From positions 32,001 to 96,000 of the forward strand of contig CAVPZX010000008.1 of assembly GCA_963710375.1 (NCBI GenBank): DNA of 64,000 nt, given 5' to 3'. Position 1 is the first letter of the stretch. The number at the start of each line of letters is the position of its first letter. Source of the stretch: Nitrospirota bacterium (GTDB taxonomy: Bacteria > Nitrospirota > Thermodesulfovibrionia > Thermodesulfovibrionales > Dissulfurispiraceae). The translations under genes and the position numbers were made by a program. This document shows, in pieces, positions 1 through 64,000 of this stretch. The notes under the pieces are model-generated. The model did not search any database. It was given only the letters and a program-made list of their open reading frames with translations, and was not told where the DNA came from.

Positions 1-21
1 GGAGAAGAGCGCGCCAGAAAC

Positions 22-525
22 ATGGCAGTTGTTTACGACAGAAAAGGCCGTCCGGATGCGACTTATACAAAAACGCACTCTTTTCCCCTGTCCCAGGAGG
101 TTGAGCGGTTTATTGAAGGGACAGAGAGGGTCGTCTTTAATATTGATGCAATGCCTTCCAGCGTCTTTATCTGCTATGATTTGAGGTTCCCTGAGCTTTT
201 CAGGGATGTTGCAGGACGGGTAAAGGCGATATTTGTAATAGCCAACTGGCCTTCCAAAAGAAAGGACCACTGGGAAACACTGCTCAAAGCGCGTGCGATA
301 GAGAACCAATGTTTTGTGATAGGAGTAAACCGCACCGGAGTTGACGGCAACGGTATCGTGTATCCAGGCGCTTCCCGAATTTTTGGTCCATTTGGAAATA
401 CCGTCTGTTCCGGCGATGATACCGAAGAATTCATAACCTGCGAGTTCGATCCCGTCGAGACAGACCGTGTACGGTCTGCATTTCCTTTCCTTTTGGCCCG
501 TGAACAATCACAAAAGGAGAAATGA
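22..525 (+). CDS. Carbon-nitrogen hydrolase (nitrilase/amidohydrolase) family protein, probably 5'-truncated by the window edge
   Basis: Motifs YTKTH, ICYDLRFPE, ARAIENQCFVIGVNRTG. Confidence 0.9.
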   Translation: MAVVYDRKGRPDATYTKTHSFPLSQEVERFIEGTERVVFNIDAMPSSVFICYDLRFPELFRDVAGRVKAIFVIANWPSKRKDHWETLLKARAIENQCFVIGVNRTGVDGNGIVYPGASRIFGPFGNTVCSGDDTEEFITCEFDPVETDRVRSAFPFLLAREQSQKEK

Positions 526-532
526 CCTGCGT

Positions 533-1225
533 ATGACGACCCAAAAAAATATTAATAAGATAGCGATATTGGCTGTAATCATATTACTGATCGCCGCATT
601 TAAGATCTTTGGGCTTGAACAATATCTCAGCCTTTCCTACCTGAAGGCCTCTCAGGAAAAGTTCGCGCTTCTGTATGCTGAACATAAGATACTTGTAATA
701 GCCGGTTATATGATTATTTATATTATTGTCACGTCGTTATCATTGCCGGGAGCAGCAGTGCTCACCCTGGTGGGAGGGGCGCTCTTTGGTTTAGTGGCCG
801 GGACACTTATCGTATCTTTCGCCAGCACCATAGGTGCGACCTTTGCATGCCTTGCCTCACGGTTCGTATTAAGGGATTGGGTACAGTTGAAATTCGGCGA
901 CAAACTGTCGGCTGTTAACAAAGGCATAGAAAGGGAAGGCGCCTTTTATCTCTTCACGCTTAGATTAATTCCGATCTTTCCTTTCTTTGTCATCAATCTT
1001 GTCATGGGTCTGACAAAATTACCTTTGCTGACATTTTATTGGGTATCGCAATTGGGGATGCTTCCGGGTACTATGGTTTACGTGAATGCGGGGAAAGAGC
1101 TTGCAAAGGTCAATTCTCTATCCGGCATTCTGTCTCCCGGATTGATCTTTTCATTTGCGCTCCTCGGATTATTTCCGATAGCAGTCAAAAAGATAATGGC
1201 GTTTTATAAACGGGATAAAAGTTAA
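533..1225 (+). CDS. TVP38/TMEM64 (DedA/VTT domain) membrane protein
   Basis: LSLPGAAVLTLVGGALFG and LRLIPIFPFFVINL motifs; start moved from 467 to the ATG at 533. Confidence 0.88.
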   Translation: MTTQKNINKIAILAVIILLIAAFKIFGLEQYLSLSYLKASQEKFALLYAEHKILVIAGYMIIYIIVTSLSLPGAAVLTLVGGALFGLVAGTLIVSFASTIGATFACLASRFVLRDWVQLKFGDKLSAVNKGIEREGAFYLFTLRLIPIFPFFVINLVMGLTKLPLLTFYWVSQLGMLPGTMVYVNAGKELAKVNSLSGILSPGLIFSFALLGLFPIAVKKIMAFYKRDKS

Positions 1226-1236
1226 AAAAATATTGA

Positions 1237-1416
1237 GGGCTCGCGAATAAATAACTTGCACATTGATGCATCTCAGATTTAGGCCATCTTTGCCAGATCC
1301 TCAGTCGCAAAATCCTCAACGTAGCTATGCTACGCCTGCGGTTTTGCTCAGTCGGATCATCCAAATCTGACCCAAATCTGTGCGCCTGAATGCACAAGTT
1401 ATTTATTCGAGAGCCC
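1237..1416. mobile_element. 180 bp palindromic MITE-like element, copy 1
   Basis: Terminal inverted repeats GGGCTC(G/T)CGAATAAATAACTTG; the whole element is an imperfect palindrome around CGTAGCTATGCTACG; homologous copy at 9937-10118. Confidence 0.85.
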
Positions 1417-2649
1417 TACGGAGAGATCAAAGGTCCTGAGAGCGTCTTCATAAATGCCTCGATCTGTAAAAGTTCTTCATCAGTCAGGTCCTGATGCTCC
1501 ACTTGAGTGCTTGAACTCATCCTGTAGAAAAACATTACATCTTCCAGGGACTTGGATTGCCCCGCATGCATATAGGGTGGCCGCTCTGCAACATTTCGTA
1601 ACGTTGGGGTCTTGAATGCTCCTATATATTTGCTTTTGTCCTTGTCTATGAACCTCAGTTCGCTGCATTGATCAGGCTTGGCATCGCTGTATTTACCGAG
1701 ACAGTTGAACTCATCAGAAAGCACCTTGCCAATGCCCTCTGCCCTGCCCTTATCCTTTCCATTGTCCAGCCCAATGTCGTGAAACTCGCCGTTCGTAAAA
1801 AGCGGACCCATGTGGCAGGTGATACATTTGGCTTTTCCGATGAATAGTCGCAATCCTTCGACTGCATCGCGGCCCATTGCCTTGTCCGCAGCCGCCTGGT
1901 CGTTCCTGAGTACTGCATCGGCATACAGGTCGAACGGCGCGGGAGAAGGCACTATCCTCCTCACATAAGCTTCGATCGCCTTGCCGATATTCGCGTAGAC
2001 CCTGTTGACAGCGTACCGGTCAGCCGGTTTCATCGCCTTCCAGAGCTTGAGCGCAACTGGATTACCTGTTCCAGGGCTTGCCTTCGGAGGACAGACTCTT
2101 GTGGGTTATCTTCGGGAGACTGCCGAATATCTCAGTGTATTCGTTCTTGTATTTGTCGATTATCAGGTGTGCGCAGTAAGAACGGGTAATGCCATGCTCA
2201 GGAACGCTCTCGATCGGTCCAATGGCCTGAGACCATAAGCTGTCCTTCCTGCCATCCCAGAAGAACCAGGACTGATAGGCTACACCGATGAGCGGCATGG
2301 TCCTTCGAGTATTGGTGCCCATGCCCCTGGCAAGGGCAAATCTGTCAGTGAATGAATATTCCGGAATATGACAGGTGGCGCATGATATCTTCCCGTTGGC
2401 GCTGAAACTTTTATCGAAGAAAAGCTTCTTCCCAAATTCTATCGCCTTGGGGTTATCTGCATAAGCGTTCGACGGGTCAGGGGGCAGCGGCGGAAGCGAG
2501 GCAAGAGAGAGGGAGCGTATCACATTCTTGTCTTCCTCGCTCCACTGATGAATCTGTTGGAGGTCCTTGTCCGCGGCCATGCCAGTGCTGCCTGCGCCCA
2601 TAATCGTAAAAGAAATGAGGACAAGCGTCAGAAAAGTAAACCGGGCCAT
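1416..2649 (-). CDS. Di-heme cytochrome c peroxidase/MauG family protein, split by a +1 frameshift near 2095
   Basis: ORF 2062-2661 has a signal peptide, CATCH and FFWDGR; ORF 1416-2033 has CITCH and FKTPTLRNV..RPPYMH; the alternative frame VCPPKASPGTGNPVALKLWKA joins the two; GGAGG RBS before the ATG at 2649. Confidence 0.9.
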
Positions 2650-2679
2650 GATAACCTCCAACTCCGCTTTTGCATAAAA

Positions 2680-3459
2680 TTACTTCAACATGAGGTTGAA
2701 GGAAGTATTGTCGGTTTTTCCGCCAGCGTTGACACTGACGTTGACCACCCACCATCCGGACATACTGAACTTCATTCCTTCCACAAGGTAGGTACCATCG
2801 CCGTAGTTCTTTGTGACCTTGGGCTGTGTAGGCATACCATGACCGTGTTCCGGCATGGTCCCGCTAACTGTAATCTTCGCATCCTTGACCGGTTTGCCGT
2901 CAGCAGTCTCAACCTTGAGTTTCCAGGACTGGAGCTTGTTAACCGGCACAGTCTGGAGATCACTTGTGTATGTTACCTTGAATGTTCCTGCCTTCGAAAC
3001 CATCGTCTTTGCGTAAGCAGCATCAGAGGTCGGCTTTACCATAGCGCTTGCGGAGCAGTGCTTGCATTTGCAGTCTTTACCACAATTGCAGCCACCCTTG
3101 CCGTCACTCTTGCAGTTGCACTTTCCCTTGCCTGTTTTGCAATGTTCGCACTTGCAGTCCTTGCCGCACTTGCAGCCCTTGCCGTCACTCATACAATTAC
3201 AGCCTTTGTCCCCTGCTTTGCAGTCGCAGTTTCCCTTGCTGCACTTTCCGCACTTGCAATCTTTCCCGCACTGGCAACCATTTCCGTTTTTACCGTTCTT
3301 GCAGTTGCAATCACCCTTGTCTGTCGTGCAGTTAGCGCATTTACAATCCTTACCGCAGTCGCATTTTGCGGCGGCATCGACCGTTCCTATTATCGGCGCA
3401 CATGTCATGGACCCGATAAAGAGAACGGCAAGAAGAATGACTCCAAATTTTTTCAGCAT
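2680..3459 (-). CDS. Exported protein: Cys-rich metallothionein-like repeat region fused to a YtkA/FixH-like domain
   Basis: N-terminal hydrophobic signal; residues 33-135 hold 28 Cys; C-terminal MPEHGHGM...GTYLVEGMKFSMSGWW resembles YtkA/FixH; GGGGG RBS-like run upstream. Confidence 0.82.
   Translation of the reverse strand: MLKKFGVILLAVLFIGSMTCAPIIGTVDAAAKCDCGKDCKCANCTTDKGDCNCKNGKNGNGCQCGKDCKCGKCSKGNCDCKAGDKGCNCMSDGKGCKCGKDCKCEHCKTGKGKCNCKSDGKGGCNCGKDCKCKHCSASAMVKPTSDAAYAKTMVSKAGTFKVTYTSDLQTVPVNKLQSWKLKVETADGKPVKDAKITVSGTMPEHGHGMPTQPKVTKNYGDGTYLVEGMKFSMSGWWVVNVSVNAGGKTDNTSFNLMLK
3055..3363 (-). repeat. Four tandem coding repeats CxCGKDCKCxxC with CxC-containing linkers
   Basis: CDCGKDCKCANC, CQCGKDCKCGKC, CKCGKDCKCEHC, CNCGKDCKCKHC. 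Confidence 0.95.
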
Positions 3460-3516
3460 AATTACCCCCCTTTAATTATGATTGTATAATTGTAAAACAG
3501 GACACCTTATTTATAG

Positions 3517-3550
3517 GTAGAAGTATACTCTACAACAACAAATATTGCAA
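3517..3550 (-). promoter_or_regulatory. Sigma70-type promoter with an inverted repeat over the -10 box
   Basis: TTGCAA (3550-3545), 17 bp spacer, TATACT (3527-3522); imperfect palindrome GTAGAAGTATACTCTAC at 3517-3533. Confidence 0.6.
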
Positions 3551-3641
3551 TAAACTGGGTGTATGCAAGTCAGACATTACGGGGTTGTTTTTCTGCAGGG
3601 GGTGCCCAAGAAGTCGGCAGACTTATTGAGGAAGAGGTGAG

Positions 3642-3676
3642 CGCCGGGATTAGATCTGTCTCAGCCCATCCCGGCG
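3642..3676. other. Intergenic inverted repeat (possible hairpin)
   Basis: CGCCGGGAT...ATCCCGGCG, no clear U-tract. Confidence 0.3.
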
Positions 3677-4067
3677 TTAGCTATATTGACGGTTATCGCA
3701 ATATCTGACGCAAAGGTGCCTGAAGGTGTGATTATATCTTATATGTAATTTATTTCCCAGGAAATTGGAATTAATCCACATACATGCTGTTTAATAACCC
3801 TCGGAAATCCCAATAAACCAAGAAGATAACACATTGTCTTGCCTAGTATAATTCTTGCATGATAGTCAGTTGAGGATAAGACATGCGACCACAGAAAAAT
3901 AGGAGGGAATACTGATGAGCTGGTTATGGCGTTTATGGTTTTGGCTGATGTGCGAGGGCGATAAGGTTACACCGGCAACCACAAGCATAGCGCTGGACGA
4001 CGACTATTCGCCCGTTCCGGTACCGCTCAGCGCTGAGTATAATTACTACTTTGTCGAGGACAAGGAC

Positions 4068-5435
4068 TTATAGCGCGCCCTTACCAGTAAGAACGATCCG
4101 GATCGTCCGAAGTAATATGACGAGATCAAGGGTCAGGCTCCTGTTCTTGATATAGTAGAAATCGTACATTAGCTTCTGACGTGCATCATCGATCGAATTG
4201 CCGTAGCGGTGATTGATCTGCGCCCATCCCGTGATCCCGGGCGAGACCATGTGGCGTTCAGAGTAATAAGGGATCGCTTTCACGTACTTCTCAACCAGGC
4301 TCACCGCCTCCGGCCGCGGCCCGATCAGACTCATATCTCCTTTTAACACATTGATCAGTTGGGGTACTTCGTCGATCCGCATTTTACGAATCAGTTTTCC
4401 AACCCGCGTTATACGATTATCTTTGTTGGTTGTCCAGTGGACATTGTTCTTGTCTGCATCCTCGATCATGGTCCTCAGTTTCCAGACGAGAAAAGGTTTG
4501 TTCCCCCTGCCGATCCGATACTGGGCATAAAATACCGGCCCCCCTGAATCGAGCTTGATCAGAAGAGCGACGAGGGGAAGCAGGGGCAGGGTCAGACATA
4601 AACCGGCGCTGGCGAGTGCAATATCTATCGAGCGCTTGGCATACCAGAAGTAGCGCTTACCTTTAAGGCTTAGTTCCAGGATGAACCAGTTGTCAGTCAA
4701 GTAATCAATAGGTACCTTGCCGGTAATCTCCTCTATCACGTTTATGAAATTGAAAACCCGGACCTTTATCTGCATGCATTGGAGCAGGAGGTTCATCAAA
4801 TCATCATCGATGGAAGCGGTTGCAACAATGACATGATCAACATCCCTCTGCTGGGCGATCGATACAAGGTCCTGTATGCTCCCGAGATGCGGCATCCTGT
4901 TCTTTGCATAGGTCCCCGGTCTATCAGACACATAGCCCACGACTTCGGCACGAAGATATACCCGTGAAGTTATAAGCTGTGCAACTTCTGTACTTCGTTT
5001 GCCATCGCCAACAATGAGGACCCGCCAAAGCGTGGACGAACGAATGTTCTTAGTGATGATATAACGAAAAAGGACAATAATGATGAAAGAAAAAAGATAA
5101 AAAAGAATAAATACAGCACGTGGCACCATCTCCCGGAAAAAAAAGAATGTGAATGTCAACAGAATTGAACTTAGCAAAAGGCCGAACCCTATGGTTGCTA
5201 TCTGATATAGAAACTGGAACGGCGTCTTGTGCAGGGTGTAAGCGTCGAGAATAAAAAAAAGTGTGACTGTGCCTGCCACAAGGATAGAAAAACCCCAGTG
5301 ATAGTTCCAGACGAGACTGAAAGTGAATGGAGCTTTGTGGCCGACAAGGACCGCGATGATGAAAGATACGAGCATCGCCGCGATATCGCTTATCAACAGC
5401 AATGCTCCCTTTTCTTTGATATATGTCTGCAGCAC
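4068..5435 (-). CDS. Polyprenyl glycosylphosphotransferase (priming sugar transferase)
   Basis: N-terminal TM helices; KLRTM, RITRVG, DEVPQLINVLKGDMSLIGPRPE, PGITGWAQ. Confidence 0.93.
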   Translation of the reverse strand: MLQTYIKEKGALLLISDIAAMLVSFIIAVLVGHKAPFTFSLVWNYHWGFSILVAGTVTLFFILDAYTLHKTPFQFLYQIATIGFGLLLSSILLTFTFFFFREMVPRAVFILFYLFSFIIIVLFRYIITKNIRSSTLWRVLIVGDGKRSTEVAQLITSRVYLRAEVVGYVSDRPGTYAKNRMPHLGSIQDLVSIAQQRDVDHVIVATASIDDDLMNLLLQCMQIKVRVFNFINVIEEITGKVPIDYLTDNWFILELSLKGKRYFWYAKRSIDIALASAGLCLTLPLLPLVALLIKLDSGGPVFYAQYRIGRGNKPFLVWKLRTMIEDADKNNVHWTTNKDNRITRVGKLIRKMRIDEVPQLINVLKGDMSLIGPRPEAVSLVEKYVKAIPYYSERHMVSPGITGWAQINHRYGNSIDDARQKLMYDFYYIKNRSLTLDLVILLRTIRIVLTGKGAL

Positions 5436-6380
5436 TTAAGTAATATCTCCAGGTCTGTAGTGCTCACTGAACCATGCGTAGGTCATCGCAAGACCATCAC
5501 GGAAAACTATTGAATGGCGCCATCCGAGGGCCCGAATTTTAGTGACATCGAGTGGACGACGGGGGGTCCCATCAGGCTTGGTAGCGTCCCAAACGATTTC
5601 GCCTCCATAACCACTGATCTCTTTTATCAAAAGAGCAAGATCCCTAATGGAAATATCATCACCCGTGCCGACATTGATCAACTCCCTGCCATCATAATGT
5701 TCCATTAAAAACACAGCTGCATCCGCCGCATCGTCCGCATGAAGAAACTCCCTCATCGGGTTCCCTGTTCCCCACAGGGTAACGGATTTTGCACCTTTTA
5801 TCTTTGCCTCATGAAATTTATGTATTAACGCCGGGATAACATGAGAATTTTCAAGGTCAAAATTATCATAGGAACCATAGAGATTAGCAGGCATGCACGA
5901 AATCGCATTAAACCCGTATTGATCACGCATCGCCTCGCACAATTTTATTCCCGCGATCTTTGCGATTGCATAAGGTTCATTGGTAGGCTCGAGCGAACCG
6001 GTCAGCAAGTATTCCTCTTTGACAGGAACAGGCGCGAACTTTGGATAAATACATACGCTGCCCAGGAAAAGTAATTTCTTTACGCCACATCGAAAGGCTG
6101 AATTAATGACATTGTTCTGCACTTGCAGATTCTCGTAGATAAAGTCGGCGCGATACGTATTATTCGCATTTATACCTCCGACCTTAGCTGCTGCCAGAAA
6201 AACATAATCAGGCCGTTCCAGCTCAAAAAATACCTCGACATCAGCCTGCCGTATCAGATCAAGTTCTCCGTGTGTTCTGCCGATTATATTTTCATAACCG
6301 GACTTCCGGAGTTTTCTGACTATCGCGGAACCAACCAGTCCTTTATGCCCCGCAACATAAATCTTTGAATTCCTATTCAT
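5436..6380 (-). CDS. fcl: GDP-L-fucose synthase
   Basis: AGHKGLVGSA, LAAAKVGGI, YAIAKIAG, KPDGTPRR; start moved to MNRNSK. Confidence 0.95.
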   Translation of the reverse strand: MNRNSKIYVAGHKGLVGSAIVRKLRKSGYENIIGRTHGELDLIRQADVEVFFELERPDYVFLAAAKVGGINANNTYRADFIYENLQVQNNVINSAFRCGVKKLLFLGSVCIYPKFAPVPVKEEYLLTGSLEPTNEPYAIAKIAGIKLCEAMRDQYGFNAISCMPANLYGSYDNFDLENSHVIPALIHKFHEAKIKGAKSVTLWGTGNPMREFLHADDAADAAVFLMEHYDGRELINVGTGDDISIRDLALLIKEISGYGGEIVWDATKPDGTPRRPLDVTKIRALGWRHSIVFRDGLAMTYAWFSEHYRPGDIT

Positions 6381-6405
6381 ACCTTCCGCCTTATTCAAAA
6401 TACCC

Positions 6406-7458
6406 TCATCTATTTGCTCTTTTCTCCATTTCAGCAAGCCTCATGTCCGCGTCAGCCATCATATTGACCAGGCCCTCAAAGTCGGTCTTTGTTTTCCATC
6501 CCAATTTTGTACAGGCCTTTGAAGCATCCCCAATCAGGAAATCCACCTCGGCAGGCCTGAAATACTTTGGGTCAACCTCAATAACAATTTTGCCTGTTTT
6601 TGAGTCAATCCCCTTTTCATGGACCCCGTTGCCTTTCCATTCCAGCGGCATATCGAGCCTCGCAAAAACCTTTTCAGCGAACTCCCTGACCGAATGGGTC
6701 TCGCCGGTGGCAATAACATAATCATCGGGCTCAAGCTGCTGGAGCATCAGCCACATGGCCTCCACGTAATCACCGGCAAACCCCCAGTCCCTTTTCGCAT
6801 CCAGGTTACCGAGATACAGGCTCGACTGGAGCCCCAACTTTATCCTGGCGGCTGCTCGGGTGATCTTCCTGGTGACAAATGTTTCTCCACGGCGCGGGGA
6901 TTCGTGATTAAAGAGAATTCCGTTACAAGCGAAAAGGCCGTAACTCTCTCTGTAATTGACGGTGATATAATGAGAATATGCCTTTGCGCAGGCGTATGGC
7001 GATCTTGGATGAAATGGGGTCGTTTCCTTCTGTGGTGTTTCAACTACCTTCCCGAACATTTCCGAGGAAGATGCTTGATAGAACTTTGCACTTAATTCAG
7101 CTTCCCTGATTGCCTCTAAAATCCTGGTGGTCCCCAGGGCAACAATTTCACCAGTATACTCCGGCACGTCAAAAGATACCCTTACATGGCTCTGTGCTCC
7201 CAGATTATATATCTCCTGGGGGTGCACATTCCTGAGGATTTTATTTATTGAACTGCCGTCATTGAGGTCGGCGTAGTGGAGGAAGAGTGGCAGGCCCGAT
7301 TCATGGATGTCGTGATACAGGTGATCAATCCTTGCTGTATTGAAGGATGAAGAGCGGCGGATGAGACCGTGTACTTCGTATCCTTTGTCCAGAAGCATTT
7401 CAGTCAGATATGAGCCGTCCTGGCCGGTGATGCCTGTGATCAAGGCACGTCTTTTCAA
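6406..7458 (-). CDS. gmd: GDP-mannose 4,6-dehydratase
   Basis: [28 protein letters not shown]. Confidence 0.97.
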
Positions 7459-7595
7459 GTTGACACCTCCAAAATGCTTAAAAGTTCTCTTTCAAATATT
7501 TCCAGCACTGTTTTTTATCTAGTTTAAGGGAGAAGATAAAAGAGCAGTGTCTTTCGGTGACCTTTCCAGAAACTTGCAATATCCTCTTGTATTCC

Positions 7596-10010
7596 TCACT
7601 CTTTTTTGAATGTCAGCGCATCCAGCCTGTTGCGTGCATCGAGGTTAGCAGGGTCTATGAGCAGCACTTTTCTATATTCCTCTATTGCCCGGTACGTGAT
7701 CCCGAGCTGCTCATACAATGCTGCGCAGACCAATTGCATTTCCGTGTCATCCGGGAAGTGAACAAGTCCCTTCTGTATAATGTCAAGGGCAGTATCGTAA
7801 TCTTTCTGTCCCCTAAAGAAGTCGGAAATCGCGTAAACATATGATTTACTCGCAGACTTATCACTGTCTATGAAATTAAGGGCTTTGAGATAGGCCTGTT
7901 CAGCCAATGAGTCGTTGCCGGTCCGGTGAAGATACGATCCGAAAGTAATATACGGAAACATCCTTTGCGGCAGTGCCTTTTGTATTTCTTCGTCATTGTA
8001 ACCATTAAGCACCAGAAGCGTTATATACTCACGTGTTTGTTCAGGTACAAGGCTCATCGAGAGCGCTATATTCTTAAGCGCTTCTTCTCTTCTGCCTTGC
8101 GAAATCAGCCATACGGCATATGTCCTGTGTCGCAAAGCATTCCTGCTGTCATACTCGGTTCCCAGACGAAGCAGACGCTCAGCCTTATCGAAATCCGAGC
8201 GGGCTGCATATGCAAACCCGAGGTCCTGCAAATATCCGCCGTTCATACAATCCTGCTCAAGTGCCTTTGTATAATAGCGGAGCGCACCGTCGTTGTTCGA
8301 CAGCAGCACCTCCATTTTACCGACAGCATCCCGGTATCGCGCATCAAAAGGGTCACATAGAGATGCCCAGTAAGCCCTTTTCTTTATCTTGAGCAATTCA
8401 TTCCGAGTATGTTGTTCATCGAGACTGAAGCTCTTAACTCCGGAGAACAAGATTTCAGCAGCCAATGCGCCTATATTTACGGTTGTTATTACTATCAATA
8501 GCACAACAGCTGCTCTGCGCAGTTTTGACAACGGGAAGGGTTGTATTGTCTCGAGATAAGTTGAATTGAGCTTCTCCCGCATCCGGGTATGCGTCGCCGA
8601 GACGAGTAAGCCGCAGAGAAAAAAGAAATAGAGCCCGTTTGAACCTATATGGAGGTTAAAATCAACAACGCTGTGAATCATGATTGCGAGCAATCCGGCA
8701 GCGCTTCCGATAGAGAGATATATAGAATAGGATTCTTTTCGCTGCAGAAAGGTTTTGTATGAACGATAGAGCACGGAGCAGAGGAACCATCCGGCAAGCA
8801 AAAAGGCAATTATACCCCCCTCAGTCAAAAGCTCAATATAGTCGTTTTCGGCATGGTCGGCAGTAAGTTCCCCGGGGAATGTCCGGTATCTTTGATAGCT
8901 GCTGACAAACGTCCCGAACCCTGTTCCGGTCAGAGGGAAATCCCGTATCAAGCGCGTGCTGTCGTTCCATAGTGTAGGCTTGATTTCAGTAATATTACCT
9001 TGGACATCCCTAATGTTCTCAAAACGCTGCACAATAGGTTCCCACCCTAACCAGGTCACAACGAGGAACAAAGTTATAAAGAATGCGATAATAAACATTC
9101 CATTTTTATAGCGCCCCTTTTTCCGGGCAACCATTAAACTGAAAAAGATCATCGAAAGGCAGAGGCTTACTACACCGCCGCGCGACAGGGATAGGAAAAC
9201 CGAGGCCGCAACAAGTATTGAAAAAAATCCAATAAGTATGTGGCGGTCCGTATCTTTACTGGTAAAGATATTCAAAAGACGCTCACGAAACGAACGGTAT
9301 TTGACCTTCGGTTTGAAATAGACAAAAATGCTCAGTATAATGGGTAGGACCATTTCCATGAAACCCGCATAGTGGTTTTTGTTCACAAAAGGACCAAATG
9401 GGTGGCCCCCCTGCGTTAGATTTCTGATCCAGTAAAGTTTACCGTTATAAAAAAGATACTGGAAAATTCCCAGAAGGGCGAGTCCGGATGAGAACGTGAT
9501 GACCACTTTCACTGTTTTCCTGAGAAGCTCTTTTCCGGCAAGCAGCTGCACCGTAACAATATAAAAAGAGAGATATGCTGTAAACCTGAACCATTCCAGC
9601 ATAGTCGCTTTTTTATTGATCGAAAGTGTCATCCAATTCACGGGTTCGACACTCCCTATAGTTTCGGCATAAACTTTATAAGTATTGGGAGAAATAATGT
9701 GCACTATCCCAGCCGGCAGGGGAATAAGCTGTATAATGCAATATGACCAGAGGGCAAACAATGGGATGATCCCCGGGACCTTGTAGAAAAACTGCAGGCC
9801 TTCGTTACGCTCCCTGCACAATAAAAAAAGCGCCCACAGAGAACACCCCTCCATAACGGTCAACGACCATTGCTCCACTGTCCCAAAGGCAAGCGGAGAA
9901 AAGATCAGTAGAAAAATAAAAAATGCGTAACTCTTAGGGCTTGCGAATAAATAACTTGTACCTTGATGCATCTCAGCTTCGGGGATCAGCTTTGCCCGAT
10001 CCTCCATCAC
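7596..10010 (-). CDS. O-antigen ligase (Wzy_C) family membrane protein with C-terminal TPRs; present N-terminus derives from the inserted repeat
   Basis: FGPFVNKNHYAG, SLSRGG, GTGFGTF, HAENDY, HSVVDFNL; TPR-like C-terminus. Confidence 0.88.
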   Translation of the reverse strand: MMEDRAKLIPEAEMHQGTSYLFASPKSYAFFIFLLIFSPLAFGTVEQWSLTVMEGCSLWALFLLCRERNEGLQFFYKVPGIIPLFALWSYCIIQLIPLPAGIVHIISPNTYKVYAETIGSVEPVNWMTLSINKKATMLEWFRFTAYLSFYIVTVQLLAGKELLRKTVKVVITFSSGLALLGIFQYLFYNGKLYWIRNLTQGGHPFGPFVNKNHYAGFMEMVLPIILSIFVYFKPKVKYRSFRERLLNIFTSKDTDRHILIGFFSILVAASVFLSLSRGGVVSLCLSMIFFSLMVARKKGRYKNGMFIIAFFITLFLVVTWLGWEPIVQRFENIRDVQGNITEIKPTLWNDSTRLIRDFPLTGTGFGTFVSSYQRYRTFPGELTADHAENDYIELLTEGGIIAFLLAGWFLCSVLYRSYKTFLQRKESYSIYLSIGSAAGLLAIMIHSVVDFNLHIGSNGLYFFFLCGLLVSATHTRMREKLNSTYLETIQPFPLSKLRRAAVVLLIVITTVNIGALAAEILFSGVKSFSLDEQHTRNELLKIKKRAYWASLCDPFDARYRDAVGKMEVLLSNNDGALRYYTKALEQDCMNGGYLQDLGFAYAARSDFDKAERLLRLGTEYDSRNALRHRTYAVWLISQGRREEALKNIALSMSLVPEQTREYITLLVLNGYNDEEIQKALPQRMFPYITFGSYLHRTGNDSLAEQAYLKALNFIDSDKSASKSYVYAISDFFRGQKDYDTALDIIQKGLVHFPDDTEMQLVCAALYEQLGITYRAIEEYRKVLLIDPANLDARNRLDALTFKKE

Positions 10011-10118
10011 AAAATCCTCAACGTAGCTCTGCTACGCCTCCGGTTTTGCTCAATCGGATCAGCCAAAGCTGACCCAAATCTGAGCGCCTTAATGCACAAC
10101 TTATTTATTCGCAAGCCC
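9937..10118. mobile_element. 182 bp palindromic MITE-like element, copy 2, with TTA target-site duplication
   Basis: TIR GGGCTTGCGAATAAATAA / TTATTTATTCGCAAGCCC; TTA at 9934-9936 and 10119-10121. Confidence 0.9.
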
Positions 10119-10826
10119 TTAGACGGCATGAAGCTCCAGTCCTGTTATCACTGCTTCGGGATTTGCGACCACCAGTTGCAATGCACGCTCCCTGCCGATG
10201 ATCTCTTCTGCAATCTTCACACCTTTGGAGAGGATAGGAGGCCTCCATCCGCAGGAATGGGCATCAGTTGCGATACACCCTACTACACCCCTGCGTAAGA
10301 GATATAAAGCGCATTCCCTGACATCGGGTCCGAATTCTCCGGTCAGACTTTCCGCGGTGATCTGCACAGTGACGTTAGCATACAGCAGCTCAAACAAGAA
10401 CTCCGGATTTTTTATTACTGATGCATTGCGCTCAGGATGGGTGATAATAGGAAGCAATCCTTGAAGGCTTATATTAAAGAGAATGTCTTTTGCGTTTTGA
10501 GGAATGTGAGTATGCGGAAATTCGATGAGAATGTAGTTAGTTTCACCAATAGTGTAGTCTTTTATCAGTGAGGGATTGAGGAAGGCATTAACATCAGCAC
10601 CAGGGAGGACCTTCACCGGAATGTCCAAAGCTTGAAGATGCCTGTTCAAGTCGGCCACTCCTTTTTTGATAGCCGATACGGGATGCACGGTGTCCTTTAC
10701 ATGCGGGGTCGCTACTATGGTGGTTATCCCGTCTTCAGCGGCAATCCGTGCCATTTGTATTGACTCCCCTATGCCGGATGGTCCGTCGTCAATCCCGGGA
10801 AGTATGTGACAATGTATATCGATCAC
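10119..10826 (-). CDS. CpsB/CapC family PHP tyrosine phosphatase
   Basis: MIDIHCHILPGIDDG, ATPH, THPERN, ATDAH. Confidence 0.93.
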   Translation of the reverse strand: MIDIHCHILPGIDDGPSGIGESIQMARIAAEDGITTIVATPHVKDTVHPVSAIKKGVADLNRHLQALDIPVKVLPGADVNAFLNPSLIKDYTIGETNYILIEFPHTHIPQNAKDILFNISLQGLLPIITHPERNASVIKNPEFLFELLYANVTVQITAESLTGEFGPDVRECALYLLRRGVVGCIATDAHSCGWRPPILSKGVKIAEEIIGRERALQLVVANPEAVITGLELHAV

Positions 10827-12982
10827 TGCTTCAGGCTGCTGCTCTCTTCCTGTGACGAATAATAGTAACGATGATAACGCTGATAGTAATAGGCATTTTT
10901 CTTTATATCAAGCGCGTTGATCACAAGTCCGAGTACATGCGCTTTCAGGTCTGTAAGGGATTTTAGCCCCTCTCTCACTTCATCGTACGTCACCTTGCCG
11001 GCGCGCGCGACAATGATAGTGCCGTCAAGCATCTTGCTAAGGATAAGAGCGTCAACTACGGTGAGAACCGGAGGGGAATCGCAGATGATGACATCGTATT
11101 TGCCGGCCACTTCAGTAAGCATCTCATTCATCCTGCTCGAACTAAGGAGTTCTGTGGGATTAGGCGGCAGAGGACCTGAAGTGAGAATACTGAGGTTAGG
11201 AAGCGGTCCCTCCTGGATAATGCTAAAATCCGATGCCCCGGCCAGGTAAGTGGAAAGGCCCTTTGCATTATTCAATCCGAAGATTTTATGGATACGCGGC
11301 TTCCTTAGGTCGGCATCTATCATTAGGACCGTGTATTCAGCCTGTGCAATAGCCATTGCGAGATTAACTGCCGTGGCAGTCTTGCCTTCTTCAGGACTCA
11401 TACTGGTAATAAGGATTGTTTTGGGAGGCTTTTCTGCGGATGAAAGGAGCATGGCCGTCCTTATACCTTTATAGCTCTCGGTAATGATCGAGGACGGCTC
11501 GCTCAGCACAATCCCCTCGATGGGGTTTGCCACAGAGGAATTCAACGATATCAACCCGAAAACAGGGATACCCAACTTTGTCTCCGCCTCTTCAGGAGAT
11601 TTAACCGTATTGTCAAGATAATCTACAAAGAAGGCCATGCCCACGCCTCCTAACAAACCGCCAATGAACCCCAGGAAAATGTTAAACATCTTGCGCGGTT
11701 TGGCAGGCGACTTAGGCGCTTCAGCCTTTTCAACTACCAGAACATTTACCGTCTGGACCCTTTCGGTGATGCTCTCTTCCTTGATTTTTTTCATCAGGGC
11801 CTCATAAAGCTGCCTGTTCGTCTCCAACTCTCTGTTAAGGGTGCTATATTCCACAAATTTTTCATTGGAGATCTGGGCTTCAGACTTCGCCTCCCCCAAA
11901 AACCGGTTGAGCGTTGCCACACTTGACGCTGCCAGATCGTAATCATTCTTTACGGAGTCAATGATCCTTAATATCTCAGTCTCTCTCTTCGCCTTGAGTA
12001 TTTTAAGATCTTCCAGTGCACGGATCATGGCCGGATGCTTACTGCCATATTTCTGAGAGAGTGCATTGATATTCTGCTCACTCAGGAGCACCTGCTGGTT
12101 CAGTGCCTGCAGGAAAGGATCTGAAGCGATGACCGACATGGATTCCGCCTTTTCCAGATTCTTCGATACATCCTTCACCTTGTTGTACAGGGTTTCGAGC
12201 TGCTTCTTTTTCGTCTCAGCCAGTACCAACTGCGTGTTCAACTCATAAAGCTTCTGGGGCACTATTGCAGAAGCCTTGTCTTCGAGTGTTACGATATTTC
12301 GGTTCTTCACATATTCCTGAAGCGCCTTCTCTGAACGGTCCAGCCTGTCGCGTTCGTCCTCGGCTTTTTTAGTCATCCACTCAATAGCATAACGGGTGGA
12401 GCTCGTGTTTAATTCAAGGAGTTCTTCGATGTATGCACGAGCCAACGTGTTAGTAATAGTGCTGGCAAACCCGGGATCGGAAGAAGAAAACCGAATCTCT
12501 ACTATCTTGCTGTTCTTGACCGGCCTGACCTCTATATTGCCGGAGATAGCCTTTGCTATCCTATCCACCTTGGCTTGAGCGGCATCCTCAACGGAAACGG
12601 CTATCTGCTGTTGTGATGAAAAAAGTGTCCTAAACCAATTGGCTATTTCACCGAAAAAAGAAAACCCCGGCCTCTTTGCAGGATCGTACCCTTTATCCAG
12701 ATTGAGCAACTCCACCACTTTACGGGAAACCGCCGTACTCTTTATGAGCTCGTATTGTGTTTCGTAAAATGAAGGATCATATGGAGCAAAAGAAGCATTA
12801 GTCAGGTACCGTGACTCCTCTTTTTCAATAAGTATTTTTGTACTGGCCACATAGATAGACTTAGTTGTGAGAGTCCCGATAGCTACAGTAAGAAAAACAA
12901 TGACAAAAAAGGTAATAACGGTCTGTCTTCTCTTCTGCAAGACTTTAACATAGTCGCGTAAATGAATCTCTTTCTCTTGCAT
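10823..12982 (-). CDS. wzc: Polysaccharide co-polymerase / tyrosine autokinase
   Basis: Two TM helices flanking a coiled coil; EGKT Walker A, IDADLRKP; Tyr-rich tail YYYQRYHRYYY. Confidence 0.92.
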   Translation of the reverse strand: MQEKEIHLRDYVKVLQKRRQTVITFFVIVFLTVAIGTLTTKSIYVASTKILIEKEESRYLTNASFAPYDPSFYETQYELIKSTAVSRKVVELLNLDKGYDPAKRPGFSFFGEIANWFRTLFSSQQQIAVSVEDAAQAKVDRIAKAISGNIEVRPVKNSKIVEIRFSSSDPGFASTITNTLARAYIEELLELNTSSTRYAIEWMTKKAEDERDRLDRSEKALQEYVKNRNIVTLEDKASAIVPQKLYELNTQLVLAETKKKQLETLYNKVKDVSKNLEKAESMSVIASDPFLQALNQQVLLSEQNINALSQKYGSKHPAMIRALEDLKILKAKRETEILRIIDSVKNDYDLAASSVATLNRFLGEAKSEAQISNEKFVEYSTLNRELETNRQLYEALMKKIKEESITERVQTVNVLVVEKAEAPKSPAKPRKMFNIFLGFIGGLLGGVGMAFFVDYLDNTVKSPEEAETKLGIPVFGLISLNSSVANPIEGIVLSEPSSIITESYKGIRTAMLLSSAEKPPKTILITSMSPEEGKTATAVNLAMAIAQAEYTVLMIDADLRKPRIHKIFGLNNAKGLSTYLAGASDFSIIQEGPLPNLSILTSGPLPPNPTELLSSSRMNEMLTEVAGKYDVIICDSPPVLTVVDALILSKMLDGTIIVARAGKVTYDEVREGLKSLTDLKAHVLGLVINALDIKKNAYYYQRYHRYYYSSQEESSSLKQ

Positions 12983-12997
12983 AAAATCTCCTGTCCG

Positions 12998-13795
12998 TTA
13001 AAAGAAACTTTCGGGCACTACGATTATATCATCAGGCAGTATAGTCTCGTCCATCTTGACCCTTTCCAGCTTTTCTTCCTTGCCATTGATCTTTCTGATT
13101 ATTCTGACCCTTGACGGCGATGCCTTATCAGTAAATCCCCCTGCAATTGTAATCGCCTTGATCACTGTGGTGCCATCTTCCAATTTATACGCATCAGGCT
13201 TTCTTACCTCGCCATTGAGATAATAAAGTGCCGCTTTGACAACAAAGATGCTGTCGCCGTCAATAATCGGGATGTCTTGGGAAGTATCGCCATGCTCGAT
13301 AAGCCGCTTCAGGTCGATGGTAATTATGGTTTCTTTTTTATCCGGTGAGACGGGCTTCCTTTTAATGATTGCCTTATCTCCTGCGTCTTTGGCCAGATCG
13401 CCGGCATTTGAGAGTACCTGCAGAAGTGTTGTATAGCCATTAAGCTCATACAGACCCGGCCTGTTCACCTGTCCGATGACAGTCACCTTCTGGCTTCTGA
13501 ACTCTTCAATGAATATAGTAACCTGGGGTGAGACAAGATAACCGTCTGACAGCAGTGACGCTATCTTTTCAGACACCTGCGAGATGGTAAGGCCTGCAAC
13601 CTTTACTTGCCCGATTAGGGGGAAAAGGATTGTTCCATTGCCGCCTATTCTTACGAGTGTAGTCAGATCAGGTTGATCATAGATCGTGATTCGTAAAACA
13701 TCACCTTCTCCCACGATATAGTCCTGTGCGGCAAACACACAAAAGCTGCTGCAAAGGACTATGAGCTGCGCTATAATAATTAAATACTTTTTCAT
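12998..13795 (-). CDS. Polysaccharide export protein (Poly_export + SLBB domains, Wza-like)
   Basis: DYIVGEGDVLRI, FPLIGQVKVAGLT, GEVRKP, AGGFT. Confidence 0.9.
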   Translation of the reverse strand: MKKYLIIIAQLIVLCSSFCVFAAQDYIVGEGDVLRITIYDQPDLTTLVRIGGNGTILFPLIGQVKVAGLTISQVSEKIASLLSDGYLVSPQVTIFIEEFRSQKVTVIGQVNRPGLYELNGYTTLLQVLSNAGDLAKDAGDKAIIKRKPVSPDKKETIITIDLKRLIEHGDTSQDIPIIDGDSIFVVKAALYYLNGEVRKPDAYKLEDGTTVIKAITIAGGFTDKASPSRVRIIRKINGKEEKLERVKMDETILPDDIIVVPESFF

Positions 13796-13902
13796 TGATA
13801 GTTATTTGGCTTTTTTAAGTTTGAGGAGCGGAAAAAACATGAACCTCGCAACCTGACACCTTTAAACGATTCGGATAAAAAATATCCACCTATGGCAAAA
13901 CG

Positions 13903-15217
13903 CTAAAAACCTCCCGTAATATTAAAAGTTACCATGTTGCTGTCAAAGCCATACGCCGAGAAATTCGAGTTTTTCTTCGTATAGACATACCCGAGTTGAG
14001 TACTTAACCACTTCCTGAAAGCATAAACTAACGCAACGCCGCCACTGTAATATCCGTCTTCCCTATTCTTGGTTTCGCTTCCGACAGTGACAGCGCCCCC
14101 CTTGTACTGGTCATCAGTAAACGCAGCATTTAGGCTACCCGTTAATTTATCAGTAAATTTATGATTAAACTGTGCACTGGCAGAGGCTGGAAAGGACATA
14201 CCCAGTCCCGATAATATCGGTCTCCTCGGTTTTTCGTGAAATAACAAGACCTATAGAAGATTTCGGGGTAAATACATATTGTATCTGCGATTCAATAGTC
14301 ATATCACCCGCATTGCTCACATTAGAACTTGTAAAGTTTTTTATTTGGTAACCCAGTTTTACCATGATCATCGTTTTTGCCGATACTGCCTTCAGGAACC
14401 CCATAAACACACGATCTTCCTCACTGCCCGGAAGAATATTTTTATCATACCTTACATTAGCAAAATCATACTCGCCAAATAACTCGGTCCTCGATGCGAT
14501 TTTATAAAAAACATATCCTGATGCGGAGTTATCGGTGCGGTTTCTATAAATGTTGTTAGTCAACAAATAGTGAACAGGATAGTTTGAATAGTCGGCCCTA
14601 ACCGCAAAACTATCGTTCACCTCATAGCTCAAAAGAGTATTAAAGGAATTCGTTTCATATTTATCAAGAGTTGCCGAGGCCCCGATACCCTGTATAGTGT
14701 GATATTTCAAATATTGCTCCGTCACATTAAGCAGCAACCCTCCGGGGAAGATGCACTGAAACATCCCCTCGACTTTTTGGTTATCCGAATCTTCAGACGT
14801 GTACTTCGCATACCTCTCAAAATCTCCTCTGTATAAGATATAACCCTGAAAGTTGCGCTGACCAGCTGAGACAAACCTGGTCAATGGTAAACCACCGGGG
14901 CTGACGTACGATGTCGAGACAGTATATGCCTGCTCGACCAGGCCCGGCAGGGCCACCCATATGCCGGGAGAAATAACCGTATCGAAATCCGGCTTCTTGT
15001 TGGTATTGGTGGCCGAAGGATTATCATTGTAAGTTTCCGAAAGGGAAAGGGACGGGTGAATATACCCCCCCAAAGATTCAAGAACATTAGACGTTGTCGG
15101 TCTGACTCCTATCGGCATTTCTTCGACTGCGACAGATGCGGCATATAGCACGGCAGGCATAAGGGTATATGCAACCGCAAGTAACAGAAACAACTTGGCT
15201 GCTCCCGGCATTTTCAC
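13903..15217 (-). CDS. EPS-associated outer-membrane beta-barrel protein, split by a +1 frameshift near 14186
   Basis: Signal peptide, amphipathic strands, terminal Phe; removing one C joins LSS to SASAQFNHK. Confidence 0.78.
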
Positions 15218-15229
15218 CTACGTTATACT

Positions 15230-15724
15230 TCAGAACCCATGCCGGCTTATGAAGGGCTGAACCTGATTGGGATCGTTAGTCGGAGAACTAAAACTGCGGT
15301 TTACATATGGCAGAGCCGTCCCCGTCGTCCCGCCTGCCGGTGTATACGCAAAGCCCGTGCCGCCCCGTCCCATCACACCGGCAACCTGCTGGGGATTTGC
15401 CCCTGAAGAGGTCGCGCTTCTGGCAATAACATCGGTAGTCATGCCGGAAGCAATAGCTCCTTTAATAGCGCTATCGAGAGTAATACCGACGGAAAAAGCA
15501 GCCTGGAATACCTCTGTGACGCTGTATCCGGCATCAATAGCGCTTTTAACCACCTCTATTGGGCTCCTGCCTTCCTGCAAAGCGGTTTTAATTGCCGCTG
15601 CAAGCTCAGCCTCATTGAGTAGTCCCCCATCCGCTGCTCTAAGGCCGGCTATCTGAGCAAAAACCTGACCCCCAAACATTAAGATTAAACCTAATATCAG
15701 AATGATCACCATCTTGCTTTTCAT
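15230..15724 (-). CDS. Exported hypothetical protein with Ala/Gly-rich helical repeats
   Basis: Signal peptide ending VFA; recurring units SAIDAG, AAFSVG, GAIASG, SATSSG. Confidence 0.75.
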   Translation of the reverse strand: MKSKMVIILILGLILMFGGQVFAQIAGLRAADGGLLNEAELAAAIKTALQEGRSPIEVVKSAIDAGYSVTEVFQAAFSVGITLDSAIKGAIASGMTTDVIARSATSSGANPQQVAGVMGRGGTGFAYTPAGGTTGTALPYVNRSFSSPTNDPNQVQPFISRHGF

Positions 15725-15831
15725 AGGTCGCCCCCATTAATTATGCCTAATTTTTAAATAAACAGCTGCTTAAAGTCAAGTATTGCATTGCTTTTTGTCA
15801 TTGTTTTTATGCTGTCTGCACATTGATTTTG

Positions 15832-16624
15832 TCAAATCCCCGACTTGCGGCCCGACGACCGGGAAGCAGCTAACTTTTGCCTGCCTTTTTCTCTGAGCAC
15901 CCGCAAAATGAAGGAGGGGCTGGAAATAAAATTGCGTCGCCACAGGCGGCGGGGCTGGCGGAGCAGTCGCGGAAGCCATTCAAGACCGAATTCCTGGAAA
16001 AATGGATGAGATCTTTTGACATTACCGCTATAAAAATCGAAAACAAGCTCCTATCGCTCCGACAAACTTAACATTTAATTTATTTCTATTCTCGTAAATC
16101 CATTTCTCCTGCTTTGGTGCAGTCATCCCTACCCATAGGACATCAGGTTGAGCTTTATTGACCGCCTCAATCATCAATCGATTGTCTTCATCGCTAAATT
16201 GATGTTTGAAGGGAGGACAATACATTCCGCCAATTCTTATCTCAGGATATTCTACACTCATTTTTTCCCTGATCTTCCGGAGGGTTTCTTCAGTTGAACC
16301 TAAAAAAAACACGCTAAAGCCTTTTTTCTGATTGAGCATATGGTTAAGTCCCCCAAATATATCACTGCCTGTGACCCTGTTTTTTATTGACCCTCCAAGT
16401 ATCTTTGAGGCAATTACAATACCGACACCATCCGGCGTCACAAGATCGGCATTCCTGATTGCCTCATCCAAGATAGAATCATTTTTTGCAACCTGCAGGG
16501 TGTGTGGATTGGCGCAGACAAAATATTTTCTCTTTGCACCATCCTCCAACCAGCGAATGATTCTATAAATGCAATCTTCTTTTGATCTTGCCGATATTCT
16601 ATAACCAAGTATGAATTCAGCCAT
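15832..16624 (-). CDS. WecB/TagA/CpsF family glycosyltransferase, +1 frameshift near 16046
   Basis: PDGVGIV, RVTGSD, VGMTAPKQEKW; shifted frame continues VFDFYSGNVKR...GLEWLPRLLRQPRRLWRR to TGA at 15832. Confidence 0.9.
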
Positions 16625-16626
16625 TG

Positions 16627-17829
16627 TTATCGTCCTCTATTACTGTTTTCAATTGCCTTTTGATAAATATGCATCAACATATCATAATTTTTTTCTGAAG
16701 TATACTTTGCCTCAAATTCTGTTCTGGCATTCCTACCCATTTGAATACAGGCATCCTCATTCTCAAGCATCCATTTTATTTTTGCCGCAAGGTCTTCAGG
16801 ATTTCCAGGCTCGAAGAGAAGCCCGGTTTTACCATCTTCAACAATGGCCGCCATTGCGCCGAGATCAGATGCAATCACCGGTTTCCCGCAGGAAAAAGAC
16901 TCTCTTATCACCATAGGGAAATTCTCATAGCATACTGCGGGCATTATTATGAACTTTGCCTTGACAAGTATTTGCATGCATTCACTAAAAGTCCTTTTCC
17001 CTAAAAACTCTATAGCAGCTATTCCCTCTGTTTGCACTCTATTTTCAAGGGGCTTTCTTAACGGCCCGTCACCTGCGATTTTCAGGGGTAAGGAGATATG
17101 TAGTTTAGAGCGCAATATAGTGAAAGCGTTTAATAGTATATCGGCACCCTTTTCACGGGACAGCCGCCCGAGAAATACTGCACAATCTCCGATTGAATAA
17201 TCCGGGTCCGGCGGATTATCAAGAAAATTAGGTTTTATAAAAATCTTTTCTTCAGGCAAACCGCATTCGATAAATTTCTTCTTGCCGAATTCGGTAAGAG
17301 CTACATATGCATCAATCCTCTGAGACCATGTCTCTTTGAATTTGTGAATAGCCTCTGCAAGAGCAACAGGAATTGAATAAATCCTTGAACCCCTATAGCA
17401 ACCATATTTAACACTCCTCCACGGGATTTTCCCAATACACTCTTCACAAATTTCTCCATTTCTCAATAAAAGGCCGTTAGAGCAATAAATTCTGAAGTTG
17501 TGAAGGGTCTGCACAACCGGTACTCCTGCATCCTCGCAAGCGTAATAACCAGAAGGTGAGATTTGGTACCATATATTGTGGAAATGTGCTATATCAGGCC
17601 TTTCTATCTTTAAAAGAGTTTTCAAGTCATTATAGCTGTTATTGGACCATATAGTATTCAAAGCTAATTTAAGTTTATTCGAATCATCCGCAATATCATC
17701 GTTATATTTTTCATAAGTTACAACCTCGACACCCCTCGCCCGTAAAAGCCCGGTTTCAGCTCTAAACACTGCATCCTCTCCGGATGGAGATGATGATTGA
17801 TAAAAGTTATGTAAACATAATACTTTCAA
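16627..17829 (-). CDS. Glycosyltransferase family 4
   Basis: GRLSREKG, YENFPMVIRESFSCGKPVIAS. Confidence 0.92.
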   Translation of the reverse strand: MKVLCLHNFYQSSSPSGEDAVFRAETGLLRARGVEVVTYEKYNDDIADDSNKLKLALNTIWSNNSYNDLKTLLKIERPDIAHFHNIWYQISPSGYYACEDAGVPVVQTLHNFRIYCSNGLLLRNGEICEECIGKIPWRSVKYGCYRGSRIYSIPVALAEAIHKFKETWSQRIDAYVALTEFGKKKFIECGLPEEKIFIKPNFLDNPPDPDYSIGDCAVFLGRLSREKGADILLNAFTILRSKLHISLPLKIAGDGPLRKPLENRVQTEGIAAIEFLGKRTFSECMQILVKAKFIIMPAVCYENFPMVIRESFSCGKPVIASDLGAMAAIVEDGKTGLLFEPGNPEDLAAKIKWMLENEDACIQMGRNARTEFEAKYTSEKNYDMLMHIYQKAIENSNRGR

Positions 17830-17857
17830 AGGATTATCAAAAAAATATTTTTTTAGG

Positions 17858-20269
17858 CTAATTCACCCTGACATGGCCTTTCCAAAAGCTCGTAAGCACG
17901 CGGGTTATCAGCCCGACCGGAACCTGCCTGCGGGGAATGTTCAACGCCTTGATCGCACCGTCGGCAAATTTTTGGAGGGACCATTCCGATATGATGTCGA
18001 GAGACTTTTCTCCCATCTTCCGTCGCGCTTCCTCCCCGGTTTCCGACAAACGCAGCATGATATCCGAAAGGGCGGCAGCATCTCCGGGGTCAAAGGTCCA
18101 GCCGTTTACTCCCTCTTTCACCAGGCTCATCGACGAGCCGCATCCGCGGCTTACCACAACAGGCAGCCCCGATGCCATGCCTTCATTCACCACCAATCCC
18201 CAGGGGTCCGACAGGCTGGGGACGATCAACGCCTCAGCAAGACCATAGTAGGCACAGAGTCCATCCCCGGTCTGAGAACCGGCAAAAAGCACTCCTTCCC
18301 TACCAGAATCCTCCTGTCTGATCCTTCCACGATAGGGGCCGTCGCCCACGAGTACCAGACCCCATGGAGTTACGGCAGTTTGAGAGCGATAGCTACGGTA
18401 CGCTTCCAACAACGTATCTATCCCTTTTCTAGCGAGGAATCTGCCCACAAAAAGAAAATATGATGCCGGCAAATGCAACGAGTTACGTATTTCCTCGGCT
18501 CTGCCCCTCGCTCTCCCGGCCCTCTGGCGGTAGTAATCGTTGTCTACCACATCCACGCCATAGACTACTCTCTCATCTGGGAAGCCCAGTGCCCCGTAAT
18601 AGTTATGGTGAGATACAGCCGGAATGAATACCCCTTCTATGTTTTTATGTATCTCCCTTTTCATTCTCTTTGTCGTAACGCTTCTCCTGTCAGTACGTTC
18701 CCAGGCGTCGTCCATCATAATCACCCTCTTACGGTATTTCGTCCTGTACGCTATCGCGGCCATGCCTTCCGGGAACGGTGTGGCAGGACAAAACACAATA
18801 TCGGGGTTGAATTCTTCCAGGGTCCTGAAGACCTCTGCATGTATCTGCCGGGCGCTCTGGTCATGATACGAAGAGTTCCGGAAGCAGCAGACCCAGTCAA
18901 ATCCTTCATAACCTGCCTTGTCATCCGAGACAATATCATAGGCCACATCATGAGATGCCACTTCTATGGCAGTCAGCCGGCAGCCTTTCTCCTCCAGCCG
19001 CTTTTTCAGGCAGGACAACCGCGCCTTGTGATATGGAAGAAAACGCTGCCATATAACGGCAACATGTCTTGTCACGGGAACGTTGCCGCCGGCGACGCGT
19101 CCCGAACCCAATACCGCAACTCTCTTTTGCGGCGCGCTCAGTGCGGCCTCAATACCGTCGCAGAAACGATCCGACATCTTCTCAAGAGAATAGAGTCGAG
19201 CGCTTTCACGGCAATTATCGCTCATCCTGCTTCTTGAAGCCCCGTCCAACATGATACCGGCGACCGTATCGACAAAGCATGATACATCGTCCTTCGTCAT
19301 GATCCCATTACGGCCGTATCGCATATACGCAATTTCGGGAGAATGCAGTTTGCAGTCGGTAGTGATCATGGGTACACCAAGAGCAAAACTGTCGAGTATA
19401 GAAAGTCCCACGAGACCGGGATTCAGCAATACCTTTCCAAGGGCCAGGAAGAGCACCTTTTCACGACCTCGCTTATGACCCACCCACTTGACCCATGGGC
19501 GCTCGCTGGAAAAGCGCACGACCTCTGCTCGCAGAGGGCCGTCCCCGATGATGATCAACTCGAAATCAGGGATCTTCCGCTTCAGAGCGTCAACCGCCTG
19601 AAAAAGAAAGTCCAACCTTTTATCTCTCGAAAAACTTCCTACAAATGCCGCGGTATTCGCACCGCTTATGCGGAGCTCGTTCCGCACCTGTGAGAGTTCT
19701 TCATCAGATATTTCTTTGCGCCATTTCAACAGGTTCGTCGTATCGACTGCGTTATTCAGGCAGGTGATTCTTTCTTCCGGGAACCCGTATGAAACCACCT
19801 TGCGAACTGAAATATCCGTGTAAGCAAACCACCAATCAACCTTTGTCGAGGTATAGGCTTTCAACTTCCTCCCGATGATGTTCTCTTTTATTCTTTGAAA
19901 GTTTGATCCGTGCCCCCAAAAAGCGAGTCTGTCGTGGTATAGTTCCTGGGAAAAGAGGATGTAATAGTTGATAAGAAGAGAGTTTTCCTGTGGCAGGATG
20001 AGCAGGTCCTGGTCCTTTAAAAGTTCTTTGGGCAGGCTCTCCCAGAAGAGCCTTGTGCGACCGACTTTAAGGCACCTGCATGGGACTTCAATACCCCACG
20101 CCAGGAAACCCGTGTCGTTCCTTTCCGCGTCCTCTTTCGTAGGATGGCTGTATACTACCTTCAGTTCAATCCCCTTTTCTGCGAGGCGCTCGCGCATGCC
20201 ATCGAAGAGAGGGACGCGGTACTCGGTCATGCGTCGCTGGATTATGAGGACTTTTTTATTCATATGCAT
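17858..20269 (-). CDS. Tandem two-domain glycosyltransferase family 4 protein
   Basis: Two GT-B modules (GLSILDSFALGVP; PWGLVVNEGMASGLPV). Confidence 0.88.
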   Translation of the reverse strand: MHMNKKVLIIQRRMTEYRVPLFDGMRERLAEKGIELKVVYSHPTKEDAERNDTGFLAWGIEVPCRCLKVGRTRLFWESLPKELLKDQDLLILPQENSLLINYYILFSQELYHDRLAFWGHGSNFQRIKENIIGRKLKAYTSTKVDWWFAYTDISVRKVVSYGFPEERITCLNNAVDTTNLLKWRKEISDEELSQVRNELRISGANTAAFVGSFSRDKRLDFLFQAVDALKRKIPDFELIIIGDGPLRAEVVRFSSERPWVKWVGHKRGREKVLFLALGKVLLNPGLVGLSILDSFALGVPMITTDCKLHSPEIAYMRYGRNGIMTKDDVSCFVDTVAGIMLDGASRSRMSDNCRESARLYSLEKMSDRFCDGIEAALSAPQKRVAVLGSGRVAGGNVPVTRHVAVIWQRFLPYHKARLSCLKKRLEEKGCRLTAIEVASHDVAYDIVSDDKAGYEGFDWVCCFRNSSYHDQSARQIHAEVFRTLEEFNPDIVFCPATPFPEGMAAIAYRTKYRKRVIMMDDAWERTDRRSVTTKRMKREIHKNIEGVFIPAVSHHNYYGALGFPDERVVYGVDVVDNDYYRQRAGRARGRAEEIRNSLHLPASYFLFVGRFLARKGIDTLLEAYRSYRSQTAVTPWGLVLVGDGPYRGRIRQEDSGREGVLFAGSQTGDGLCAYYGLAEALIVPSLSDPWGLVVNEGMASGLPVVVSRGCGSSMSLVKEGVNGWTFDPGDAAALSDIMLRLSETGEEARRKMGEKSLDIISEWSLQKFADGAIKALNIPRRQVPVGLITRVLTSFWKGHVRVN

Positions 20270-21048
20270 TGAGGCTTTTCCAATTCAAGCGCATTTGTCC
20301 TCACAAATAACCAACTGGCGATGCTTTGATATCCATGACACCTGAAACCTCTGCTTTTGAACCACAAAATAACATCAAACGGGTCAAGGCTGTTGCAGGC
20401 ATCACTATCCGAGTGATAATAAACCTCATAATTTGCCCTGAGTTTTTTATAGCGCAGGGGAGCCGGCTTTGAAGATGAGAGAACGTAAAGAATGAGTCCG
20501 ATAAGCCTTCTGAACAACACAATCGGCCATCTCACCAGGATAAAATCTCTAAATGGGATACTAAACTTAATAAATCTGCCTTTGAGGTCCAATTCTGAAT
20601 AACTGCGTACCATATATCCCATGGGAAACCATGTCCTTGTATGCCAGGCAGGAGCAAAAAGGCATGTGCCGCCAGGTTTAAGAATCCTAACGATTTCTTC
20701 CAGTCCCTTTTCAATATCAGGCATATGCTCGTGCGTCGCATAGGTGAATATCACATCGAAGTATTCATCCGGGAAGGGCAATTTAGCGCCGGAAACGGCA
20801 ACATACGGTTTATGATAATAAACTCGAAGACTCTCAGCTATGTCAACACCGGTATAATCGGCAACAATGTCTTGGAAGAGTCCTTTCCCACTTCCTATTT
20901 CCAGACATTTTCTATCTGTGAGATCCCACTTCTTAATAAAAGCTACAAGCGTATCATAAAAAGGATGATTGCAGGTATCATTCTCAGGAGTATAAAGTTG
21001 CGCCCGATCAATGGTCTCGTAAAACTCCCGATTACTCTTGGATCCCAT
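20260..21048 (-). CDS. Class I SAM-dependent methyltransferase
   Basis: LEIGSGKG, LPFPDEYFD, RILKPGG. Confidence 0.9.
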   Translation of the reverse strand: MGSKSNREFYETIDRAQLYTPENDTCNHPFYDTLVAFIKKWDLTDRKCLEIGSGKGLFQDIVADYTGVDIAESLRVYYHKPYVAVSGAKLPFPDEYFDVIFTYATHEHMPDIEKGLEEIVRILKPGGTCLFAPAWHTRTWFPMGYMVRSYSELDLKGRFIKFSIPFRDFILVRWPIVLFRRLIGLILYVLSSSKPAPLRYKKLRANYEVYYHSDSDACNSLDPFDVILWFKSRGFRCHGYQSIASWLFVRTNALELEKPQCI

Positions 21049-22018
21049 AAATATATTTCCTGTAGAGTTTCCTCAGAAAACCATACAAATATTTGTTTCC
21101 GTTGCCCGGGAGATACGCGACAACTGCAAGGGCCATTAATCTCACATTACATCCCGATATCTTTCGTGAAGTATTAAGTTCCAGTCTGGCTTTATTCTTT
21201 TCTCCTGCACGGATAAAAATATTTGCTCTCATTCTATGCCAGAGTCCTCTATAAAGCAAGAAGCTGTCATATTGGTCAGGTTGGATTTCGGTGGTAAGCT
21301 TTTTCAGTCCTATTCCTACAATATCAGGTTGTTGAGGAAGTCTCCCAGGTCGGTCGGAAAGTCTCTCCGGAGCCCAGAAAAATGCCGATGGTTTAGTTGC
21401 GTATGCGATCTTATGTCTCACAGCAAGCCTTGCCCAGGTCAGCAAATCTTCCCCTGCGGTAACTCCCACAGGAAAACCGCCAACTGAGTCTATCGCCCTC
21501 TTCGTTACAGCAACGGCAGAGGACCAGAGCGGAGGATCGGACCGTGCAGCGACTCCAAAGTAATCAGCCAGAATTCCCTCCCTGAAACTTTCCGGCAACC
21601 CTCTTAACACATTGTTTCTATGCGAGCCGTTCTCTCTGCAAAAGAAATACCCTGTGGCAAAAACATCACAGGATAAATATTTTTCTCTTAATCGCAGAAT
21701 GGTTTCAAGAAAATCAGGGGCCCATTCATCATCAGCATCCAGAAAAGCAATGAGGTCAGCCCTTGACTCCTGGGTCCCACGGTTTCGTGCTGCAGAAACA
21801 CCGGCATTCAGCTGATGAAGCAGTATTATTCGTCCATCGTCCAGGCGCTGAACTATTTCAGCCCCCCCGTCAGTAGACCCATCATTGACAACTATCATTT
21901 CCCAGTCGCTCAATGTTTGCGCCTGCGCCGAACGGAGAGCCCTGCCGACCTCTTTCCCCTTATTATAAAGAGGCATGACAACAGATACGACCGGGCTTGT
22001 TATTCGATCTGTTTCCAT
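21032..22018 (-). CDS. Glycosyltransferase family 2
   Basis: VSVVMPLYN, VNDGSTD, AFLDADD. Confidence 0.93.
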   Translation of the reverse strand: METDRITSPVVSVVMPLYNKGKEVGRALRSAQAQTLSDWEMIVVNDGSTDGGAEIVQRLDDGRIILLHQLNAGVSAARNRGTQESRADLIAFLDADDEWAPDFLETILRLREKYLSCDVFATGYFFCRENGSHRNNVLRGLPESFREGILADYFGVAARSDPPLWSSAVAVTKRAIDSVGGFPVGVTAGEDLLTWARLAVRHKIAYATKPSAFFWAPERLSDRPGRLPQQPDIVGIGLKKLTTEIQPDQYDSFLLYRGLWHRMRANIFIRAGEKNKARLELNTSRKISGCNVRLMALAVVAYLPGNGNKYLYGFLRKLYRKYIYGIQE

Positions 22019-22052
22019 TTACTTACAGAGTTTCCACAATGTTATAAAGATA

Positions 22053-23039
22053 TCATGTCCTTGCGTCCAACGCACCGCTAAATAACTTCTGTATCCATTT
22101 AGAAGCATTTGCAAGCGCCACAGCCAATACCAGAACAACAAGCCCAAAAACAATAATGTCAACCGGGAAGAAAAGAGATCGAATTAAGTTATTGGTGTAA
22201 ACCGCGTACTGCAGCAGATATATCTCCAGTGTCACACTTCCGATAAGGGTGATAGCAAAATGAATTGGCTTTGACAGACCTATCCTCTCCATTACAAAAT
22301 GAGAGCGTGAAAGAGCCAGGACTAAAAAAACAATAGGAAAAGTAATGATGTGAATTAATGCCTGAACTTCCCCAAAGCCTGATTTTACGGCCATGATAAT
22401 AAGAAAATAACAAGCCAATAAGAAAATCAGATATGCGAAATGAATAATTTTGCCGGCCTTGATCTCTTTATCCTTACTTGCAAGATACCCTCCAAAAAAC
22501 ATTACCTGCAAATAAAAGATCCACTTGAAATAACCCGGACCTTCTATGGAGTATCTTGAAAAGTCGATAAAAGAAAAATAATAATAAAAATAAGGGACGT
22601 AAAGAAACAAAATCCCCAAAATGTAAAATGCCGGCCGCCCGATTTTCATGATCATAAAAAAAACAAGATAGAAAAGCATAATCGCGGAAACAAACCATGC
22701 CGGCGTTGGCCATATAAAGTTTGATACATAATCAGCTAAAGCCCATTTTTGCCATCCCCTGTCCAGCCACATGTTGTATATCGCAACTGTTATGATAAGG
22801 GACGGATAAATTCTTGCAAAGCGCCTTCTATACCACTCTATAAAAGGACGCTGTTGTCTGGTCTCGCTCTTTACAAGTCCATATCCCGAGATCATGAAAA
22901 AGAGAGAGTTCCCGATAGCCCCTCCAGTCGCAAGCTGTGGAAAAGGATAAAGACCGTGAAGATGTGAGTTAGTGATCAATACAATTGCCAAAAACTTAAT
23001 AAAAGATGTATCGAACCTATCCTGCATTATTACCAACAT
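22053..23039 (-). CDS. Acyltransferase family 3 membrane protein
   Basis: LFFMISGYGL, RRFARIYP, WFVSAI, EIYLLQ. Confidence 0.82.
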   Translation of the reverse strand: MLVIMQDRFDTSFIKFLAIVLITNSHLHGLYPFPQLATGGAIGNSLFFMISGYGLVKSETRQQRPFIEWYRRRFARIYPSLIITVAIYNMWLDRGWQKWALADYVSNFIWPTPAWFVSAIMLFYLVFFMIMKIGRPAFYILGILFLYVPYFYYYFSFIDFSRYSIEGPGYFKWIFYLQVMFFGGYLASKDKEIKAGKIIHFAYLIFLLACYFLIIMAVKSGFGEVQALIHIITFPIVFLVLALSRSHFVMERIGLSKPIHFAITLIGSVTLEIYLLQYAVYTNNLIRSLFFPVDIIVFGLVVLVLAVALANASKWIQKLFSGALDART

Positions 23040-23060
23040 AGCCCTCGGTAATCATATACG

Positions 23061-24284
23061 CTACCATTTGATTTTTATTTTTTTTGTTTTGACAATTGGA
23101 TCAGTACTTAAGGAGGCATACGCAATGCCAAGAAGAGTAAACTGCAGATTTCCATAAAAAGAGGCATATACCATAATGTTATCTGTAAACATTATTAAGG
23201 CAAAAGGTATAAAAGTAGCCGCACCACTTAAGAACAACATGCGGCTTGCTCCCTGTGTTTTTTGCCCTTTAATAAAGGCATGCAGAGCTGCGAATAGTAA
23301 ACTCGCCGCATATATAACCGTTCCGGCTATTCCATAGTCATATAATGTAAGCAACCAGTCGTTGTGCGGATACCCGGAGTCACCCATCGTAATTTGTCTG
23401 ATATAGTCTTCGCCTCCTCCTGTCCCATGGCCAAACCATGGTTTTTCTTTTATCCCATAGTTCATATACTCCCACATATTGTAACGTCCGCTATCGCCAA
23501 AGTCCTCGGTAAAAATATCAGATATATCCCCTTTACCCGAATAAAACATCTTACCCTGCACACGCGGTGTATAAAATATGGCCACTCCCAAAACACAAAT
23601 TAATGCTATCAGAAGAGCTCTTGTCCGCAGTTTCATCGGCGCAAGAGTTGTCGGCAGAGTGAGGCCTGTGACAGCCATTGCAGTTCTTGTAAGGGCGATT
23701 ACCGGCAGTACCGCTATCATACTCCACCATAAAATGTCTTTTTTCTGATTGATTGCGTATCCGGCGGCAAAGATCGTACAAAGGAGTGCTCCTGTCATAA
23801 CTTCAGAAGCTAAACCGGTAGCCAAAGGCAACGTGCCGGTAAATGCAAGGCCGCTTTTTAAAAAGGTGATTATGACCAGTGCAACAGCAAGGTATTTACA
23901 GAGTTGCAGAAACGCCCCGATTTGCCGTTCTCCAAATTCATATGTCGATACAATAATGCCGATTATAATTGGGCAGATAAGCTGCATAGTCCTCTGCAAG
24001 GAAGCATGGTCCGAAAATAACATGTAAATGAGCGCCACTATAACCCATGGCGTCCAAAGAAAGACCGGAAATTTAATTTTATGCATTCTCAACGGGAATA
24101 GCACCAATGAATATACAAGAGGGATAAACCATCCGTAGCCGGACATATTGTACGTCAAAAACTTTTGACCGCCAATACAGGTTATAATTGTGAACACAAA
24201 CACAAGCCAAACAATGAGTGGCAAGCCGGCACTTGCACCATTACCTTCTTTATTCTTTTCTGTGGCAGACGATTCTTTATTCAT
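23061..24284 (-). CDS. O-antigen polymerase/ligase (Wzy_C) family membrane protein
   Basis: Many TM helices; SGR...KPWFGHGTG...PHNDWL. Confidence 0.82.
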   Translation of the reverse strand: MNKESSATEKNKEGNGASAGLPLIVWLVFVFTIITCIGGQKFLTYNMSGYGWFIPLVYSLVLFPLRMHKIKFPVFLWTPWVIVALIYMLFSDHASLQRTMQLICPIIIGIIVSTYEFGERQIGAFLQLCKYLAVALVIITFLKSGLAFTGTLPLATGLASEVMTGALLCTIFAAGYAINQKKDILWWSMIAVLPVIALTRTAMAVTGLTLPTTLAPMKLRTRALLIALICVLGVAIFYTPRVQGKMFYSGKGDISDIFTEDFGDSGRYNMWEYMNYGIKEKPWFGHGTGGGEDYIRQITMGDSGYPHNDWLLTLYDYGIAGTVIYAASLLFAALHAFIKGQKTQGASRMLFLSGAATFIPFALIMFTDNIMVYASFYGNLQFTLLGIAYASLSTDPIVKTKKIKIKW

Positions 24285-24346
24285 GATAAAACCGATATGC
24301 GGCGGTCATGGTATTTTCAATTCCGGGAATATCAGGATCCATACTT

Positions 24347-25171
24347 TTAATCATGTCCTATGTCATTGGCGACAAAGACTGTCGGTCCTATGTATGATTT
24401 ATCTGTGATAACTTTATGCTCCTGAAAATACATATCAAAACACCGGTAATTATGTTCAGCTAAAAATCTCTCAAAATCCTCATTGCCGTGGTAGATATCA
24501 TTCCAGGCGTACGGATGAAATTCACAAAATATTCTGTCAACCTTAGCTATCTCCCAGGGGAACCCGCGAAGCACCTGCAGCTCAACTCCCTCTGCATCAA
24601 TCATTAGCAGATCAACATGCGAGATCTCGTTTTTTTCAAAAATATCTTTAAGAGTCATTACTTTCACCTTGCAGCCGGATTCTTGATTATTTGATATATG
24701 GCTCTCACTACCCTGTAAAAGAAGGACGCAAGTTCCAGCCTTGTCAGATACTGCCGTATGCTCGCATATTACCGTGTCTTGAAGCTCATTTAAACGGATA
24801 TTTTTCTCTAGTATCATGAATGAATGAGGATTCGGTTCTACTGCAATGACCTTTCCTCCCATCTTTTGAGCTATCTTTCCGAGCACGCATGCATATGCTC
24901 CATGATAGGCGCCTACATCAACGATAAGAGGTTGTTTATTTATTGTTTGCATGAAATTAATAATTGCATGAAATTGAACAAAATCTCCATATCGAACAAT
25001 CTCTGAATTCCATTTCCCCCGGGGGAGCCTTAGCCTGCGATAGCTGGGGAAAGCAGTCTCGGCTGAAAAGAATAAAGTTTCTCCAAAAGCAGTAATTTTT
25101 CTTTTCCCCTGAGCGCGCCATAAGAGTTTTATAAGGTTGATACCTATCCGATAAATAAATTTTTTCAACAT
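24347..25171 (-). CDS. FkbM family methyltransferase
   Basis: VDVGAYHG, AVEPNP, LLMIDAEGVE; start moved to MLKKFIY. Confidence 0.88.
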   Translation of the reverse strand: MLKKFIYRIGINLIKLLWRAQGKRKITAFGETLFFSAETAFPSYRRLRLPRGKWNSEIVRYGDFVQFHAIINFMQTINKQPLIVDVGAYHGAYACVLGKIAQKMGGKVIAVEPNPHSFMILEKNIRLNELQDTVICEHTAVSDKAGTCVLLLQGSESHISNNQESGCKVKVMTLKDIFEKNEISHVDLLMIDAEGVELQVLRGFPWEIAKVDRIFCEFHPYAWNDIYHGNEDFERFLAEHNYRCFDMYFQEHKVITDKSYIGPTVFVANDIGHD

Positions 25172-25181
25172 TGATGTTTGT

Positions 25182-26352
25182 TTACAGTACCTTTCCTTGC
25201 AAGCTTTTGTAGGATGACACGGTATTCTCAAAAAAAATCTGAAATGAAAATAATTCTTTTGTGCGCCGGCGTCCTTCCTGTCCCATCTTGACTGAATATG
25301 CCGTGTCAGATAAAATGTCGATGATCGAAGAAGCCATTGCATTGTGATCATTGGCCGGGAAGAGGCATCCTGTATTGCCCTCTTCAATTATTTCCGGTAA
25401 TCCGTTCAACTCTTGCCGCCGCAACCGGCACACCTGCAGCCATTGCCTCAATAGCAACAAGTCCGAATCCCTCTAACAGCGACGGCACAGCTACCACATC
25501 CATAATACTGTAAAGCTTATATACTTCATCAGGGCTTTTTGCACCTAACCATATGATATGTTCGTCAAGCCCGGACCTTCTTGAGAGATTTAATAATTTC
25601 TCACGGTCAGGACCATCGCCGACAATAACAAGCATTGTCCCTGGTATTTTTTCTATGATAGCAGGCATAGCCCTTAATAAGAGTTCCTGCCCCTTTTCGT
25701 GTCGCAGCCTCCCCACGACCCCTATAACCTTTTTGTCTGCCAGCCCAAAAGAACTCCTCAGCTTTTCCTTATAACCACCCTCAACCTGTTGTCTGACTTT
25801 ATCCACATCTATAGCATTGTAAATTGTAAAATGCGTTCGGCACTTATTAAAATTTAATGGGTCAAGTAATTCGCTGTTGCCGAACCATGATTCTTCTACA
25901 GACCTGGAAACACAAAAAAAGGCTGTGCAGAGTTGCGCGGCCGTACGTAACAGTAACTTCTCTTTCCATCCATAGATACGCCCGGACTGATGCACAGTGG
26001 CAAAGATGGTTTTAATACCTGACAGTTTTGCAGCAATGATAGGAATGAGGCCCGGGGCTATATACTGCACATGAACAATGTCCGTGTCAAGCTCTCTAAA
26101 AACCCGGTTTAACTCTTTCGCCAAATGCCACATGCCTTCAGACCGTTCATGCTTCAGCAATATAACTTCTGCTCCGGTCTTCTCCATTTCGGAAACCATT
26201 GTCCGATCATATTCATAGTAGCAGCAGACTGTCACTCTATAACCTTCCAAAACCAGAACATTAGCAAGAGTCAATGTCTGCATTTCGGTTCCGCCGATCA
26301 AAAGGACCGGTATACATATGACCACTTGCTGCCGACAGGTTTTCATGTTCAC
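25182..26352 (-). CDS. Glycosyltransferase family 4, +1 frameshift near 25405
   Basis: GRLRHEKG, EGFGLVAIEAMAAG; shifted frame continues GLPEIIEEGNTG. Confidence 0.88.
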
Positions 26353-27401
26353 ATGCGCTTCAGCCGGAACAAGCCAAAATCACGTATTTGAATTATCCCG
26401 TGAAGAACTTTGACATATAGCGTAGCAGCCGGACGGCTGCGGCCCTGACCTGTCATCAAGTGCCACAGTAGTCTTGACCACTTGGGAGTGGACCGCTCCA
26501 AAAACCCTGGTTCCATGCTTTCAAATTCGTCCCTCAGTTCAAGTGCCCGCCCTGCCCAGTCATTACGCTCGTGCAGAACACCTTGAAAAAGGAGCAGGTT
26601 TATAAACCTGACAGCCTGCCTGTTTATTTTAATCGTGTCCTCAGGCCCAAGAATGGTGCCTCCATCATTGTAATACCGCACCTGAAAAAGATACGCCTCA
26701 GCCAGTTTAAGAGACAGCAGGTCGAGTCTTCCAGTCACTGAACCCTTGTGCTGCCTGAAGCTTGCTAAAGGTTGCGAAATCCCGACAACATCAGTAAAAG
26801 CACCGACCCTGAGAAAAAAATCATCATCAGCGATATGACCCGCTTCTTTCCTGTATGTGCATTCTTCAAGCAGGAGTTTTCTCGATGTCAATACCCCCGG
26901 ACACCTGTGAATATGCCGGTTGGAGATTACACCGCTCAGATAATTGTGCGCATATTGTTTCCCAGAATAAAGCACGGGATCGGGAGAATGAGGTTCAGGA
27001 GGCATTCCCGTAATGCTGTCGTTTTCATCTATGTAGACGCAGGCGGCATAGAGATGCCTTGCCTCAGGATATCGTCTGACCGCATTTTCCATATGCTCCA
27101 GATATTCCGGATGCAGAACGTCGTCCTGATGAAGTATCGAAACAAAATCACCCGTAGCTTTTAAGACAGCCCTGTTCCATGCGTTAACAAACCCGGAGGC
27201 CTCTTCATTGAAATAATATTTGACTCTGCCGCCAAACTCTGCGGACTTCGCGATTTCAGCAGTCCTGTCCTTTGATGCGTCATCGACCACTATTATTTCA
27301 TCCGCTTGCCGGCTTTGCCGCACGGCGGAAGAAATGGCGGCATGGAGGAAACGCTCTCCGTTGTGAGCAGGTATTACAACTGATAAAGTCGCGTCATTCA
27401 T
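26349..27401 (-). CDS. Glycosyltransferase family 2
   Basis: LSVVIPAHN, VVDDASKD, LHQDD. Confidence 0.9.
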   Translation of the reverse strand: MNDATLSVVIPAHNGERFLHAAISSAVRQSRQADEIIVVDDASKDRTAEIAKSAEFGGRVKYYFNEEASGFVNAWNRAVLKATGDFVSILHQDDVLHPEYLEHMENAVRRYPEARHLYAACVYIDENDSITGMPPEPHSPDPVLYSGKQYAHNYLSGVISNRHIHRCPGVLTSRKLLLEECTYRKEAGHIADDDFFLRVGAFTDVVGISQPLASFRQHKGSVTGRLDLLSLKLAEAYLFQVRYYNDGGTILGPEDTIKINRQAVRFINLLLFQGVLHERNDWAGRALELRDEFESMEPGFLERSTPKWSRLLWHLMTGQGRSRPAATLYVKVLHGIIQIRDFGLFRLKRM

Positions 27402-28440
27402 AATGAGAAATCCTAACGCTCGCGTTATTCAACATTTTCTCTACAGCTGCAAGAACTCTCTCAACTGTAATTTCGGCAGCAGATCCGTCTGAATAAACGA
27501 TCTCTGCATGTTCGCCGTACCTGTAAGAACCGCTGAAGGGCAGATATCGTTTAAAACCTAGGTAGCTTCCCATCAAAACAATGCCGTGCGTGTTGACCGC
27601 ATTTGCCAGATGGGCAGGACCGCTGTCAATGCCTATAAAAAGCCGCGCCCTGCGAATTAGCTCGGCACTTTCCAGGATCGACAGCTTACCGCAGAGGCTG
27701 GAGTAAATACCGGAAGAGCTATCAATAAGCGGATTCAGACCTACCTCAATGACTGGCAAAGCGCATCTCTTCTTAATCTCTCCAAGCAAGTATTCCCATT
27801 TCTCTTTCGGCCAGCCCTTTTCGTCAGAATTGGAAGTGCAGTTAATTACAATGAACTCACCGGGAAGTCCGAGTGTATCAACTGCTGCCAATGCATGCTG
27901 AGGAATATATACCCTCGGCCCCTCCTCAAGTGCCGGCAGTCCGGCGCTTTGAGCCATGGCAGATAGAAGACTTCCATAGTGGAAATAATTTCCGAGGTTT
28001 ATCCCCGAAGTGCCCTGGTCTTTTTTTAGCGGTCTGCGGCACAACGAGCAGTACCTATCGACGAAATGAAGATCGACTACCTCATCAAAAAGCCCGCTGT
28101 TCATCAAAAGCAGACGTTCGGAAAGACAATGCACAGGGACGGTCAAATCTATAAGAGGATTGCTGTCGATCAACTCTCTGTAGACCTTCTTGACCCCCCA
28201 GACAATAAACGAACCCGGGGATTTCTCCTTCAGATACCTGACAACAGGTTCACATGCCACGATATCGCCCATGTTCTCAAGAAGCATGACAGCTATGATA
28301 CGCCTCTCATGATTCTCTCTTTTTACCCGATTCCGCAGGCGTTTCAGGAGAAAATAGTTACGGATAAAGTTGAGACGTATACGTGCGCCGTGCCTCATAT
28401 GTCTATATATCATGTTAAACACGGAATACAATACACCCAA
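27394..28440 (-). CDS. Glycosyltransferase family 9 (heptosyltransferase-like)
   Basis: MGDIV, KGWP, FIGIDSGPAHLANA. Confidence 0.88.
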   Translation of the reverse strand: MGVLYSVFNMIYRHMRHGARIRLNFIRNYFLLKRLRNRVKRENHERRIIAVMLLENMGDIVACEPVVRYLKEKSPGSFIVWGVKKVYRELIDSNPLIDLTVPVHCLSERLLLMNSGLFDEVVDLHFVDRYCSLCRRPLKKDQGTSGINLGNYFHYGSLLSAMAQSAGLPALEEGPRVYIPQHALAAVDTLGLPGEFIVINCTSNSDEKGWPKEKWEYLLGEIKKRCALPVIEVGLNPLIDSSSGIYSSLCGKLSILESAELIRRARLFIGIDSGPAHLANAVNTHGIVLMGSYLGFKRYLPFSGSYRYGEHAEIVYSDGSAAEITVERVLAAVEKMLNNASVRISHYE

Positions 28441-28450
28441 TGTTAATCGG

Positions 28451-29353
28451 TCAGGGCTTTCTCACAAAATACATGTAGCTAAGATAGCGATTCGAAAGAC
28501 CGCTGTCAACGAGTCTCTTTCTGCGCCCGGCAGGCTCATAAAACTCGACCTTTCCATTATGATCCCGTTCACAGGAATTTGTGGCTGGCACAGCCTCAAT
28601 AATACATTTCCTTTCCTCGCATATCTTCTGTATATCTTCATGGTGGAGAATATGCATTTCATACCTGAATTCATGATGAAACGATTCCGGCGGGATCAGC
28701 TTTCGCTTTATAGTAACCAAGAAAGGCAGCATTCGCTTCACGCGCTGTTTGATCCTGTGAAAAAAAGGAGGCGTGATAACCCTCTCATTAATGATATCTA
28801 CAGGGACTTGAAATACCGCGAGTCCGCCCGGTCTCAGGATGCGGAGGAATTCATCCATGTAGCGCTTCTGAAAGCTGTTGGGTATGTGTTGGAGCACAAT
28901 ATGGGAATATATAAAATCTATGGAGTCATCCGCGAATTGACTTAGCGAGTCGGCTTGGTTAACGACGAACTTCACATCCTTAACATATGCTTGCGCCAGT
29001 TCTATCATTTTTGGTGAGATATCGACGCCGAATCCGGATTCAAACCGCTTTCTTAAAGCCTTGCTGATGCGGCCGACCCCGCAGCCGAAGTCAAGGAACG
29101 AACCGGACGGCGCAATGATTGATTCCCGATCCATGAATCTGAAGACTCTCCCTACCTCATCTTCCCCTGTTACAAAAAACTCATCGACATTCCATTTTCT
29201 GCCGTAATATTGCGAATCCGTCAAAATCACCCAGAGCGGATCACCCTCTGCATTGCTTTGCCATTCTTTTGCATACTCACCCAATGTTTTGTTCATATCC
29301 CTTTGGTTCATAGTTTTTCCCTCAACTGAGCGCCAATCACCAGTCGTAAACAT
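28451..29353 (-). CDS. Class I SAM-dependent methyltransferase
   Basis: LDFGCGVGRI, VLQHIP, RILRPGG; true start may be the later Met (MNQRD). Confidence 0.9.
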   Translation of the reverse strand: MFTTGDWRSVEGKTMNQRDMNKTLGEYAKEWQSNAEGDPLWVILTDSQYYGRKWNVDEFFVTGEDEVGRVFRFMDRESIIAPSGSFLDFGCGVGRISKALRKRFESGFGVDISPKMIELAQAYVKDVKFVVNQADSLSQFADDSIDFIYSHIVLQHIPNSFQKRYMDEFLRILRPGGLAVFQVPVDIINERVITPPFFHRIKQRVKRMLPFLVTIKRKLIPPESFHHEFRYEMHILHHEDIQKICEERKCIIEAVPATNSCERDHNGKVEFYEPAGRRKRLVDSGLSNRYLSYMYFVRKP

Positions 29354-29372
29354 GTATACCTGGAAAAAGTCT

Positions 29373-30770
29373 TCACTCGCGCATTCTGTCTTTCAGCTTT
29401 TGCTTCAGTATCTCTTCCATTACCCTCAATTTAGTCCTCACTCCGAATATATTGCGGGGCCTGAAAATGTAATCAATATTAGAGGGCTGAAGGAGCATAC
29501 AGCAGGAGGCGTATCTCTGAAGACTGAGCATATCGTCAGGCGTCAACTCATCAGTCCGTGTAACGCATCGTTCAGCGCCGTATCTATCATAGTCCGCTTC
29601 AAGAAGGTATCCCTTTTCTTTCATTTCATCCCTTAGCGCAGTGCCAGGGAAAGGGATTGCCATAGAAAACCCCGCAACGTACGGCTTCAGCCGTTTCGCA
29701 AGGGCAATGCTGTCGTAAACCGACCGTTTAGTCTCACCCATATTACCTATAAGAAAAGAAGTGGTAGTCTTTATCCCCGCCTCGTGGGTCATCCTGAACG
29801 CCCGCTCGATTTCTGCTATCCTGATATTCTTGCCCATCGCTTTCAACATCTTCTCGTTGCCGTTTTCAGTGCCGTAAAAGATCATCCAGACGTTGGCCCG
29901 TTTTGCAAGCTGAAGAAGTTCAGGGGTCAGCAATGGTTCATTGACTCTGAAACAAAGCCTGTATGATATGTTCCAGTTGAGTTTCTTTTCAATGATCATG
30001 TTCAATACGGTTTCCGCCCACTGCTTGTTGGCATTAAACGTATCATCCTGAAAATAAATTTCCGAGATGCCGTATTTCCTGTGAAGCCATTCGATCTCAT
30101 TTACAATAGCCTCGGGCTTTCTCGACCTGACTTTTGAGCCCCAGAATACCGGCGAGTTGCAGAACTTGCAACGTCCGAAACAGCCGCGTGAGGCCATGAT
30201 GAACATACTCGGCATCGGACCCCTGGGGTACGGGCCATGATATTTTTTCATCCCTTCTTTGCCACCGATCAAATCAAGGTTGGTTAGAGGAATATGACTG
30301 AAATCCTGTATGAATGGACGAGGGGGATTCAGATTATCTTCATAACAAATCCCCTGAATTTCAGACATGGGTGTTCCCTCGACAAGTTCGAAAAAGGTTT
30401 CTTCGCCTTCCCCATAAACAACTACATCGATATCGGGGAAATGTCTGAACGTATCGAGTTTGAGCGCCGAAGGATGAGGTCCGCCGGTCACTACCAATAT
30501 ATTTTTACTGACCTTTTTTATTGCTTCGGAAACCTCCCTCGCTGACCTGGTCTGGTAAGTATTCATCGTAATACCCACGATATCCGGCTTGAATTTTCTT
30601 GCTCTTCCCTCTATGCCGGTGATGTCAACCTTGTCGCTGATCATCTGCACCACGGATACTTCATGGCCTCGTGCCAAAAGCATCGAACCCAAAAGGAGAA
30701 GCGCACCGGAAGGATAGCCTTCAGCCGTTCTTGGTATATTTTCCTGGGGGCATATCAGTAATACTCTCAC
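29373..30770 (-). CDS. B12-binding domain radical SAM protein
   Basis: GGPHPS cobalamin-domain motif; SRGCFGRCKFC; FQDDTF; PFPGT. Confidence 0.92.
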   Translation of the reverse strand: MRVLLICPQENIPRTAEGYPSGALLLLGSMLLARGHEVSVVQMISDKVDITGIEGRARKFKPDIVGITMNTYQTRSAREVSEAIKKVSKNILVVTGGPHPSALKLDTFRHFPDIDVVVYGEGEETFFELVEGTPMSEIQGICYEDNLNPPRPFIQDFSHIPLTNLDLIGGKEGMKKYHGPYPRGPMPSMFIMASRGCFGRCKFCNSPVFWGSKVRSRKPEAIVNEIEWLHRKYGISEIYFQDDTFNANKQWAETVLNMIIEKKLNWNISYRLCFRVNEPLLTPELLQLAKRANVWMIFYGTENGNEKMLKAMGKNIRIAEIERAFRMTHEAGIKTTTSFLIGNMGETKRSVYDSIALAKRLKPYVAGFSMAIPFPGTALRDEMKEKGYLLEADYDRYGAERCVTRTDELTPDDMLSLQRYASCCMLLQPSNIDYIFRPRNIFGVRTKLRVMEEILKQKLKDRMRE

Positions 30771-30779
30771 AGTTTTACC

Positions 30780-31355
30780 TCATAGGCCCATGCCATATAC
30801 AACAATATAATATGCGAGCTTCATGTACTCGCTCAGTACAAAATCCCTCGATGTCTCATTTTTCCACCAGTTTTTTGCATTCCACCAGGGAGGAGACGTG
30901 GCAACTATGGCATATCCCAAGCCCGACCCATTGAGGACATGACCCCAGGACCAGTTTACGCGTCTTATATGAGGAGGGTTAGTAACGATTATCACATATT
31001 TCCAGCCCCGGGCCTGCATCGTCCGAAGAGAATTCTGGGCTTCTTCAAAAGAGTTTTTTGAAACTGTTTCAAAGAATATGTTTTCCCGGCGTGCACCGAC
31101 GTTCATAAACTCCTGTCTCTCCTGATCACTGCATGGATTAATAATGAGAACATTCGGGGCGTACTTTTCCTTAAGAAGTTCTACTGCCAGTGTGCTCCGC
31201 CAGCAACCTATGTCTCCGCCAAGGACTACAATCGCATCGGCCTTTTGAGGAGCGGAAGCGGGCGACGCCAGAAAATATCCGGCACTAAAGAAAAGATATA
31301 TCGCTGCCGCAAACAAAAACAGAAGAGTTAATAAGAAGTACCTGCCCCTGGTCAT
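30780..31355 (-). CDS. YdcF/DUF218 (ElyC-like) family protein
   Basis: ADAIVVLGG, SKNSFEEA, IVTNPPHIRR. Confidence 0.85.
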   Translation of the reverse strand: MTRGRYFLLTLLFLFAAAIYLFFSAGYFLASPASAPQKADAIVVLGGDIGCWRSTLAVELLKEKYAPNVLIINPCSDQERQEFMNVGARRENIFFETVSKNSFEEAQNSLRTMQARGWKYVIIVTNPPHIRRVNWSWGHVLNGSGLGYAIVATSPPWWNAKNWWKNETSRDFVLSEYMKLAYYIVVYGMGL

Positions 31356-32515
31356 CGTACAATTTGAGAGTTAGCTACCTCACTTAGAATATTTCCCCAT
31401 CGTTCCTGCCACCGCTTGATGCTGAAGGCTCTCTGTGAAGCTTCCCACCCGGATTTTTGCATCCTGAGCCTTTCTTCAGGGAAGTCTATAAACCTGAGCA
31501 GTGCGTCAAGGATTGCCCCGTGGTCAGGCTCACACAAACGGCCGTTGAAGCCATCGATGATCTGGGTTATGGTTCCACCCATATTTGTTGCGACCACTGC
31601 ACATCCGGCAGCCATCGCTTCAAGCACCGAAAGACAAGTCGCCTCGCCGCATAATGACGGGATAACGGCAATGTCATGTTCGAGGTGAATCTTCAAGGCA
31701 TCCTCTGTTTTGTACGAGGTGACCGTAACGCGCTTCTCGCCTGAAAAGTTGTCTCTCAGAAATCCCTCGTCAGGACCCTCACCGGCAAGCGTTATTTGAA
31801 GGTTGGGGCGAAGCGTCAAAAGCCGCTTAAAGACATCAGCTATGACGCGTGTCCCTTTCTCCGGAACCAATCTCCTGGCAAAGATAATCCTTACAGGCAG
31901 GTCCCCATCTGCATTTTCGCGGCGAGTGTCCCACACGGCCACAGGAGCTGGATTTGGATTGTAGAAAAGACGCCCCTTGACATTAGGCCCCCGAAAGCTC
32001 CTGTACCAGTTCAGAAAATAAAGGTCTACCGCCACCCGGTTGTGACAGGTCTCGAACCTTCGCAGTCCCCGCAACTGGCAGCGATACCTGAAAAGTTTCT
32101 CACCCATCGCTGAATAATAAACGCTCTTTCGGGTGAGCAGTTTAATGTCGGCATCCCAGGCAAGACCATTTTGCACACAGATAGCGAGGGGATTGTCGTT
32201 TCTTACAGAAAAGAAGTCCGCTGCAAATATTTCGAGACGTTCGTCAGTCCCTGAATTCTTCCGTGCCACATCCCTGAAAAGCTGCACAAGTCTCTTGTTC
32301 GGCATCCCCCTACGAGGATAACCGGGGATTCCAACCACGCGTGTATTCCCGTAACGACTCTCGAACGCATGTCCCGCGCATTGGTAAACAACCACCTCAT
32401 GGCCCAAACTTTCAAGAAGAGGACAGAGATGGCTGATAAGTGTGCCAATGCCACCGCCACCTACGCTCACCTCGTCGTCTTTAAGGAACTGTATGAAATA
32501 GATATCGGCCTTCAC
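31352..32515 (-). CDS. Glycosyltransferase family 4
   Basis: RRLVPEKG, EATCLSVLEAMAAG. Confidence 0.9.
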   Translation of the reverse strand: MKADIYFIQFLKDDEVSVGGGGIGTLISHLCPLLESLGHEVVVYQCAGHAFESRYGNTRVVGIPGYPRRGMPNKRLVQLFRDVARKNSGTDERLEIFAADFFSVRNDNPLAICVQNGLAWDADIKLLTRKSVYYSAMGEKLFRYRCQLRGLRRFETCHNRVAVDLYFLNWYRSFRGPNVKGRLFYNPNPAPVAVWDTRRENADGDLPVRIIFARRLVPEKGTRVIADVFKRLLTLRPNLQITLAGEGPDEGFLRDNFSGEKRVTVTSYKTEDALKIHLEHDIAVIPSLCGEATCLSVLEAMAAGCAVVATNMGGTITQIIDGFNGRLCEPDHGAILDALLRFIDFPEERLRMQKSGWEASQRAFSIKRWQERWGNILSEVANSQIVR

Positions 32516-32524
32516 TATTAACTG

Positions 32525-34042
32525 TTATTCTGACGGTTTGATACGCGAGGACTGATTATGTCCGCTATTCGGGAATACTCTCATTAGATTTCGCAACTTG
32601 CGTAACAGTCTAAATATAAAAATAGACAGGTAACGGTATTTTCTCTTGCTCAGAAGGAGGGCTCTCAGATATCCCGGTTGAAAGCTTATAATTTGCCATC
32701 TGCGTCCCTGCGAATACTTCTCGCCCAACATCCGATGAAGCTCTTCCAGGTTGAGGTTGTGCGCTGCAAGACGAAATCTCGGATCTACAATTGATGTATA
32801 ACTCATATTGCCTTTGTAAAGGCTATACTCTTCTATAGTAAGGGGTGGTTTGACATATTGCTCATAGATCGCGGTCCCTGGATAAGGTGTGGTTATGCAT
32901 ACGCCGTAGACGGTAGCCTTGATCTTCTCCATCAATTCGACGGTCCGGCTAACATCCTGCTCGGTCTCCCCCGGTGTATTGATGAGGATATTGGCGAACG
33001 TGCGAATATTTTCCGAACTGCACCGACGAAAAACCTCGAGAGTGTCCTCCACTTTTATGCCTTTTTTCATCCTGTCCAGAGACTCCTGAGAGCCGGACTC
33101 CACGCCGAAATCGATCTGGATGCAACCGCTTTTTTTCAGGGCGCGAAAGACGTTGTCCGGAAACTGATTGACCCGTCCCTCCATCCCCCAGACAAACCGG
33201 TATTTCAGATCCATGAGTTTTTCGCAGAATTCGATCACTCGATCCGGTTTGATCGTGAAGGTGTCGTCGTGAACGTAGAACCCATCGATATCAAAGGTCT
33301 CTTTCAGGTAGCGAAGTTCCCCGATAACAGCGTCTACCGTTCGATACCTGACATTCCTTCGTCTGTTTGCACAGAAGGTACAACTATAGGGGCAGCCCCG
33401 CGCTGTAAATATGTGAAACCCGGACAGGTATACCCACCGCGTTAGAAACTGATGGGGCTGCAGATAATAGTCAGTGTCAAGTTTTTGATACGGAAGAACC
33501 GGCATGTCGGCAAGCGACGGAAAGGCCGACTGGGGAGCGGTATGAACCACTTCGTTCCCCTCCTTGAAAACCAGACCTTCTATTCCTTCCAGAGAATATG
33601 CCCCTCCCCTTTCTGCTTCAATCAAACGGGTCAAAGGCACTTCTCCGTCTCCGACAACAGCAATATCGAAAGGACTATCTTCCATAACGAAAAAATCCTG
33701 CGGGGACACAGTAGCGTGTACACCGCCGATAATAATCTTTGCATTGCTCCTTGCCTTTATAGCGCCTGCCAATTTGACCAGATCATGGTATTCCTCGGTA
33801 AACCCGCTGAGGCCTATCAGCGGCGACCCGGAACCGACAGTTCGTTCAACCGTTTCATAAAAAACCCTTGCACTTTGTCTTTCAGAAAATTCCTCATTGA
33901 TATCACTCTTAACGTTGACAATATCTACGCGATATCCCTGCTTTTCAATATAACCGGTCAGCCACAGCATCCAATGTGGAACAATAGGGCTCTTGGCACG
34001 TCCCAATGTGGGCGTTGATACCAGACAAATATCAGCCGTCAA
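32525..34042 (-). CDS. B12-binding domain radical SAM protein
   Basis: GGVHAT, GDGE, ARGCPYSCTFC, FGVESGS, PYPGT. Confidence 0.93.
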   Translation of the reverse strand: MTADICLVSTPTLGRAKSPIVPHWMLWLTGYIEKQGYRVDIVNVKSDINEEFSERQSARVFYETVERTVGSGSPLIGLSGFTEEYHDLVKLAGAIKARSNAKIIIGGVHATVSPQDFFVMEDSPFDIAVVGDGEVPLTRLIEAERGGAYSLEGIEGLVFKEGNEVVHTAPQSAFPSLADMPVLPYQKLDTDYYLQPHQFLTRWVYLSGFHIFTARGCPYSCTFCANRRRNVRYRTVDAVIGELRYLKETFDIDGFYVHDDTFTIKPDRVIEFCEKLMDLKYRFVWGMEGRVNQFPDNVFRALKKSGCIQIDFGVESGSQESLDRMKKGIKVEDTLEVFRRCSSENIRTFANILINTPGETEQDVSRTVELMEKIKATVYGVCITTPYPGTAIYEQYVKPPLTIEEYSLYKGNMSYTSIVDPRFRLAAHNLNLEELHRMLGEKYSQGRRWQIISFQPGYLRALLLSKRKYRYLSIFIFRLLRKLRNLMRVFPNSGHNQSSRIKPSE

Positions 34043-34078
34043 TTTCTTTTCCTTTCCACATTAATTGCCCGACTTCGC

Positions 34079-35260
34079 TTATTTCCATATCTCTTTTGCC
34101 CTGTTGACAAGCCATTGCCGGTCTATTCCCCTATCTATGACCTCGCTGATCATTTCTCTAATCCATCCAATTGTCCCCCGACGCGGCATTCTTTCCCTAT
34201 CATCGTCTTCATCAAACAACACTTCATATGCATCAAGCATTCTTTCAGCCGAGTATCTCTGCACCGCGGATTCCCTTGCAGCTTCAGACATCAGGACAAG
34301 CTTTTCAGGATTTTTCAGCAGACCGACAATAGCATCTGCAAAGCCCTCAACATTGCCTGACTCCACGAGAGTTCCGGTAACTCCGTCCTCGATAATGTCA
34401 TCAGTGATTCCGGGAAGATGCGATACAACAGGAACTGCACCACATAACATTGCTTCCACAATTATAAGACCAAACCCTTCCACGCGGGACGGCAACAAAA
34501 GAATTTCAGTATCTCTGAGTATTTTAGCAACCTGCGCTGCTGTGACATACCCTGTAAATGCTGCTTTAATTTTTTTTTCATTTAGTCTTTTTTCCAGCAA
34601 GGATCGTAAAGGTCCTTTGCCGGTAATAGTAATTTCAATATCCGGGAAACGCTGCGTTACCGGCTCGAGAATCAGGGGAAGCATGTCGGAGCCCTTATTC
34701 ATATCCAGGTTCCCGACAAAAGAAATCCGGGGGCTTGTTAGACTGGTATCCCTTCTTCTAAAAGAAAATAGATCGGCATTTACACCGTGGGGTATGACTT
34801 TAATTCTATTACGAATATTTTTACCCACATAATGTCTGAAATGTTTCGCCAGCGCCCGCGAAGGGGCTACCCATCGGAAAATACGTTTATAGTAACGGCG
34901 TGCTACGTTATAAATCCCCTCGATATCATTATGCAAAATAGCAACAGGTTTTATTTCGACGGAAATGCAGGGTAAAGATTGGTGAAGGAGTGAACAATGA
35001 TTCAACAATAAAATATCAGGCGCTGTGGCATTAACAATATCTACAGCTACTTTCAACTTTTTATAGGAAAGCGGTAATGATGTGAGATCATGGCAGCGGA
35101 AAGCAATTTTTTCCATATCTGCGTAGTATTCATTCGGTCCGTTGGTTACCAAAAAATGAATCACCCAACCCCTTTTCCGAAGTCCATCAGCCAGAGTAAG
35201 GGTATATGTCCCCAAGCCGCCTGATGTTATCGATTCGTTACATATTAGAATAGACGGCAT
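34079..35260 (-). CDS. Glycosyltransferase family 4
   Basis: EGFGLIIVEAMLCGAVP. Confidence 0.92.
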   Translation of the reverse strand: MPSILICNESITSGGLGTYTLTLADGLRKRGWVIHFLVTNGPNEYYADMEKIAFRCHDLTSLPLSYKKLKVAVDIVNATAPDILLLNHCSLLHQSLPCISVEIKPVAILHNDIEGIYNVARRYYKRIFRWVAPSRALAKHFRHYVGKNIRNRIKVIPHGVNADLFSFRRRDTSLTSPRISFVGNLDMNKGSDMLPLILEPVTQRFPDIEITITGKGPLRSLLEKRLNEKKIKAAFTGYVTAAQVAKILRDTEILLLPSRVEGFGLIIVEAMLCGAVPVVSHLPGITDDIIEDGVTGTLVESGNVEGFADAIVGLLKNPEKLVLMSEAARESAVQRYSAERMLDAYEVLFDEDDDRERMPRRGTIGWIREMISEVIDRGIDRQWLVNRAKEIWK

Positions 35261-35305
35261 TGTTATTCCCGGTATTCAGAGATATTTTTGAATGTTCGCA
35301 GAAGT

Positions 35306-36907
35306 TCAGCACTTGTCTTTAGCTATCCCGACTTTAATCACGGTTTTGTGCAACCATATGGCACTAAGGACTACGGCGGTAAGTTGTACGAAATAAGCCC
35401 ACCAACTCATCCACAACCCGTAGTGCATAAAATATACCTGTTGGGGGAACTTTAGAGGGTATGCCATGTCTTGCGGCAACCATGGAGCCAAATTCAGCTT
35501 CATCCAGAACTGCGCGTACACGACCGTAAGAGCGGCTAATACGTATTTGAACGATGCCTTCGTGCTCGACGACTCCAGGGCAAGGACGAGACCTAAGACG
35601 AAGAAAGGCCAGGCAATGGTTATAAAGCGCGGCTCTCCTATTAGTCCCAAGGGCAAGGAAATCGCGATAATTGCTACGACACCTAGCCCTAATTTTCTTG
35701 CCTCGACACAAAATGCCTTCCAATAAAGAAGAAGCAACAACACTACAGGTCCCCAAAACACAGCTAACGTAACTATAGGTAATAGAAATTTTCCTTGAAG
35801 ATGATGAAGATCATCACCGGGTACCAATACTCTTTTAATTAACTGTAGCATGCTGTTTGGATTGGCAATGCCTGGACTTGAAATGATCTTAACCAAATAG
35901 AAAGGTATAAGAACCGCTGCAATTGCCAGTGCGACTAAAGGAAGTTGTGCTCTCCGGAGATTGGCAAGAAGCGCCGGAAGGAACGATCGAGATCCAATTA
36001 GCATTGCAAGCGCAACCAGCATGCCGATGAGAGATGGCAATCCGGTAAGCAATCGTTCCAGTCGATCGAATGAAGGTGCGACATTGAACGGCATTACATT
36101 ACCCAATATTTTTAGCCAGTTATTGAACACGGTACTTGCGTGTTCGGACACCGGCGCCACCCGCGCCAAAGTTATATACCCGATAATTGACATAATAAGC
36201 ACTACAAGACCGCCAAGCTTGACAAGAGAGGAAAGCGTTACCGATTTAAAAGTCAAGGTTGACGCTGCAGGTTCGATTACCTCCCTTGGAAGGTCCTCCC
36301 TGGGGAAAATTAATAGGAAGGCGCCGCAAATGCTCACTGCGGGCCAGCAGAAAGCTCCAACTATCGTTGTGACGAACAGGGCGATTGGTTTCTTTTCAAC
36401 GTAGAAAAGCAACAGCAACATAGCGACAACTAGAGCTGTGACGTCAGTGAGAACCGGATAATAGAATGCTTGCTTAGAACACTGAAAATTGACAAAAATC
36501 CCGCTGAATCCTATCCAACGTCCTGAGAGACTGAGCGAAAAGCTATCAGCCACACGCTTCCAAACCCAGCATGCTCCCACAAGAAGAACCAAATTATACA
36601 GTTCAAAGCCTCGAATGATATTTATGTCACTCGTTGGGGTTCCAGAGAAGAGCATCATGCTCCGCACGATGAGAGAAGGAAGAATTCTGTGCGCGTAATA
36701 GCTGTTCAGCTGTCCTCCACTGATCAATGAATCGAGGTTGCGGACCATGTCTGCATAAAGAACGCCGTCCCACCCAAGGCCTCCGCCTGCCTGCACTTTC
36801 TCTCCCCATATAAAATTTAGTAAGCCGAGAACAAAAACTATAAGGATCATAAGCCGGTGACTGCTTTGAATCCCGTTCCACGAAAAAGCTTTTCCTATAG
36901 ATGTCAT
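35306..36907 (-). CDS. Polytopic membrane protein of unknown function
   Basis: Many hydrophobic segments; loop motif GGLGWDGVLY after the first TM; start uncertain. Confidence 0.7.
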   Translation of the reverse strand: MTSIGKAFSWNGIQSSHRLMILIVFVLGLLNFIWGEKVQAGGGLGWDGVLYADMVRNLDSLISGGQLNSYYAHRILPSLIVRSMMLFSGTPTSDINIIRGFELYNLVLLVGACWVWKRVADSFSLSLSGRWIGFSGIFVNFQCSKQAFYYPVLTDVTALVVAMLLLLFYVEKKPIALFVTTIVGAFCWPAVSICGAFLLIFPREDLPREVIEPAASTLTFKSVTLSSLVKLGGLVVLIMSIIGYITLARVAPVSEHASTVFNNWLKILGNVMPFNVAPSFDRLERLLTGLPSLIGMLVALAMLIGSRSFLPALLANLRRAQLPLVALAIAAVLIPFYLVKIISSPGIANPNSMLQLIKRVLVPGDDLHHLQGKFLLPIVTLAVFWGPVVLLLLLYWKAFCVEARKLGLGVVAIIAISLPLGLIGEPRFITIAWPFFVLGLVLALESSSTKASFKYVLAALTVVYAQFWMKLNLAPWLPQDMAYPLKFPQQVYFMHYGLWMSWWAYFVQLTAVVLSAIWLHKTVIKVGIAKDKC

Positions 36908-36938
36908 TTTATTGTTGACCACGATAATACGAGCATAA

Positions 36939-38042
36939 TCACGTCTGCAGCGCGAGAATCTTTTCGAAAAAACTACGGACCTGATTCGACAAATAATGAA
37001 GAACCATTGCAAGGACTACAATAAAACCGAAGTAAACGAAGAAAAACAAATATAGGGGGGGCCTGAAGAGAAAAAAATCATACTTTACCATGAAAGGGAA
37101 ATGAAGCAGAAAAATCTCATAAGAATATTTGCCCAGAAACGTTAATACCTTGCTCATGATATGATATTTTTCGATAAATACGGAGAGGATAACCACGCAG
37201 CATAATACAATAATCGACCTTATTAACCAAAATAAAGCTGAATCTGCACCCCTGAAAATCTTAAGTAGTGCACCCAAAAGTAAAAGGGTTGCAATTATAA
37301 CCGTGCCGTTTTTGAACGAGATGAAAGTGTGCTGAATATGGCGATATATTAAATATACCGATACTCCAAAGGGAAAGGCTATCGCGAACTGAATCCAGAT
37401 TTGCAAATACGGCTGAAGGCGAGTATGACGAATTACATAAGATATTCCTATCATGATACAAAAAAAGAGAACGCTCTTTTGCCATTCCTTTATATTAAGC
37501 CGGGATAACAGATAAAAAATAAGATAGGAAAACACAATAAATGATATAAACCATGCGCTTGCATTGATCGTGTTGCCTTGCACGAAAATAACGCCTAGAA
37601 AGCTTAAAACAATTTCATCAGCCTTGTGGACGCTTCCAAGCAGTAAATAATCTAAAATGATGAACAGACATAATGACAGCCAGAGAGGCACAGCTAATTT
37701 CAGAACGCGATTACGCCAAAAAGTGCTGCTAACACGGCTGAACCCATATTTTTGAACTGTTCCTGTTCCTGACAAGTACAGGAAAATAAGCACCGCATCA
37801 TTTCCGCCATCCCTGAGGAACATCGGCGAATTGAAAATAATCTGCGCCGCATGTCCTATAAATAAGAATACGATCGCGACGCCCCTTAACGTAAACGAGG
37901 TGCGAAACTCAAACATACTGCTTGCTTCCTTTTTTGAGGTAAACCAAATCGCAATGACCAGCAGACAACTGATTATCAAGAAAGAACCGGCCGGATGAGG
38001 AACTTCGAGGCTTTGAAAACTATGTGACGCAAAATTGATCAT
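36939..38042 (-). CDS. Acyltransferase family 3 membrane protein
   Basis: LRGVAI, FLYLSG, AWFI, FLGKYSYEIFLLH. Confidence 0.82.
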   Translation of the reverse strand: MINFASHSFQSLEVPHPAGSFLIISCLLVIAIWFTSKKEASSMFEFRTSFTLRGVAIVFLFIGHAAQIIFNSPMFLRDGGNDAVLIFLYLSGTGTVQKYGFSRVSSTFWRNRVLKLAVPLWLSLCLFIILDYLLLGSVHKADEIVLSFLGVIFVQGNTINASAWFISFIVFSYLIFYLLSRLNIKEWQKSVLFFCIMIGISYVIRHTRLQPYLQIWIQFAIAFPFGVSVYLIYRHIQHTFISFKNGTVIIATLLLLGALLKIFRGADSALFWLIRSIIVLCCVVILSVFIEKYHIMSKVLTFLGKYSYEIFLLHFPFMVKYDFFLFRPPLYLFFFVYFGFIVVLAMVLHYLSNQVRSFFEKILALQT

Positions 38043-38085
38043 ATGTTTGGAAACCGCTTTGCCGATACGTCGCAATCCATCACGT

Positions 38086-39054
38086 TCACAGCTGAACTTT
38101 CTCGACTTCAAGCGGCTCGTTTGAGCGCTCCAGGATCCGGCCTGCTGCACGTACCACATCTTCAGGCTGAACCATATTCATACAACGCCTGTCGTCGTTG
38201 CACTCATCCCATTTCCAGCATGGCGCGCATTTCACAAAGCTGTTCAAATTCTCGTTACAAATGTAACCGCTCTGCCAGGAATGCTCCCGCCCCCCATAGA
38301 TGATTACCGAACGGCAATCGACTGCCCGGGCAAGATGCATAAGAAATCCCGCGGTTCCGATAAAGACTTCCGACCGACTGAGTATACCCGCAGTCTCTCT
38401 GATCGATGTTTTTCCACGGCGGTCAATCACTCCTTCTAAAGGATAATCGTGATCGCTTCCGACCTGAATAATGGTCAGTGCGGGATATATTTCTCTCATC
38501 TGGTCAATAACGACCTGAAATTTAGCGGTATCCCAGAGTTTATTCCGCATAATTGTGGTGTAGGAATTTATACCGACGCACTGAACAGCGATTTGTCTTG
38601 CGGTGCGGACTCCCGATATTATTTCGTCACGGTGAAAGAAGAAATAAGGCTTTATTGATATTTCACCATGCACTCCGGCCTTTCGGCATAATTCAGCTAT
38701 AATATGAATTTTAGGGGGTATCTCCGCTTTTCTGGGCTCCGTTTCTATGGCATAGCTAAGCCGTTGCCTTCTCGGTTCCATCATAATAGAATACCGCAAC
38801 GGCCAATGCTCCATCGAAAACACCTTCGCGTAATCCGGATTGTGCCTCAAGAGTTCCGGTGAATGTGAAACCTGCCAGATTTTCACAGACTGCTTTCTTT
38901 TCTTGATCTCATGGGCAACTGCAGTCAGGAGCAATTCATCGCCAATGCCTCCCCCAAATTGGAGCATGATATCCGGAAAGCCGTGTCGAACCACATCGAG
39001 AAGAGCCTGTAACTCTATTGATCCGGCATGAATAATTTTTTCCAATATGTTCAA
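38086..39054 (-). CDS. Glycosyltransferase family 9-like protein
   Basis: GGIGDELL, GKTSIRE, GFLMHLARA, CAPCW..C...C; start uncertain (ORF extends to 39153). Confidence 0.82.
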   Translation of the reverse strand: MNILEKIIHAGSIELQALLDVVRHGFPDIMLQFGGGIGDELLLTAVAHEIKKRKQSVKIWQVSHSPELLRHNPDYAKVFSMEHWPLRYSIMMEPRRQRLSYAIETEPRKAEIPPKIHIIAELCRKAGVHGEISIKPYFFFHRDEIISGVRTARQIAVQCVGINSYTTIMRNKLWDTAKFQVVIDQMREIYPALTIIQVGSDHDYPLEGVIDRRGKTSIRETAGILSRSEVFIGTAGFLMHLARAVDCRSVIIYGGREHSWQSGYICNENLNSFVKCAPCWKWDECNDDRRCMNMVQPEDVVRAAGRILERSNEPLEVEKVQL

Positions 39055-39076
39055 AAACGAACAACGCTCCTCATTT

Positions 39077-39748
39077 TCAGGGCTTACGGGCACAGACAAA
39101 AAAGGAATTGAAATGATCGGGACCATCATCTTTTTCAACAATCGTGAGTTCACGCTTTATCAACGCGTTCGTTACCGTTTCAGGCTCAGGGACCCATTTG
39201 TGAATTCCTGCCATAAAGGGATTTGACATATGCCATAATTTACAGGAGGGATGAGGCAGATATAGAAACAAAATCCCTCCGGCCTTTAACCTGGAAACCC
39301 AGAGATCAAGCGCTGGTTCCCACTCCGCAATATGCTCTAAACAGTGAGAGCTGAATACATAATCCTGTGAACCATCAGGGACCTCGTCTATCTGGTTAGC
39401 GGTTCCCGGTCCTTGCCCGGTATCGATTGGCGTACTGCCCGGCAAAGGCCAGAAAGCGGCGCCAATATCCAGCCCCTTTCCTTTACAGTATTTCAGCGCC
39501 TTTTTACGGATGGCAAACGAATTTCCTCCTACCGTAAGATAGTCGGGATAGAATTCTCCTTCGTAGATCCATCCACCCGGAACTCTTTCATGGCCGGTTG
39601 CAATCATAGCGCGATAGACATGAAAAAGCGCAGGGCAGTCAGGCATCTCATCCAAGGCTCTTAGAGGATCTCCTCCCAGTCTGCGCAAGGCCGGTCTCAA
39701 TGCATGCCGGATGTGCTTGAATAGTTGTTTTACCATAGGAATTGACAA
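39077..39748 (-). CDS. Class I SAM-dependent methyltransferase
   Basis: GLDIGA, DYVFSSHCLEH, LKAGG. Confidence 0.85.
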   Translation of the reverse strand: MSIPMVKQLFKHIRHALRPALRRLGGDPLRALDEMPDCPALFHVYRAMIATGHERVPGGWIYEGEFYPDYLTVGGNSFAIRKKALKYCKGKGLDIGAAFWPLPGSTPIDTGQGPGTANQIDEVPDGSQDYVFSSHCLEHIAEWEPALDLWVSRLKAGGILFLYLPHPSCKLWHMSNPFMAGIHKWVPEPETVTNALIKRELTIVEKDDGPDHFNSFFVCARKP

Positions 39749-39753
39749 CTCAG

Positions 39754-41046
39754 TCAGCGAGAAGAGAACGTATAGTCAACCTGTGGGATCAGTGCGCCAC
39801 GTCTTGTATGCGCCCTAAATTTTGCAGATGCTTCAGAGGGCGTTATTTCGAAATATGCGGCTTCCTGAATGTAATCCTCCATGACAATATCAGAAAGACC
39901 CGACTTGAGGCCAAGGCCGAGCATATACATCCCCGGCATAAGCAGCAGGTTTCTAAATTCCGCTATAATTTTGTATTCACCTGGCTGGACATTGTCCGGC
40001 GATATACTATCTGAGGACAGGGAAGATGCAATCTCGATGAAGTTATTGTTATATAACGCTATGCCAAGCTCGATCGTGGGCAGCGGCTTCGTGACCGTCA
40101 CCGATATTTCAAACGTGGGATGTTCTCCAAAAGCGATATGCCATGGGGTATCGGAATCAGTTATCATTTTTATTCCCTTTAGCATTGCACCCTTGCTGAG
40201 CATGGGTGATGTTCTTTTCTTGACCGAAAGGTCGATTACACGGCCAGAAGACCCGGCCCAATCTGCTACATAATTATTGACACATTTTTCTATCTCGCCT
40301 ATAAACCGCGTAGAACCATCCCGTAAATGAATACCTCTATTACAGAAACTCAAAACAGCGCCCATATTGTGACTCACAAGTATTACGGTTCTCCCTTCTT
40401 TGCCCACATTTTCCATCTTCCCCAGACACTTTTTCTGAAACTGCACATCACCCACCGCGAGCACTTCGTCTACAATTAATATCTCCGGCTCAAGATGGGC
40501 CGCCACGGCAAAAGCCAATCTCACATACATGCCCGACGAAAAGTGCTTCACCGGAGTATCGAGAAATTTCTCGATCTCGGCAAAATCAACTATATCGTCA
40601 AACTTCTTTTTTATCTCGGCCTTTGTCATTCCCAGGATCGCGCCGTTAAGAAAGATATTCTCACGTCCCGTCAGTTCAGGATGGAAGCCGGTGCCTACTT
40701 CAAGGAGGCTTGCCACCCGTCCTTTGATACCGATCTTTCCGGTGGTCGGTTCTGTAATCCTGCTGAGAATCTTCAGAAGAGTTGATTTTCCCGCGCCGTT
40801 TCGACCAATGATACCCACGCGGTCCCCGCGCTCAATCTCGAAATTAATATCCTTAAGAGCATAAAAGTCTTCCCGGGAAGCAGCAAGAGGTGAAGTGGGA
40901 TCGGTAAAAGGTGAAAGCATTCTTCGACCGAAATTTCCGACGCCCCTTGCAAGCACATCCCGCAGGGCGGTGTAACGCTCCGTCTGCTCGTGCCGCAGCC
41001 GGTATCTCTTGCTGAGCTTTTCGACTTTGATGACGGTGTCACTCAT
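39754..41046 (-). CDS. wzt: Polysaccharide ABC transporter ATP-binding protein with C-terminal extension
   Basis: GRNGAGKST, FSSGMYVRLAF, VDEVLAVGD; ~170 aa Wzt_C-like tail. Confidence 0.94.
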   Translation of the reverse strand: MSDTVIKVEKLSKRYRLRHEQTERYTALRDVLARGVGNFGRRMLSPFTDPTSPLAASREDFYALKDINFEIERGDRVGIIGRNGAGKSTLLKILSRITEPTTGKIGIKGRVASLLEVGTGFHPELTGRENIFLNGAILGMTKAEIKKKFDDIVDFAEIEKFLDTPVKHFSSGMYVRLAFAVAAHLEPEILIVDEVLAVGDVQFQKKCLGKMENVGKEGRTVILVSHNMGAVLSFCNRGIHLRDGSTRFIGEIEKCVNNYVADWAGSSGRVIDLSVKKRTSPMLSKGAMLKGIKMITDSDTPWHIAFGEHPTFEISVTVTKPLPTIELGIALYNNNFIEIASSLSSDSISPDNVQPGEYKIIAEFRNLLLMPGMYMLGLGLKSGLSDIVMEDYIQEAAYFEITPSEASAKFRAHTRRGALIPQVDYTFSSR

Positions 41047-41055
41047 AAAGTCACA

Positions 41056-41083
41056 TGAATAGTGAATTGTGAATAGTGAATTG
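41056..41083 (+). repeat. 4 x 7 bp tandem array TGAAT(A/T)G
   Basis: TGAATAG TGAATTG TGAATAG TGAATTG. Confidence 0.9.
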
Positions 41084-41096
41084 ATTTCCCACGAGA

Positions 41097-41483
41097 CTAT
41101 TTTTCACTGTTTATTTTACCTTTCATATAGTTCATCAATCCTGCCAACTTGCCGGCAACTGAATCGATCTTGTGATCCAGTTCGATCTTGTCCTCTTTGC
41201 TAAGGTACTCCAGATTAAATGCAATCTCCATCTGCGTATCCAACTCACTGAGAGACCCTCCAGCGACGTTAAGAAATTGAGCAAATGCCTTCCGGGAGTT
41301 GCGGGCAGCGCCTTCGGCAATATTACTAGGTACAGAAACAACGGATCGGCGCATTTGCGAGGCCAAGCCATAAGTTTCCGACTTGGGAAACCTTTCTGTA
41401 AGCCGATAGATATGCGTTGCAAGTGCAACACTTTCGCACCACACATCGAGTTTCTTATGTGCCCTGTATTGACTATTCACCAT
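41097..41483 (-). CDS. Four helix bundle protein (23S rRNA intervening-sequence / S23 family)
   Basis: HKKLDVW, FPKSETYGLASQMRRSVVSVPSNIAEGAAR, GSLSELDTQ. Confidence 0.93.
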   Translation of the reverse strand: MVNSQYRAHKKLDVWCESVALATHIYRLTERFPKSETYGLASQMRRSVVSVPSNIAEGAARNSRKAFAQFLNVAGGSLSELDTQMEIAFNLEYLSKEDKIELDHKIDSVAGKLAGLMNYMKGKINSEK

Positions 41484-41500
41484 TCACTTTTCACAATTCA
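41473..41500 (-). repeat. 4 x 7 bp tandem array, inverted relative to 41056-41083
   Basis: Minus strand TGAATTG TGAAAAG TGAATGG TGAATAG. Confidence 0.88.
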
Positions 41501-41504
41501 CGCC

Positions 41505-42329
41505 CTAAATCATATCCGCAAAAGTCTTCTCGGTTTTTCTGAAATACCAAATGCCTGAGACAAGCAATATACCGACGATTGTCATCGAAACTATAAAGCC
41601 CGGTAGGTAGATTTTGCTTTCGCCTCTCAGGATCGCCCAGCGAAAGCCGTCTATCACACCCACTATGGGATTAAGCGAATAGAGAAAACGCCATTTACCA
41701 GGTACAATGCTGCTCGAAAAACCCACGGGAGAAATATAAAGGCCGAATTGGAGTATGAAAGGGACGATGTAACGGAAATCTCGATACTTGACATTAAGGG
41801 CCGTAAGCCAGAGTCCTGCACCCATGGAAGCAGCAAATGCAATTCCAATGAATAACGGCAAGGCCAGGATCCGCCAACCAGGCGCAATATGGTACCAAAC
41901 CATAAGACTAACTAGGATTGCGCCGGAGATAAGGAAATCCACAAAACTCGTAATCACCGCGCTAGCAGGTATAATCAACCGTGGAAAATACACTTTCGAG
42001 ATCAGGTTCGCATTTCCGACAAGGCTGTTGCTCGCCTCGGAAAGGGCGTTGGAGAAGAACTGCCAGGGAAGCATAGCGGCAAAAACGAGGATGGGATATG
42101 GGACTCCCTCGGACGGCAGCTTTGCCAGCTTGCCGAAGACCACAGTAAAAACAATCATCGTGAGAAGCGGCCTCAACAATGCCCAGGCAATGCCGATAAC
42201 AGTCTGTTTATAACGGACAAGGATATCGCGCCACGTGAGAAAATAAAAAAGCTCCCTGTATTTCCAAAGGTCTTTCCAGTATCTCCCTTCGATTTTTCCG
42301 GCTTCAATGACTAGATCGAAATTATCCAT
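41505..42329 (-). CDS. wzm: Polysaccharide ABC transporter permease
   Basis: RDILVRYKQTVIGIAW, LISKVYFPR, YRDFRY. Confidence 0.94.
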   Translation of the reverse strand: MDNFDLVIEAGKIEGRYWKDLWKYRELFYFLTWRDILVRYKQTVIGIAWALLRPLLTMIVFTVVFGKLAKLPSEGVPYPILVFAAMLPWQFFSNALSEASNSLVGNANLISKVYFPRLIIPASAVITSFVDFLISGAILVSLMVWYHIAPGWRILALPLFIGIAFAASMGAGLWLTALNVKYRDFRYIVPFILQFGLYISPVGFSSSIVPGKWRFLYSLNPIVGVIDGFRWAILRGESKIYLPGFIVSMTIVGILLVSGIWYFRKTEKTFADMI

Positions 42330-42399
42330 CGTAGCACTACGCGATCAAGCAAACAACGCGCCCATCATTGATTCGTCCGGGCGTAATGGAAAATTTTTG

Positions 42400-42411
42400 C
42401 AAGCTACCGCC
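42400..42411 (-). promoter_or_regulatory. ops-like antitermination element
   Basis: GGCGGTAGCTTG matches GGCGGTAGnnTG on the sense strand, 70 bp upstream of wzm. Confidence 0.55.
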
Positions 42412-42492
42412 ATTCAGCTATAAAATATTATAGTTGTCGAGATCAAAAAGCCATTTCAGATCAGACCACAAGACAACCAAAATTACTTTATT

Positions 42493-42521
42493 AGTGTATA
42501 TCAAAACAAGCCGCTATTCAA
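42493..42521 (-). promoter_or_regulatory. Putative sigma70 promoter of the glycan operon
   Basis: TTGAAT, 17 bp spacer, TACACT. Confidence 0.5.
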
Positions 42522-42562
42522 AGGGAGACATCCCGGCAATCCTTCACTGAGCGGACGATTTC

Positions 42563-43402
42563 TCACATTGCCAGTTTTATTGCGTCTGCAACCCTGGCAA
42601 CCTTTGACATCTCTTTTACATCGTGGACCCGGACAATATGCGCGCCGTTGAAAATAGAGATAGCTACCGCAGCAGCGGTGCCCTCCATCCGCGCGGATGG
42701 GGGTGCGCCGCCCAGCACTTTTCCGATAAACGACTTTCGTGATACGCCGATGGCGACGGGCCTGCCGAGCAGTGTGAACTCTTTCAGGTTCTTTATTATT
42801 TCAAGGTTATGATCGAAGGTTTTCCCGAATCCTATACCAGGATCTATAATGACCCGGTCTTCGGGAATGCCGGAATCGACTGCTAGCCTGATGCTGCAAC
42901 GAAGATAGTCCATAATCTCCGGGATGAGCGCCTCGTATACCGGATGGGTCTGCATATCTTTCGGAGTCCCCTTTATATGCATTACGATGACCGGAACGCC
43001 GTATTCAGCCACGACCTGCGGCATCGCCGGGTCAAACCTAAGGCCGCTTATATCGTTCACTATGGATGCGCCTGCATCGAGAGCGCGGCGGGCGACTTCA
43101 GCTTTGCAGGTGTCAATGGAAACAGGAATATTTACTGACCTTGCAACAGCCTGGATAACAGGGATAGTCCTTCGCAGCTCTTCTTCCAGAGGCAGCGATG
43201 CGGAACCGGGCCTTGTGGACTCTCCGCCGATATCGAGTATATCAGCGCCGTTCTCAGTCAGATAATAGGCATGCCGGACTGCGCTTTCCTTATCAAAAAA
43301 AAAGCCGCCATCGGAAAAAGAATCGGGGGTAACATTAAGCACGCCCATAATATGGGTTTTACCGGTGAAATCCAGGTTGAAGCCGTTCCAGGAAAGGATC
43401 AC
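42563..43402 (-). CDS. folP: Dihydropteroate synthase
   Basis: [41 protein letters not shown]. Confidence 0.97.
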
Positions 43403-45261
43403 GAGTTACCGGCAGCAATCTCCAGCGGAGGACTTATAGCACTCTTCACATCGGCTCTTCCTGACCTGACCTCTTCGATAATGGCATCGATGTCCTGAGC
43501 GTCAACAGTTTCACGCTCAAGGAGCGCCTGAGCAAGAGCCTCAACCAGGTTAAGATTTTCTTCCAAAATTTTCTTTGCATTCACATAGGCATTTGTAACA
43601 ATGCCGCGTATTTCTTCGTCTATATCCTCTGACGTTTTTTCACTGTAATCCTTGTGCCTGGCTATCTCGCGCCCGAGAAATATCTGCTCTTCCTTTTTGC
43701 CGAAAGTCAGGGGTCCAAGCTTCTTGCTCATGCCCCACTCGGTTACCATCTTTCTTGCCAGTTCGGTGGCACGCTCAATGTCGTTGCCCGCCCCTGTGGT
43801 CATATGATGCAATATGAGTTCCTCGGCAGCCCTGCCGCCCATCAGCACATTCAGGGCTTTCTCGAGATACTCTTTTGAATAAGTGTAGCGGTCATCGATA
43901 GGAAGCTGCTGGGTCACTCCGAGCGCTCTTCCTCTTGGAATGATGCTCACCTTGTGTATGGGGTCAGTGCCGGGCGTTAATTTGGCAACCATTGCATGTC
44001 CCGCCTCATGATAGGCTGTATTCTTTTTTTCTTCGTCGCTTATCACCATGCTCCGCCTTTCAACACCCATCAATACTTTATCTTTTGCAAACTCAAAATC
44101 AAGCATATCGACTTTCTCTTTGACTTTTCGTGCGGCAATAAGCGCTGCCTCGTTGACAAGATTGGCGAGGTCGGCACCGGAAAAACCGGGCGTGCCCCTT
44201 GCTATCTTATCAAGATTGACGTCCTCGGCAATAGGGATATTCTTTGTATGGACTTTGAGTATTTCATTCCGCCCTTTCACATCCGGGGTCGGCACCACTA
44301 TTTGCCTGTCGAATCTCCCGGGTCTCAACAGCGCGGGATCCAGGACATCAGGCCTGTTTGTCGCCGCAATAATGATAACCCCCTCGTTCCCTTCAAAACC
44401 GTCCATTTCAACGAGCAGTTGGTTCAGGGTCTGCTCCCTTTCGTCATGACCGCCCCCGAGACCAGCTCCCCTGTGTCTGCCGACGGCATCGATTTCATCA
44501 ATGAATATAATACATGGTGCATTCTTCTTCGCCTGCTCGAAAAGGTCACGTACGCGGGAGGCGCCCACGCCGACAAACATCTCAACAAAATCCGAGCCCG
44601 AAATGGAAAAGAACGGCACCGCAGCCTCGCCTGCGATTGCCTTGGCGAGAAGCGTCTTTCCGGTGCCTGGAGAGCCGACCAATAGAACGCCCTTGGGGAT
44701 CTTTCCGCCGAGTTTGGAGAATTTCTGGGGGTCTTTGAGAAACTCGATTATTTCCTCAACCTCGGCTTTGGCTTCTTCCACACCCGCCACATCGGCAAAC
44801 GTAACTTTCACCGCCTTGTCGGAAACCAGCTTTGCCTTGGCTTTTCCGAAAGACATGGCCTTATTGCCGCCCATTTGCATCTGCCTCATAAAAACTATCC
44901 AGACAAGGACCAGAAAAAGGATCGGTCCCCAGGAGAAGAAGAAGTTGACATACCACGGACTCTGATCAGGCGGCTTTGCCGCTATCTTCACATCTTTTAG
45001 CCTTAATTCTTTCACCAGATCAGGATACTCCACAGCATAAGTTTTGAACTTGCTGCCGTCCTTCAGGCGTCCTGTTATATGGTTCTCCTTGATGGTAACT
45101 TCGTCAACGTCCCCGGCCTCAACCTTGCTGATGAAATCGGAAAATATCATTTCTTTTTCGGTCTTGGGCGGAACATTGAACAGGTTGAAAAGAAGAATCA
45201 TAGCCATCCCGATGAGCAGCCAAACAAACAAACTTTTATACATGTCTTTCCCCTGCATCAT
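43399..45261 (-). CDS. ftsH: ATP-dependent zinc metalloprotease FtsH
   Basis: [21 protein letters not shown]. Confidence 0.98.
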
Positions 45262-45290
45262 TTTATTCTACCATATTTTTTGCTGGTGGG

Positions 45291-46019
45291 TCAGTTTGTT
45301 GACCCGCTGCCTACTGTTTCTTTCTGTATCTTTATCAACTCAGCAATGCCTTCCTCTGCCAGTGATAGCATAGCATCCAGCATTTCCCTCGAAAAAGCTG
45401 CTGCTTCAGCGGTCCCCTGTATTTCGACTATCTTGCCGCTTCCTGTCATGACGACATTCATATCCACCTCGGCCAGAACATCCTCAGCGTAACAGAGATC
45501 GAGTCGCGGCTCGTTATCGACGATGCCGACGCTGACCGCGGCGAGATAATCCTTGATAGGGTTTTTTGATATGATTTTATTTTTTAGTGCGTATCCAATC
45601 GCATCCTTGAAGGCTACATAGGCTCCGGTTATCGAAGCTGTCCTTGTTCCTCCGTCAGCCTGTATGACATCACAGTCAATCCATACCGTCCTCTCGCCGA
45701 GAAGTTCCAGCGCAACCACCGCCCTCAACGACCTTCCTATCAAACGCTGTATTTCCTGTGTCCTGCCTCCGACACGTCCGGCAGAGGACTCTCTGGTCAT
45801 ACGCGAATGTGTAGACCGGGGTAACATGCCGTATTCGGCAGTTACCCACCCTTTTTTCTGGTCGCGGAGAAATGCAGGGACCTTTTCTTCAATCGACGCA
45901 GTGCAAATAACTTTAGTGTTGCCGACTTCTATAAGCACCGATCCCTCGGCAGCGGAAATATAATTCCTCGTGATCTTTACTTTTCTCAACTCACCTTTTG
46001 TCCTTCCGTCAGGCCGCAT
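45291..46019 (-). CDS. rph: Ribonuclease PH
   Basis: [32 protein letters not shown]. Confidence 0.97.
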
Positions 46020-46037
46020 TACGCCTCCATCGAGCTG

Positions 46038-46838
46038 CTAAATTTGTATTTTTTCGATAGCATCAATCTTTGTTTCCAGGAAACGTTCCCCAACCGATAT
46101 GAATTTCTCGGGAGCATCGGTAACAAAAAACCTCTTAGCTCCAGCCGTCTCGTTCAGGGCCGGCATCCCCTCGTTAACCAGCAACTGCTCCACTGCAACA
46201 GCTGTTTCGACCGCGGAATCGACAAGGCGAACTGCGCCCATTACCTCTTGAATCACATTTTTCAGAAGTGGGTAATGCGTGCATCCGAGCACAAGGGTAT
46301 CCGCGCCCTTATCTCTCATATCGTTCAAGTACCGATCCGCGACCATACGTGCGATAACGCCATCAGTCCACCCTTCTTCTACCAGGGGCACAAATAGAGG
46401 ACACGCGAGGCCATAAACTTCAATATCATGTGACATCCCGTTTATGGCTTTTGAATAGGCGCTGCTTTTGATCGTTGTCTCAGTTCCTATTATACCAATC
46501 TTTTTATTTTTTGTAGCACTGACCGCAGCCCTGGCGCCAGGTTCTATAACTCCGATTACGGGAATAGGGACCCTCTTGCAAATTTCCTGCAGACTTATCG
46601 CGGAAACAGTGTTGCAGGCGACGACGAGGAGTTTTATATTCTGTTTAAGCAAGAAACCGGTGCATTCAAAAGAATAACGAGTCACCGTTTCAGGGGACCT
46701 TATGCCGTAAGGGACACGCGCAGTATCTCCAAGATAGATAATATTTTCGCGCGGCAGCCTTAAGCTCACCTCTTTAAAAACAGTGAGCCCGCCGATTCCG
46801 GAATCGAAGATGCCTATGGGTCGCTCATTATTATTCAT
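46038..46838 (-). CDS. murI: Glutamate racemase
   Basis: FDSGIGGLTV, ACNT, LGCTHYP. Confidence 0.97.
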   Translation of the reverse strand: MNNNERPIGIFDSGIGGLTVFKEVSLRLPRENIIYLGDTARVPYGIRSPETVTRYSFECTGFLLKQNIKLLVVACNTVSAISLQEICKRVPIPVIGVIEPGARAAVSATKNKKIGIIGTETTIKSSAYSKAINGMSHDIEVYGLACPLFVPLVEEGWTDGVIARMVADRYLNDMRDKGADTLVLGCTHYPLLKNVIQEVMGAVRLVDSAVETAVAVEQLLVNEGMPALNETAGAKRFFVTDAPEKFISVGERFLETKIDAIEKIQI

Positions 46839-46845
46839 TAATTTA

Positions 46846-46940
46846 AAAGACAGGTCAAGGTAAAGGTAGAGGTAGAGATCAAAGATAAAAAGTGATCTTT
46901 TGTCTTTTCTTAACCTTAACCTCTACCTTTACTTGCCTTT
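46846..46940. repeat. Hexamer-repeat hairpin element, copy 1
   Basis: AAAGAC-AGGTCA-AGGTAA-AGGTAG-AGGTAG ... TAACCT-TAACCT-CTACCT-TTACTT-GCCTTT. Confidence 0.8.
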
Positions 46941-46947
46941 ACAGTGG

Positions 46948-47550
46948 TCAGCTCGTTTGAGGACTTTTGGCTGCAGGTTGCTGGAGATCTTCTCGAACAG
47001 TGTCCCCCAAAGGATATAATGCATTAAAGTGACCTCCTACGCTTTCGACCTCTTTGCCGTCTATCAGCAAGCGCACATCCTCAGTACCCGGTATATTTAC
47101 CGTAATGGTTTCATAAAGTGACTTCAAAAGTTCAAACTCCCGTCTTATATCGCCTGAGAAGTTTTTCCTGAACTCATCAGACACATCAACATATATAATA
47201 CTCCTCTTATCACGGTAAACCCCGATCAGTTTCGTGTCACTTAATCCTTCTTGTAACGCTTTCAGGTACTCCGCTAACACCGCCTCAGCCATTTTAACAG
47301 GGATAGGGTTATTCTGGATTCTCCTCTCCACAACCGTTATCCCCTGATCAGATGGCAGGAATACTTTGACAGGCACGGTGTCATCGTTTGTCACTGCCGG
47401 CACATCAGTGTTGACAGTCGCTTCTCCACCCTTTAGTTCAATCAATGGCTGTGTAAACTGCTGGGCTGCTGATTGAAAGTGCTGCGTTGCAAACCACCCC
47501 GCTACTGCAGCCACAAGGAGAAAAAACAATGCGATAGCAATATATTTCAT
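46948..47550 (-). CDS. GerMN domain-containing protein
   Basis: N-terminal TM; IYVDVS, VRLLIDGKEVESVGGH; next to murI and an amidase. Confidence 0.8.
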   Translation of the reverse strand: MKYIAIALFFLLVAAVAGWFATQHFQSAAQQFTQPLIELKGGEATVNTDVPAVTNDDTVPVKVFLPSDQGITVVERRIQNNPIPVKMAEAVLAEYLKALQEGLSDTKLIGVYRDKRSIIYVDVSDEFRKNFSGDIRREFELLKSLYETITVNIPGTEDVRLLIDGKEVESVGGHFNALYPLGDTVREDLQQPAAKSPQTS

Positions 47551-47565
47551 AGATGTGTTGCTTTC

Positions 47566-48723
47566 CTAGGCCTGCAACCCGCCTGCTGAGGAGTTCGCAA
47601 TGCCCAGTAAAATTACGGTAATCATGCGTCCTCTCGACTTTACATCATAACTGAACTTATCAGGATTGGGCAGTTCGATTAATACAGCAGGCACATGCAC
47701 AGAGGATAACAATAACAGCGGCATTTTTTCAATTTTCACATTTGTCTTAAGTGAGTTCCTGGCACTCTGCGCAATTGCCTGCGCAACTGCGTCGCTCCTG
47801 TCCCTGCCGGTTGATTTTTCAGAATCCACTTCATTACCGCCGGCAACCTTCACGAAAGGCTTGCTAGCAGTGTAAACAACGAGTTCGTTTTGCGACGAGA
47901 CATGAATGCTTATCAGCAGTTCAGGCGATTTTTTGTTGACAATTCTTATCCTGTCCTTGAGCGAGAGCATTTGGTCCCCCTTCCGCGTAAGGGTAACTTT
48001 TTTCCCCTTGCCGGCCAGTGCCCCTGCAAGCTCTTTTGCAATGGAGAGTGCGAGGTCTTTCTCAACGGTCTTTCCAAAGTGTACGCCACTCTCATAACCT
48101 CCATGCCCGGCATCGATCACAAAAGATTCAACTTTGATTTCAGATGCGTCAGGAGCTGCCAGGGGGACCTCTGGCGGGCTTACTTCGACGCTGCCGGACG
48201 GTCCCTGATTAATATATGCGTCTATTACCAGGCGTGAAGGCAAAGATAGTTTGGTAACATTTATATCGTCCAGATTATCAATGGTAATAATACAACTGCT
48301 GATGCCGGCGGTAATTTTAAGGCCTTTATCGATCTCGTAAGGCGCGTTTTTCGAGACATCAGTTTCCATCTTTACGAATGTTTTCGGAGCATCTCTGCCC
48401 GGGACCCTTAAAGATATCGGAGATTGAAAATCGACTTTAATGGCATTGGCGCCGCTCAGACTGACAGATGCTTTTTGCACAAAGCTTTCGGTCGTTTCAA
48501 AAACAAGCCTGAGATAGTGAGCATGCTTGCCTACACGCAGTGTTGCAGTAGACGCCTTGACTGCCCGGTTCCCGGCTGCAGCCAGGGCTTTATCAGCTGC
48601 ATACGTTTTCATGACCCCGGCAGGCCAGGTCAGTAGAAAAAGCTGCAAGGCAACAAAGAGGAGCGTAACAGTATTGGCAAACCGCTGTCCCACAGGTGAA
48701 TTTCTCCTGTAAAAAGTTAACAT
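47566..48723 (-). CDS. N-acetylmuramoyl-L-alanine amidase (Amidase_3)
   Basis: IDAGHGG, EKDLAL, ISIH, PAVLIE. Confidence 0.88.
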   Translation of the reverse strand: MLTFYRRNSPVGQRFANTVTLLFVALQLFLLTWPAGVMKTYAADKALAAAGNRAVKASTATLRVGKHAHYLRLVFETTESFVQKASVSLSGANAIKVDFQSPISLRVPGRDAPKTFVKMETDVSKNAPYEIDKGLKITAGISSCIITIDNLDDINVTKLSLPSRLVIDAYINQGPSGSVEVSPPEVPLAAPDASEIKVESFVIDAGHGGYESGVHFGKTVEKDLALSIAKELAGALAGKGKKVTLTRKGDQMLSLKDRIRIVNKKSPELLISIHVSSQNELVVYTASKPFVKVAGGNEVDSEKSTGRDRSDAVAQAIAQSARNSLKTNVKIEKMPLLLLSSVHVPAVLIELPNPDKFSYDVKSRGRMITVILLGIANSSAGGLQA

Positions 48724-48825
48724 GATATAAAAAGCATACTAAATACGGCAGATAATAGGCAATAGGTCATAGATTTTTTCATTGTGATTGAACTAAACGG
48801 AAGCATTCCCTTATACTATTTATAT

Positions 48826-49059
48826 ATGTGGACTGCAGTCATTATAGCAACATTGGCCTTCGCACTGAACCTTCCTTTCGGCTATTTCAGAAAGAGCGCC
48901 AAAAAGTTTTCACGCAAATGGCTCTTATGCGTTCACGCGCCGGTCCCCATGATAATTATCGCCAGGATCACAACTCACACGGATTACCGTTTTATACCTC
49001 TTTTTATTCTTATATCAATTGCAGGACAGATATGCGGCGGTAAGATAAACCTGCATTGA
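48826..49059 (+). CDS. Small hypothetical membrane protein
   Basis: NLPFGYFR..KKFSRKWLLCVHAPVP, hydrophobic, GQICGG; divergent from the amidase gene. Confidence 0.7.
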   Translation: MWTAVIIATLAFALNLPFGYFRKSAKKFSRKWLLCVHAPVPMIIIARITTHTDYRFIPLFILISIAGQICGGKINLH

Positions 49060-49070
49060 AAAGAGCAGAA

Positions 49071-50036
49071 CTATTTCAAAAATCTTGAGACCTCGTGCAG
49101 AAGCATGGCCACATCAAATTTAACCATGTAACCGTCCGCCCCCACTCCCTTGGCCTTTTCCTTGTTCTCTTCACCGCTAAGCGAAGTATTGATTATTACA
49201 GGCAACATTGCCAATTTCGGGCTGTTCTTTAGATTCCTGGTAAAAGTAAGACCGTCCATCTCAGGCATTTCCACATCGGATATTACCAACTGCACAAAAT
49301 CGGTGATCGGCTGGTCACCTATTTTGGATAAAAAGTCGCCCAGTATCTCAAAGGCCTTCTTTCCGTCAACCGCCTCCAGGACATGAAGACCAACGTTTTC
49401 GAGCGTGTCTTTGAGTATTTTCCTGGCAACAGAGGAGTCATCCGCGATAAGCACGGTGCCCTTCATCTTTTTCTTCCCTATTCTCTCGATCTCTCCAAGC
49501 GCTACTTCCTGAGTATGAACAAGGCCTCCCATTTCCGAAATAACGCTCTCAAGATCGAGGATCAGCAGCAGCGAGTCTCCCTCGTCATCTATCTTCGTCA
49601 CGCCAGTCACCCTGCCGCTGTGCTTTGCCTGCAACAGCGATGGAGGCGGCTTTATCTGGTCCCAATTAATCCGGCGTATACGCTCCACCTCGTGAACGAT
49701 CATCCCCACGGTAGTGCCAAGCATTTCGAGCACAATAACCTTGAGACGTATGTCCATATTTGCCGGTGGAGTCACTTTCATCCATTTGCCAAGGTCAACA
49801 ATGGGGATAACTTCACCGCGCACTTGTGCCAGCGCCTCAGCATATACAGGCATATCCGGGACTTTTGTCAAGGTCGGCATCGGGATTATTTCTCTTACCT
49901 TTGCAACATTGACCCCGTAATCAAGAATTTCGGGAGTACCATCAGGCTGTGAATTGTACATCCTGAAGACGACAAGCTCCATCTCATTCGTTCCAACCTT
50001 TAAGACTTCCGGTAAAGCACCTGAACTCTGAGCCAT
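49071..50036 (-). CDS. cheV: Chemotaxis protein CheV (CheW + receiver)
   Basis: YGVNVAKVREII; ADDSSVAR, SDVEMPEMDG, TSLSG. Confidence 0.92.
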   Translation of the reverse strand: MAQSSGALPEVLKVGTNEMELVVFRMYNSQPDGTPEILDYGVNVAKVREIIPMPTLTKVPDMPVYAEALAQVRGEVIPIVDLGKWMKVTPPANMDIRLKVIVLEMLGTTVGMIVHEVERIRRINWDQIKPPPSLLQAKHSGRVTGVTKIDDEGDSLLLILDLESVISEMGGLVHTQEVALGEIERIGKKKMKGTVLIADDSSVARKILKDTLENVGLHVLEAVDGKKAFEILGDFLSKIGDQPITDFVQLVISDVEMPEMDGLTFTRNLKNSPKLAMLPVIINTSLSGEENKEKAKGVGADGYMVKFDVAMLLHEVSRFLK

Positions 50037-50252
50037 AAAACCTCCGTTTGACTCCAAATTCTCCTCATGGCGTCAATATGTTACGATTAGATTATATATT
50101 TTCAACCTTAGTTTTGCAAGGAATTCCTTTCATTGTATCAACTAGAATTAGGAATGTCCTTTTTTTGTGCCAAAATAGAAAATTCCGGTTTATAGCTGCC
50201 GCATTCCGCAACTTTTTCTATGCTCACATGTCTAATACTAATTTAATAATAA

Positions 50253-50268
50253 AGCAATTACTATGCCA
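50253..50268 (-). promoter_or_regulatory. Putative sigma54 (-24/-12) promoter upstream of cheV
   Basis: TGGCATAGTAATTGCT, GG-N10-GC spacing. Confidence 0.5.
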
Positions 50269-50367
50269 GAGGAGACAATGTTCTATCTTCTTGATTTGTT
50301 AGGATTTCTGAGGAATATCACACAGTACGGATATGGATAAATTCCAATGTCTATGGAAAACTTACAT

Positions 50368-51558
50368 TTAAGATAAATCCATACCTTCAGTTCCGCGCTC
50401 AGCCAGCGGGAGAGTGACTATTACTTTCACCCCTTCGCCCGGCATCGGTATGAGCTCGATCTTGCCGTAATTTTTTCGCGCCGCCAGCCGCGCTATAGGC
50501 AGACCGAAACCGGTACCCCCTTCTTTGAGCGAAAAGAAGGGAGAAAAAAGCTTTTCCATGTCCTCCTCACGAGGAGGCGTACCTGTATTGAAAAGTTCTA
50601 TCAGCAAGACATTACGCCCATGGGATCCGGGATAAGAACATATTTTAATACGGGCATTGTCTGGGTTGACGGCCTCAAGGCTATTCTGTAGCAGGTAATA
50701 AAAAAGATAATTAATGTCCTTTGCGCTGCCCATAACAGTCGGGAATGCCGGATCAAGTTCTATATCAATCTTTACATGAGCATACTGTTTTTCAGCCTGC
50801 AGTATTGCGAGCGCATTCCTGATGCATTCTTCGAGTACAACTGCGTCGGGTTGAGGTTCCTCATTAAGAATATCGATATACCGTATTATATCGGGCACCA
50901 TATGCTCCAGACGCATGTTCTCGACCATCAGAGATTCATAAGTATTGTAAAGGGGGTCGCTTGCAGCAACACTTCTCTGAAGTCTCTTAATATTGCCGCC
51001 GATTATTGTTACCGGATTTCTGATCGCGTCGGCTATCCCTTTGACGACCTCGAGTTCGCATCGTGTTGTGGCCTCTATATACGCGCTCGTCTCGACAAGC
51101 AGGCAAAAGTCCAGCAACTTATCAATGGTCTGCAAAATCTCTCCTGCCGCTTCAGCCGGAATATGGGCTGGAACACTGGAAAGAACGATACGATGGCAGA
51201 ACTGGCGGACAATGGAAAATCCGAGATTGGTGTAACGCTGATCGAGATTTACCTCAACATGCCTCAATCCGATCCGCCACAGACGTGCTAAAAAATCCTC
51301 ACCAGGCCTTCCTTCAAAGAGTGATTCAAACCACTGCGCCCATGCATTCAGAAGAAAACCGGGATGCTCCGACTGGCCAAGGATTATTCTCGTCTCTGCC
51401 ATTGCAGAAAAAAACTCATGCATGTAACGGGCAAACTCATGCTTCCTACCGATAAAAAAATCCCTGAACGGTGATAACTTTTGGAGCTCATTTTCATCTA
51501 TGGTAAGCTGTTTCAGAAGTGTCTGAAGTTTTTCATACGGAACAGGATTATTCAGCAC
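50368..51558 (-). CDS. Protoglobin-like sensor domain fused to a histidine-kinase-like HisKA/HATPase_c module
   Basis: RIGLRHVEVNLDQRY globin-sensor-like segment; LLQNSLEA, FSPFFSLKEGGTGFGL; GTG start after AGGAGG. Confidence 0.78.
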   Translation of the reverse strand: MLNNPVPYEKLQTLLKQLTIDENELQKLSPFRDFFIGRKHEFARYMHEFFSAMAETRIILGQSEHPGFLLNAWAQWFESLFEGRPGEDFLARLWRIGLRHVEVNLDQRYTNLGFSIVRQFCHRIVLSSVPAHIPAEAAGEILQTIDKLLDFCLLVETSAYIEATTRCELEVVKGIADAIRNPVTIIGGNIKRLQRSVAASDPLYNTYESLMVENMRLEHMVPDIIRYIDILNEEPQPDAVVLEECIRNALAILQAEKQYAHVKIDIELDPAFPTVMGSAKDINYLFYYLLQNSLEAVNPDNARIKICSYPGSHGRNVLLIELFNTGTPPREEDMEKLFSPFFSLKEGGTGFGLPIARLAARKNYGKIELIPMPGEGVKVIVTLPLAERGTEGMDLS

Positions 51559-51574
51559 AGACCTCCTTAAAGAC

Positions 51575-51663
51575 AAAGGCAGGTTAAGGCTCAGGTTAAG
51601 GTTAAGAAATGACAACAAGACTGTTAGTTTTTTTCTACTTAACCTTAACCTTAACCTGTCTTT
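51575..51663. repeat. Hexamer-repeat hairpin element, copy 2
   Basis: AAAGGC-AGGTTA-AGGCTC-AGGTTA-AGGTTA ... TAACCT-TAACCT-TAACCT-GTCTTT. Confidence 0.82.
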
Positions 51664-51664
51664 A

Positions 51665-54338
51665 CTACGTAGCTCCGCAACATTTTTTGTATTTCTTCCC
51701 GCTCCCGCAAGGGCAGGGATCGTTCCTTCCCACCTTCCTATCCTTATGCACCGGCTGCCGCGGCTCATCCCCTGCTCCCCGGTTATACACAAGCCGCTGC
51801 TGACGGGGCAGCTCTTTGATCTCTGCTTCTCCCTCATGCTTTACCTGGATCCTGAAGAGCCTCATCAGGACCTCGTTGCTTATACGGTCAGACATATCGG
51901 CGAACAACTCAAAGGCCTCTTTTTTATATTCCACAAGAGGGTCCTTTTGAGCATAACCCCTCAGCCCGATACCCTCTTTGAGGTGGTCTATGCCAAGGAG
52001 GTGGTCTTTCCACTGGGTGTCGATCACCTGCAGGAGAATCACCTTCTCCATATAGCGAAGCACCTCGGCGCCCGAGTCCTTTTCCTTCTGATCATACAGT
52101 GCCTTCACCGCTGCAGAAATGGTATCAAACAGTTCATTACGGTTTAGCGGCAGGTCAGGCTGAATGTTTATGGAGAAGGTCCCGTAGAGCGCATCCTTGA
52201 GACCGTTCATGTCCCATTCCCCGCTGTCGACATTCTCAGGGCAGAAAACAGAGATGAACCCGTCAATCTCACCATCAATCAAATCCAGTATCCTGTCCTT
52301 CAGAGACTCCCGCTGCAATACCTCCAGCCTGAACGAATAGATTTCCTTGCGCTGCTTGTTCATTACATCATCATATTCGAGCAGGTGCTTTCTGATATCG
52401 AAATTATGAGCTTCCACTCTTTTCTGTGAATTCTCTATTGCCCTCGACACCATTTTGTTCTCAATGGGAATGTCCTCCTCCATTTTAAGGAGATTCATCA
52501 GACCGCTTATCCTGTCGGAGCCGAAAATGCGCATGAGGTCGTCCTCAAGGGACAAGTAAAACCGCGATGACCCGGGGTCTCCCTGTCTTCCAGACCTGCC
52601 TCTAAGCTGGTTGTCTATACGCCGTGCCTCGTGGCGTTCAGTACCGATTATATGGAGCCCGCCTGCGCCGATGACCTGCTGTTTCTCCTGCTCGCAAATC
52701 CCCTTTGCTTTTTGGAGGGCCTCGGCGAACTCTTCTTCGCTGTAATCAGCTTTGTCCTTCAGCAGTTGCCTCGCAAGGCCGTCGGGATTGCCGCCTAGGA
52801 CGATATCAGTCCCCCTGCCCGCCATGTTCGTCGCAATAGTGACCCCGCCAAGCCGCCCAGCCTGTGCAACAATCTCAGCTTCATTCTCATGGTATTTGGC
52901 GTTGAGCACCGAATGCTTAACGCCTTTCTTCTTCAGCAAACTGCTCAGCAGTTCCGATTTCTCTATCGAGGTGGTGCCAACAAGCGCCGGCTGACCATTC
53001 TTATGGCACTCCTCGATCTCCTGTATAACGGCATCGAATTTCGCCCTATGCGTCTTGTAGATCACGTCCGGGAAGTCCGGTCTTATCAAGGGCTGGTTTG
53101 TGGGTATTACCACCACGTCGAGATTATATATCTCGGCAAATTCTGCAGCCTCTGTGTCAGCCGTACCGGTCATGCCTGAAAGCTTGTTGTACATTCTGAA
53201 GAAATTCTGGAAAGTGATAGTAGCGAGAGTCTGGTTTTCGCTCGCAATCTTGACGCCCTCTTTTGCCTCAATGGCCTGGTGCAGCCCGTCACTCCACCGC
53301 CTGCCCGGCATAATCCTTCCCGTAAACTCGTCAACGATGATCACCTCACCGTCTTTCACCACATATTCTACGTCCCTCTTGTAAAGGTGGTGCGCCCTGA
53401 GGCCTTGAAGCACATGATGGACAAGTTCGATATTGGACGGATCATAGAGGTTGCTTACCCCGAGCATGCCTCTCCACTTTAGAGTTGCCGGCGTCGGTAA
53501 GAATGACCGTCTTCAGCTTCTCGTCGATTTTAAAATCAACCTCTGCCTTAAGTGAGGGGACAATGCGGTTTACCTTATAATATTTATCTGTTGACTCCTC
53601 AGAGGGTCCCGATATGATGAGCGGTGTCCTCGCCTCATCGATCAGGATGCTGTCTACCTCGTCAACGATTCCGTAGTTCAGTTCCCGCTGACAGTAATCC
53701 GAAAAATCGTATTTCATGTTATCCCTGAGATAATCAAAACCAAATTCATTGTTGGTGCCGTATGTGATATCGGCGAGATAGGCTTCTTTCCGTTCGCAGG
53801 GCCTCAGGTTGTTAAAGCGCTTGTCATTAGATAGGTATGCCGGGTCGAAGAGAAAAGAAGCGTCGTTCTGAATAACACCCAAGGAAAGGCCGAGGAAATG
53901 ATAGAGATTCCCCATCCACTGGGCATCTCTTTTCGCGAGATAATCGTTCACCGTTATCACATGCACGCCTCTGCCGCCGAGAGCATTTAAATAGACCGGT
54001 AACGTGGCTACAAGGGTCTTACCTTCCCCTGTCTTCATCTCGGAAATCATGCCCTCGTGCAGCACCATCCCGCCTATAAGCTGGACATCGAAGTGCCTCA
54101 TTTTCAAAGTGCGGCGAGACACCTCCCGAACAGTTGCAAAGGCATCCTTCAGGATATCGTCAAGGGATTGGCCGTTCTCCAGCCGGCGCTTGAATTCGTC
54201 TGTTTTTGCCGCGAGTTCAGTATCATTTAATGCGGCGACAGAGGGTTCCAGGGCGTTGATTTCATCTACTACTGCAAAAAACCTTTTGAGTACCCGCTCG
54301 TTCTTCGTGCCAAATATTTTTTTCAAAAAAGCGACCAT
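51665..54338 (-). CDS. secA: Preprotein translocase subunit SecA, +1 frameshift near 53468
   Basis: [56 protein letters not shown]. Confidence 0.97.
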
Positions 54339-54436
54339 GTCTTTTATACTAACAACTAGACTCAATTTCTGCAAGCAATGCAGAACAAGGACGACCCCCT
54401 GCTCTCAGGAGTTCCATCTCTCAGATTAGCCGTTGA

Positions 54437-54805
54437 CTAAAGTCTCTTCGATGTGGCGGCGTTATCCGTTTTAAATATATTGGCGAACCGTTCATCAACG
54501 ATTTCTTGTATGCCTTTATCCAACGATTCATACTTGATTAAGAATTCTCTGGCGTCTTCGGTGAGAACGGCGCCGCCGCCATTCCTGCCGCCCGTCTGCC
54601 GCTCAATAAGTCTGAACCCAAGCCTTTCTTCCATAGCCTTTATATATCCCCAAGCCTTTCTGTACGATATTTTGATCTCCTTGGCCGCCTGATTTATAGA
54701 GCCATATTTATCAATTGCCTCCAGCAGAAACCTTCTGCCTCTGCCAAAGACAGGCTTTCCGTCCACCTCGATCCATATCTTTGATTTAATCTTTATATCC
54801 ATCAT
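54437..54805 (-). CDS. ModE-family winged-helix regulator (N-terminal domain only)
   Basis: FGRGRRFLLEAIDKYGSINQAA, SYRKAW, RQTGGRNGGGAVLT. Confidence 0.88.
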   Translation of the reverse strand: MMDIKIKSKIWIEVDGKPVFGRGRRFLLEAIDKYGSINQAAKEIKISYRKAWGYIKAMEERLGFRLIERQTGGRNGGGAVLTEDAREFLIKYESLDKGIQEIVDERFANIFKTDNAATSKRL

Positions 54806-54810
54806 TCATC

Positions 54811-54833
54811 CGTTATGGAATATATGCATAACG
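54811..54833. promoter_or_regulatory. ModE-box-like palindrome
   Basis: CGTTATG-N9-CATAACG directly upstream of the ModE-like gene. Confidence 0.7.
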
Positions 54834-54837
54834 CATA

Positions 54838-55461
54838 TCAAAAAATATCCTTCCCGATATGCTCATAATATCCTGAACCCGCACAGGGTCTGCACAAGAC
54901 CTTCCCGTCCTTGTAAACTTCCCTCAAGTCCTGAACGTACTCGCCGCAGGAATCGCACTTAATCCTGCTCAACGGTCTTCCCGGCATATCTTCAGGATTC
55001 ATCTTCACATGCACTTCCATTAAGTGAAAGAGCTCATCGTCCGGCATGATTTTGTATGCCTCAAGCTGGGCCTCATACTTGTTCCCGGGCTCCGGTAAAT
55101 ACTCCTTTGCATTCTGCCGTGACTCCTCGTTCGCAATGACTCTTACCGCCCTACCCGTCTCGATGTTCAGGAATGTTGCGGCCATTTTCCCGTAGTCCAT
55201 GAACTTCATCGTCCTGCGGCCAAGGCTGCACCCGGTGACAGACTGGACAGCGTCAGTCGCGCACCTGTCCATTTCGACATAGACAATGATGCTTTTCCTG
55301 TCTTTTCCCTTGGGATCCGAAATTCCTATCTCTCTGAGCCCGAGCACGGACATTCTTACCCCCAGCACCTGTCCTGGGCAGAGGTGCCCATGAGTCCTCA
55401 CTGATTCCTGCAGAAGCTTCTCGAAATCAGTTATGTCCACTGTTGCAGCGATTGTCTTCAT
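54838..55461 (-). CDS. FmdE family protein with C-terminal zinc finger
   Basis: [39 protein letters not shown]. Confidence 0.9.
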
Positions 55462-55580
55462 TTAATTAACTCCCTATAAAATCCATTACATTACCCGTAG
55501 TACCGGGCAGTACTTAGTAAAAACTACTCTCTATAGTTTGACGGAAAAATTCTTTTTTTGCAACACAATCTCACGGGCAC

Positions 55581-58500
55581 TCAGAATTCTATGGCCTGTT
55601 TCCCCTCTGAGGTTTCCACTGTGAATTCGTCAAAATAAATGACTGAATCGGACTTCGTCCAGAGCCCGACGAATCCATGCAATGTGGTATCCGCCCTGTG
55701 CTCAAGCACCTGCTCGCCGTTTAGCGATCCCTTCAACGTGTCTCCATCGATCTCAACACTGAGCCTGTGCCATACGCCAGTCTCTATATTTTTCCGGACA
55801 CTGCAGCGAGCAATCCTGCGCCCGTTCCTGTATTCGAAAAGGACCACATCACCCTTGAGCGCATTTGTCCTGAGCACAAAATAATTATCTATATTTTTTA
55901 TGGCAACGGCTATGCCGGCTGCCCTGTCGATATTGCCGGCCAGGGGCTTGATTTTTACATGAACCGCGCCACTCGATATTTCGATGCCCTTTGCTACAGC
56001 CATCGGGAAATAATAGTATGCCTCCATCGTGTCGAGGAAATCGCGATACGCATTGCCCACTACTTTACCCACGAGTCCGGAAAGCCCCGAAGCCACCCTC
56101 CGTCCCCAGCGGGAGCCGTCATGCATGCAGCAGTTCCGTCCATCCACGGTGAGCCGTTTCCAGTGCCCGCCCTGAACGTAGAAATTGCGCAGCTCATCGT
56201 CCCGCCTGCCGGCAAGGAAGTCGTAGTTGCCCTTGAAAAACTCCTCCGTGTATACGGCCAGCACATCCTGATTCGAAAGCGTCATGTCCAGCAGGCGGCA
56301 CGAGGCCAACAATCCTGCAGTAAGGGCAAGCCGTTCTTCAGTCGCTCTTCTGTCGAACCTCGAAAATGAAGCCCCTACAAGGTCGCCCTTAAGCGCTACG
56401 GTAAACCCCATCCGTTCCAGTATATCGCTGATCAGCCGCGCTCTGAGGGACCGGCCGTAATAATTTCCGGCGCCGCCAGAAAACTCAAGGGAGATATAAT
56501 TATGAGAGCTGCTCTCGCCGCATAATGTGTCTATCGTAGCAAAGTGATACGCGAACCTGGCATTCATGTTCAGGTAATCGCTCGAAATAAGGGCGTAGCT
56601 TTCTCCCGTGCCCTGTTCGCCCAATTCCGAAGTGGCAGTAACAGCAAGCAGGCCGGCAAGTTTGCTGCCACCCAAATTCATCGTGCCTTCCCAGTTTACC
56701 CCCGGGTGTGTAAAGCCTTTCCATACAGCCAGCATGGGAACTGATTTTATGGAGTCCGGGGGCACATACCCGGAATCGGCAAATCCCTCCTTTAAACCGC
56801 CGCCCATGTCGATAAGCCTGATAGACAGCGGGATACTCGATATCAGCTCCACCGATGATTTTGAAGAGCCTGCATGGCCGGAGATACCGAACATTGAGCG
56901 GACCGCCATTTCATGTGTATATCGTATTATATCGTGATACGTAGCGCAACCCTCAGGAGCAAATTGCGGGGCTTCAGGATCGGTCAGCCGGAGGGGCGAT
57001 ATCTTGTCGATGATATCTCTCGTCAACCGGTGGACCGGACTGTCGAACATTGGATTCCGCGCAGGCCGCATCTCCTTTGCAAGCGACTCCACAACACCTT
57101 TATATACTGTAGCGTCTGTTGCGGACATGGTGATGATCTCGCCATTGGTGAGGAAACCGGTGGCAATTCCGGTATCGACAAGCGCCGGTATCCCGAATTC
57201 GCGCGCAACTGATGACATGTGGCTCGTGGCGCTTCCGATATCGGTGATAATTCCCCTCACCCTTCCCATAACCGCTGCCAACTTGGGAGACGCTGTCCTG
57301 GATATCAGGATTGCATCACCCGGGACCTGATTCAGGTCACCGACCTTTTCCACAATGTAAACCCTGCCGGTCGCAACACCGGGTGAAGCAGTAATTCCCC
57401 CGGAAAAAATAACCGGACTGTCGATAAAATTATGCCCCCGGTCTCCCGTAACTATATTGGGCAGATGAAGCGGGCGCGACTGAAGAATATAAAATGACCC
57501 GTTAGCATCCAGGGCCCATTCGACGTCCTGCGGCGACGAGAAAAATTCCTCGATACGCAATCCCCAATCGGCCAGGGCAATAACCTGTGCATCATCAAGA
57601 GAGGAAACAGCGGCCTCATCCGCACCGATCCCCTCAACCAGGACGCCTCCGCTTTCAAGGCTCACCAGCCGAGTGGTCTTTGCTGCAATGTGGCGTTCGA
57701 GAATATTCAGCGTCTCTCTCCCTATAACAAAAATATCGGGCGAGGCGCTCCCGTCAACGAGATGCTCTCCGACACCCCAAAGTGAATTGATCCTCATGGT
57801 GCTGGACTGGGGCGAAAGAGGATCAACTGAATAGAGCACCCCGCTCGCTTTCGAGTCGATCATGACAATTCCGATAACGCACATAGGCGTCTCTCGGTCG
57901 AAAAGCCCGTGCTGCTGCCGGTACGTAATGGCCTGCACCGAGTACTTGCTCGCAATAACGCGCTTGTACGCGTCAAGAATATCTCCCTTGTTTATGTTAA
58001 GCACAGTTTCGTACTGGCCTGCGAAACTCGCCTCGGCATCTTCGCCAACGGCGCTGCTTCTCATTGCTATGCGCACTCCGGCATGGGTAGCCTTCTCAAG
58101 CATAGCGTACGCGCCCAGTATTTCCTTTTCGAGCAGCGGAGGCACCTCAGCATCGAGAAAAACACGCCTGAGCCGGACGCCCGCCTTTGCTAGATCAGCT
58201 GTCGAACCGGAAGAGATTCTTACAAATTCCTCTTTCAGGTATCTGCTCAGCCCGTTGTGCTCCACAAAGTAGTCAAAAGCACGGGCCGTGACGGAAAAAG
58301 CAGGGGGCACAGGCAGCCCAATAAGATTATGTATCGCGGCAAGATTGGCGGCCTTCCCGCCCACGATCTTTCTCATATCAGGAGTAATCGATTCAAACGG
58401 CAAAATAAACCTCATGTCCCCGGAATTGCAGTACGGATTGAAATAGTGAAAAAGACCCTCGTCCAGTCCGCTGACCTTTTCAGATAATCCGTCTATGTCT

Positions 58501-58760
58501 CTCCCGGACAGTGCGCCATAAGCGTAGAGGATGCCGGTTACGGCCTCAAGTAGTTCCTCATACTTTATTCTTATAGTGGTTAGACTGAAAGGTTTGCCGC
58601 TGTAATAGAGCTGTTCCATGTCGGCAATCGCGGTAAGCGCGGTTTTGTTGTGGCTGAGAAGATGCCTGAAAGACCGGTATTTTGCTGCGATATCTCCTTC
58701 TGCCGCTTTCCGGGGTACATGTCCCTTTCCACGTGAAAAGATTCCGCGTAATTTTTTCAT
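55581..58760 (-). CDS. PEP-synthase/PPDK-like nucleotide-binding + phospho-His domain protein with a non-canonical C-terminus
   Basis: VGGKAANL, RSSAVGED..SFAGQ, QDVEWA, ILQSRP, TSHMSSVAREFGIP. Confidence 0.88.
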   Translation of the reverse strand: MKKLRGIFSRGKGHVPRKAAEGDIAAKYRSFRHLLSHNKTALTAIADMEQLYYSGKPFSLTTIRIKYEELLEAVTGILYAYGALSGRDIDGLSEKVSGLDEGLFHYFNPYCNSGDMRFILPFESITPDMRKIVGGKAANLAAIHNLIGLPVPPAFSVTARAFDYFVEHNGLSRYLKEEFVRISSGSTADLAKAGVRLRRVFLDAEVPPLLEKEILGAYAMLEKATHAGVRIAMRSSAVGEDAEASFAGQYETVLNINKGDILDAYKRVIASKYSVQAITYRQQHGLFDRETPMCVIGIVMIDSKASGVLYSVDPLSPQSSTMRINSLWGVGEHLVDGSASPDIFVIGRETLNILERHIAAKTTRLVSLESGGVLVEGIGADEAAVSSLDDAQVIALADWGLRIEEFFSSPQDVEWALDANGSFYILQSRPLHLPNIVTGDRGHNFIDSPVIFSGGITASPGVATGRVYIVEKVGDLNQVPGDAILISRTASPKLAAVMGRVRGIITDIGSATSHMSSVAREFGIPALVDTGIATGFLTNGEIITMSATDATVYKGVVESLAKEMRPARNPMFDSPVHRLTRDIIDKISPLRLTDPEAPQFAPEGCATYHDIIRYTHEMAVRSMFGISGHAGSSKSSVELISSIPLSIRLIDMGGGLKEGFADSGYVPPDSIKSVPMLAVWKGFTHPGVNWEGTMNLGGSKLAGLLAVTATSELGEQGTGESYALISSDYLNMNARFAYHFATIDTLCGESSSHNYISLEFSGGAGNYYGRSLRARLISDILERMGFTVALKGDLVGASFSRFDRRATEERLALTAGLLASCRLLDMTLSNQDVLAVYTEEFFKGNYDFLAGRRDDELRNFYVQGGHWKRLTVDGRNCCMHDGSRWGRRVASGLSGLVGKVVGNAYRDFLDTMEAYYYFPMAVAKGIEISSGAVHVKIKPLAGNIDRAAGIAVAIKNIDNYFVLRTNALKGDVVLFEYRNGRRIARCSVRKNIETGVWHRLSVEIDGDTLKGSLNGEQVLEHRADTTLHGFVGLWTKSDSVIYFDEFTVETSEGKQAIEF

Positions 58761-58796
58761 GTCAGGCGACCTTCATAACAAAGAGAAAAGTCCATT

Positions 58797-59300
58797 TCAT
58801 GTATCTTTCATATACAGGGAAAGAGTATTCTTCACTTCATCCCGCAGTCTCCTGAAAGTAGATTTCAGCCCAAAGCATGATCCCTCCGCAATCATGGTGG
58901 AGGAAAAGGGGTCACGGAAAATCACATGATCTTTCCGTTCGCAGGCGGGGAGATCCGGGCAGACCTTTTCCACATCGGAACAGAGGACCACCACCCTGTC
59001 GAAACAGCAGCCCTTGAAAACATCGACATGCTTCGAAAAAGACCCGCCCATGTCTATCCCGATCTCCCTCATTACCTTGATCACGTCTTTCGGAACTTCC
59101 ATAGGCATGACACCTGCAGAAAATGCCGTCCACACACCGCTTAAAAAGTGATTGACGATCCCTTCCGCCATCTGGGAGCGAACAGCATTACCTGTACACA
59201 CGAATAAGATGGTTTTAAGCCCCGATGCCCTCGCCTTTTCAAACCGGTCCACCTCTTTTCGTGTCTCATTATTCAGGTTATCGTTCTTCGGCATATGCAT
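58797..59300 (-). CDS. Thioredoxin-coupled arsenate reductase / LMW-PTP family protein
   Basis: CTGNAVRSQMAEG P-loop; VLCSDVEKVCP resolving cysteines; DP motif. Confidence 0.82.
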   Translation of the reverse strand: MHMPKNDNLNNETRKEVDRFEKARASGLKTILFVCTGNAVRSQMAEGIVNHFLSGVWTAFSAGVMPMEVPKDVIKVMREIGIDMGGSFSKHVDVFKGCCFDRVVVLCSDVEKVCPDLPACERKDHVIFRDPFSSTMIAEGSCFGLKSTFRRLRDEVKNTLSLYMKDT

Positions 59301-59406
59301 ACATGAGCACCCTGTAACACCTGAGGCACCTGCCTGCCTCTGCTACCGCCTCTTCGGAAGTGAACCCCTCATCGACCTCGCGAGACGGTATCTCATCATC
59401 TCGCAC
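59278..59406 (-). CDS. 42 aa ORF or gene remnant resembling the C-terminal tail of GltD-like flavoproteins
   Basis: Manual translation EVDEGFTSEEAVAEAGRCLRCYRVLMYAY; below the ORF-track size cutoff. Confidence 0.5.
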   Translation of the reverse strand: MRDDEIPSREVDEGFTSEEAVAEAGRCLRCYRVLMYAYAEER

Positions 59407-59480
59407 TTATCATTATCGCTGTTTTCCCGCTGCATAGGAAAGAATGCGGGCATGACCCGATTGTCAAGCCCGCGGTAGCG

Positions 59481-60323
59481 CTATTCCGCCTTCGGCTTCA
59501 CCCAGACTAGTAAAGGGCAGAGCTTGCACATGTTGAAGCCAGGATAAGTCTCCCCGGTGCGCGGGAACGATGTGCCGCTGTCCCTCACCGTGCGCTCAAG
59601 CATCCATCGCACGGTCGGTGCCAGTTGGTCGCCGGGCCAGATCCAGTTTATCTCACCCTGTTCCGTCTTCCCCGCGGTATAACTGCCGCTGCACATCGGG
59701 GTTATGTTCGGCTTGTTCGTTATGTAGACAGCCGCTACCCCGTGGCATGCCGAACTGTTCATGGTCATCGTCATCTCGAAGGGATGGATGTCCATCGCAG
59801 CGCACCAGTCATTGCCGAGGTGGTATGACTGAAGCACGTCGCTCATGCCGTGAATTACGTCGGGCTTGAAGCTGGCCTTGTGCAGAGGCGCGGTCGCAAA
59901 CGCCAGCAGTCCCGGTTTCAGCCTTTTCTTTGTCATTACGAACCGCTCCGCCTGCGCCATGTCCTTTGTGTATTTCAGATGGCTTTTTACCTCGCCTTCA
60001 TCAAATTCCTTCCAGCCCCAGACATATTTCGCATTCGAACATCCGAGTTCTTTAATAGCACCCAGGAGTATGTCCCCCCTCTGCCTTGATGCGGCGAGAA
60101 AATGGCAGAAGGTGAATGCGTGAGTGGCGACTTTGTACTGGGAATTTTTTTTGAAATCGGCCAGTTCGTCCTCCGAAAAAAAGAACTTGACCGCAACGGG
60201 ATAGTATTTCATCCTCAGGAGGTTGCGCAGCGAAAATACTATATCCGCATTGCTGAGTTCCTTCTTCTCCAGCATTGCCTTGGCAAAATCGACGTCGTTA
60301 AGCAGCACACTTGTATCAATCAT
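59481..60323 (-). CDS. DUF169-like Cys-containing protein
   Basis: LRMKYYPVAVKF, TFCHFLAASR, LGCSNA, PDVI, SAC, PMCSG. Confidence 0.72.
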   Translation of the reverse strand: MIDTSVLLNDVDFAKAMLEKKELSNADIVFSLRNLLRMKYYPVAVKFFFSEDELADFKKNSQYKVATHAFTFCHFLAASRQRGDILLGAIKELGCSNAKYVWGWKEFDEGEVKSHLKYTKDMAQAERFVMTKKRLKPGLLAFATAPLHKASFKPDVIHGMSDVLQSYHLGNDWCAAMDIHPFEMTMTMNSSACHGVAAVYITNKPNITPMCSGSYTAGKTEQGEINWIWPGDQLAPTVRWMLERTVRDSGTSFPRTGETYPGFNMCKLCPLLVWVKPKAE

Positions 60324-60372
60324 AAGTTATTCTCCTTTTTTTAATTTCTTTGCTTAGTTACGGTCGCCGATA

Positions 60373-60762
60373 TCAGTAAACTCCCAACAGGTTCAGAGCG
60401 AGAATTAACAACCCGGCAACTGCTATTCTCTTAACTATCAGAGGACTTACCCTTTTAGCGATCTGGGGGGCGATAAAGCCGCCCAGTATCGCAGCGGGAA
60501 ACATTACAAGAAAGAAAAGGAGGTCGAAGTGCCCGAACTGGTAATGCCGCATAGTACCCATCAGAGTATTAAAAAAAATAGCCAGAAGCGAGCTGCCAAC
60601 CACTATGTACATTGGCAGTCCGAGACCCACCGTCATCAGCGGGACCATAAAAGGCCCGCCTCCGAATCCGAACATCGAAGAGACAATCGCTATAATAAAT
60701 CCCCCGATGCACCCCAATACTATGTTCACTTTGAATTCATGTCCCCAGAAATCTACTGTCAT
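60373..60762 (-). CDS. TSUP (TauE/SafE) transporter, C-terminal half
   Basis: SSMFGFGGGPFMVP, VGSSL. Confidence 0.85.
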   Translation of the reverse strand: MTVDFWGHEFKVNIVLGCIGGFIIAIVSSMFGFGGGPFMVPLMTVGLGLPMYIVVGSSLLAIFFNTLMGTMRHYQFGHFDLLFFLVMFPAAILGGFIAPQIAKRVSPLIVKRIAVAGLLILALNLLGVY

Positions 60763-60771
60763 GATGACCTC

Positions 60772-61992
60772 CTATTTATTTTGAGGCAAAGCACATGCCG
60801 CTTCTTTTGTCTTAGCGCATTCTTCGGCCCTTTTCTTGAACTCCTTCAGGATCGCCTGCTCTTTCTTGTTCTTTGCCAAATATCCCGGCGTAGTCTGCCA
60901 GAACATAAGGCCGGCAAGCACAAGCAAAATCCATCCAAAAACGAATTTGAACTGATCGAGTGTGATCAGCTCAGTCAGTTTCGGTCCTATAAAGCCGCCT
61001 ACGACCATCGCAAGCCCTATGGCAACGCCCAGCTTCCAGCTTATGAACTTTATCCTGGAGTAGTTATAGATGCCGCTGCCCTGAGAAAACAAAACGGTCG
61101 GCATAACAGTGCCAGCCACAACCGCGTGAGGAAGAGGCCAAAGAGAAACCAGAAGCGGGTTCATGATAAATCCGCCGCCTGCTCCCATCAGAACGCCGAA
61201 TATGGAGATGAACAATGAAAGGAAAAATGGCCCGAACAAGTTCAGGCTCGTTCCGGCATTGCTGAGATAAACATTAGGAAATGTAATATTGTTTTCGAAT
61301 ACTGCGGGCAGGCTTCTCGTATTTTTGTCAACCGACGCTACAATATAATACTTGCCCGGCGCAAGCCCCTTCCTGATCCTCAGCACCGCCTTGTAAGTGC
61401 CGTCAGGGTTTACTTTCACTTCTGCTCCAATCACTTTATCAGGAGACCTGAAACGGACCTTTGTCAGTTGAATGGAGCGCTCAGTGTTGTCCTTTTCATC
61501 CATCTGAGGCAGCAAATCTCCTCTTGAACCTATAATGCTTCCCATAAGGGTTGCCTGATACCGGTCTATTTTGGCCTTTGCCGGAGCAGAATAAACGTCT
61601 TCAGCGCCCATATCCTTGAGGGCCTTTGAAAGACTCCACTTACTCCCCTCTTTCTTTATTTTGTCCAGATTATCCTTCTGGTCCTCTGGGACAAAGAGCT
61701 TGTAGTAGGCAGGCATTTGATGCGTCATGTATAGAATATACGGTCTTTTCCCTGTCTCTTTGTCCACGTCCGAATCAAAACGCGATGTCTGAACCTGTTT
61801 TTCGGACCAGACCTCAATAAAAACCGGCTTGCCTGCAGGAGCTCTCCCCGTAATCGTGATCGTACCGCCATTGTCCAGTGATGTTTTATCAGCCTGCAAA
61901 GTGATTCCGCTCCCTGGTGCGGAAGCAAATACGCCGCCATGCCAGACAAGTAACGCGGCAGTCAATACTATAAAGAACGGCAAACGCTTCAT
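60772..61992 (-). CDS. TSUP (TauE/SafE) transporter, N-terminal half with a large extracytoplasmic domain
   Basis: Signal peptide, ~220 aa soluble region, then GVLMGAGGGFIMNP, VAGTV. Confidence 0.83.
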   Translation of the reverse strand: MKRLPFFIVLTAALLVWHGGVFASAPGSGITLQADKTSLDNGGTITITGRAPAGKPVFIEVWSEKQVQTSRFDSDVDKETGKRPYILYMTHQMPAYYKLFVPEDQKDNLDKIKKEGSKWSLSKALKDMGAEDVYSAPAKAKIDRYQATLMGSIIGSRGDLLPQMDEKDNTERSIQLTKVRFRSPDKVIGAEVKVNPDGTYKAVLRIRKGLAPGKYYIVASVDKNTRSLPAVFENNITFPNVYLSNAGTSLNLFGPFFLSLFISIFGVLMGAGGGFIMNPLLVSLWPLPHAVVAGTVMPTVLFSQGSGIYNYSRIKFISWKLGVAIGLAMVVGGFIGPKLTELITLDQFKFVFGWILLVLAGLMFWQTTPGYLAKNKKEQAILKEFKKRAEECAKTKEAACALPQNK

Positions 61993-62178
61993 CTGTTATC
62001 CTCCTTTTATTATCAGTTACTAAATGATTGCATAAATATACCATAGGCTACATAAAGGTATGAAATAATGCAACTAAGGAATTTCTTCTGAATTCATGTT
62101 GAACTTTTTCTCGCAGCCTATTTTATCAAGTAAGCTGTTGCAGGGGCAAATCGCCAGGTTGAAAGATACGGAAATGGG

Positions 62179-63285
62179 TTACTTTGGTCCTACAGTATTT
62201 AGCATCGCCAAAATCTTATTCGTGACATTGGCAGGCAGCCGTACATATCCAAGTTGGGGGGCATAGTTTTGGCCATCCAGCAAACACCACTGGAAGAGAT
62301 CACGGATGGACTTTGCTTTTTCAGGGTCCGGGTAGTTCTTGTAGAGCAGAATCCAGGTAAAGGTGACGATAGGGTAAGAATCCTGCCCGGATGGGTCAGG
62401 GACAAAGACTCGCAGGTTCTCGGGCATCTCTGCTGTAGCCAACGCGGCTGTGCAGCTCTGCTCTGTAGGCTTGATGAACTTCCCTTCTTTGTTCTCGAGG
62501 ACAGCCAGCTTCAGCCCCAGCTGCCGGGCGAACTCGTAGCTCACGTAGCCGATGGAGCCTATTGACTGGTTGATACGTCCAGCCACACCTTCATTGCCCT
62601 TTGCCCTCATAGCGTTGCCGGGCCAATTCACCAGAATGGAAGGTCCATGCTGAGCGCGCCATTTATCGCTGATAGCATCGAGATGTTTTGTAAACGCATA
62701 GGTCGTGCCGCTGCCGTCCTGACGCACTACGGTCGCGATGGATAACCTCGGGAGCTTTATTCCCGGGTTCGTCTTTGCAATGGCCGGGTCGTTCCAACTC
62801 TTGATCTCGCCCATGAATATGCCTGCATACGCCTTGCGAGATAGTTTTAGGTCCCCCTCCAGGCCGGGTAGGTTATAAGCGAGTGCGACACTGCCTGCCG
62901 TGACCGGCAATAACAGCACACCGTCAGGGACCTTGCCCATATCTTCGTCCTGCATCGCGGCATCGCTGGCTCCGAAATCGACCCGCTCTTCTTCTTTGAC
63001 GTTCTTCCCTATAAACCGCCGGATGCCCTCTCCGCTGCCGACGCTGTCGTATGTGATGATCGTCTTGGGGTGGTCCTTCTGATAGACATCAAACCAGCGT
63101 TTGTAGAGCAGTGAAGGGAAAGTAGCCCCGGCCCCGCGTAAAAGAATACCACCAGGCGGGACTTGTACCTTTTCCTCTTTGTTAACCTGCGAAGAACATC
63201 CTTGAGCACCCCCAAGGAGAACAACGACTGCCAGAAAGAACGCAGCGCCTCTCAAAGCCAAATGTAACGCTCTGTATACTCGCAT
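62179..63285 (-). CDS. pstS: Phosphate ABC transporter substrate-binding protein
   Basis: GAGATFP, SVGSGEGI, DFGASDA, RQDGSGTT, YPIVTFTW. Confidence 0.95.
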   Translation of the reverse strand: MRVYRALHLALRGAAFFLAVVVLLGGAQGCSSQVNKEEKVQVPPGGILLRGAGATFPSLLYKRWFDVYQKDHPKTIITYDSVGSGEGIRRFIGKNVKEEERVDFGASDAAMQDEDMGKVPDGVLLLPVTAGSVALAYNLPGLEGDLKLSRKAYAGIFMGEIKSWNDPAIAKTNPGIKLPRLSIATVVRQDGSGTTYAFTKHLDAISDKWRAQHGPSILVNWPGNAMRAKGNEGVAGRINQSIGSIGYVSYEFARQLGLKLAVLENKEGKFIKPTEQSCTAALATAEMPENLRVFVPDPSGQDSYPIVTFTWILLYKNYPDPEKAKSIRDLFQWCLLDGQNYAPQLGYVRLPANVTNKILAMLNTVGPK

Positions 63286-63316
63286 AGTGTTTTCTCTCCT
63301 CTGCGGAATAGCGTCG

Positions 63317-64000
63317 TTAGCTGAACTGGCCACTGATATAGTCTTTGGTGTACTGTTCTCTGGGATTGCCAAATATCTGCCCCGACTCGCCGAACTCCAC
63401 CAGGTATCCGCATCTGCCGCCGTCCGAGGTGTCTACGTATAAAAAGGCGGTTTTGTCAGCGACACGCTGCGCCTGCTGCAGGTTATGGGTAACAATGGCG
63501 ATCGTGTAGCGGGTTTTCAGTTCGACCATGAGTTCTTCGATCTTGCGTGTTGCGATAGGGTCGAGCGCTGAACAGGGCTCATCCATCAGCAGCACTTCCG
63601 GTTCCGTGGCAATGGCCCTGGCAATACAAAGTCGCTGCTGTTGCCCCCCGGATAGCGAAAGGCCGCTCTTGTGCAGTTTGTCCTTGACCTCATCCCACAG
63701 CGCGGCGCGCTTCAAAGCATCTTCGACCTTATCAACGACCGGTCCTTTATAGCTGTTCAGCCTCAGGCCGAATGCGACGTTATTATAAATGCTCATTGCG
63801 AATGGGTTAGGCTGCTGAAATACCATGCCGATAAAGCGTCGCACCGCGGTTGCATCTACAGAAGGATGGTAGATATCTTTGCCGCGGAAATGTACGTGGC
63901 CCTTGAACCGAAAACCCCGCACAAGGTCGTTCATCCGGTTCAGGCAGCGCAAAACCGTGCTTTTCCCGCACCCTGACGGTCCGATGAATGCCGTGATCTT
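63317..64000 (-). CDS. pstB: Phosphate ABC transporter ATP-binding protein (5' end outside the window)
   Basis: [46 protein letters not shown]. Confidence 0.96.

Follow-up and report, generated by a model that had tools for sequence, protein, structure and literature searches.

The window analysed here, a stretch of 64,000 nucleotides from a member of the Nitrospirota, carries a gene pair that is conserved across genomes and naturally fused at one locus, and that joins a di-haem enzyme with a MauG-type set of catalytic residues to a YtkA-type partner with a modular cysteine-rich arm (Table 1). In our preferred reading, to which we give a probability of roughly 0.4, the pair is a conserved enzyme-partner module in which the enzyme is predicted to dock the YtkA partner at haem 2 and likely oxidises, with H2O2, a residue in or beside a putative Met/His copper site, while the arm likely stores metal. 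Its likeliest place among known systems is next to MbnH/MbnP, as an enzyme-partner system of that type whose partner has an unrelated fold. The initial annotation knew of no described system with this combination, and a literature search likewise found no paper on the pair; the network and neighbourhood supplements of the MbnH/MbnP studies (Kenney 2019, Manesis 2021, 2023), which lie outside the reach of that search, may mention the cluster.

Table 1. Features of the gene pair, in positions of the window; 71/71 refers to the paired loci among the best 80 of at least 591.
Feature	Position	Strand	Remarks
YtkA-type partner ORF, predicted to be exported	2680..3459	-	259 aa; signal peptide, Cys-rich arm and YtkA domain
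Metallothionein-like arm	3055..3363	-	28 Cys in 103 aa, no aromatics; four CxCGxxCxCxxC and four CxC units (7-Cys module)
MPEHGHG loop (M202, H205, H207)	2836..2856	-	Putative Met/His metal site with M233; interface predicted in a relative's proteins
MSGWW motif (M233-W237)	2749..2763	-	W236 partner-specific, W237 family-wide
Di-haem enzyme, His/Tyr (MauG) type by its residues	1416..2649	-	410 aa with the assembly insertion discounted
Haem-1 motif CATCH (peroxidatic haem)	2368..2382	-
W131, inter-haem Trp (MauG W93 position)	2257..2259	-	71/71; falls on FWDG of solved peroxidases in the alignment
Distal Q141/P145/E151 of haem 1	2197-2229	-
One-base assembly insertion splitting the enzyme gene	2095..2095	.	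Absent in 4/4 read sets; single gap against L150
Haem-2 motif CITCH (six-coordinate haem)	1812..1826	-	Predicted docking side for the partner
Extra Cys pair C316/C328, likely disulfide	1665..1703	-	Both 71/71; segment behind is the predicted interface core
R356 and Y375	1524..1583	-	R356 at the MauG T275 / BthA K444 position

Layout and conservation of the gene pair

The partner ORF is separated from the next ATG (2649) by the 30 bp originally reported, and both proteins have signal-peptide-like N-termini, judged from the sequence by eye, so that export of enzyme and partner is predicted as before. GGGGGG, a strong Shine-Dalgarno-like sequence, lies upstream of the partner gene. The promoter from which the two genes were proposed to be transcribed could not be sustained: it is a single 9/12 match at 3550-3522, no better than chance, and was dropped as evidence since a scan gave three sites of this grade where 8.9 are expected by chance, and no upstream motif common to eight relatives was found. 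No Rfam match was found within positions 1-6000.

The di-haem enzyme gene had been read as one ORF; the gene is indeed present, but as assembled it is divided between two frames, a break that was overlooked: the CATCH half lies at 2062-2649 and the CITCH half at 1416-2033. Base 2095 is absent from contigs of all four public runs (from two studies; the source sample of the window itself may be among them), and a metagenome locus 94% identical to the window (L150) has an intact enzyme gene, so the frameshift results from faulty assembly of an unbroken gene. A pseudogene in the source organism, which the frameshift and a truncated copy in one relative (L022) might suggest, is ruled out by the same read sets and locus and deserves almost no credence; both halves of the gene are 78-83% identical to intact relatives, and the window contains a second split gene, essential-looking, which we take to be SecA-like.

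The wide set used for comparison comprises the best 80 of at least 591 genome loci, 77 of which were evaluable for adjacency; a YtkA-type partner adjoins the enzyme in 71 of these, in about ten phyla, and one of the 71 (L097) is a natural YtkA-YtkA-enzyme fusion. Of 61 related genomes, 12 have the enzyme gene and these same 12 have the partner gene; the partner is adjacent in all five cultured plasmid members and in none of 12 other superfamily loci, so the pairing first seen in the window is conserved. The six evaluable loci at which an adjacent partner is missing count against the preferred reading; among five genomes without an adjacent partner that were searched, two have one elsewhere and none was found in the other three.

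Class and residues of the enzyme

The enzyme is a member of the bCcP/MauG superfamily, matching PF03150 with 124 bits (cut-off 25.6) and having two CxxCH motifs and the common superfamily fold; CATCH, CITCH and the extra Cys pair in FNCLGKYSDAKPDQC were all found, as the initial annotation had stated. By alignment it has the residues of His/Tyr (MauG-type) enzymes, namely a Tyr ligand, an inter-haem Trp and a distal Gln/Pro/Glu set. Y375 aligns with MauG Y294 and MbnH Y312, the position of the haem-2 axial ligand, and Y375, W131, Q141, P145 and E151 are each present at 71 of 71 paired loci (best 80 of at least 591), the last three being equated with MauG residues via spacing and PDB titles. 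His385, considered as the haem-2 ligand since it is invariant in close relatives, was ruled out because it occurs in only 30 of the 71 and because Y375 aligns with Y294. A Tyr thus occupies the Met-ligand position of canonical bCcPs throughout these loci, which bears out the MauG-type assignment, and a quick tree (BthA not included) separates the enzyme's clade from Met-ligated peroxidases (34 rows, SH-aLRT 100).

With MauG (TTQ synthesis; PDB 3L4M) the enzyme shares the Tyr at Y294, the Trp at W93, the distal residues and a partner predicted on the haem-2 side. It falls well below the MauG model TIGR03791, however (144.2 for the window enzyme, P0001, and 125-141 for five others, against a cut-off of 443.85), no mau genes were found among its neighbours, and Ala stands in place of the surface Trp W199, which counts against the preferred reading. 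At the positions of MauG N66 and T275, which together with P277 belong to the Ca site, the 71 enzymes (best 80 of at least 591) have mostly Arg/Arg (56), otherwise Lys/Thr (8), Asn/Thr (5) or other residues (2); the window enzyme has Arg/Arg and thus lacks the Ca-site residues of MauG.

MbnH/MbnP, CorB/CorA and SACCP/MopE of methanotrophs (PDB 6E1C) combine the same kind of His/Tyr di-haem enzyme with an exported partner whose gene directly precedes that of the enzyme, and the available parts of PMC11951088 and PMC3621798 extend the likeness to a stand-alone conserved pair in which the partner offers a candidate Trp as well as a His/Met site. The present enzyme differs from MbnH in its TIGR04039 score (133.9, the best being 164, against a cut-off of 362.85), its separate clade, its Arg at Ca-ligand positions and the optional 7-Cys arm. 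Its partner has a YtkA/CrdA-type Ig fold (PF13115) with GWW, and the absence of WxW counts against the preferred reading. BthA of Burkholderia (PDB 6NX0), as far as the accessible text of PMC6405878 goes, likewise has His/Tyr ligation of haem 2, a basic residue that replaces Ca at the T275/K444 position (at the sequence level, R356 precedes Y375 by 19 residues, as K444 precedes Y463) and two additional Cys residues located after the haem-2 motif and before the Tyr. BthA has a surface disulfide near haem 2, and the invariant Cys pair of the present enzyme, a candidate disulfide, falls in that region. The two enzymes are, however, only 20% identical; the inter-haem Trp found here at 71 of 71 loci (best 80 of at least 591) is Ser in BthA (PMC6405878), the Cys spacing is 12 rather than 15, and the present enzyme has a dedicated YtkA partner. 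BthA is described in the available part of PMC11892367 as a His/Tyr enzyme with no known protein substrate, which also counts against the preferred reading.

The partner, its arm and the predicted complex

The partner is a YtkA-like protein with a modelled Ig-like sandwich: PF13115 covers residues 167-241 (E 1.5e-15, 58 bits, cut-off 25.9), the model has a pLDDT of 95.3, and the fold it resembles most is that of the copper-resistance protein CrdA of H. pylori (PDB 9LL2/9LL4; Z 13.7, rmsd 2.0, 101 aligned; next Z 9.1); a PDB sequence search with the partner gave no real match. The PF13115 domain and a Met/His motif are shared with Bacillus CtaK (YtkA) and the YtkA domain of YcnJ (PMC13344008, PMC12362106), beyond which YtkA domains are without experimental study according to the accessible part of PMC12362106. 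Unlike CtaK and YcnJ, the partner is neither a lipoprotein nor a CopD fusion, has the partner-specific motifs GL/MPTxP and GWW, and is tied to a di-haem enzyme.

The motifs MPEHGHGM and MSGWW are both present as annotated. Among the 71 partners (best 80 of at least 591), M202, H207 and M233 are invariant and H205 occurs in 70, pointing to a putative copper site at the Met/His loop. The suggestion that the Trp pair is the candidate site of modification survives in part: W236 is partner-specific, occurring in 58 of these 71 partners and in none of 23 unpartnered YtkA domains, but it is replaced in the other 13 and in two of five plasmid partners, which counts against the preferred reading, and W237, present in all 71, is also found in every unpartnered YtkA domain checked. 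Because the two Trps are direct neighbours and W237 is shared by the whole family, a TTQ-type cross-link is unlikely.

Enzyme and partner are predicted to form a complex with the partner's His/Met loop at haem 2, in agreement with the interaction originally proposed. The complex was modelled with a relative's proteins, our own alignments and the haem riding along, and its score, read outside the tool's calibration, is 0.71 against 0.06 for the best control; the mark for this score was attained for 116 of 157 solved pairs, compared with 2 of 215 mismatched ones. The runs agree in at least 88% of contacts with a partner pLDDT of at least 88, the HGHG-L/M-PT loop packs against the haem-2 CxxCH, and residues 329-336 form the core of the enzyme's interface. 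Two aspects of the model count against the preferred reading: the residues listed for the predicted interface include neither Trp of the pair W236/W237 (residues not listed being uncertain), and the enzyme's interface residues are conserved no better than the rest (0.63 versus 0.67).

The 28-Cys region lies within partner residues 33-135, one more Cys being in the signal region. It is present as the initial annotation stated but was rejected as a core part of the system: the arm occurs in 3 of 71 partners (best 80 of at least 591) and is a lineage-limited accessory. Metallothioneins, both bacterial SmtA-type and eukaryotic, are Cys-rich with CxC/CxxC motifs, lack aromatics and are rich in Lys and Gly. 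The arm has this composition (27% Cys in CxC/CxxC, no aromatics, Lys/Gly-rich) but is fused, predicted to be exported and extended by tandem 7-Cys modules in one to six copies; no family in Pfam or NCBIfam, curated metallothioneins included, matched it at E 0.1, and the ESM Atlas gave no usable match, which indicates neither absence nor novelty. Longer proteins with the arm are YtkA fusions in 38 of 38 cases, and free-standing Cys-rich peptides lie upstream of the pair at 4 of 76 loci in two other phyla (best 80 of at least 591). The module has seven Cys and one His in 130 of 136 units and the Cys total is odd in 19 of 46 complete arms, so that metal-thiolate binding fits better than full disulfide pairing; the module is suggestive of metal-thiolate clusters, and the arm likely stores a soft metal.

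These properties of the arm, the Tyr rather than Met ligand at 71 of 71 loci (best 80 of at least 591) and the invariant Met/His motif make it improbable that the pair serves ordinary peroxide detoxification, with YtkA as a stabilising subunit or electron shuttle that has no copper-specific role and the arm as a disulfide-bonded spacer, even though the top scores of whole-protein PDB searches are canonical peroxidases, neighbouring genes are mostly unrelated to metals and thiols can be oxidised in the periplasm.

Genomic context and proposed function

That flanking genes are mostly unrelated to copper counts against the preferred reading. Copper-related context is found at a minority of loci: CopC/CopD near the pair at L089, L030 and L028, NosL at L027 and L031, a YtkA-multicopper oxidase fusion beside it at L042, and cox operons with a PmoD-like gene and the pair at the operon end at L092, L104 and L106 (3 of the best 80 of at least 591). 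The cox operons would suit a chaperone-adaptor, the partner bringing copper and positioning the enzyme on a third exported client, or aiding CuA assembly like CtaK. Such roles have precedents in the available parts of two sources: the methanethiol oxidase operons mtoX-SCO1/SenC-mauG, and SCO1-MauG fusions, place a copper-chaperone-type gene next to a MauG-like gene or in fusion with it (PMC5739008), and CtaK and YcnJ-YtkA support CuA (PMC13344008). The chaperone fold of the mtoX operons (PMC5739008) is a different one, however, and no recurrent third gene was found here, the commonest non-regulator neighbour family occurring at 6 of the 80 loci (best 80 of at least 591). COX1-family genes occur in 11 of 12 module-positive relatives but also in 29 of 49 module-negative ones, so that a need for the pair in haem-copper oxidase assembly is not supported across the 61, and the predicted partner site takes up the haem-2 face in the model. 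We judge this role rather unlikely.

In the preferred reading, by analogy with MauG, MbnH and BthA, haem 1 would be the site of reaction with H2O2. The oxidising equivalents would be held as bis-Fe(IV) across W131 and leave at haem 2 into the docked partner, which would be covalently oxidised. The target would most plausibly be W236, converted to a product of the kynurenine type like those of MbnP, CorA and MopE, and otherwise a Met or His. Oxidation would mature or tune the putative copper site for periplasmic copper handling, and the 7-Cys modules would provide an expandable reservoir of Cu(I) or another soft metal in one Nitrospirota/Desulfobacterota lineage.

Alternatively, an unmodified partner might carry Cu(I) from the Cys arm to haem 2, where the enzyme would oxidise it to Cu(II) and reduce H2O2. 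Both Fenton reagents would thereby be eliminated under conditions that suit O2-dependent multicopper oxidases badly. Consistent with such a cuprous peroxidase, the haem-2 motif is touched in the model by the invariant Met/His loop and not by the Trp pair, metallothionein-like modules joined the pair twice independently, a search of the host genome, which is 98.8% complete, turned up no multicopper oxidase, and BthA takes an external donor for H2O2 reduction (PMC6405878, available part). We nevertheless think it unlikely, as MauG-type enzymes are generally poor peroxidases (PMC11892367, available part), the host already encodes a Met-ligated canonical peroxidase (C4), and L042 has a multicopper oxidase fusion next to the pair.

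The clade brings with it an obvious substrate candidate that is predicted to bind, and it is found in about ten phyla and in cultured strains (Sinorhizobium fredii CCBAU 25509, Polaromonas naphthalenivorans CJ2, Gemmatirosa kalamazoonensis, Cereibacter azotoformans and Ramlibacter sp. Leaf400), so the preferred reading is directly testable. To our knowledge, substrates have been identified for only a few MauG-type enzymes and YtkA domains have scarcely been studied outside Bacillus; if the reading is true, the chemistry of protein-derived cofactors, or the redox handling of copper in the periplasm, would be extended to YtkA domains, and the 7-Cys module would represent a metallothionein-like domain that bacteria export. 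A bolder version, in which a widespread, undescribed, Ca-free bis-Fe(IV) branch equips YtkA copper carriers with a protein-derived cofactor as the first enzyme to act on the YtkA family, fed in some lineages by a new type of exported, expandable 7-Cys metallothionein module, is a serious possibility that we still consider doubtful. The natural Arg/Arg, Lys/Thr and Asn/Thr variants form a ready series for the role of Ca between the haems.

A conserved pair of predicted exported proteins

The initial annotation had described two exported-looking reading frames 30 bp apart, one of them a Cys-rich YtkA protein with MPEHGHGM and MSGWW motifs, and this layout was confirmed: the partner's domain matches PF13115 (E = 1.5e-15) and contains both motifs, residues 33-135 of the partner hold 28 Cys, and an ATG at 2649 (minus strand), 30 bases past the partner ORF, starts the di-haem protein. 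The CATCH and CITCH motifs reported for the latter are present, but in two different frames rather than one ORF, a break that the annotation had not mentioned. Base 2095 is missing from the contigs of all four public runs (two studies; one run may be the source sample), and in a 94%-identical locus the enzyme gene is unbroken, with a single gap at that base; therefore the window's gene is intact and encodes 410 aa. These same contigs and this locus make it extremely improbable that the two frames reflect a pseudogene. The runs best matching the locus are soil metagenomes, and the names given to close homologues suggest Nitrospirota, class Thermodesulfovibrionia. The single promoter predicted earlier did not hold up, as a scan found three promoter-type matches, below the 8.9 expected by chance.

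Coordinates of features in the window and in enzyme loci of other genomes (L-handles)
Feature	Position	Strand	Description
Partner ORF	2680-3459	-	259 aa, signal-like N-terminus, YtkA domain
Nitrilase-family amidohydrolase and DedA/VTT membrane protein	1-1225	+	Convergent to the pair
MITE-like repeat	1236-1417		Overlaps enzyme stop codon
MITE-like repeat, second copy	9936-10119
Polysaccharide biosynthesis/export cluster	4068-42329	-	Large; labels mostly by N-terminal reading
Presumed SecA-like gene	51665-54374	-	Two overlapping ORFs, 310 aa and 600 aa
Free-standing metallothionein-like ORFs, 53-56 aa	L103:4271-4441, L107:4280-4450, L114:4061-4228, L102:1-159		Upstream of pair, AraC gene near
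YtkA fusions beside enzyme	L042:5323-8309, L065:931-2841, L111:5075-5911		YtkA-multicopper oxidase (L042), YtkA-MetA-like barrel, DUF3703-YtkA
Small exported Cys-rich proteins near enzyme, other family	L022:6431-6811, L036:2420-2860, L083:4509-4841		L022, weak ExtJ similarity; L083, in place of the YtkA gene directly upstream of enzyme
Truncated enzyme copy	L022:5763-6110		115 aa, behind armed partner
Frameshifted partner gene	L018:6999-7785		In another relative

Of 591+ genome loci carrying the enzyme, the best 80 come from Nitrospirota, Desulfobacterota, Chloroflexota, Pseudomonadota, Acidobacteriota, Myxococcota, Actinomycetota, Spirochaetota, Deinococcota and Aminicenantes. Three of the 80, without upstream DNA, were set aside and six have no adjacent partner; a partner-type YtkA adjoins the enzyme in 71 of the 77 evaluable loci (68 upstream, fusion included, and 3 downstream), and one locus, L097, is a natural YtkA-YtkA-enzyme fusion in a single 660-aa ORF. 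Plasmid members of the clade carry the partner in 5/5 cases, and five orphan-enzyme genomes, which may be incomplete, were searched, with a partner elsewhere in two and none seen in three. Among 61 related genomes the enzyme clade occurs in 12, the same 12 with a YtkA match at E<=3.4e-28 (next best 6.2e-11). The module enzyme is found in 12 of 301 genomes of the phylum sample, and its distribution is therefore patchy. No partner match lay within 2.5 kb of 12 other superfamily loci (MauG, MbnH, PhoX-linked, Met-ligated, and a type that we take to be iodate reductase, annotated in the record as arsenate reductase). All these conservation sets overlap and include kin, and so do not count as independent tests. 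The proposed conserved pairing is thus upheld: the pair is real, intact and widely conserved, and the two proteins are very probably dedicated to each other. Our literature search found no paper on a YtkA/di-haem enzyme pair, in agreement with the earlier claim of novelty, and the primary MbnH/MbnP literature may mention the cluster; the pair is apparently an undescribed variant of the theme of a MauG-type enzyme with a copper partner.

Enzyme, partner and their predicted complex

As the annotation had asked, the enzyme's phylogeny was checked against its better-known relatives, and it stands apart from canonical peroxidases, MauG and MbnH. Its scores fall well short of the curated thresholds for MauG (144/444), MbnH (134/363) and the His-Xaa-Ser MauG-like family (103/340); its model (pLDDT 85.3) is about equidistant from canonical peroxidases, MauG, MbnH and BthA (TM 0.46-0.57, identity 20-26%); and in a quick tree of 50 rows lacking BthA (every third of the 71 plus the window read-through, together with 16 outgroup, 5 plasmid and 4 orphan sequences) 34 rows form a single clade with a long stem (SH-aLRT 100). 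Y375 falls, in an ungapped alignment, on MauG Y294 and MbnH Y312, where canonical enzymes have Met, and is invariant in 71/71 enzymes, as are W131, Q141, P145, E151 and the extra C316/C328; the position of MauG W199 holds no Trp. The Ca-ligand positions N66/T275 are Arg/Arg in 56 of the 71, Lys/Thr in 8, Asn/Thr in 5 and otherwise in 2, and R356 occupies the position of the Ca-replacing K444 of BthA, so most clade members are likely Ca-free, judging from sequence. His/Tyr ligation is an established mark of enzymes forming bis-Fe(IV) with H2O2 as oxidant (PMC11892367, PMC6405878). A rival reading, in which the enzyme would remove H2O2 by linking this to the oxidation of Cu(I), appears rather unlikely.

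In the partner, M202, H207, M233 and W237 are present in 71/71 sequences and H205 in 70/71. The best fold match of its domain model (pLDDT 95.3) is the copper-resistance protein CrdA (Z 13.7, rmsd 2.0, 101 aligned; next 9.1). W236 is Trp in 58/71 partners versus 0/23 unpartnered YtkA domains (3 from the host's own genome, 20 N-terminal tandem domains) and is replaced in 13/71 partners, as in 2/5 plasmid partners; it is thus partner-specific yet dispensable in 13.

Structure prediction, also suggested earlier, has the two proteins of a same-genus relative binding, with a complex score of 0.71 against 0.06 for the best control; the mark was reached by 116/157 solved and 2/215 mismatched pairs, counts that apply only approximately here because our own alignments and haem went into the prediction. 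Runs shared at least 88% of contacts, with partner pLDDT at least 88. Numbered as in the window, residues 205-214 and 227-235 of the partner face enzyme residues 276-280 (the haem-2 motif), 286-290 and 329-336. Interface columns are conserved above the remainder in the partner (0.76 vs 0.57) and not in the enzyme (0.63 vs 0.67). The WW motif, the earlier candidate site, is partner-specific at W236, but is neither invariant nor among the named interface residues. The PDB search found no sequence relative of the partner, and we know of no solved complex of this kind.

We tentatively favor, at a probability of about 0.42, a system resembling MbnH/MbnP: once the partner has docked, the enzyme would oxidize it at the Met/His site or next to it, with W236 as the foremost candidate residue and the Cys arm as an optional store. 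The pair offers a testable candidate substrate for a MauG-type enzyme.

The Cys arm, copper genes and surroundings

The annotated combination of Cys arm, YtkA and enzyme is real here; the arm itself occurs in only 3/71 partners of the wide set, the others being bare or carrying a second YtkA domain (20 tandem and the L097 fusion). Among 46 complete armed homologues the Cys count is a multiple of 7 in 36 (7 to 42), as tandem duplication explains, and odd in 19, with His before the last Cys in 130/136 units; such an odd, His-containing module would suit metal-thiolate binding more than complete pairing in disulfides. All 38 longer proteins that contain the arm (38/38) are fused to YtkA, and of 34 metagenome loci 12 end too early and the 22 with room downstream all have the enzyme. 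Free Cys-rich ORFs lie upstream in 4/76 loci (3 Acidobacteriota, 1 Gemmatimonadota), against one in fourfold other DNA and none in 12 control loci, and tie the pair to metallothionein-like peptides a second time, independently; an AraC gene is nearby in 9/76. Plain detoxification as the role of the pair is quite unlikely.

Copper genes stand beside a minority of loci, namely CopC/CopD, NosL, a multicopper oxidase fused to YtkA, and cox operons that include a PmoD-like gene (E = 5.4e-13 to PDB 6CPD). A COX1-family gene is present in the host genome, along with two YtkA genes adjoining an RND efflux operon and two other di-haem proteins; multicopper oxidase and dsrA were not found in it. COX1 occurs in 11/12 module-positive versus 29/49 module-negative relatives. 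The metal is probably copper. A partner acting as chaperone-adaptor for a third client is rather unlikely; no third gene recurring with the pair was found among 140 flanking proteins (137 immediate neighbors), with three more neighbors scanned.

In genome G060, the contigs with L019 (C9, at its end) and L030 (C14, at its start) both break within the Cys arm, and CopC and CopD are encoded divergently ~2 kb upstream of the partner. The genome with the truncated enzyme copy has two further intact pairs. L018 repeats the nitrilase-family and DedA/VTT gene order, and 5/80 loci have VTT genes in the vicinity of the enzyme. The MITE-like repeat, whose inverted arms of 34 nt are 85% complementary, has 42 genomic loci (27 of at least 150 bp) and a summed contig depth up to ~60x single-copy; it could be a terminator between the convergent genes. 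The split of the SecA-like gene is likely another assembly indel. The polysaccharide cluster includes sugar transferase, GDP-sugar enzyme, Wzc-like, glycosyltransferase, radical-SAM-like and ABC exporter genes.

Follow-up and report, generated by a model that had tools for sequence, protein, structure and literature searches.

Characterised bacterial metallothioneins are described as small and cytoplasmic, with a zinc-finger fold in SmtA (PMC7558416, PMC12193353). They are also rare, and the exported Csp1 is a Tat-dependent rigid bundle (PMC7558416, PMC12193353, PMC11672702). Csp1 and Csp2, which are exported, Cys-rich and hold many Cu(I) per chain, are the closest functional precedent for the protein described here (PMC7558416, PMC11672702). 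The metallothioneins of Neurospora and Agaricus follow the pattern X2-CXC-X5-CXC-X3-CXC-X2-C-X3, and tandem seven-Cys copies in the Cryptococcus and Tremella proteins bind additive Cu5 clusters (PMC4755600).

Two further systems are relevant. CrdA is a periplasmic Met-rich copper protein (PMC9182242) and the YtkA domains of Bacillus subtilis aid CuA assembly (PMC13344008). MauG-type di-haem enzymes are reported to scavenge peroxide poorly and to employ it instead in the oxidation of partner proteins (PMC11892367). The MbnH/MbnP, SACCP/MopE and CorB/CorA pairs are MauG-type pairs with kynurenine copper sites (PMC3621798, PMC11951088).

The window, which is the whole 64,000-nucleotide stretch of DNA that was analysed, contains the following parts:

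2680..3459, (−): whole gene for a signal peptide + Cys-rich repeat + YtkA protein of 259 aa (purifying selection; identical sequence in three runs)
3367..3459, (−): predicted Sec/SPI signal peptide, residues 1 to ~31 (rule-based scan)
3055..3363, (−): Cys-rich domain, residues 33–135, 28 Cys corresponding to four seven-Cys blocks
3328..3363, (−): core 1, CxCxxxCxCxxC, residues 33–44
3241..3276, (−): core 2, residues 62–73
3139..3174, (−): core 3, residues 96–107, His preceding the last Cys
3055..3090, (−): core 4, residues 124–135, His preceding the last Cys
2683..3024, (−): YtkA-like Ig-fold domain, residues ~146–259, CrdA homologue (Pfam, Foldseek, structure alignment, hmmsearch, conservation)
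1416..2661, (−): MauG-type di-haem cytochrome c peroxidase-family gene, split at 2095 (Pfam, short-read assemblies, alignment)
3522..3550, (−): sigma-70-like promoter candidate, TTGCAA-17-TATACT (consensus match only, not above regional chance)

The window protein is not a member of the SmtA/BmtA, Csp or fungal family-8 metallothionein groups. By analogy, it may be likened to a modular copper-thionein in its working and to Csp1 in its role. Particular to it and its relatives are the fusion of the repeat to a chaperone at either end, the strict seven-Cys bookkeeping over 0–6 blocks and the enzyme partner. No description of the protein, or of the YtkA + MauG-type pair, was found in the full text searched, most subscription papers lying outside that search.

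The gene and its host

Judged by selection, the ORF at 2680–3459 (−) is a real gene. Comparison of the Cys region with three relatives gave dN/dS values of 0.17, 0.45 and 0.19, indicating purifying selection; the same three relatives retained 28, 27 and 28 of the 28 Cys, and synonymous changes at Cys codons numbered 8, 3 and 7 respectively. Contigs from three public DNA runs (two studies, which may include the source sample) agreed with the ORF letter for letter. Three plus-strand ORFs lying over the gene (2548–3489, 3048–3335 and 3062–3475) were rejected as genes and regarded as shadows, because selection acts on the minus frame. The host genome is 3.19 Mb in size with a completeness of 98.8%. 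The metagenome runs that contained most of the stretch came from soil, and the closest relatives with named records were Nitrospirota, chiefly Thermodesulfovibrionia-type MAGs.

Signal peptide and upstream region

Residues 1 to ~31 comprise a basic n-region, a hydrophobic core and an Ala-rich cleavage region, with neither a Tat motif nor a lipobox. Of 56 homologues put through a rule-based scan, 54 had a basic n-region, 55 a hydrophobic core and 43 an AxA-like site; the Tat motif and the lipobox were present in none. The window protein is predicted to be exported via Sec, and the scan supports a Sec-type signal peptide for a protein that was originally proposed to be exported. Cys20 was considered as a lipoprotein cysteine and rejected, as it is unconserved and the lipobox is absent. 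A shared upstream operator was not found: the best inverted repeats beat shuffled sequences in just 4 of 17 upstream regions, which had only AT-richness in common. Nor was there a copper-sensing leader of the CutF/CruR type, a Cys-pair ORF with PP being present in 0/19 upstream regions.

The export signal separates the window protein from Csp1 and Csp2. The Csps carry a Tat signal and are four-helix bundles that fold in advance, whereas the window protein has a Sec-type signal, is built of repeats and is predicted to be unfolded without metal; a Tat motif was found in 0/56 homologues and AlphaFold did not predict a helical bundle. Export also bears on whether the blocks bind iron-sulfur clusters, which the original prediction had kept as an alternative, or rubredoxin-type iron. 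The CxxC pairs and the anaerobe-leaning lineage would suit such a role, but periplasmic Fe-S proteins are as a rule Tat-exported and all 56 homologues lack the Tat motif, CxC-dense spacing is no ferredoxin motif, and a Pfam scan of 13 proteins at E up to 10 returned no Fe-S family. This alternative gained little support and we regard it as very improbable.

The Cys-rich domain

Translation of 3055–3363 (−) gave 103 aa (residues 33–135) with 28 Cys, 23 Lys, 19 Gly, 11 Asp and 9 Asn and with no Phe, Trp or Tyr, in agreement with the 28 Cys in 103 aa, the richness in Lys, Gly, Asp and Asn and the absence of aromatics first noticed in this DNA. Four CxCGKDCKCxxC cores start at residues 33, 62, 96 and 124. 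Four extra CxC motifs are also present, two of them between cores 2 and 3, such that the order is core-CxC-core-CxC-CxC-core-CxC-core. The four units of the original prediction were therefore recovered, with one refinement to the KG-x-CxC linkers proposed to join them: the spacers vary, cores 2 and 3 being separated by two CxC. The domain has four CxxC, and CxxCH is absent from the protein, which upholds the earlier argument that it is not a c-type cytochrome.

The core pattern occurs six times in the 6.38 million six-frame residues of the genome, and four of these are in the window domain. More than two cores were found in 0 of 100,000 shuffles of the 103 aa. At the DNA level the repeat copies are 64–79% alike while the Cys spacing is fixed; with this degree of divergence the array is old and cannot be an assembly collapse or stutter.

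Metallothioneins are recognised by about 15–35% Cys in CxC/CxxC and by few or no aromatics, and the window domain has 27% Cys and no F/W/Y. They are also small stand-alone polypeptides, which the 259-aa fusion is not and its relatives of 63–117 aa are. AlphaFold modelling of the full protein gave a pLDDT mostly <50 across the Cys region, and the mean pLDDT of a two-core piece was 65. The lack of a stable fold predicted for the Cys region in the full protein is as may be expected for an apo-metallothionein. A search of PDB sequences with the Cys domain gave 0 matches at E up to 10, and a two-core profile found there just p300 TAZ (E 0.29) and wheat Ec 2kak (E 0.37), both non-significant. The two-core model, with its mean pLDDT of 65, had no match in a fold search of the pdb and a wider pdb set, which does not indicate a new fold. 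The ESM Atlas returned no usable match for the window domain. For the stand-alone form of the repeat described below, matches there were <0.9 only; two, from Myxococcota, were labelled 'Metallothionein family protein' and are leads only.

The most frequent Pfam resemblance was to PF02068 (plant Ec), which was weakly matched by 11 of the 13 proteins scanned, none above the 31.8-bit cut-off; the best score was 25.4 bits, the best E 1.7e-5, and the window domain scored 15.5 bits (E 0.022). The relative P0102 passed the PF01439 cut-off (26.7 vs 23 bits). PF02069 (SmtA/BmtA) was not matched by any of the 13 proteins at E up to 10. A likeness to eukaryotic and not to bacterial metallothioneins, as originally proposed, is supported by these weak PF02068 and PF01439 matches and the lack of any to PF02069. 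The CxCxxxCxCxxC core is common to the window repeat, plant Ec (type 4) and the type 1–3 metallothioneins (PF02068, PF01439). To our knowledge, plant metallothioneins are without tandem seven-Cys arrays, a signal peptide or a YtkA domain. SmtA/BmtA/PmtA and MymT resemble the window repeat in being rich in Cys and small residues and in having His.

The seven-Cys unit across the family

In 101 homologues of comparable length the array has between zero and six cores. Cys totals were analysed in the 47 full-length Cys-bearing homologues, a set of relatives that are not independent and that leaves out the zero-Cys members, four N-terminal fragments, P0101 and P0102. In 36 of the 47 the total was 7, 14, 21, 28, 35 or 42, and in 19 of the 47 it was odd. 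With A denoting a five-Cys core and b a lone CxC, clean members read Ab, AbAb, bAbAbA or AbbAbA, and the window protein reads AbAbbAbA; A and b are equally many in the clean members, in any order. On this sequence evidence the repeat unit is seven Cys, one five-Cys core and one CxC in either order, and we infer that one core and one CxC from either side would form one cluster.

The family block has the spacing CxC-x6..8-CxC-x3-CxC-x2-C. The CxC-to-core spacer is 6–8 in 92 of 97 cases and 5 in 3 of 97, and the core-to-CxC spacer is 6 in 109 of 118. His is present in 133 of 139 cores. The mean Cys content of the family is 26.7%, with Tyr below 0.1%.

The comparison of repeat number among orthologues, proposed originally as a check, showed that it varies, from 0 to 6 units, and the wider reading of the domain as modular, tandemly expanded and metallothionein-like drew support from the same family. 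At least 11 close orthologues lack the Cys array and share the signal peptide and the YtkA domain. A single 90%-identity cluster contains 0-, 2- and 5-block forms, and zero-unit orthologues nest in strongly supported clades with 2- and 5-unit forms. Mapped on a tree of 69 YtkA domains, absence of the repeat requires 10 changes, of which strong branches force two or more; this was a quick tree of 116 columns in which many forks are open, the careful search being unfinished. Because repeat-free orthologues exist, the repeat is an optional accessory, probably added to an older YtkA + peroxidase pair.

A search of 1.84 billion representatives with the two-core profile found 10 proteins only. These belonged to the YtkA-fusion family, to a second kind of YtkA protein with a C-terminal repeat (P0102 and kin) and to stand-alone proteins consisting of a signal peptide plus the repeat. 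In P0102, P0111, P0112 and P0114 the YtkA domain to which the repeat is fused is a different one, and the fusion is at the opposite end. The stand-alone locus encodes one, two or three blocks (63, 90 and 117 aa) between identical flanks and accounted for 6 of the 10 metagenome loci returned, the other 4 being unrelated; its blocks are near-identical, so short-read collapse could account for part of the series. The stand-alone forms are preceded by msrAB and adjoin no copper gene and no peroxidase gene. Among genomes of the class, 19 of 390 matched the repeat profile, 3 of them via another Cys-rich family, which leaves 16 carriers in three families of one order. No fusion of 455–2000 aa (for example YtkA + peroxidase) was found among 1859 candidates, which is weak evidence.

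The occurrence of zero-unit orthologues within clades of 2- and 5-unit forms, and the patchy distribution of carriers (16/390 class genomes), would also be expected of a dispensable low-complexity linker that had grown by slippage and had no selected function. This was largely refuted: dN/dS is 0.17–0.45 and Cys is retained through synonymous change, the DNA units are just 64–79% alike yet keep a fixed Cys spacing, and stand-alone genes for a signal peptide and repeat are maintained. A linker without function is scarcely credible in the face of these observations.

The YtkA domain

Residues ~146–259 matched PF13115 with 58 bits against a cut-off of 25.9 (E 1.5e-15), and AlphaFold predicted the YtkA domain as a confident Ig-like sandwich. 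The best structural match was Helicobacter pylori CrdA, apo and silver-bound (Foldseek E 2.6e-7). Structure alignment with CrdA gave a Z of 14.1 and an rmsd of 1.9 over 100 residues, the next rows having a Z of 9.6. A profile used in hmmsearch also found CrdA (E 5.6e-5), with MPEHGHG placed on the CrdA Met loop and the later Met on Met. By predicted fold and by sequence, the C-terminal half is a YtkA domain closest to CrdA.

PF13115 above cut-off is shared with the YtkA family as a whole (H. pylori CrdA, B. subtilis CtaK (YtkA) and the C-terminal domain of YcnJ), and the Ig-like fold (Z 14.1) and the aligned Met loop and later Met are shared with CrdA. CrdA has an all-Met loop and a Thr, whereas the window protein has MPEHGHG, with two His, and a Trp at the position of that Thr. 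It also departs from the YtkA family in its N-terminal Cys array and in its linkage to a di-haem enzyme in place of an RND pump or oxidase operon. Two further YtkA genes of the host genome, with all-Met loops, lie upstream of a CusCBA-type efflux operon.

M202, H205, H207 and M233 were invariant in two alignments (31 of 31 and 46 of 46 sequences), the larger of which was partly chosen on the motif. This Met2His2 set is the predicted, candidate copper site of the YtkA domain. Trp at the position of W236 is near-invariant (98 of 100 phmmer hits). CrdA, the Cus-linked paralogues and the N-terminal domains of tandem-YtkA proteins have another residue there.

The MauG-type partner gene

A CCP_MauG gene starts 19 bases downstream of the YtkA gene and is split in the window into 2062–2661 and 1416–2033. 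One base, at 2095, was absent from the contigs of three runs (short-read assemblies). As these three assemblies are without the frameshift, the split is most likely an assembly error.

Linkage was counted in the best 80 of 278 GTDB loci, which had been found with a search pattern that contained the W236 Trp. The enzyme gene was directly downstream of the YtkA gene in 72 of these 80 (62 by ORF adjacency and 10 more by tblastn) and elsewhere in the locus in 3; it was missing from 5, one of which ended 250 bases past the gene. Eleven of the same best 80 of 278 were Cys-bearing, with the enzyme present in 9 and absent in 2. Groups in which the YtkA + MauG-type pair occurs include Nitrospirota, Chloroflexota and Desulfobacterota.

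Two CxxCH, the Trp of FWDG and a Tyr were present in each of the 45 aligned enzymes, the Tyr aligning with MauG residue 294 and with the Met of the Nitrosomonas europaea CcP. The Tyr of MauG and the Met of the CcP at this position are haem ligands. With two CxxCH, an inter-haem Trp and Tyr for Met in 45/45, the relatives have the features of a MauG-type bCcP. An invariant extra Cys pair, which may be a disulfide, was likewise found in 45/45. The split halves scored 58–62 bits against MbnH (TIGR04039; cut-off 363) and 65–87 bits against MauG (TIGR03791; cut-off 444), and even when summed were far under both cut-offs.

MbnH/MbnP, SACCP/MopE and CorB/CorA are likewise encoded by adjacent genes, one for a di-haem enzyme with a Tyr ligand and one for an exported partner in which Trp, His and Met residues are conserved. 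The partner in the window has a YtkA fold and WW, whereas MbnP has a WxW motif. W236 is a candidate for oxidation by the partner enzyme; because the locus search pattern included that Trp, the case is suggestive only.

Copper or another metal

We consider it quite probable that the Cys blocks bind metal as thiolates of some kind. The fungal seven-Cys copper-thioneins (Neurospora, Agaricus, Cryptococcus CnMT1/CnMT2, Tremella TmMT) share with the window repeat the block CxC, CxC-x3-CxC-x2-C, together with tandem block amplification, small residues and Lys between Cys and a lack of aromatics (PMC4755600). The family block differs from the Neurospora/Agaricus pattern by one to three spacer residues. 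In the window the CxC-to-core spacers are 6, 7 and 8, so that the family-8 block CXC-X5-CXC-X3-CXC-X2-C is matched except in its X5. Relative to the fungal proteins, the window repeat thus has a first spacer of 6–8 and not 5, a His before the last Cys and no Pro doublet, and is accompanied by a signal peptide, a YtkA fusion and a bacterial host. As no fungal metallothionein was matched in the PDB sequence searches, convergence is judged as likely as descent.

The core resembles both copper- and zinc-type metallothioneins, and the pattern alone cannot choose between the two metals. The repeat may instead be a periplasmic thiolate sponge for zinc, cadmium, mercury or silver (for example Zn2-3 per Cys7His), its metal being unrelated to the YtkA site. 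His is a common zinc ligand and occurs in 133 of 139 cores, the weak resemblance to the zinc-binding plant Ec metallothionein (PF02068) is recurrent, 2kak was matched at E 0.37, and no copper gene lies beside the stand-alone forms. Against this, the repeat is known in two fusions, each to a YtkA/CrdA-type domain with a soft Met/His site, genes for zinc uptake or efflux do not recur next to the Cys-bearing loci, and additive seven-Cys blocks are the copper-thionein pattern (PMC4755600). A sponge of this kind is unlikely in our view; copper is preferred because of the fusion partners and the enzyme pair.

The genes around the two-gene unit vary from locus to locus. Copper genes are scarce beside the Cys-bearing loci, with CopC/CopD at 1/17 and NosL and multicopper oxidase at 0/17, the 17 including near-duplicates. 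The host genome encodes a caa3-type oxidase with CuA, together with Sco and another CuA-like protein, and no multicopper oxidase was found in it. Heme-copper oxidase was rejected as a marker of carriers: it is over cut-off in 249 of 390 class genomes and, being so common, does not single them out.

Thiol redox state

The Cys-rich repeat may alternatively act as a thiol redox buffer or disulfide domain, absorbing peroxide or feeding electrons to the di-haem enzyme when the mostly low-oxygen hosts are exposed to oxygen. The partner belongs to a peroxidase family and has the invariant extra Cys pair, msrAB precedes the stand-alone form, and MsrA was found in 3/17 Cys-bearing and 0/69 other loci, the Msr loci being few and related. 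VKOR was matched in 7 of the 15 other carriers, two of the matches being strong. In the host genome (98.8% complete) DsbB and VKOR are absent and a DsbD/CcdA-type membrane protein is present, which tells against a disulfide role; its DsbA/DsbC-like proteins count the other way. DsbB was found in 20 of 390 class genomes, none of them a repeat carrier.

Odd Cys totals in 19 of 47 homologues count against full disulfide bonding and, with the strict 5+2 bookkeeping, suit a cluster better than pairs. The peroxidase gene is missing at 2 of the 11 Cys-bearing GTDB loci (among the best 80 of 278) and at the stand-alone forms. The partner also has the MauG Tyr ligand, a class of poor peroxide scavengers (PMC11892367). 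The disulfide-rich alternative allowed for in the original prediction is weakened by the odd totals and by the absence of DsbB and VKOR; we consider a redox role quite unlikely, and keep it as a rival to metal binding at that level.

Proposed role

We lean, if only slightly, towards the window protein serving in the periplasm as a store of Cu(I) with a copper chaperone attached. The chain would leave unfolded through Sec, so that metal loading would take place in the periplasm, where each seven-Cys block may fold round its own small Cu(I)-thiolate cluster. By analogy with the fungal seven-Cys proteins a block might hold ~5 Cu(I), giving ~20 in the window protein, and repeat number would set the storage capacity. 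Copper could be exchanged between the Cys store and the Met2His2 site of the YtkA domain, and may then be handed over to periplasmic copper enzymes, such as the CuA-type oxidase encoded in the host genome, or excess copper may simply be buffered.

A more specific and on balance doubtful proposal is a three-part periplasmic copper module, again by analogy. In such a module the MauG-type enzyme would oxidise Trp236 (to kynurenine, as MbnH does on MbnP) and so build a copper site; a Neurospora-like seven-Cys accordion, gaining and losing whole units, would store ~5 Cu(I) per block; and the block would also occur alone as an exported metallothionein of 63–117 aa. No such module was found in the literature searched.

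If this proposal is true, one operon would encode both a modular copper-thionein that a bacterium naturally exports and a MauG-type substrate of a new fold class. The few bacterial metallothioneins characterised are small cytoplasmic proteins, and Csp1, the known copper store among exported proteins, is a helical bundle that leaves by Tat. A repeat-built thionein exported via Sec would show periplasmic assembly of metal-thiolate clusters, in a lineage that is mostly without DsbB. The natural series of one to six blocks, in both orders, would offer a test of how a seven-Cys block sets cluster size and the preference for copper or zinc, a long-standing question for metallothioneins. The YtkA + MauG-type pair, for its part, supplies a definite candidate for the substrate of a di-haem enzyme branch that is as yet uncharacterised.

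Genetic surroundings of the main locus

The YtkA gene that carries the Cys array and the MauG-type peroxidase gene directly 3′ of it (the pair) are accompanied in the window by a membrane protein gene and by dispersed repeats, as follows:

467-1225 (+), VTT/DedA membrane protein gene, convergent with the peroxidase gene
1236-1417, element of 180 bases, one long hairpin, located where the peroxidase and VTT genes converge
3564-3598, dispersed repeat in the intergenic region upstream of the main gene
about 3740-3860, dispersed repeat of another family, same intergenic region

A VTT gene was found near the pair at 4 of the 17 loci bearing the Cys array (a set that includes near-duplicates) compared to 6 of the 69 other loci. 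The 180-base element, which was predicted to fold into a single long hairpin (z -7.3), is apparently a MITE or a repeat of the REP type; its copies in the genome are numerous (70 BLAST pieces) and its summed depth in related sequencing runs was very high. Copies of the two upstream repeat families were present on at least seven contigs.

Elsewhere in the source genome, the oxidase subunit I ORF (G000:C3:83547-85073 region, L121) ended prematurely with an atypical tail, which suggests another one-base assembly error.

Tandem-YtkA loci and a second Cys-rich family

Some loci combine a tandem-YtkA gene with the peroxidase gene but lack the Cys array (L059, L065, L076, L088, L109; L032, L033, L118). 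Such a locus often runs on into genes for a fusion of YtkA with a multicopper oxidase, for a VTT protein and for a flavoprotein resembling mercuric reductase, or else has CopD, NosL and an exported protein rich in His as neighbours.

A second Cys-rich family of the same class, predicted to be exported and without a Pfam name, consists of two to three units of roughly YxCxCGxxCxC-x7-GxCxCG connected by short folded-looking spacers. It was absent from a search of the source genome and lay near the pair at two loci. Its members were:

L028:6431-6808 (+)
L074:4659-5096 (-)
L036:6474-6971 (-)
L038:6744-7121 (-)
further loci L136, L139 and L140

Other forms of the 7-Cys repeat

In P0114, a protein of 349 aa, the YtkA domain is followed by three blocks and then by a distinct Cys-rich tail of >100 residues. 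The orthologous gene of a same-genus genome (G003; L046 / L023) is frameshifted right after the Cys array, which cuts the array off from the YtkA domain; this is either an error or a real split. At L147-L152 the repeat is a stand-alone, predicted exported protein of 63, 90 or 117 aa, with msrAB and an esterase-like gene upstream and a hairpin 3′ of the stop codon. This stand-alone form is the simplest experimental object for the repeat.
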